A DNA stretch of 63,973 nt, the filler included, from Octopus bimaculoides (Eukaryota): assembly GCF_001194135.2 (NCBI RefSeq). It is 5 parts of 5 records of this genome, joined end to end, with 100 filler letters (N's around TTAATTAATTAA, not from the genome) between each part and the next. Parts side by side here need not be neighbours in the genome. Positions count along the whole stretch, not along the records: positions 38,324 to 63,973 come from NC_069009.1; 4 more parts are not named here. The stretch is one strand, 5' to 3'. Each line of letters begins with the position of its first letter. Position 1 is the stretch's first letter. Positions 1 through 63,973 of this stretch are shown here, in pieces. The position numbers and the translations under genes are program-made. Below the pieces are notes generated by a model. That model ran no database searches. It was given only the letters and a program-made list of their open reading frames with translations, and had not been told where the DNA came from.

Positions 1-659
1 TATATATATGTATGTATATTTACATATATACGCACATGTATACGTGCATATATATATATAAACACATCTATGTATATATGTATAGACAAGTATATGTGTT
101 TGTAAGTGATTACTTTTAATTTGTTTTTGTATTTTAATATGAACTTTATGAAAGAAAATGTCATAATTCACGATTTCACATAAGATGCTTGTTTTTGTTT
201 AAAATTCTAACTAAATAGCAAAAGTATTTCATTTGTTTTCAGGTGGCTTCTAATTACTGTGGACTTATGTCTTTGTGACCAATGAATATAGAATAATTTC
301 GTGGTTTCATTTAATTATTCCGTTATATTTGAAATGTCAAGTTGAAAAATAAATATTCAAATTGAGTTTCTGTGATTTTATATTTATTTTTCTAATTTCA
401 GTTTTCATTTCTAGTTGGAAATTTCTCTGAAGAAAGCTATTTTGGTATTTTTGTGTGCAGAATGAAGATGACTACTCCTATCTTGGTTCTACCTTTTGTG
501 TTTCTTAGAAGTGATGCTGAATCGTAGTTGCAAAATATTTTTTAATCCCAAATCTTTCGAATAATCTTTTTCATGTGGCAATGATAATCCTATCTCTATG
601 TTGGTGGTTACTAAAGAGGATTAGAAAGAAGTTTAGGTGAATAACTTTTTATGTTATAT

Positions 660-1262
660 CCTTTGTTTGTTTCACTCATTAGACTGCAGCCATGTTGGGG
701 CACCACTTTATAGAATTCCCATTGAATGAATTGACCCCAGTATTTATTTTGTCTTTTAAGCTTGATATTTATTCTTTTNNNNNNNNNNNNNNNNNNNNNN
801 NNNNNNNNNNNNNNNNNNNNNNNNNNNNNNNNNNNNNNNNNNNNNNNNNNNNNNNNNNNNNNNNNNNNNNNNNNNNNNNNNNNNNNNNNNNNNNNNNNNN
901 NNNNNNNNNNNNNNNNNNNNNNNNNNNNNNNNNNNNNNNNNNNNNNNNNNNNNNNNNNNNNNNATGAATTGACCCCAGTATTTATTTTGTCTTTTAAGCT
1001 TGATATTTATTCTTTTTGTTCTCTTTTGCTTAACTGCTAAGCTACAGGGATGTAAACACACCAGTACCAGTTATCAAGCAATGGTGGAGGACAAATAAAG
1101 ATGCATACACACATACATGACAGGCTTCTTTCAGTTTCTGTCTAACAAATCTACTTGGTCAGCCCTAGGCTTTAGCAGAAAATATTTACCCAAGATGTTA
1201 CACAGTGGGACAGCCCAGATCTATGTGGTTGGGAGGCAAACTTTTTACCACAGTCACTCCCA
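660..1262 (-). mobile_element. tRNA-derived octopus-type SINE (interrupted by gap)
   Basis: Reverse-strand match to the family at 31567-32145 (tggtaa..tttgc.tcccaaccac head; ggtgc.ccaacatggctgcagt tail). Confidence 0.7.
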
Positions 1263-1565
1263 TGCCTATACTGTTTAATATATGCTTCAGACATTTTAAT
1301 TAAATATGTATAAGTGTCTCTCTATATATTCAATGACCAAGTTTCACATTAAGCTTTCCATCCATTAAGTACAGAAAATCTATAACTTTTCACAAATGTT
1401 TCTGTATTATTTTGAGTTTAGTATGCCTAAATTTTCCATTTGATGTTTGTAGATGTATTGGTATGAGTGAAGAAACTTGTTTGAGGTTTACATAGTGATG
1501 TACGAACCCTTCGCAAACAACTATCATTCATCTGGAGGCGTATGCCATTGCATGAATGGGGTTAA

Positions 1566-1779
1566 CCCTTTAGCATTTAAGCCAGCCATATCTGGCCCAA
1601 ATATTCTACATGTTTTATGTTCAAACTAGCCAGGTCCAGCCTCTCACACTTATCCTACAGTGTCATTCTAAAAATAATCACATCTTAGAAATTTTGAAGC
1701 TACAAGATAATGCATGTTAAATTCAAAATGATATGAATAAATAAGTGTTACATTTGACAGGAATCTGAATGCTAAAGGG
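1566..1779. mobile_element. piggyBac-type MITE
   Basis: TTAA|CCCTTTAGCATT ... AATGCTAAAGGG|TTAA. A partial opposite-end copy lies at about 2161-2240. Confidence 0.85.
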
Positions 1780-2845
1780 TTAATGTACAATAGACTTCTA
1801 AACTAAAGCCATTGTATGCAGCTCATAATAAAAACTAGAACTTGGATCTCGTGACATAGTAGACCAAGATTAGGGATGGTCACATGTCTGAGGTTGAAGG
1901 TTCCTAGATGATTTTGGTACCTATTAGCAACAGCTTGGTGAACTGAAGCTATGTGCAATAAAGTATTTTGCTGAGAAACACAATTAACAACTGCAGCATA
2001 TTTGAACTATGACCCATGATCAGGTGTTCTCTTATCTTATCAGGGTATAGCTTCATTTGTCTTGGCTTTTGTTTTCTGAGTACTCAATTATCATTTACCT
2101 AGGGACATCTGCTGCATGACTACTTAATAGTTAAGTGGGTGCTTAATACTATGTATGATTTAACCCTTTAGCATTTAGATTGCTATGTCAAATGTAATGC
2201 TTATTTATTCACATTGTTTTAAATTAATCATGCATTATCTCATAGCTGTGAGAATTCCCTCCTTGTTCATGTGTTTCTCACTTTTTATTGTCTTACAATG
2301 GTCCAAGAGCAACATTAATAGCATTAATCTCCAAAGGCCATAGGTACTGCCTCTTCCTCCAGACCCTTCGATTAAAAAAGCAAAAAAAACATGCCAGCAC
2401 TTTGCTATAAATAAAATGAGTCTCTTCCTAGTTTATTTAATACACCTGCCTACTTAGTGAGTGATAATGTTGGTAGAATAAATACTAGACAAAGTATTGG
2501 GTGGATTTAATTGACGAAAATAGCCCTTAAATGGTTACCACTCTGTAACTGAAAGCTAGTAACAGAATAACTATCATCAGTGGTTGCTACAGCTATTTTA
2601 TTCTAAGCATCTTAAGCAACTGTGTAACTTTACTAAAGTCATGCAGTCTCTTCCTTACTAAGACTTTTTGACTAATGTATATGTTTATACATACACTATA
2701 TATAAAAGCAAGGCTACAGGTTTAGACACAGCTCATTGTTATGAGTAACATTTCAGAAAAGAATATTTGTTTATTTTGCTGACATCTGTTTATTTTTTAA
2801 ATAATGAGTTAGGACAGTTAGTTTTCTGTTTGTCTGTCATTATAT

Positions 2846-2893
<48 letters not shown>

Positions 2894-3899
2894 TTCCTCA
2901 TCATCATCACCATCATCATTTAACATCCATCTTCCATGCTGGTATGGGTTGGGCAGTTTTACAGGAGCCAACCAGGTAGAAGACTACACCATGCTATTGT
3001 ATCTGTTTTGTCATGGCTTTTATGACTAGATGCCCTTCCAAACACCAACTATCCCGTAAAGTGGACTGAGTACTTTTTAGGTGGCACCAGCACAAGCAAG
3101 GTCAGTTTTGGCATGTATCAGATGATGAAAGGTTAGAGTGTGACAGAAACATAAACAGGTGTCTTTCTATAGAGGAGGTACATGGTTACCTGGCCAAGAG
3201 AGAGGGAGAGAGTGGTAACAAGAAAGTGGACAGAAACACATGCTATAGAGGAGATACATGGGTACCCAACCAGAAGAAAGAGAGAGAGTGGGAGACAGCA
3301 AGAGAGATGATGGTGAAGTGCCAGGGTATAGTCACAAGGAATGAGCGTAGATGGGATGGGAGTTACGAAGAGAAAGATAAATGGTATCAATTCCCAGGGC
3401 ATGCCCTCAACGTATGGGGACATAATATATGTGGCCAGGTATTACCAAGAAGGTGCAAGTAGAGAGCAGGGGTGGTGGGGATTGCAGTGACTGGTGAGAA
3501 TCTGGATATAAAGAGGGGGATGGGGAAAGCAGCAAGGATGGAGAATGGGAGAAAATCATAGTGTATGAAGAGGAAATGTGAAGAAGAGAAAAGATGCAGT
3601 TTGGGAGAGGAGATACAGTTTAGATCCAAGGGGTAGGGTATTCTTTTCTTTTACTTGTTTCAGTCATTTCACTGCAGCCATGCTGGAGCACCACTTTTAG
3701 TCATTGAAGAAATTGACCCCAGGGCTTATTCTTTGTAAGCCTAGTACTTATTCTATCGGCATCTCTTTGCCGAACCTCTAAGTTACAGGGTATGTGAAAT
3801 TTTTTTTGTTATGTGTGGGTAGGACTCAATACTTCTAGCACTCAGTTACACTGACATGGGCAGGTCTTCTCTAGAACCTCATAGCACCAGACATCTTGG

Positions 3900-4470
3900 T
3901 CCATTGTCATTTCCTCCATGAGACATAACATCCTAAGATTGGTCCTCACCAGTTCATCTCATGTCTTCCTGGTTCTGCCTCTCCCACAGGTACCATCCAC
4001 CTTCAGTGATTGGCTCTTCCTTATACAGCTATCTTCATTCATGCACATCACATGTCCTAACCAATGTAGTCTCTCCTCCTGCATGCCCAACTTTTCTCTC
4101 GACACAGTTATACTTTGCTGTTCATCTACAGTGATCATGCACATCCAGCAGAGTATACTACCCTCATTCCTCTTCAGTCTACACATGTTCTCTACATTCA
4201 GAGCCCATATCTCACTATCATGGAGTATGGCCAATCATACACAAGCATCATACAATTTGCCTTCCACTCTGACAGAGACACATTTTGTCGCTAACAGAGG
4301 CAATGCTTCTCTGAAATTCCTGCATCCTATTCTTATTCTAGAAAGAAAAATTTCAAAGCATCCACCAACATTACTAATTTGGTCAGCTAAGTAGCAAAAA
4401 ATATCTGCAACCTCAAGAAATCCTCTTGAGTATTTCAGAGAGACTAAATACCATGTGCTCTTAGTGCTTA
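3900..4470 (-). mobile_element. RTE-clade LINE 3' fragment
   Basis: FCYLADQISNVGGC, GKLYDACV, LHDSEIWAL, RLHWLGHVMCMNEDS and GTCGRGRTRKT match the RTE post-RT region. Confidence 0.85.
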
Positions 4471-4537
4471 CTGTTCCTGCATATTTGCCACACACACACA
4501 CACATATATATAAATATATACACACACATATATGGAC

Positions 4538-4568
<31 letters not shown>

Positions 4569-4672
4569 CACATATATAACAACCAGTATACTGGTTGAGT
4601 GCCCTTTCGTTTGTCCACTCAAGCATATATATATATATATATATATATATAGATAGATAGATAGATAGATAT

Positions 4673-5270
4673 ATAATTTAAATATAGTATAAAATCTTTA
4701 TAAGAATTTATCAAGTAGCGTGAAAAACCTCATAAGGGAAAAATTTATTAATCATTCCCTATAAATATATTTATTTATATTAAGGGCATTACTATACATA
4801 AATGCCTCATGCTAGGAGGGACTCAGTCAAAACTACCATAATAAACACATTGTACCAAACACGTGGGAATACAACTCTCGAAATGAGCCTTTTAAAACCA
4901 GACTCAATTGCATATCGTATGATTTCATTATTAGTGCACAAAATGCACTTTTTAATTGTCAGTGCAAGCATAGTCAAGACATAAAAATAAACAAAGATCA
5001 ACATACCAGACGAATACCACATGTATACAGCATAGTACTTAGAAATTGTTCACACTTATGTATCTATGCAAGAGGCAGGCTTTTTGAATTGCATCTCAGT
5101 ACACGTGTTTATTCAAAATAAAATTCAGCACTGAATATATTCCGGTTAAATTTACAATTTAAATATAGTATAAAATCTTTATAAGAATTTATCAAGTAGT
5201 TAGCGTGAAAAACCTCATAAGGGAAAAATTTATTAATTATTCCCTATAGATATATTTATTTATTTGGTTC
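4673..5270 (+). repeat. About 480-500-bp unclassified repeat module in (TA)n, with direct repeat of its first about 110 bp
   Basis: aatatagtataaaatctttataagaatttatcaagt..gcgtgaaaaacctcataaggg occurs at 4681 and 5162 (period 481). The same family occurs at 40673-41470. Confidence 0.75.
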
Positions 5271-6522
5271 CATTTCAAAAAACATAGATATATATATATA
5301 TATATAGATAGATAGATAGATAGATATACGGTGGTGCTCCAGCATGACCACAGCCACTTGGCTGAAACGCATAAATAAATATATAGATAGATATATATCA
5401 TCATCACCGTTTAACGTCTGCTTTCCATGCTAGCATGGGTTGGACGATTTGACTGAGGACTGATGGACCAGGAGGCGACACCAGGCTCCAATCTGATTTA
5501 GCTCAGTTTCTACAGCTGGATGCCCTTCCTAACGCCAACCACTCTGAGAGTGTAGTGGGTGCTTTTACATGATTTCTTTCTTTCCTTTCCCGAGCGTCTA
5601 GTAACATAATCTGTATCACGTCCTCACGTTGTTGTTTTTTTGTCTTTTTCCTTTTTTGNNNNNNNNNNNNNNNNNNNNNNNNNNNNNNNNNNNNNNNNNN
5701 NNNNNNNNNNNNNNNNNNNNNNNNNNNNNNNNNNNNNNNNNNNNNNNNNNNNNNNNNNNNNNNNNNNNNNNNNNNNNNNNNNNNNNNNNNNNNNNNNNNN
5801 NNNNNNNNNNNNNNNNNNNNNNNNNNNNNNNNNNNNNNNNNNNNNNNNNNNNNNNNNNNNNNNNNNNNNNNNNNNNNNNNNNNNNNNNNNNNNNNNNNNN
5901 NNNNNNNNNNNNNNNNNNNNNNNNNNNNNNNNNNNNNNNNNNNNNNNNNNNNNNNNNNNNNNNNNNNNNNNNNNNNNNNNNNNNNNNNNNNNNNNNNNNN
6001 NNNNNNNNNNNNNNNNNNNNNNNNNNNNNNNNNNNNNNNNNNNNNNNNNNNNNNNNNNNNNNNNNNNNNNNNNNNNNNNNNNNNNNNNNNNNNNNNNNNN
6101 NNNNNNNNNNNNNNNNNNNNNNNNNNNNNNNNNNNNNNNNNNNNNNNNNNNNNNNNNNNNNNNNNNNNNNNNNNNNNNNNNNNNNNNNNNNNNNNNNNNN
6201 NNNNNNNNNNNNNNNNNNNNNNNNNNNNNNNNNNNNNNNNNNNNNNNNNNNNNNNNNNNNNNNNNNNNNNNNNNNNNNNNNNNNNNNNNNNNNNNNNNNN
6301 NNNNNNNNNNNNNNNNNNNNNNNNNNNNNNNNNNNNNNNNNNNNNNNNNNNNNNNNNNNNNNNNNNNNNNNNNNNNNNNNNNNNNNNNNNNNNNNNNNNN
6401 NNNNNNNNNNNNNNNNNNNNNNNNNNNNNNNNNNNNNNNNNNNNNNNNNNNNNNNNNNNNNNNNNNNNNNNNNNNNNNNNNNNNNNNNNNNNNNNNNNNN
6501 NNNNNNNNNNNNNNNNNNNNNN

Positions 6523-6553
<31 letters not shown>

Positions 6554-6689
6554 TATATTCATTTTGTTTTATATCTAGTTACAGCTCAGGAGCTGTGGCC
6601 ATGCTGGGGCACCGCCGTTTGATGTTGCTACGTAATTTTATTATGCGAATGCTTTTTAGGAATTGACAGTTGGTGCATGAGAGAGTTTG

Positions 6690-7240
6690 ATGCCGCAGCC
6701 CTCATCTGCACCTCCTGCCGCTAAGTTGGTTCATCCGGGACACTTGACAGTAAGAGGTCCAGCTTTATTTTGAAGACACCTACATCCACCCCATGCAGGT
6801 CTCTTAGGTCCTTAGGGAGGATATTAAAGAGCTGTGGACCTCTGCAACCCAGGCTATTGCAGTATCTTGTCCTACATCTTGATGGCCAATCTGGAGTCCT
6901 TGGCACAATGCAGTGACACCCAGTTCTAGTATTTGTGTAACTCTCAATACCAAAGTTTGGGACAAGTCCTTCCAGATGTATATTATGGCATATCTTTCTT
7001 GCCTACGCTCTAAAGAATTGAGTCTTTCCCAGTAGCTTATACGCTGCATAGATTCTTCTTCGTGTAGATTTGTTGGATTGCCTCAAATTCTCAGATTAAT
7101 TTGACACTGGTTGGTTACCTTAGCTGAGAGCAATAGTCAAAGTGGCTTAGGACTAGTGTCATCCAGAGGACCATCATGGTTTCCTGATCTCTTGTTCTAC
7201 AAGTTCTAAGATTCCATCCATCCAGCCGCCTGCATTTCAT
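6690..7240 (-). mobile_element. CR1-like LINE 3' fragment
   Basis: Peptides LWMTLVLSHFDYCSQL, SLERRQERYAIIYIWK and CRGPQLFNILPKDLRDL...FKIKLDLLLSSVPDEP are typical of the CR1-group ORF2 C-terminus. Confidence 0.75.
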
Positions 7241-7333
7241 TGCTAATTTATATATACACATATTTATACATACATATATATATATATATTTAAACATATA
7301 TATATACACATGTACATACACATATATATACAT

Positions 7334-7389
<56 letters not shown>

Positions 7390-7400
7390 GCATATATATA

Positions 7401-8453
7401 TTAGGTTGGCAACTAAGTTCCCGCCGTTTTTTAAAATTTGATATTTTAAAAGGTTTAATAAAAAATAACTAATTAATCAATAATGTATTCACCCTTGTTC
7501 CCAAAGTTCAACAAGGTTTTCAATGCCTCATTGGTAGAAATCACCTGATTTCAACTTGAAAAATTGATCCAACCAAGCTCTCAATACTACATCAGTACTA
7601 AATGAAATTCCTTGCATAGCATTTGAAAGAGATCGTAAGAGGTGAAAATCCGTTGGTCCCAAATCAGAAGAGTATGGCAGGTGTGGCAACACTTCCCAGC
7701 CATGCGTTTGAATGGCTTCATATTGGTGATATGAGGGCGGGCGTTGTTGTACAGCAGAGGAACTCCATGCCTCCGATTAGGTCTTTTCTCTGGAATAGTC
7801 ATATTGAGTTATTCCATATGTTGGACATTGACCATTTCACATTGACCATTTGGTTCCGTGCAAGCCATTCATAATGGATAATTCCATCCCAGTCCCACCA
7901 TACACACAACATTGTTTTGCGTGGATGAAAATCTTGTTGCTTGTTTACCGGAAGTAAGTAATTTCTTATGCTGCTTCATATTGATGTACAGGCACCCTTT
8001 TTCATCGTCAATAACGATTCGGTAAAGAAATCATTGCTTGTGTCTATGACTTGAGCGGTGACGAGCAAGCAAACCAGCAGAGATTGTGGCTCGTTGATTT
8101 TTGTTGTTGTCACTTAAAGCATGCAGAACACATGCTTCATACTTCTGAACCTCTCCCATCAAGTGAAGATGCTTCTCTATAGCAGTGTGGAAGCAATCCA
8201 TTTTCTCTGCCAGTTCCCTTGTCGTTTGACGAGAATTTTCGTGCAAAAGTTGGTTTAATAGTTCTTCATCGAACTCAACATGACAGCCAGAATGAGGTGC
8301 GTCTTTGAGGTCAAAATTTCCATTTTTGAACTTGGCATACCAATCACAAGTGGTTCTTTAAGCTATGGCACCCTCTCCATACATAGCACAAATGTCACGA
8401 GCAGCTTTTGCGGCCTTAGAACCTTGATTAAAAGCAAAAAGAAGGAGGTGTCA
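7401..8453 (-). mobile_element. Mariner (Tc1/mariner) transposon remnant, truncated by spacer
   Basis: TA followed by the TIR TTAGGTTGGCAACTAAGTTCCCGCCGTTTT. Minus-strand transposase relics: HTH (QTTRELAEKM), ACVLHAL (WVPHEL-like), FLYRIVIDDEK, LLYNNARPH and PYSSDLGPTDF (YSPDLAP-like). Frameshifted. Confidence 0.9.
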
Positions 8454-8553
8454 NNNNNNNNNNNNNNNNNNNNNNNNNNNNNNNNNNNNNNNNNNNNTTA
8501 ATTAATTAANNNNNNNNNNNNNNNNNNNNNNNNNNNNNNNNNNNNNNNNNNNN
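8454..8553. other. Artificial scaffold spacer 44N-TTAATTAATTAA-44N
   Basis: Exactly 100 bp, with a palindromic six-frame stop linker at 8498-8509. Confidence 0.95.
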
Positions 8554-8625
<72 letters not shown>

Positions 8626-10199
8626 TAATGTATCAATTCATATATGAGTGTGTGTTTGTGTGTGTGTATTGGGATTCTCTGTCCGTAGGGCATAATTGGC
8701 GTCAGTTGTCTTCATTGCATGTGAACGAGGATTAGGTAAATGTGCTGAATAAAATAAGCATGGGCCTCGTATGAATTGCTCATTATCGATTTGACTGTAT
8801 TAGTAGATATAAAGAGATTGTGACTTTAAATGAATCACCTTTTGGATTACCCGAAAGTCACAAATCAATAATTTATTCGATGCAATGTGAGAGCAAGTGC
8901 GAACGAAGGTATTTTAATCGCTTCGTAACCACAAATTCACTGGTTGAACATTATGCGAGCTTCGTCTTCACTTTCTGTCAGACGTTATGCGTGAGACCAT
9001 GATTGTGTAAGCTATACAAATTCAGTGAAACAATACAGAATCTGACTAACTCACCTAACATCCAAATACTGTGGTTCAAATTCTCGCTCGCAAAATTATA
9101 CACAGCCGTATGATGAATTCTGTACCATGGCAGACGATAGCCGTCTCAATCAGACTACGTAATCTCGACAGTTTCCGCTATGTTTGTGACATCTATGAGC
9201 TCTGAGCCATGGCTGCAGGACTTTATTAAAGTCCTGAGAGACAAGATGAACAAGAAAGAATGAGTTATCCCTTCGTCGTTGGTTGGTTTAAATCGACATA
9301 CGCTTGTGAAACACTTATCTTACACTCTAAACATCAATAACTGGAATCTAGTGACAAGAGTTACGTGATGGCTGCCGACTGCATGACCCAAACGCCTGAT
9401 TTCAGAGTACTTTCCCTTAGACTCGCACGTCAGTAAGGATTTTAAAGAATCATAGGTAATTGTTCAGTTTACGTTTGTAAAATCAAAACCTATTGTTGAC
9501 AATATTGATAATTTTGATTTTAGTTACAGGTTTCGTTTTGTTTTTACCCAGTTCTTGTTCATTTTATATCTTTTCTGAGGCGTACTTTTAGCTGCAAGTC
9601 CGTTTTAAGAAAGGAAAGACGAAAACAGTAAGAAATAATAACTAGATAACCAGTCAGACATCCAGATTAATGTGTGAGAGATACAAATAGATACTTCTAT
9701 AAGTCGTGTAAATAATCATTTTCTCCAAATCTAGGCAAGAAATCAGTTATAAATAACAGATAAAAATGACGAGGGGTGACAAGAGTGAATAAAGTATCGG
9801 ACAACATACTTTGGTGCATCTAGTTATGTCCCTTTCATTTTTTTTTTTTTTTTGCGAACATAATCTGAACAATTACCGGATCATATATGCGCAAAATCGG
9901 ATTACTGCTTCTTCCACTCCTTAATTAATCTTATGTCTTTTATCCTGAAATGTGCTACAAACGCATCTCCTCAGTTAGCTAGTTTGGTGAACTCGCCAGT
10001 TTAGTAGACGACGACCCGATTATTAAACAGGTTTTATTGGGTTACATACTACCTGTAGCACTCTAGAGTGACCAGGATAGCAAACAATAGAAAGATAGAA
10101 GACTTGTTTGCATTGGAGTGACAGCATGTTATATATCTCTATTCTGACATTCTGATCTTTATTCTGTAACGTGATCCACTCAGTACATTAACGCACAAA

Positions 10200-10420
10200 G
10201 GCGTTGAACTGGGTGAGTCGTTAGATCGTAAGCCATACAACGTTGTATCATTTCTTCCCGCTCCTTACGTCCTGAGTTCAAATTCCGCCCAAGTGAACTT
10301 TACTTTTTATCCTTTCGAGGTCAATAAAATAAAGTACAAGCAAAGTACTTAGATTTATATGATTGACTTGCCTCTCTCCCTAAATGCTTTTGGCCTTGTG
10401 TCAAAATTAGAAAGAACTAA
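10200..10420 (+). mobile_element. Second tRNA-derived SINE family
   Basis: tcctgagttcaaattccgcc..gtgaactttacttt.atcctttcg.ggtcaataaaataaagtac. Related copies at about 25690-25790, 48085-48370 (-) and 48885-49080. Confidence 0.7.
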
Positions 10421-10759
10421 ATTAACATAAATTTTGCCGCAGCTATAGTTTATTCTGTCATATAACTTGATACACAAGCATGATGTACAATATTTAATCG
10501 CACATCAACTGGAAACCTCGACTGGTCAAACACTACTTTCACTTTGGGCGCAGTCAGCGTTCATACAGCCACGCGATCCCCAATGATTGGATCTCAAACA
10601 AAGTAACTTAATTCAATGTCTAGACTCGTCACTATGTCACTCCACTCGAACCGTACCTCAGCTGATGGCAGTTTGTGCTATAATTAACTTCCTCCCCTTA
10701 AAATTCAGAATTGTTAAGATTCCAGTCAGAATCAGGACATTTACTGTATAGTTCCTCGC

Positions 10760-11348
10760 GGATCTTTTTTAAAACGGGGGCCACATTTTTCATTAACGAA
10801 ACACTTTGAAACTTGGAACACTGGTAGAATGTGTCATATAAAACATCTTTTTCTCTTAGTCTTCTTAAAAAAAAAAGAAATCCATAAATTATTCCATGTT
10901 AAAGTTGTCGTATTTCTGTAATTTCAACCAATCACTGACGTCCATTCAGCCAATATACATTTAGTGCCGACTACATAAACAAACGATTCTGAAACAATTA
11001 ACCCTAACCCTAACCCTAACTCTAACCCTAACCCTACCCCTAGGGTTAGGGTTAGGGTTAGGGTTAGGGTTAGGGTTAAAGCAAATTTAAAATGAAAAAA
11101 GCAAATAAAACGAAGAATCGTTTGTTTATGTAGTCGGCACTTAATGTATATCGGCTGAATGGACGTCAGTGATTGGTTGAAATTATCGAAATAAGACAAT
11201 TTTTTACATGAAATAAATTCGAATACAAAAATATTTTTCTGTTCTATAACACAAAATAAATAATATACGAAGTTTGAAAGTCTTTCGGTACCAAAAACAC
11301 TACGTAAAACATTAATGAAAAATGTGGCCCCCGTTTTAAAAAAGATCC
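10760..11348. mobile_element. Palindromic MITE, Merlin-like (GG termini, 8-bp TSD), with central telomeric repeats
   Basis: TIR GGATCTTTTTTAAAACGGGGGCCACATTTTTCATTAA. Exact TSD TTCCTCGC (10752-10759 and 11349-11356). Inner inverted arms at about 10921-10990 and 11117-11186. Confidence 0.85.
10999..11078. repeat. Back-to-back (CCCTAA)n-(TTAGGG)n telomeric-type repeat
   Basis: About six CCCTAA units directly followed by about six TTAGGG units around CCCCTAGGG. Confidence 0.95.
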
Positions 11349-11591
11349 TTCCTCGCCTCTCCATCTCAAACTGTTTATGAAAATCATATGATGAAAGCAG
11401 TGTTAACCTAAATGAACCATTTTAAAGAATCCAAAAACATTTTCAACATCATTTCTACCTACATGTCTAAAACTAAAAAGTAAGTTCTTTTTTAAAAACA
11501 AACACGATTACACACACACATGGACGTATATATACGACATAAACACCCATAAATACACACACACATAAACACAAACACACACACACACACA

Positions 11592-11639
<48 letters not shown>

Positions 11640-12315
11640 CCGAAAGAGAGAGAGGAGGAGGATACAGAGTGAGATGGGGATACAGAGAGAGAAAGAGATG
11701 GGTGGCAGTTTAAAGCTTATATATTCAACGAAGATAGATAAAAACAAAATTTAGCAAAGCTATGAAAGTAGAAAGTAGGTTTGTTTAAATACATGGGTGT
11801 GTGTATTTGTGTGTGCGTGCGTGTGTGTTTTTGTGTGTGTGGATGAATACAATATATATATGTATAATTTCCAGCTCCATTTTAATTTTATGCCAGTATA
11901 TTCCATTCAGTCTTAGATATATTTCTTCTAAAGAAAGGTGGTTTCACCATTTCTCGGTTCGATAGCTGTACAATGTAAGTCGAATAAATAGCTATGTTAG
12001 TAGATTTTATCTCTGTAATTATTCGTGTCAATAACACGCCTTAGGTACGGAAGTGATTATCTTTATTCGCGTTCATGCGTGGCACATGAAAATTGATGGT
12101 AATTACGATATATTGAATGAGAAGAAATTTGACGTCAACCTTAAGCTAAAATACTTTTACCTAGTAAGGAAAATAATTATTAGTGTCCGTCTTGTATTGC
12201 GTCAAGAGCATTATATCAGTTGTATGTGCGAGTGTGCGTGTGTGTGTTTAAGAATATGTATATATGTATATTCAAGAATATATATGTATATGCTTATGTA
12301 TGGATATATATATGC

Positions 12316-12351
<36 letters not shown>

Positions 12352-54359: not shown

Positions 54360-54767
54360 GTAAGTATTAGACCATTTCTACATATTTTTCACATTCAATG
54401 TTGGTAATAACCTTAACTAATACCTTATGCTTTTGATCTTAGCTATGCTGGAGGAAAAAGGGCAAATATGTTAACTGCCGTGAAGCCAAGTAGATTTTTT
54501 ATCTGTACATATTGACTCAGACGGAGTCTATAATTTACAATATCTAATCTTTGATGACGTTAGTTTATTACATAAAATCTCATTCTGATAATATTCAGGG
54601 AACGGACAGTATGAAAACCTTTGGCGTTAGCATAACGTGTTGCATATATTGTTGTTATGAAGGAGAGTATAAAATGGAGGAAATATTCTGATAATTCTAA
54701 TTCTAAATGATACTACTGTAAAAATCATATATAAACGTAACCACTCGACTTCGGGGTCGAGTGGGCA

Positions 54768-56619
54768 TTGCACTTCATTTTTATCATTCTTTCATAATTT
54801 CATTCGTCACTTTTATCTTTTCTTCTTTACTCAATTTCCTTTTAGTAATTCTTAGTTCCCCGAATTTATGTTTTGTATTGTCTCTGTGTATTGTAAGGCA
54901 CCTCTATGTTGCTGGTGTGGGTAGTGTAAAAAAAATGAAAACTGTAGTCATTTTTGACCACAGTACGATAGAGGAAGGTTGTGTTTTTGAGACTTGCTAA
55001 TGATATTATTGTTACTATTACTGTTGAAGCGACTTTCACGTATTTGTTATTTACTACTATTATTGTTTTTTAGCTTTTTTCTCTCCATTGTGGGTGAGAA
55101 AAAATACTTAGCTTTTCCAGCATGGAAATCTATGCAAAGACGGCTCCAGCGAAAACAGCAATGCTGTTAGAGACGAGGCAAATAAAATTTGACTAGGAAA
55201 ATATTTTAAAAAGTGAACAACTTGTGCAGAAGGAGGGAGATACTATCAAGCCCCTCCCTCCACAGAAGAGGATGAAAGATAAGAGGGACAGGACGGTAAT
55301 GTATTGCACAGAAGCGGTCGTCACCAGCAAGATAGAAATATTTGTAGAGGAAGATATTGAGGAATGTCTGGGAGACATAATGAAGAAGGCTACTTTTATT
55401 GGCAGAGGAAGAAGATAGAGCACGGTGGAGGTGAGGTTTGCTACCAAAGAAGAGGCGGCCTCACATTCCATTACCATTCTGAGGTCGAGCGATGTAGCGC
55501 TGTTACCCGCGTATAGGGGAAGGCGCAGTGTTCGAGTCAGAGCAGCGGGAGTGCCAACCGATATCAAAACATAGTGGTTGGTGGCAACTATTTTGGCTGC
55601 CACTGAAGACAATCGGGAACGGGGACCGATAGGAGAGACAAAAGTGTTAAACTGCTGAGGATTCGGGGTCGAGATATGGCTTTTTGCCACATTTGAAGAC
55701 ATAGAGCGATTCCTCTACCAGATTGAGATTGCATTAAAAAATAAGCTGAAAGTTGTTGTAGAGGGACGTCGACCCAATTGTTATATATGCGGAGTGAGGG
55801 GTCACCTGAAGACACAGTGCCCCAAGTTCGAAGAGACTTAGAGCAAGAAAGTAGAGGAAAAAGAACAGGAAACGGAGATAGAAGAGAGAACTAAAACATA
55901 GAAAGAGAGAAGTGAAACAAGGGAAAACAAAAGCAATTTTTAGTGCATCAGTGACGAAAAAGTGAAAGAAAAGATTGAAGAGAAAGAGGCAAAGGAGGGG
56001 AGTGACTGGTTTGTCAGCCCCAAAACAAAAAAGAAAGAGAACATTGAACAGAAACCGAGAAGAAGCCGCAAAAAATATAGGGAACAACCTAAACCTAAAA
56101 ATATATAAGCAGTAGAAAGAAAAAACAACCGAAGAAGAATGAATGAATTATAAGGGCTTCCTGATAATCTACAAAAAGTGTGTGGAGGTGGAAAAAAGAA
56201 TAGCAAAATTGCAAGGACTTGTGAGGGTGAGGCTACCCAGAGAAGAATTTGAGGGAGATGATAAAGGAATTATGATGCAGGATGAAAGGTTTCATAGGTT
56301 TATGGACACAGTCGGTGGATCGGTATGTATGGTGGACAGGATATGGTTTCGTGATGCTCCGCCGTCTGTAATGGAATATGAGGAACTAACACGAATAGCA
56401 ATAGGAACAGTATAGAAAAAAAAAGATGATAAAAATGTGAACTTATTTGTTTGAAAAAAAAATAATGGGAAAAACTGCGCTTCATTTTTATCATTCTTTC
56501 ATCATATCATTCGTTTCTTTTCTTTTTTCTTCTTTACTCAATTTCATTTTTGTAAATTTCAGTTCCCCGAGCTTATGTTTTGTATTGTCTTTGTGTATTG
56601 TAAGGCACCTCTATGTAGC
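54768..56619 (+). mobile_element. Degenerate ORF1(gag-like)-only L1/Tx1-type element between 145-bp direct repeats
   Basis: Broken ORF with VEVRFATKEEA and SVRVRAAGVP segments and a CCHC knuckle CYICGVRGHLKTQC (55779-55820), with several stops and frameshifts. Direct repeats at 54768-54912 and 56475-56619. No RT seen. Confidence 0.75.
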
Positions 56620-57436
56620 CTTTATGGGTAATAAAACTAGAGGTCAGTTAGTGATGAGGGACATCTCTGAGAGCTGTGTATTACTTCATTTTGTTTGTGT
56701 TTAACGTGTTTCACCGAAAGGTTAGTTAATTAAAAATTGTTGCCTGCTTGCGGGATTTGTTATTGCCTTCTTGCAGGATTTGTTATTTGTTTTGTGGTTT
56801 CCCGTAAAGGAAACGTTGTTAAAATATTTTTTGTAAAATAATATCGTGAACTATTATCTTCCCCGAAGGCGGAAGGTTATATAAGATTTTTTATTGCGTT
56901 ACGGGGATTTTGTTAAATATAATTTGAACTGTGTTCCATTTCGGAACAATTGTTAAAAATATTCTTTCTGTGTTTTTTTAATATTGTTTTGTGTTTAAAA
57001 AAATACTGAATAATGTCTTCAAGTGAAGGAAAAAAAATGAATTTTGTCGCCGCTGTTGGTGGTTCTGAAATGATAACATTTCCAGACCTATTTTGGTATG
57101 ATAAGTGAGGAAAATGATGAGAGCAAAATAACTCCACCTAACAAACTAATAAATAAGACAACAGAAAAAAGCCATCATCTATAAATCTTATGATTTAGAA
57201 AAGAAGAAATTCTAACAACTAGAAGAGAGCACCGTTGAAAAGTGCTCGGGTCGGTAATAAAACGAATAAAATAGCCGACCTCACCGCCAACTTTCTCAAC
57301 AGGATCGCCATTATGCTCACCATCATCGTAATCTACTTTCATCTCTTCCGCTATCTCATTGTTTAACCATAATATTTAATATTCTGCCACAAATTTGTTC
57401 CATAAATGTTCTTCTTAACTCAATATTATATTGCAG

Positions 57437-57508
57437 GAATTTGGTATCTAACAACATCAAAGAAATAAAATCAGGAACTTTCCAAAATCTTTCCAATTTA
57501 ACATCTCT
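57437..57508 (+). CDS. LRR exon A (72 nt, phase 2/2): (L)NLVSNNIKEIKSGTFQNLSNLTS(L)
   Basis: ttgcAG acceptor and GTAAGT donor. Exactly 72 nt, in frame with the signal/LRRNT exon, and a typical 24-aa extracellular LRR. Confidence 0.92.
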
Positions 57509-58750
57509 GTAAGTTGAATCAATCTTCTTTTATATTATTTCGTTGAAGATATCTTTCTGAATCAGTAATGTTTTCCCATACTTCTATTTAAGCTGCATTC
57601 CCGTCTGTATATAGATGCGATTTATTTTTTCTTAAATGTTTGTGAATGTGAGCCTGGGTCCATTTTTGAGATAGGGCAAATATGGGAGGGTGATAACTGG
57701 GGAAATATCGATTGCATACACGTGTTACAGTTTATGGACGAGTGTATGCGAGTATATTAACATGTCTGTATAATATGTACGACACTAAATAACTTCCTTC
57801 AAGGACCCTTCTAGTTGTGTATTTAGCGCCAGATATTTCATACGCTAATTGTTAAACATATCTTTTACTTGTTGCTCTTCTTCCTCGTCTCCTTCTTCTT
57901 CCTTTCCCATTAACCCTAACTCCTCTACCAAACCATCATCATTACTCTGATCTTCATTAAGGTCATCGTTATCGTCACCATTCTCCTCATTTACTTCCAA
58001 TTTTTCTTTTAAATTTTCTTCCATCGCAATCTCTTCTTCTTCTTCTTCTTCTTCTTCTTCTTCTTCTTCTTCTTCTTCTTCTTCTTCTTCTTCCACCTCT
58101 TCTTCTTCTTCTTCTTCTTCTTCTTCTTCTTCTTCTTCTTCTTCTTCTTCTTCTTCCACCTCTTCTTCTTCTTCTTCTTCTTCTTCTTCTTCTTCTTCTT
58201 CTTCTTCTGCTTCTTCTTCTTCTTCTTCTTCTTCTTCTTCTTCTTCTTCTTCTTCTTCTTCTTTATTTGTTGCAATTCTTCCTTCTCTTCTTCATAATAT
58301 TTTTCAGTTTTCATTCTTCATATCCTGTTTATGTAATTGTTGTTTGTTGTTTTCCTTGTTGATATTGTCGTCGTCGTCGTCATCATCATCATCATCATCA
58401 TTTTGTTCCACATTCTTATCCTTATGTTTCTTCTCCTCTTCCTTCTTTTTATCATTGTTCTTGGTCCTCTTCTTTTACTTGTTTTTGTACTTTTCCTCCT
58501 TCGTTTCTTGTACGTCTTACGTATTATCATCTACTTTTACTTCACATCCTTTATTTATTCTCCGTCATCTTCATGTACTTCGTCTTCGTCTTCATTGCTT
58601 CTTCTTTTTCTTCTTCTTTTTCTTCTTCTTCTTCCTCCACCTCTTCTTCTTCTTCTTCTTCTTCTTCTTCTTCTTCTTTTCTTCTTCTTCGTCTTCATTT
58701 CTTCTTCTTCTTCTTCATATTGTTGTTGTTTTCTTGCTGTTCCTTTCTTT

Positions 58751-58795
<45 letters not shown>

Positions 58796-59277
58796 TATCA
58801 CTTTCTTCTGCTTTTGGATCTATTTCTGCTTCTTAACGTACTTCTCCATTTCATTGTAATTCTTCTTTTCCTCCTTCTTTTCTTCTAATTCGTCTTGCTC
58901 GTATTCTCATTCTTCTTGTGTCTCTTCTCCAACATCTTCTTATTCGTCTTCTTCTTCTTTTACTCCTTCTTCTTCTTCACATAATCGTCATCACAACAAA
59001 AGCTGCAAATCCGCATCGTTATCAAACTAAGTTAAATTAACATCATATCCCTATCATCAGCATCATATAACTTCGTTATCAAGACTCTCACAATATTTTT
59101 GTATCCTCTGCATCCTCATTACATTCATCACTCCACCCCACCAATCATTATCAACAAGACCGTCATGATGTTCATCATGATCATAATCTACATTTCATCT
59201 TTTCCATCATTCGATATAAAATAACCTCTCGCAAATTTGTTCCAAAATGTTCTTCTTGACTCAATTTTATGTTCCAG

Positions 59278-59349
59278 GATTTGGGGATTGAACGATATCA
59301 AAGAAATCAAAGCAGAAACCTTCCAAAATCTTTCCAGTTTAAAATTTCT
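59278..59349 (+). CDS. LRR exon B (72 nt): (L)IWGLNDIKEIKAETFQNLSSLKF(L)
   Basis: ttccAG acceptor and GTAAGT donor, 72 nt, paralogous to exon A. Has W at the normally conserved second L. Confidence 0.85.
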
Positions 59350-60224
59350 GTAAGTTGAATCAATCTCCTCTTACACTATTTCATTGAAGATATTTTTCTA
59401 AATCTGTAAGGTTTCAATTTAATGTCTACACCCGTCTTTCTATAGAGGTATTTCATTGTTATTGAACGTTTGTGAATGTGAGTATGGGCGCATTTTTGAG
59501 ATAGGGGGTATAGGAGCGTGATTATTGAGGAGAAACATTTATTGCATGCACGTGTTTCCGTTTATGGAAGAGTGAATGCAAGTGTATTAACATGTGTGTA
59601 TAATATGTACGGCATTTACCTTTAGATCGAAGCTAAATAAGTTCCTTGAATAAATATTCTTGCTGTGCATTTAGCACCAGATATTTCAAAACGCTAATTG
59701 TTAAACATATCTCCTACTTGCTGCTGTTGTCTTCTTCTTCGTTTCCTTTCAACTTTAACTCCTCCTCCGCGCCGTCATCATTAATGTGTGCAGAATATGT
59801 ACGGTCTTTACCTTTAGATCGACGCTGAATAACTTCTGTGAATAGCACTTCTAGTTGTGTATTTAGCACAAGATATTTCATACCCTAATTGTTGAACATT
59901 TTTCCTTGTTGTTATTCTTGTTCTTCTTCGTTTTCTTCCTCGTCTCCTTCTTCTTCCTTTCCCATTAACTTTAACTCGTCTACCAAACCATCATCATTTC
60001 TTCGTTCTTCATTTAGGTCATCGTTATCGTCACCATTCTCGTCATACTTCTTCCGCTTTTTCTTTAAAATTTTCTTCCATCACAATCTCCCCCTCCTCCT
60101 CCTCTTCTTCTTCTTCTTCTTCTTCTTCTTCTTCTTCTTCTTCTTCTTCTTCTTCTCGTTCTTCATCTTCTTCTTCTTTTTCTTCTTCTTTTTCTTCTTC
60201 TTCTTTTTCTTCTTCTTCTTCTTT

Positions 60225-60267
<43 letters not shown>

Positions 60268-60328
60268 CCTTCGTCTATTTTCATGTCTTCTACGTCGTCT
60301 TCACATTCTTCTTCTTTTTCTTCTTCTT

Positions 60329-60375
<47 letters not shown>

Positions 60376-60685
60376 TCTTCACTTGTTCATCATCACAACA
60401 AACCTGCGAGTCCACATCGTGTTCACAGTAATCAAAATTAACATCATCTTCGTATCACCTACCTTTATCAAGATTCTCACAATATTCCCATTTCCTCTGT
60501 CTCGTCTTTATATTCATCTCAGACTTCCATCACACCGTTTACATTATCAACAAGTTCGTCATGATGTTCATCAGCATCGTAATCTATTTTTCATCTCTTT
60601 CTTTATCTCATTCTTTAGCCATAATATTTATTATTCTGTCACAAATTTGTTCCATAAATGTTCTTGACTGAATTTTATTTTCCAG

Positions 60686-60757
60686 GTATTTGGGTTTTAA
60701 TCATATCAAAGAGATCAAAGTAGAAACATTCCAAAATCTTTCCAATTTAAGAATTCT
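60686..60757 (+). CDS. LRR exon C (72 nt): (L)YLGFNHIKEIKVETFQNLSNLRI(L)
   Basis: ttccAG acceptor, GTAAGT donor, 72 nt, canonical LRR. Confidence 0.92.
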
Positions 60758-61211
60758 GTAAGTTGAATCAATCTTCTTTCATAATGTTTCATTGACGATA
60801 TCTATGTAAATGTGTACGTGTTTTCCCATACATGAATTTAATGTCCACTCCCACCTCTCTATAGATGCATTTTATAGTTTTTGAATGTTTATGAATGTGA
60901 GGCTGGGCCCATTTTTGATAAAGGGGATATATGGGAGCGTGGTTATTGAGGGGAGACATCTATTGCATACACGTGTCTTCGTTTATGGACAAGTGTATGC
61001 AAATGTATTATTATCATATGTGTATAACATGTACGGCATTTACCTTTAGATCGACACTAAATAACTTCCTCGAATAACCGTTCTAATTGTGTATTTAACA
61101 CCAGCTATTTCATATGCTAATTCTTAAACAAATCTTTTACTTGCTGTTTCCTTTCCCTTCAACCATCATCACAACTTAGATCTTAATTTAGCTCATCTAG
61201 TAACATCAACA

Positions 61212-61538
61212 CCAACAAGTAGGAGATATGTTTAACAATTAGCGCATGAAATATCTGGTGCTAAATGCACAGCAAGAAGATTTATTCAAGGAAGTTATCT
61301 AGCTTCGATCTAAAGATAAATGCCGTACATATTATGCACACATGTTAATACACTTGCATTCACTCTTCCATAAACGGAGACATGTGCATGCAATAGATGT
61401 TTCCCCTCAATGATCACGCTCCTATATAACCCTTATCTCAAAAATGCGTTTTATTCGTTTTATTACCGGCTCCAGACACTTTTCAACGGTGCTCTATTCT
61501 AGGTATTATAATCTCTTCTTTTCTAAAACATAAGCTTT
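61212..61538 (-). repeat. Inverted, exon-less copy of cassette intron sequence
   Basis: 61215-61448 is the reverse complement of 59489-59722 (roughly 90% by eye) and, less closely, of 60908-61143. 61449-61538 is the reverse complement of 57183-57271. Confidence 0.9.
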
Positions 61539-61776
61539 ACATTTTCTTGTAAACTTTTTCTAGCACATTCTTCTTCTTCTTCTTCTTCTTCTTCTTCTTC
61601 TTCTTCTTCTTCTTCTTCTTCTTCTTCTTCTTCTTCTTCTTCTTCTTCTTCTTCTTCTTCTTCTTCTTCTTCTTCTTCTTCTTCTTCTTCTTCTTCTTCT
61701 TCTTCTTCTTTCTCCTACTCCTATTCTTCTTCTCCTTGTTATTGTTGTTGTTGTTGTTGTTATTATTATTATTGTT

Positions 61777-62126
61777 CAGTAGTTTTATTTTTATAACGTG
61801 CTTTCACTTCACTACCGAGCGCAGCTCTGTGCGCCTTGGGTATGTGCTGTGGTTTGCTGTGGTGCTCTAATGGTTACTGTATTGAAAGTGTTTTGCGTAG
61901 TATGTGTGCAGTGCCCAGTAGTGCAATTTTCTGTATGTTATATATATTTGTAAGTCCTGGTGTTTTTGTTATGTATTTGTCTGAATATTGTTTTATTATA
62001 CCTAAGGCATCTACTATGATACGAATTGTTTCTGTTTTTAGATTCCACATTCGAGTTACCTCTATTTCGAGGTCTTTGTATTTTGAAAGTTTTTCCGTTT
62101 CTTTTAGAGAAACGTTGTCATCTGCT
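61777..62126 (-). mobile_element. Young R4/Dong-like LINE 3' end in the intron between LRR exons C and D
   Basis: KETEKLSKYKDLEIEVTRMWNLK...ALGII...QKIALLGTAHILRKTLSIQ*. About 5 differences in about 230 nt from the 49821 copy. (TTA)n on both sides of element+gap. Confidence 0.88.
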
Positions 62127-62580
62127 NNNNNNNNNNNNNNNNNNNNNNNNNNNNNNNNNNNNNNNNNNNNNNNNNNNNNNNNNNNNNNNNNNNNNNNNNN
62201 NNNNNNNNNNNNNNNNNNNNNNNNNNNNNNNNNNNNNNNNNNNNNNNNNNNNNNNNNNNNNNNNNNNNNNNNNNNNNNNNNNNNNNNNNNNNNNNNNNNN
62301 NNNNNNNNNNNNNNNNNNNNNNNNNNNNNNNNNNNNNNNNNNNNNNNNNNNNNNNNNNNNNNNNNNNNNNNNNNNNNNNNNNNNNNNNNNNNNNNNNNNN
62401 NNNNNNNNNNNNNNNNNNNNNNNNNNNNNNNNNNNNNNNNNNNNNNNNNNNNNNNNNNNNNNNNNNNNNNNNNNNNNNNNNNNNNNNNNNNNNNNNNNNN
62501 NNNNNNNNNNNNNNNNNNNNNNNNNNNNNNNNNNNNNNNNNNNNNNNNNNNNNNNNNNNNNNNNNNNNNNNNNNNNNNNN

Positions 62581-62644
<64 letters not shown>

Positions 62645-62822
62645 TATTAATAATAATAATAAGCTTCATATTCTTCCTATTCTTTCCCTTTCTTCATGTT
62701 TTTTGGAATTCTTCTGCCACTTCTACTTTCTCTACTTTTTCTCTTCTTCTACTCCATCTTCTACTCCTTCGCCTCCATTACTCCTCCACCTACTTCTCCT
62801 CCTCTTCCTGCTGCTGCTGCTG

Positions 62823-62868
<46 letters not shown>

Positions 62869-63387
62869 CTTGTCTCTTCTCATTCTTTTTCTTCCGCTTC
62901 TTTACCTCCTTGTCCTTGTCTCGTCCTTTTCTATTAATTCTTCCTCTCCTTCTTCTTCTTCTTCTGCTTTTTGTTCTCCATCTTTTTCTCAATTCTGTCC
63001 TTCACCACCATCTGCTTGTTTTTCGTGATGTTTTTGTTGTTGTTGTTCTTCTTCTTCTTCTTCTTCTTCTTCTTCTTCTTCTTCTTCTTCTTCTTCTTCT
63101 TCTTCTTCTTCTTCTTCTTCTTCTTCTTCTTCTTCTTCTTCTTTCTTCACTATCTTCCCAATCTCCTCTTCATTTTTTGTCCTTTTCTTCTTCTTCACCA
63201 TTTTCATCACTACCATCACCATCAACTCTACCGCCATTATTATTTCCCCTTCCTATTCTTCCTCCTCCTCCTTCTGCTTTTGTTCTTTCTCATCATTATC
63301 ATCAACAGCATCATCATCGTCATCACCTTTGTATTATTCATCTCATGTTATACACAATCTCTTATTAACTCAATTTTATGTTCCCAG

Positions 63388-63459
63388 AGATTTGAGAGAT
63401 AATGACATCAATGAAATCAAAGCAGACACTTTTCGAAATCTGTCCAGTTTAGAATATCT
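63388..63459 (+). CDS. LRR exon D (72 nt): (L)DLRDNDINEIKADTFRNLSSLEY(L); gene continues beyond the window
   Basis: tcccAG acceptor, GTAAGT donor, 72 nt, canonical LRR. No stop codon is reached within the window. Confidence 0.92.
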
Positions 63460-63973
63460 GTAAGTTTAATCGGTTTTCCTTTTTTAGTATTTCATAGAAG
63501 ATATATTTCTAAATCTGTAATATCTTCCAATATATCACTTTAATCTCATTTACTCGTTTTTCAAAGGTGTGTTTATTGCTTACGAAACCGTGTGTATGCC
63601 CGTTTCTAAGGTATGGAATATATGAGAGCAAGATACTTCGGGGAAAATATTTTGCGCACGTATCCCTATGCGTAAAATCTCTCTGCGCGATGGGAGTGTT
63701 AATGTATTGTAATGTCTGTGAATGTGTGTGAGAACTAATTCCACACAATTGTTATATAAGTGTGTGTACCAATTAAAACTGTCACTTAGTCAAATGTCTG
63801 TCATTTTGTGTATGGACGTGTGCATGAGAATATATCAACATGTATGTGTAATTCGTTCCCTATACGATATACGGTGATTACGTTTGCATGACCACTGATT
63901 ATCGTCCTAGAGGTCTCTTCTTGTACTACTTGTTGTTATCGTTGTTGTTTTTGTTTCTTCTTCTTCTTCTTCT

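What the first reader, a model, noticed from the sequence alone, without database searches (positions are those of the whole stretch)
57437..63459. Hypervariability confined to the concave ligand-binding face of the LRRs (VLR-like signature)
Seen: aligning the four units, the six x positions of LxxLxLxxNxI vary strongly. They read T/K/R/E, S/F/I/Y, N/I/Y/D, V/G/G/R, S/L/F/D and N/D/H/D, so four of the six differ in all four copies. The convex segment IKEIKxxTFQNLSxL is nearly invariant. Established: these x positions form the concave beta-sheet binding surface and are the diversified sites in lamprey VLRs and plant NLR/RLK LRRs. Inference: diversifying selection on binding specificity among recent duplicates, suggesting a variable recognition receptor family in a cephalopod.
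Basis: partly seen in the sequence, partly recalled or inferred. Interest (0 to 1): 0.8.

Follow-up and report, generated by a model that had tools for sequence, protein, structure and literature searches.

The report
Octopus LRR receptor with hypervariable binding face
The window holds the start of an octopus receptor gene built from one-repeat-per-exon leucine-rich-repeat cassettes. Across its gene family, an octopus-specific group of LRR-bearing adhesion GPCRs, the ligand-binding face changes faster than neutral expectation.

Summary
Four 72-nt exons (57437-57508, 59278-59349, 60686-60757, 63388-63459, + strand) each encode one 24-residue LRR, with AG/GTAAGT splice sites and matching phase. 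The assembly gap lies inside an intron.

An upstream exon (54178-54359) encodes a signal peptide and LRRNT cap. The window therefore holds the 5' part of one gene, cut off at the piece's end.

Its relatives are Octopus proteins. Full-length members read LRR, LRRCT, Ly6/uPAR-like, SEA-like, HRM, GAIN/GPS, 7TM. This probably corresponds to the octopus-specific adhesion-GPCR expansion of Ritschard 2019.

The cassettes are tandem duplicates of exon plus intron (flanks about 80% identical), but not very recent (dS about 0.4).

In the window, variation concentrates on the six concave positions (permutation p=0.00075). A codon test on the window alone is underpowered (omega 2.3, p=0.15).

With 42 cassettes from five loci and 17 independent pairs:
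- omega concave is 2.5-2.9 (LRT against 1, p about 1e-6 to 1e-7);
- omega convex is 0.8;
- omega scaffold is 0.1;
- synonymous divergence is not raised in concave codons.

Diversifying selection is supported for the family. Nothing points to VLR-type somatic assembly, because the cassettes are ordinary spliceable exons. NCBI isoforms of paralogues differ by single cassettes.

The parts
54178..54359 (+). First coding exon: signal peptide plus LRRNT cysteine cap (MFHQFKLTFVLVFYMSFCLESQAVSVICRICECRNSQTNIVCLSRGLTSVPQPIPSNVEY). It ends in TT, which completes a Leu codon with the first base of the next exon. A possible acceptor AG at 54158-54159 suggests an upstream 5'UTR exon.
   Evidence: tblastn with P0001 gives 72% identity over 61 aa, E=3e-26. 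Sequence and GTAAGT donor read. Homologous to the N-termini of full-length LRR-aGPCRs P0170 and P0171 (E about 7e-14). Pfam LRRNT is only weak on the window protein itself (E=0.3). AF2 predicts helix 2-22 followed by a capped LRR.
57437..57508 (+). LRR cassette exon 1 (72 nt, phase 1-1): NLVSNNIKEIKSGTFQNLSNLTS
59278..59349 (+). LRR cassette exon 2 (72 nt, phase 1-1): IWGLNDIKEIKAETFQNLSSLKF. It has Trp at the core Leu position and an apparent -1/+1 compensated frameshift in its first 13 nt.
60686..60757 (+). LRR cassette exon 3 (72 nt, phase 1-1): YLGFNHIKEIKVETFQNLSNLRI
63388..63459 (+). LRR cassette exon 4 (72 nt, phase 1-1): DLRDNDINEIKADTFRNLSSLEY. This is a more divergent cassette type, closest to O. 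bimaculoides L002:18478. The gene continues past the end of the piece.
57282..57825 (+). Duplicated unit 1: cassette 1 with its homologous intron flanks
   Evidence: blastn: 77.7% identity to unit 3 over 569 nt. Alignment.
58985..59676 (+). Duplicated unit 2: cassette 2 with its homologous intron flanks
   Evidence: blastn: 75.9% identity to unit 3 over 730 nt
60386..61100 (+). Duplicated unit 3: cassette 3 with its homologous intron flanks (the reference unit)
63362..63547 (+). Duplicated unit 4: shorter and more diverged flank homology
   Evidence: blastn: 74.5% identity over 188 nt
62127..62580 (.). Assembly gap, inside the intron between cassettes 3 and 4. It does not touch coding sequence.
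57509..63387 (+). Introns of the LRR array: 69% pyrimidine on the sense strand, with long (CTT)n arrays in the sense orientation only

Best explanation
The region is the 5' part of one protein-coding gene on the + strand. It has a signal-peptide/LRRNT exon (54178-54359) followed by at least four LRR cassette exons, and the piece's end cuts it off.

Shown:
- Each 24-residue LRR has its own 72-nt exon in the same phase (1-1). Cassettes can therefore be added, lost or skipped without breaking the frame.
- The cassettes arose by duplication of exon plus flanking intron.
- The gene belongs to an Octopus family. Its complete members read SP, LRRNT, LRR(n), LRRCT, Ly6/uPAR-like, SEA-like, HRM, GAIN/GPS, 7TM, sometimes with a Death domain. 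That makes them LRR-bearing adhesion GPCRs.
- Across the family the six solvent-exposed positions of LxxLxLxxNxI evolve 2.5 to 3 times faster than synonymous sites. The hydrophobic/Asn scaffold is strongly conserved, and the convex side drifts near-neutrally.

Inferred:
- The concave beta-sheet is the ligand-binding surface.
- Duplication and unequal crossing-over between the homologous, microsatellite-rich introns supply new cassettes.
- Positive selection then diversifies their binding residues, giving paralogues and repeats different specificities.
- Binding is transduced through the GAIN/7TM module.
- In-frame cassette skipping or swapping, seen in NCBI isoform models of paralogues, may add further variety.

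Not decided by the data: whether the ligands are microbial, environmental (sucker or skin chemotactile) or cell-surface (neuronal adhesion).
For: Gene model:
- Splice sites, phase and intact ORFs of all four cassettes.
- Exon 1 found by tblastn and read directly.
- Pfam LRR_8 E=1e-24.
- The AF2 model has pLDDT 85 with beta-strands every 24 residues at x2-L4-x3. Its nearest solved folds are Slit2 D2, VLRs, TLR3, LRRTM2 and NgR.

Duplication:
- Flanks of units 1-3 are 76-84% identical over 370-730 nt.

Family:
- The closest proteins are all from Octopus.
- P0170, P0185 and P0188 carry GPS plus 7tm_2, with HRM and GAIN in P0188 and Death in P0185.
- The window's exon-1 peptide aligns to the N-terminus of P0170 and P0171.
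- P0173 has the same cassette type as the window, followed by LRRCT, Ly6-like, SEA-like and HRM.
- Ritschard 2019 (PMC6408891) describes an octopus-specific adhesion-GPCR group. [quoted passage not shown]
- Collinear non-coding similarity (82-86%) around exon 1 and in intron 1 to O. sinensis L001 suggests that gene is the counterpart of the window gene.

Selection, on 17 independent cassette pairs chosen on intron similarity only:
- Concave dN 0.58, dS 0.33, flank distance 0.22, convex dN 0.21, scaffold dN 0.025. The bootstrap ratio dN(concave)/dS is 1.78 (1.17-2.62).
- ML codon model: omega concave 2.5-2.9, convex 0.82, scaffold 0.10. The LRT against omega=1 gives 2dlnL 22-27.
- The result is robust to leaving out any locus, with p no larger than 2e-4.
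- Exact site-label permutation gives p=0.0005.
- Synonymous divergence in concave codons (0.246) is not raised compared with convex (0.278) and scaffold (0.264) codons.

Isoforms:
- O. sinensis isoforms differ by whole 24-aa cassettes.
Against: - The window ends after cassette 4. LRRCT, GAIN and 7TM are therefore not seen for this gene. Its closest longer relative, P0034, ends after the SEA-like module without a 7TM, so an LRR-only secreted product is possible.
- Selection is not significant for the window alone (p=0.15), nor within locus L003 (omega 1.46). In L003, block-duplicated cassettes keep their concave residues.
- The sample is 42 cassettes from five loci, analysed as pairs with no recombination-aware tree.
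- Ligand binding, expression and signalling are inferred, not observed.
- The isoforms are computational NCBI models. Reads can mis-map among near-identical exons.
Confidence: 0.72

Rival explanations
1. This is ordinary LRR background. The x positions vary simply because they are unconstrained and solvent-exposed, with no positive selection.
For: - The window alone cannot reject omega=1 (p=0.15).
- Locus L003 alone gives omega 1.46, not significant.
- Over the whole family the convex x positions are also quite variable (2.19 against 2.73 bits).
Against: - Relaxation cannot push dN above the neutral rate. Yet concave dN (0.58) exceeds dS (0.33) and the intron distance (0.22).
- The LRT rejects omega=1 with p about 1e-6 to 1e-7, and does so in every leave-one-locus-out set.
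- Concave positions exceed the other x positions with p=0.0005.
Confidence: 0.13
2. The pattern comes from mosaic history or local hypermutation. Short gene-conversion tracts or a mutational hotspot at the exon ends would make the concave-coding segments look more diverged than the rest.
For: - Cassettes with near-identical introns and convex parts differ sharply in the first 22 nt. L001 17471 against 34899 has flanks 92% identical but concave pN of 0.40.
- Cassettes of one type are dispersed among other types, which points to shuffling or conversion.
Against: - An older history or a higher mutation rate would also raise synonymous divergence in the same codons and in the interleaved scaffold codons. 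It does not: pS is 0.246 in concave codons, against 0.278 (convex) and 0.264 (scaffold).
- The variable codons alternate with conserved L, N and I codons within a few bases.
Confidence: 0.07
3. This is a VLR-type system. The cassettes would be donor modules copied somatically into an incomplete receptor gene.
For: - The fold and the placement of variability match VLRs.
- There are arrays of similar LRR cassettes.
Against: - Every cassette has a canonical acceptor and GTAAGT donor and a matching phase. It sits in order behind a signal-peptide/LRRNT exon, so ordinary splicing yields an intact protein.
- NCBI transcript models of paralogues splice exactly these exons.
- No non-coding intervening block replaces the LRR region.
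Confidence: 0.02
4. This is a decaying, non-functional exon array: pseudo-exons left by duplication.
For: - Unit 2 carries an apparent compensated frameshift and Trp at a core Leu position.
- The gene is truncated by the piece's end, and no identical protein was found in the database.
Against: - All four exons keep open frames, exact 72-nt length and consensus splice sites.
- Scaffold codons are under strong purifying selection (omega about 0.1).
- The O. sinensis counterpart has annotated spliced products.
Confidence: 0.05

Closest known systems
Octopus-specific adhesion-GPCR expansion ('group 3' of Ritschard et al. 2019, PMC6408891; NCBI names 'adhesion GPCR G6-like' and 'GPR126-like')
   Same: - The window's exon-1 peptide and cassette type match the N-terminal parts of proteins that continue into HRM, GAIN/GPS and 7tm_2.
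[quoted passage not shown] P0185 has both.
   Different: - The 7TM part of the window gene is not in the piece.
- The paper worked from the 7TM signature. It found positive selection only on branches and no positively selected sites.
- It did not describe the exon-per-LRR structure or the bias towards the concave face.
Lamprey and hagfish variable lymphocyte receptors (VLRs)
   Same: - LRRNT-capped 24-residue 'typical' LRR solenoid. VLR structures are among the best Foldseek matches (TM 0.74-0.77).
- Variability is concentrated at the same x positions of LxxLxLxxN (textbook knowledge; also stated in PMC3341825).
   Different: - VLR diversity is made somatically, by copying cassettes without splice sites into an incomplete germline gene.
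- Here the cassettes are in-phase germline exons and the diversity is between paralogues and repeats.
- No stalk or GPI region is visible.
Ectocarpus LRR-ROCO and LRR-kinase genes (Zambounis et al. 2012, PMC3341825)
   Same: - One repeat per exon.
- 72-nt, 24-residue LRR exons are described for the Ectocarpus LRR-kinase type II set.
- Exons of equal length and compatible phase.
- Exon duplication and shuffling.
- Diversifying selection mapped to the concave face.
   Different: - They are cytoplasmic ROCO GTPases and kinases of a brown alga, not secreted or membrane animal receptors.
- The origin is independent.
Slit and LGR4-6 / glycoprotein-hormone receptor genes
   Same: - Slit2 D2 is the top structural match, and LGR4 is also matched.
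- From my own knowledge, these genes also encode single LRRs in about 72-nt exons of constant phase.
   Different: - From my own knowledge, those LRR domains are conserved orthologues with fixed repeat numbers.
- No cassette turnover or omega>1 at the concave face is known for them. I did not test this here.
Vertebrate ADGRG6 (GPR126) and ADGRA2/3 (GPR124/125)
   Same: - Adhesion GPCRs with SEA/HormR/GAIN/7TM (ADGRG6) or with N-terminal LRRs (ADGRA). This is from my own knowledge.
- NCBI names the octopus proteins after ADGRG6.
   Different: - The octopus proteins combine an LRRNT-LRR-LRRCT head and Ly6/uPAR-like modules with the SEA-like/HRM/GAIN/7TM body.
- They form a large lineage-specific family.
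- Orthology to either vertebrate group is not shown.
Plant NLR and receptor-like protein LRR domains
   Same: Diversifying selection on the solvent-exposed xxLxLxx residues after tandem duplication (established; cited in PMC3341825).
   Different: - A different LRR subtype and different gene architecture.
- Intracellular NLRs, or single-exon LRR blocks.

Membership tests
Extracellular 'typical' LRR domain with LRRNT cap | Tandem 24-residue repeats matching LxxLxLxxNxIxxIxxxxFxxLxx | tested here: met
   Four repeats read directly. Pfam LRR_8 E=1.4e-24 and LRR_1 E=1.3e-8.
Extracellular 'typical' LRR domain with LRRNT cap | Signal peptide followed by a Cys-rich LRRNT cap | tested here: inconclusive
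   - There is a hydrophobic N-terminus and a CxxCxC...C pattern in exon 1.
- AF2 gives helix 2-22, then two short strands before LRR1.
- Pfam LRRNT reaches only E=0.3 on the window protein, against E=1.2e-5 in the homologue P0034.
- No signal-peptide predictor was available.
Extracellular 'typical' LRR domain with LRRNT cap | Curved solenoid with a parallel beta-sheet on the concave side formed by the xLxLx segments | tested here: met
   AF2 pLDDT is 85, with strands at 60-62, 84-86, 108-110 and 132-134. Foldseek matches Slit2 D2, VLRs and NgR with TM 0.69-0.77.
Octopus LRR-adhesion GPCR family (group 3 of Ritschard 2019) | N-terminal exon homologous to that of family members | tested here: met
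   - 72-74% identity to P0001 and P0160.
- 56% identity to P0034.
- 47% identity (E=7e-14) to the full-length aGPCRs P0170 and P0171.
Octopus LRR-adhesion GPCR family (group 3 of Ritschard 2019) | LRR cassettes as 72-nt phase-1 exons with the family's conserved intron flanks | tested here: met
   The same acceptor and donor context and homologous flanks are found in L001, L002 and L003.
Octopus LRR-adhesion GPCR family (group 3 of Ritschard 2019) | LRRCT, Ly6/uPAR-like, SEA-like and HRM modules downstream of the LRRs | not testable with these tools
   The piece ends 514 nt after cassette 4. These modules are present in relatives P0173, P0093, P0097 and P0185.
Octopus LRR-adhesion GPCR family (group 3 of Ritschard 2019) | GAIN/GPS autoproteolysis domain and secretin-type 7TM (PF01825, PF00002) | not testable with these tools
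   These lie outside the piece. They are present in P0170, P0185 and P0188 and absent from the closest longer relative P0034.
Variable lymphocyte receptor (VLR) system | Incomplete germline gene whose LRR region is replaced by non-coding sequence | tested here: not met
   Exon 1 is followed by ordered LRR exons that splice in frame.
Variable lymphocyte receptor (VLR) system | Donor cassettes without splice signals, copied in somatically | tested here: not met
   All cassettes here and in four related loci carry AG...GTAAGT. Somatic DNA could not be examined.
Variable lymphocyte receptor (VLR) system | Hypervariability at the concave x positions | tested here: met
LRR receptors under diversifying selection (a functional class, not a clade) | dN/dS above 1 at the solvent-exposed concave positions and below 1 at scaffold positions | tested here: met
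   For the family, omega is 2.5-2.9 at concave positions against 0.10 at scaffold positions, with p about 1e-6 to 1e-7. For the window alone omega is 2.3 with p=0.15, which is inconclusive.

The most novel reading that the evidence does not exclude
Octopods may possess a large, germline-encoded repertoire of LRR-adhesion GPCRs whose binding domains are built from freely exchangeable 72-nt cassette exons. Three layers would diversify them: cassette duplication and shuffling, positive selection on the concave face, and combinatorial or mutually exclusive splicing of cassettes. The strictly sense-oriented CU-rich intronic repeats might regulate that splicing. Individual cells could then display different receptor variants, a splicing-based counterpart of VLR or Dscam diversity. 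It might serve immune recognition, chemotactile recognition or neuronal self-recognition.
Probability: 0.2. Interest if true: 0.85.

Novelty: new variant of a known kind. Interest (0 to 1): 0.55.

Why it matters
Cephalopods are large, behaviourally complex animals. No diversified recognition receptor is described for them in the literature I could search. A 2026 review of immune diversification across animals discusses cephalopods only for haematopoiesis and haemocytes.

The octopus adhesion-GPCR expansion was known, but only from its 7TM part. No positively selected sites had been found in it.

This analysis locates the fast-evolving part of what appears to be that expansion. It is the concave face of an exon-modular LRR head. 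That gives a concrete target for finding ligands. It also gives a concrete test of whether cassette splicing creates receptor diversity in suckers, skin, nerve cord or haemocytes.

The one-repeat-per-exon, concave-selection design described in brown-algal candidate receptors also occurs in an animal membrane-receptor family.

Tried and rejected
- A six-frame regular-expression scan for the LRR motif found only low-complexity noise, because the motif spans exon junctions. I replaced it with a splice-aware 72-nt exon scan.
- No further cassette lies in the piece outside the four, on either strand.
- There is no evidence for a cassette hidden in the gap.
- The first word-indexed protein searches returned only 3-4 hits. 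The exhaustive search was dominated by giant LRR proteins, and only P0034, P0093 and P0097 were informative.
- The look-up of encoding contigs had no record for P0093, P0162 or P0176, and the range for P0170 was too long.
- Megablast of the piece against L003 found nothing, so the window is not that locus.
- No database protein is identical to the window's exon 1, so the species is not identified.
- Rfam gave no match in the piece.
- ORFs upstream of the gene gave only a weak reverse-transcriptase fragment.
- The window-only codon test is underpowered.
- Somatic VLR-type assembly, pseudo-exon decay and conversion or hypermutation were considered and judged unlikely, for the reasons given under the rivals.
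- Literature searches found no description of this LRR feature in cephalopods.

Full report
**1. What is in the sequence**

On the + strand there are four 72-nt exons, at 57437-57508, 59278-59349, 60686-60757 and 63388-63459. Each follows a pyrimidine tract plus AG and is followed by GTAAGT.

Each exon begins with the third base of a split Leu codon and ends with CT. All are therefore phase 1-1 and each encodes exactly one 24-residue LRR:
- NLVSNNIKEIKSGTFQNLSNLTS
- IWGLNDIKEIKAETFQNLSSLKF
- YLGFNHIKEIKVETFQNLSNLRI
- DLRDNDINEIKADTFRNLSSLEY

Among the 16 non-scaffold positions, only 6 of 8008 possible sets of six carry as many distinct residues as the concave set (p=0.00075).

The assembly gap (62127-62580) lies in the intron between cassettes 3 and 4, and no frame crosses it. 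Because the cassettes are symmetrical, the frame is kept whatever the gap hides. I found no cassette flank next to the gap. Its left edge is a dispersed repeat that also borders another gap.

**2. It is one gene, and this is its 5' end**

tblastn with the best protein hit found an upstream exon at 54178-54359. It encodes a hydrophobic leader and a Cys-rich LRRNT-like cap, and ends in TT|GTAAGT in the same phase.

The spliced 157-residue product scores LRR_8 at E=1e-24. Its AlphaFold model has pLDDT 85, with a short beta-strand every 24 residues at x2-L4-x3.

Its nearest solved folds are Slit2 D2, lamprey and hagfish VLRs, TLR3, LRRTM2, NGL-3 and NgR.

The piece ends 514 nt after cassette 4, so the rest of the gene is unseen.

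**3. The units are duplicates of exon plus intron**

- Units 1-3 share 76-84% identity over 370-730 nt, including about 100 nt upstream and about 350 nt downstream of the exon. Unit 4 is more diverged.
- The duplications are not very recent. Flank divergence is about 0.2 and synonymous divergence about 0.4.
- Window cassettes are as close to some O. sinensis cassettes (flank identity 0.80-0.83) as they are to each other.

**4. What family it belongs to**

All close relatives are Octopus proteins. The O. sinensis contig L001 is collinear with the window in the promoter, exon 1 and intron 1 (82-86% identity). It probably carries the counterpart gene. Its cassette array differs in number, order and spacing, which points to cassette turnover.

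Longer relatives show the full architecture:
- signal peptide and LRRNT;
- 5 to more than 15 LRRs;
- LRRCT;
- one to three Ly6/uPAR-like Cys modules;
- an SEA-like module;
- HRM;
- GAIN/GPS;
- secretin-type 7TM, once with a C-terminal Death domain.

The window's exon-1 peptide aligns to the N-terminus of the full-length receptors P0170 and P0171 (E=7e-14). P0173 has the window's cassette type followed by LRRCT, Ly6-like, SEA-like and HRM modules.

This matches the octopus-specific adhesion-GPCR 'group 3' of Ritschard et al. 2019. [quoted passage not shown] The paper found omega>1 only on branches and no selected sites.

Membership of the window gene is supported for the N-terminal features. 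It cannot be tested for the 7TM part.

**5. Is the concave face really hypervariable beyond neutral expectation?**

I harvested 42 cassettes with a splice-aware scan: 4 from the window, 5 from O. sinensis L001, 8 from O. bimaculoides L002, 20 from O. bimaculoides L003 and 5 from O. sinensis L004. I then formed 17 non-overlapping pairs using intron-flank similarity only.

| Measure (Nei-Gojobori, 17 pairs) | Value |
|---|---|
| Flank distance | 0.22 |
| dS, all codons | 0.33 |
| dN, six concave x codons | 0.58 |
| dN, ten convex x codons | 0.21 |
| dN, seven scaffold codons | 0.025 |

The bootstrap ratio dN(concave)/dS is 1.78 (95% CI 1.17-2.62).

I also fitted a pairwise maximum-likelihood MG94 model with fixed site classes, shared kappa and pair-specific distances.

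| Site class | Omega |
|---|---|
| Concave | 2.5-2.9 |
| Convex | 0.82 |
| Scaffold | 0.10 |

- Omega(concave)=1 is rejected (2dlnL 22-27, p about 1e-6 to 1e-7).
- Omega(concave)=omega(convex) is rejected (p about 1e-11).
- The result survives removal of any one locus (p no larger than 2e-4).
- It also survives an exact permutation of site labels (4 of 8008).

Synonymous divergence in the concave codons (0.246) is not raised. This argues against an older mosaic history or a mutational hotspot.

Limits:
- The window alone gives omega 2.3 with p=0.15.
- Locus L003 alone gives omega 1.46, not significant. There, block-duplicated cassettes keep their concave residues.
- Over the whole family the convex positions are far from invariant (2.19 against 2.73 bits).
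- The analysis uses pairs, not a recombination-aware tree.

**6. Mechanism proposed**

Shown:
- the modular exon structure;
- duplication of exon plus intron;
- family membership of the N-terminal part;
- omega>1 at concave sites in the family.

Inferred:
- Unequal crossing-over between the homologous, microsatellite-rich introns creates and removes cassettes.
- Selection diversifies the binding surface.
- The signal passes through the GAIN/7TM module.

A further layer is possible. NCBI isoform models of O. sinensis paralogues differ by omission or exchange of single 24-aa cassettes (157 against 133 aa; 525, 501 and 477 aa). The phase-symmetric exons allow exactly this. These are computational models, and reads may mis-map among similar exons.

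In all five loci the introns of the LRR array are pyrimidine-rich on the sense strand (57-69%, against about 51% elsewhere). They carry (CTT)n arrays in the sense orientation only. This could be inherited with the duplicated unit, or it could be a splicing-regulatory feature. I did not test this.

**7. Comparison with known systems**

- The fold and the placement of variability are VLR-like. The defining VLR features are not met, because there is no incomplete germline gene and no splice-less donor cassettes.
- The closest analogue in design is the Ectocarpus LRR-ROCO/LRR-kinase system. It has one repeat per exon, exon shuffling and concave-face diversifying selection (PMC3341825).
- The closest relatives by descent are the octopus adhesion GPCRs (PMC6408891).
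- I found no paper describing the exon-modular, concave-selected LRR head of these receptors.

**8. Verdict**

- Diversifying selection and a variable receptor family hold up at family level.
- 'Recent' and 'VLR-like' need qualification.
- An immune role is open.

I rate it a new variant of a known kind, with moderate interest.

Noticed in passing
window 57509-63387; L001 17543-36017; L002 11912-19789; L003 459-38883; L004 6278-10355: Introns between LRR cassettes are pyrimidine-rich on the sense strand (57-69%, against about 51% in neighbouring introns and flanks). They carry (CTT)n arrays only in the sense orientation (609, 558, 21, 1377 and 402 bases, against 0 for (GAA)n) in all five loci. 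This may be inherited with the duplicated unit, or it may be CU-rich splicing-regulator binding sequence.
   Followed up: partly
window 59278-59299: Cassette 2 reads GATTTGGGGATTGAAC where the others read xGATTTG/xxATTTG...AAC. This looks like a 1-nt loss at the exon start compensated by a 1-nt gain about 12 nt later. It changes four residues at once and puts Trp at the core Leu position.
   Followed up: partly
window 61259-61446 (-) against 60910-61100 (+): Intron 3 holds an inverted copy (82% identity, 191 nt) of the conserved downstream-intron block, about 160 nt from the direct copy. By eye, the next roughly 55 nt resemble the reverse complement of 57225-57275. This could be a rearrangement, a mobile element or an assembly artefact, and it could form a long pre-mRNA hairpin.
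   Followed up: no
window 61803-62025 and 49848-50053; L002 6259-6480: A dispersed repeat, 87-88% identical to an O. bimaculoides copy, sits directly left of two assembly gaps (62127 and 50054). The gaps are therefore probably caused by this repeat.
   Followed up: partly
window 54178-54357 against L001 9296-9475: Exon 1 (leader plus LRRNT) differs from its O. sinensis counterpart with dN 0.16 and dS 0.12 (ratio 1.3). The numbers are small, but the cap region seems fast-evolving too.
   Followed up: partly
P0093, P0154-P0158, P0163 (one O. sinensis gene); P0001-P0003 (L001): Annotated isoforms differ by leaving out or exchanging single 24-aa LRR cassettes near the N-terminus. One cassette (LIVQMNNIATIKEGTFTGLSNLKT) occurs in only two of the isoforms.
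   Followed up: partly
L003 387/2012/4360 against 5541/7126/8201: This is a higher-order duplication of a three-cassette block. Corresponding cassettes keep most concave residues (for example DLSSND in both), unlike single-cassette duplicates elsewhere.
   Followed up: partly
L001 17471, 34899, 36018: Three cassettes of one type (IQAINEKTFQNLSSL) are separated by two cassettes of other types over 17 kb. Two of the three have flanks 92% identical, which points to non-adjacent duplication or conversion.
   Followed up: partly
L002 10001-19865: The O. bimaculoides annotation splits one exon-1-plus-eight-cassette array into two short gene models (86 and 181 aa). The family is likely under-counted and fragmented in current annotations.
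   Followed up: no
P0185 residues 1203-1277; P0164 residues about 313-588: One full-length family member ends in a Death domain behind the 7TM. Another carries three tandem Ly6/uPAR-like modules after the LRRCT.
   Followed up: no
window 52223-52516 (-): A 97-aa ORF with a weak reverse-transcriptase match (RVT_1, E=0.001, below the Pfam cut-off). It is probably a retrotransposon fragment upstream of the gene.
   Followed up: partly
window 53700-53935: A long (TG)n-rich microsatellite block lies about 250 nt upstream of the start codon.
   Followed up: no

What the first reader, a model, noticed from the sequence alone, without database searches (positions are those of the whole stretch)
61212..61538. 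Inverted exon-less cassette copy that can base-pair across LRR exons (splicing, circRNA or editing switch?)
Seen: 61215-61448 is the reverse complement of intron sequence 59489-59722 (best match, bracketing exon C) and of the adjacent 60908-61143 (local hairpin, about 70-nt loop). 61449-61538 is the reverse complement of 57183-57271, upstream of exon A. One inverted block therefore has three alternative pairing partners, looping out nothing, exon C, or exons A-C. Established: competing intronic RNA pairings control exon choice in Dscam-type arrays, flanking inverted repeats promote exon skipping and circRNA, and long dsRNA is an ADAR substrate, with A-to-I editing extensive in coleoids. Inference: the structure may generate isoforms with different LRR numbers. 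It may equally be a neutral inversion by-product.
Basis: partly seen in the sequence, partly recalled or inferred. Interest (0 to 1): 0.75.

Follow-up and report, generated by a model that had tools for sequence, protein, structure and literature searches.

The report
Inverted intron copy in octopus LRR gene
A 333-base stretch inside an intron of an octopus leucine-rich-repeat gene is a real, back-to-front patchwork copy of two nearby intron pieces that should fold the pre-mRNA into long double-stranded RNA, but it looks like a young, species-specific copying accident rather than a conserved splicing switch.

Summary
61207-61448 is the reverse complement of 59489-59729 (92%, E 2e-98). It also matches 60910-61146 (82%), 57661-57874 (76%) and 59784-59913 (82%). 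61449-61539 is the reverse complement of 57182-57271 (88%).

The setting is a + strand octopus "LRRC4-like" gene. It has exon 1 (signal peptide plus LRRNT) and four 72-nt, same-phase LRR exons. Three of them (A, B, C) lie in tandem 1.4-1.8 kb cassettes about 82% alike.

The block is an insertion of about 340 nt into cassette C. It was copied from cassette B's downstream intron and from a piece upstream of exon A, after A, B and C had diverged.

Predicted RNA duplexes are very large (-277, -173, -158, -93 and -79 kcal/mol). In the full-length fold the exon-C-spanning and exon-A-to-C-spanning helices form together and stack.

Nothing points to selection. The closest Octopus sinensis locus has no inverted block, although its annotated isoforms already drop single LRR exons. 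Mismatches show no G·U excess. Two unrelated long palindromes lie in the same 25 kb.

Best reading: a neutral templated inverted insertion that makes an intronic dsRNA, most likely an ADAR hyper-editing substrate. Any effect on splicing is untested.

The parts
54178..54359 (+). Exon 1 coding part: signal peptide plus cysteine-rich LRR N-cap (MFHQFKLTFVLVFYMSFCLESQAVSVICRICECRNSQTNIVCLSRGLTSVPQPIPSNVEYL). The donor gtaagt starts at 54360.
   Evidence: Sequence; translation. It is 59-64% identical to the O. sinensis LRRC4-like proteins. Pfam finds LRR_8 at E 1e-24 for the joined exons.
57182..57271 (+). a': intron-1 segment 165 nt upstream of exon A, partner of the second part of the block (inv2). 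There is one forward copy only; cassettes B, C and D lack it.
   Evidence: (I7), 5, 6: 87.9% over 91 nt with 61539-61449. Cofold ddG -79 kcal/mol, 81 bp. No match in L001 or L002.
57437..57508 (+). LRR exon A (72 nt, ag|...|gtaagt, same phase): LNLVSNNIKEIKSGTFQNLSNLTSL.
57661..57874 (+). A_down: cassette A copy of the downstream-intron segment; weaker partner of inv1.
   Evidence: 76.5% over 234 nt. ddG -158 kcal/mol, 189 bp.
59278..59349 (+). LRR exon B (72 nt): LIWGLNDIKEIKAETFQNLSSLKFL. It has W where the repeat consensus has L.
   Evidence: sequence.
59489..59729 (+). B_down: donor lineage and best partner of inv1. It starts 139 nt after the exon B donor.
   Evidence: 92.2% over 243 nt. 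93.2% on the multiple alignment, with 7 derived states shared only with the block. ddG -277 kcal/mol, 231 bp. It pairs in the MFE of the whole region and of every transcript prefix from 61240 on.
59784..59913 (+). B_dup: internal tandem duplicate of part of B_down; fifth partner.
   Evidence: 59592-59748 vs 59784-59937, 79.6%. (82.3% over 130 nt with 61343-61214). ddG -93 kcal/mol.
60686..60757 (+). LRR exon C (72 nt): LYLGFNHIKEIKVETFQNLSNLRIL. It is the exon enclosed by the B_down x inv1 duplex.
60910..61146 (+). C_down: same-intron partner of inv1. It forms a local hairpin with a 66-nt spacer.
   Evidence: 81.9% over 237 nt. Fold of 60880-61560: -302.5 kcal/mol, z -31 against shuffles. ddG -173 kcal/mol.
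61207..61448 (+). inv1: reverse complement of the cassette downstream-intron segment, of the B lineage.
61449..61539 (+). inv2: reverse complement of a'. It is joined to inv1 with no shared bases at the junction (ATGCG|TTTTATTCG).
61198..61541 (+). The whole inserted block inside cassette C. Forward homology of C to A and B stops at 61197 and resumes at 61537-61542; about 27-35 nt of the cassette were replaced.
   Evidence: local alignments to A 57892-57967 / 57995-58043 and B 59949-60022 / 60058-60097.
61570..61710 (+). (CTT)n tract of about 47 units directly after the block. Similar tracts fill all cassette introns.
   Evidence: Sequence; families D1-D7.
61757..62126 (.). Dispersed repeat (transposon fragment) running into the N gap; independent of the block.
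   Evidence: 85-92% copies at window 49802-50053, L001 30234-30602 and 25895-26220, and L002 6259-6480. Homology starts at the (TTG)n(TTA)n run, more than 200 nt after the block.
63388..63459 (+). LRR exon D (72 nt): LDLRDNDINEIKADTFRNLSSLEYL. The gene is cut off by the end of the piece.

Best explanation
The block is a young, lineage-specific templated insertion. About 340 nt were copied in reverse orientation from two nearby intronic templates and set into the intron after LRR exon C. The templates were the segment downstream of exon B and a 90-nt piece upstream of exon A.

Origin (inferred). The likeliest route is replication template switching or break repair with templated synthesis, in a fast-turning-over tandem array of LRR-exon cassettes full of long (CTT)n tracts. 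The alternative route is an inverted duplication of 57182-59729 followed by a 2.2-kb internal deletion.

Consequence for the RNA (computed). The primary transcript contains perfectly placed complementary arms.
- By energy, the block pairs with B_down (231 bp) and a' (about 80 bp) at once. This gives one long interrupted stem. Exon C sits in a 1.5-kb apical loop, and exons A and B sit in a 2.2-kb bulge.
- By proximity, it can instead snap back on C_down, 66 nt away, to give a 235-bp imperfect hairpin that encloses no exon.

Consequence for the cell (inferred from established knowledge). Such intronic inverted-repeat dsRNA is the standard ADAR hyper-editing substrate, and it is unusually abundant in octopus. 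It may also shift exon A-C inclusion or back-splicing somewhat.

I see no sign that this is a selected function. The block is best regarded as a neutral by-product.
For: Shown:
1. The matches are real and specific to the array.
2. The block interrupts cassette C, whose homology to A and B resumes right after it.
3. Its first part is sister to B_down: 93.2% against 81.7% (A) and 82.0% (C). Seven derived states are shared only by B and the block, polarised with O. sinensis. It therefore arose after the A/B/C triplication (about 82% alike) and long after the split from the O. sinensis copy (about 75%).
4. The second part (88.9% of 90 nt) has a compatible age.
5. Two templates 2.2 kb apart, both inverted and both retained, are joined bluntly. 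The outer junctions carry possible 3-5 nt microhomologies.
6. The O. sinensis locus L001 is collinear with window 51812-56657 at 76-86% and shares the intron-1 retroelement. No intron of it holds an inverted cassette fragment, and neither does O. bimaculoides L002.
7. There is no G·U over A·C excess in any arm pair.
9. Two unrelated long palindromes lie in the same 25 kb.
10. Octopus has an exceptionally high fraction of loci able to form long near-perfect dsRNA, and the strongest hyper-editing signal (PMC5625713).
Against: - No RNA-seq, long-read or population data could be reached, so a real effect on splicing is not excluded.
- The layout (one complementary site downstream of the cluster, one partner after each duplicated exon) is the one used by known competing-structure systems (PMC6071210).
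- Cassette orthology between the window and O. sinensis is many-to-many, and the source species is unidentified. Absence in other species therefore rests on one related locus, which may be a close paralogue.
- The wobble test has little power (12-27 transition mismatches per pair).
- Survival of 330 nt at 88-93% identity could reflect youth or constraint.
Confidence: 0.7

Rival explanations
1. Docking-site/selector switch. The block acts as a single docking site downstream of the cassette cluster. The copies after exons A, B and C act as competing selectors. Which one pairs decides how many LRR exons are looped out, giving regulated isoforms with 1-4 repeats.
For: - The geometry fits: one site is complementary to a segment 139-152 nt downstream of each cassette exon.
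- Pairings to inv1 exclude each other.
- All exons are 72 nt and in the same phase, so any skip stays in frame.
- Downstream docking sites are known for Dscam exon 4/9, 14-3-3zeta, Mhc and MRP1 (PMC6071210).
- The O. sinensis relative has annotated isoforms differing by one LRR exon.
Against: - The block is absent from the O. sinensis locus, which shows the isoforms anyway.
- It is young and B-derived.
- There is no wobble bias.
- Arms of 130-240 bp differ by about 100 kcal/mol, so no thermodynamic balance exists. The B_down pairing wins from the first ~35 nt transcribed.
- No splice signal lies inside an arm.
- No transcript or protein of this gene, in any isoform, is in the 5.8-billion-cluster protein collection.
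Confidence: 0.1
2. Old fold-back hairpin, later homogenised. The inverted arm arose first, as a snap-back copy next to a single ancestral cassette. The cassette plus one arm was then duplicated (the Ivanov-Pervouchine route to competing structures). Gene conversion between inverted copies later made the block look B-like.
For: - This route is proposed in the literature (PMC6071210).
- The block sits 66 nt from a forward copy, like a classical fold-back.
- Inverted repeats 1.5 kb apart can undergo gene conversion (general knowledge).
Against: - The B-like states run along the whole 240 nt with no mosaic. Where B differs from the block, the block keeps the ancestral state seen in C and O. sinensis, as a simple B-sister tree predicts.
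- The block interrupts cassette C rather than ending the array.
- O. sinensis has forward copies only.
Confidence: 0.08
3. A mobile element: the block is a foldback or MITE-like transposon, or was carried in by the neighbouring transposon.
For: - A dispersed repeat lies about 200 nt downstream.
- A 4-nt ACAT occurs at both edges of the block.
- Two other palindromic elements are in the piece.
Against: - Both halves are copies of local, cassette-specific intron DNA that is also present forward in O. sinensis cassettes.
- No other copies exist in the 25-kb piece or in 58 kb of related octopus DNA.
- The neighbouring repeat's homology starts at 61757, not at the block.
- There are no terminal inverted repeats within the block itself.
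- A 4-nt match is expected by chance.
Confidence: 0.03
4. Assembly artefact: a strand-switch mis-join in a repeat-rich short-read scaffold.
For: The scaffold has N gaps (one at 62127-62580) and is rich in microsatellites.
Against: - The block lies inside a gap-free stretch, 50920-62126.
- It differs from its nearest template by 7% and from a' by 12%. A graph mis-traversal would give identical sequence.
- The cassette homology resumes cleanly after it.
Confidence: 0.02

Closest known systems
Docking-site/selector competing RNA structures of mutually exclusive exon clusters (Dscam1 exon 4/9, 14-3-3zeta, Mhc, MRP1 type, with the docking site downstream of the cluster; PMC6071210)
   Same: - A tandem array of equal-length duplicated exons.
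- One intronic site downstream of the array is complementary to a segment next to each duplicated exon.
- Pairings to that site exclude each other and would loop out different sets of exons.
   Different: - Arms are 130-240 bp of near-identical duplicated DNA, not short conserved motifs.
- Strengths differ by about 100 kcal/mol.
- There is no cross-species conservation or compensatory signal.
- The exons are additive repeats, all includable, not one-of-many.
- The complementary site arose after the exon duplications, by inverted copying.
- A second, compatible helix (a' x inv2) has no counterpart.
Intronic inverted-repeat dsRNA (inverted Alu-type pairs): ADAR hyper-editing substrates and promoters of exon circularisation or skipping (PMC5625713; PMC4201285)
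   Same: - Two inverted copies of the same sequence within a few kb in one transcription unit.
- A long, nearly perfect predicted duplex.
- Within-intron and across-exon pairings compete.
- Octopus is especially rich in such loci.
   Different: - The repeats are local cassette intron DNA, not a dispersed transposon family.
- The enclosed exons are tiny (72 nt; 216 nt for A+B+C), a size range that circularised poorly in the ZKSCAN1 system.
- Editing and back-splicing are untested here.
Templated insertions and complex rearrangements by replication template switching (FoSTeS/MMBIR) or polymerase-theta end joining (named from my own knowledge)
   Same: - Short segments copied from templates within a few kb.
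- Inverted orientation.
- More than one template joined.
- Templates retained.
- A small deletion at the target.
- Short or no microhomology at the junctions.
- The site lies next to structure-forming (CTT)n repeats.
   Different: The event is old (7-12% divergence), so the junction microhomologies cannot be read with confidence. An inverted duplication followed by an internal deletion gives the same end product.
Ivanov-Pervouchine model for the birth of competing structures by duplicating an exon with one arm of a stem-loop (PMC6071210)
   Same: The end state is several duplicated arms competing for one complementary arm beside a tandem exon array.
   Different: The order of events is reversed. 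The arms were duplicated first (about 82% alike). The complementary arm was then made from one of them (93% to B), as shown.

Membership tests
Docking-site/selector competing RNA structure system | Cluster of tandemly duplicated alternative exons of similar length and sequence | tested here: met
   Exons A, B, C and D are each 72 nt, in the same phase, 71-82% identical, and lie in 1.4-1.8 kb cassettes.
Docking-site/selector competing RNA structure system | One docking site complementary to a selector next to each alternative exon, with the pairings mutually exclusive | tested here: met
   inv1 (61207-61448) is complementary to A_down, B_down, B_dup and C_down. The a' x inv2 helix, however, is compatible with them.
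Docking-site/selector competing RNA structure system | Docking site and selectors conserved between species, with pairing-preserving changes | tested here: not met
   There is no inverted copy in the collinear O. sinensis locus or in the O. bimaculoides paralogue. G·U vs A·C counts are 7:5, 13:14 and 2:2. Caveats: only one related locus was available, and orthology of individual cassettes is unclear.
Docking-site/selector competing RNA structure system | One and only one exon of the cluster (or a regulated subset) included in mature mRNA | not testable with these tools
   No transcript data were reachable. No protein of this gene is in the collection. The related O. sinensis gene shows single-cassette skipping in annotated isoforms, not one-of-many choice.
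Docking-site/selector competing RNA structure system | Alternative pairings of comparable strength, so that the choice can vary | tested here: not met
   ddG is -277 (B_down), -173 (C_down), -158 (A_down) and -93 (B_dup) kcal/mol. B_down wins in every prefix fold from 61240 on.
Intronic inverted-repeat dsRNA (ADAR hyper-editing / circRNA-promoting type) | Two inverted copies of one sequence within the same primary transcript, a few kb apart or less | tested here: met
   All arms lie between exon 1 and exon D on the + strand, 66 nt to 4.2 kb apart. That the region is transcribed as one unit is inferred from the exon structure.
Intronic inverted-repeat dsRNA (ADAR hyper-editing / circRNA-promoting type) | Long, nearly perfect predicted duplex, far more stable than shuffled sequence | tested here: met
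   231 bp at -277 kcal/mol. The local hairpin is -302.5 kcal/mol with z -31.
Intronic inverted-repeat dsRNA (ADAR hyper-editing / circRNA-promoting type) | Clustered A-to-G mismatches in RNA reads over the arms, or back-splice junction reads | not testable with these tools
   No RNA-seq access.
Templated insertion by template switching / break repair | Inserted DNA is a copy of nearby sequence that is still present at its original place | tested here: met
   Templates at 59489-59729 and 57182-57271 are retained. The insert interrupts cassette C.
Templated insertion by template switching / break repair | Microhomology at the junctions | tested here: inconclusive
   The inner junction is blunt (ATGCG|TTTT). 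The outer junctions have possible ATC and TTTAC overlaps, but 7-12% later divergence blurs them.
Leucine-rich repeat protein (host gene) | LRR motifs and an N-terminal cysteine cap recognised by profile | tested here: met
   Pfam LRR_8 at E 1.4e-24, plus LRR_4, LRR_5 and LRR_1. The closest named proteins are O. sinensis 'leucine-rich repeat-containing protein 4-like'. The name is the annotator's; no relationship to vertebrate LRRC4 was tested.

The most novel reading that the evidence does not exclude
This could be a docking-site/selector system caught at birth. An inverted templated insertion, made after tandem exon duplication, has in one step given an octopus LRR gene a single downstream site that competes for a partner behind each duplicated LRR exon. 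It would already shift how many LRR repeats the mRNA carries (1-A-D, 1-A-B-D, 1-D or circular A-B-C), perhaps modulated by ADAR unwinding of the duplex. That would be a route to competing RNA structures opposite in order to the published duplication model. It would also be the first such system in a mollusc, as far as my own knowledge goes; I did not check this against the literature.
Probability: 0.1. Interest if true: 0.6.

Novelty: new member of a known kind. Interest (0 to 1): 0.28.

Why it matters
If the block were functional, it would show how competing-structure control of duplicated exons can arise in a single mutational step. It would also link that control to repeat-number variation in a recognition-type LRR protein, in an animal with exceptionally active RNA editing.

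As the evidence stands, it mainly illustrates two ordinary things:
- Tandem LRR-exon cassette arrays embedded in (CTT)n tracts turn over quickly and pick up local rearrangements.
- Octopus introns are rich in inverted repeats that should feed ADAR.

It is a clean, well-delimited candidate for anyone holding octopus RNA-seq who wants a test case of across-exon versus within-intron pairing.

Tried and rejected
1. Finding the window's own genome, or other individuals, by exact look-up of window ORFs (60885-61049 +, 55193-55702 -). Nothing is on record. The locus of P0004 was also not retrievable. Species identity and polymorphism therefore stay unknown.
2. A protein search with the joined exons. 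There was no hit above 64% identity, so no annotated or assembled product of this gene in any isoform. My query used a hand translation of exon B that was off by a compensated 1-nt shift (DLG instead of IWG). This does not affect the result.
3. Rfam scan of 54000-63973: no family.
4. First comparisons with L001 mixed two loci, because /data/L001.fa holds both L001 and L002. They were redone per locus. One search, a repeat finder on L002, agrees with the per-locus redo.
5. Staggered-break inversion model (inverted duplications flanking an inverted segment). Rejected: the sequences next to a' and inv2 are not inverted copies of each other, and exons A-C are in gene orientation.
6. Transposon carriage by the downstream repeat. 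Rejected: its homology starts more than 200 nt after the block.
7. Short inverted repeats flanking the skipped exons in O. sinensis. Only (TTA)n/(TAA)n microsatellite pairs inside one intron turned up.
8. Literature searches for octopus LRR expansions and cephalopod circRNA gave nothing specific.

Full report
**1. The observation**

- 61207-61448 is the reverse complement of 59489-59729 (92.2% over 243 nt, 3 gaps, E 2e-98).
- 61213-61446 is the reverse complement of 60910-61146 (81.9%, E 1e-63), with 66 nt between the arms.
- 61449-61539 is the reverse complement of 57182-57271 (87.9% over 91 nt, E 3e-27).

Two partners were missed: 57661-57874 (76.5%) and 59784-59913 (82.3%). No other copy exists in 38324-63973. 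The block lies in a gap-free stretch and differs from every partner by 7-12%, so it is not a mis-join of identical sequence.

**2. The setting**

The + strand carries a secreted-type LRR gene.
- Exon 1 (54178-54359) encodes a signal peptide and a cysteine-rich N-cap.
- Four 72-nt exons follow: A 57437-57508, B 59278-59349, C 60686-60757 and D 63388-63459.
- Each exon is bounded by ag|...|gtaagt, each encodes one 24-residue repeat, and all are in the same phase.
- Pfam recognises LRR_8 at E 1e-24.

Exons A, B and C sit in tandem cassettes, with boundaries read: A 57282-59137, B 59138-60532, C from 60533. The cassettes are 70-83% alike overall and about 82% alike in the segment in question. The rest of each intron is mostly (CTT)n and similar microsatellites.

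The closest proteins are Octopus sinensis 'leucine-rich repeat-containing protein 4-like' X1 (157 aa) and X2/X3 (133 aa), at 59-64% identity. X2 and X3 each lack one 24-residue repeat of X1.

**3. Anatomy and origin of the block**

A multiple alignment of all copies, with two O. sinensis copies as outgroup, was made and counted.
- The inverted segment is 93.2% identical to B_down, but 81.7% to A_down and 82.0% to C_down.
- A, B and C are 82-83% alike. All window copies are about 74-75% identical to O. sinensis.
- Seven derived states are shared by B_down and the block alone.
- Where B_down and the block differ, the block usually keeps the state seen in C and O. sinensis. There is no mosaic suggesting conversion tracts.

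The first part was therefore copied from the B lineage after the cassette triplication.

Local alignments show that cassette C's forward homology to A and B runs to 61197 and resumes at 61537-61542. About 27-35 nt of the cassette are missing. The block is thus an insertion of about 340 nt into cassette C.

- The inner junction is blunt (…CTCAAAAATGCG|TTTTATTCG…).
- The outer junctions have possible ATC and TTTAC overlaps.

In forward orientation the insert reads a' followed directly by B_down. That is the 57182-59729 interval minus its central 2.2 kb, which holds exons A and B.

Inference: the block arose either by a two-step template switch during replication or break repair, or by an inverted duplication followed by an internal deletion. 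A 47-unit (CTT)n tract directly follows the block. I know such tracts to stall replication, and I cite that only as plausibility.

**4. Not a mobile element, not a known RNA**

- The dispersed repeat downstream starts at about 61757, at a (TTG)n(TTA)n run. It has copies elsewhere in the window and in both related loci, and it does not reach the block.
- Neither half of the block occurs elsewhere in 58 kb of related octopus DNA, except as forward cassette copies.
- Rfam finds nothing.

**5. What the RNA would do (computed)**

Two-strand folds give these gains over the separately folded arms:

| Pair | ddG (kcal/mol) | Intermolecular bp |
|---|---|---|
| B_down x inv1 | -277 | 231 |
| C_down x inv1 | -173 | 206 |
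| A_down x inv1 | -158 | 189 |
| B_dup x inv1 | -93 | 127 |
| a' x inv2 | -79 | 81 |

- The MFE fold of 57100-61620 (-943 kcal/mol) contains B_down x inv1 (230 bp) and a' x inv2 (77 bp) together.
- Because inv1 and inv2 abut, the two helices stack into one interrupted stem. Exon C sits in the 1.5-kb apical loop, and exons A and B sit in a 2.2-kb bulge.
- Prefix folds from 59350 show B_down pairing once about 35 nt of the block exist.
- If the B-C intron is already gone, or if nearest-neighbour kinetics dominate, the block folds on C_down: -302.5 kcal/mol, z -31.
- No splice site lies inside an arm. The arms start 139-165 nt from the nearest exon edge.

Energy and proximity thus point to different partners. 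All of these duplexes are effectively irreversible without helicases or ADAR. The outcome would be set by timing, not by a balanced equilibrium.

**6. Tests for function**

(a) Conservation.
- O. sinensis contig L001 is collinear with window 51812-56657 at 76-86%. This includes exon 1 (82%) and the same retroelement remnant in intron 1.
- Its LRR cassettes carry only forward copies of the segment. The only inverted self-match inside that gene is an unrelated 155-nt palindrome.
- The O. bimaculoides paralogue L002 has none either.
- Cassette correspondence is many-to-many, so this is absence in the nearest available relative, not a strict orthologous-site test.

(b) Pairing-preserving substitutions. 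In the sense RNA, G·U versus A·C mismatches are 7:5 (B_down), 13:14 (C_down), 13:7 (A_down), 8:3 (B_dup) and 2:2 (a'). There is no clear excess in the main pairs, but the test has low power.

(c) Necessity. The O. sinensis gene has annotated isoforms that skip single LRR exons without any such block.

(d) Background. Two unrelated long palindromes lie in the same 25 kb. Porath et al. report that octopus has an exceptionally high fraction of loci forming long near-perfect dsRNA, and the strongest hyper-editing signal (PMC5625713).

(e) Expression. No protein matching this gene in any isoform is in the protein collection. This is weak negative evidence only.

**7. Comparison with known systems**

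- The layout resembles downstream-docking-site competing structures (PMC6071210). It fails the conservation and comparable-strength criteria, and the exons are additive rather than mutually exclusive.
- The order of events (arms first, complementary site later) is the reverse of the Ivanov-Pervouchine duplication model.
- It fits the inverted-repeat intronic dsRNA class in every feature that could be tested.
- For circRNA, short inverted repeats suffice in principle, but exons of 400 nt or less circularised poorly in the ZKSCAN1 system (PMC4201285). Here the enclosed exons total 72-216 nt.

**8. Verdict**

The most likely explanation is a neutral, lineage-specific templated inverted insertion that creates an intronic dsRNA (confidence about 0.7). 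ADAR hyper-editing is the expected consequence, and any splicing effect would be incidental. A nascent docking/selector switch is not excluded (about 0.1) and would be testable with ordinary RNA-seq and a minigene.

Noticed in passing
window 41053-41476 and 44226-44605: Two other long hairpin-forming palindromes, unrelated to the LRR array. The first is 89% self-complementary over 431 nt (core arms 41138-41242 / 41283-41387, 96%, 40-nt spacer). The second has 160-nt arms at 81% with a 60-nt spacer. They are possibly foldback or MITE-type elements.
   Followed up: partly
window 54769-56630 (intron 1); L001 10028-11896: A retroelement remnant with a CCHC zinc knuckle (CYICGVRGHLKTQC, 55755-55838 +) lies between 155-nt direct repeats 54769-54923 / 56476-56630 (87%). 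The same arrangement is in the O. sinensis locus at 72-86% identity, which argues that the two loci are orthologous or very close paralogues.
   Followed up: partly
L001 34970-36089; L002 11915; window 63459-63463: All annotated proteins of this octopus family (157, 133 and 86 aa) end exactly at an LRR exon edge, at the TAA inside the unspliced donor CTG|TAAGT. L001 has a fifth intact cassette exon (36018-36089) beyond the annotated stop. The gene models are therefore probably truncated and the real proteins longer.
   Followed up: partly
window 59278-59349 (exon B): Exon B reads LIWGLNDI…, with W where the LRR consensus has a core Leu. This comes from a compensated 1-nt shift relative to exons A and C. 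It may be a decaying or atypical repeat.
   Followed up: no
window exons A-D and flanks (57337-57648, 59178-59489, 60586-60897, 63288-63599): Cassette exons are no better conserved than their flanking introns (71-82% vs 72-88%), and differences fall on all codon positions. This suggests relaxed or diversifying evolution of the repeats, or that splice-flanking intron is itself constrained.
   Followed up: partly
window 61757-62126 and 49802-50053; L001 30234-30602, 25895-26220; L002 6259-6480: A dispersed repeat family (85-92% between copies) whose edge is a (TTG)n(TTA)n run. It is probably a retroposon with a microsatellite tail on the minus strand. In the window it runs into the N gap.
   Followed up: partly
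window 59592-59748 vs 59784-59937: An internal tandem duplication (79.6%) inside cassette B duplicates part of the downstream-intron segment. It shows that the array keeps rearranging at sub-cassette scale.
   Followed up: yes
L001 132-4453: The O. sinensis contig starts with about nine tandem copies of a ~493-nt unit at 97% identity (a satellite-like array), upstream of the LRR gene.
   Followed up: no
window 52223-52516 (-): A short ORF with a weak reverse-transcriptase match (RVT_1, E 0.001, below Pfam's cut-off). It is probably a LINE fragment upstream of the gene.
   Followed up: partly
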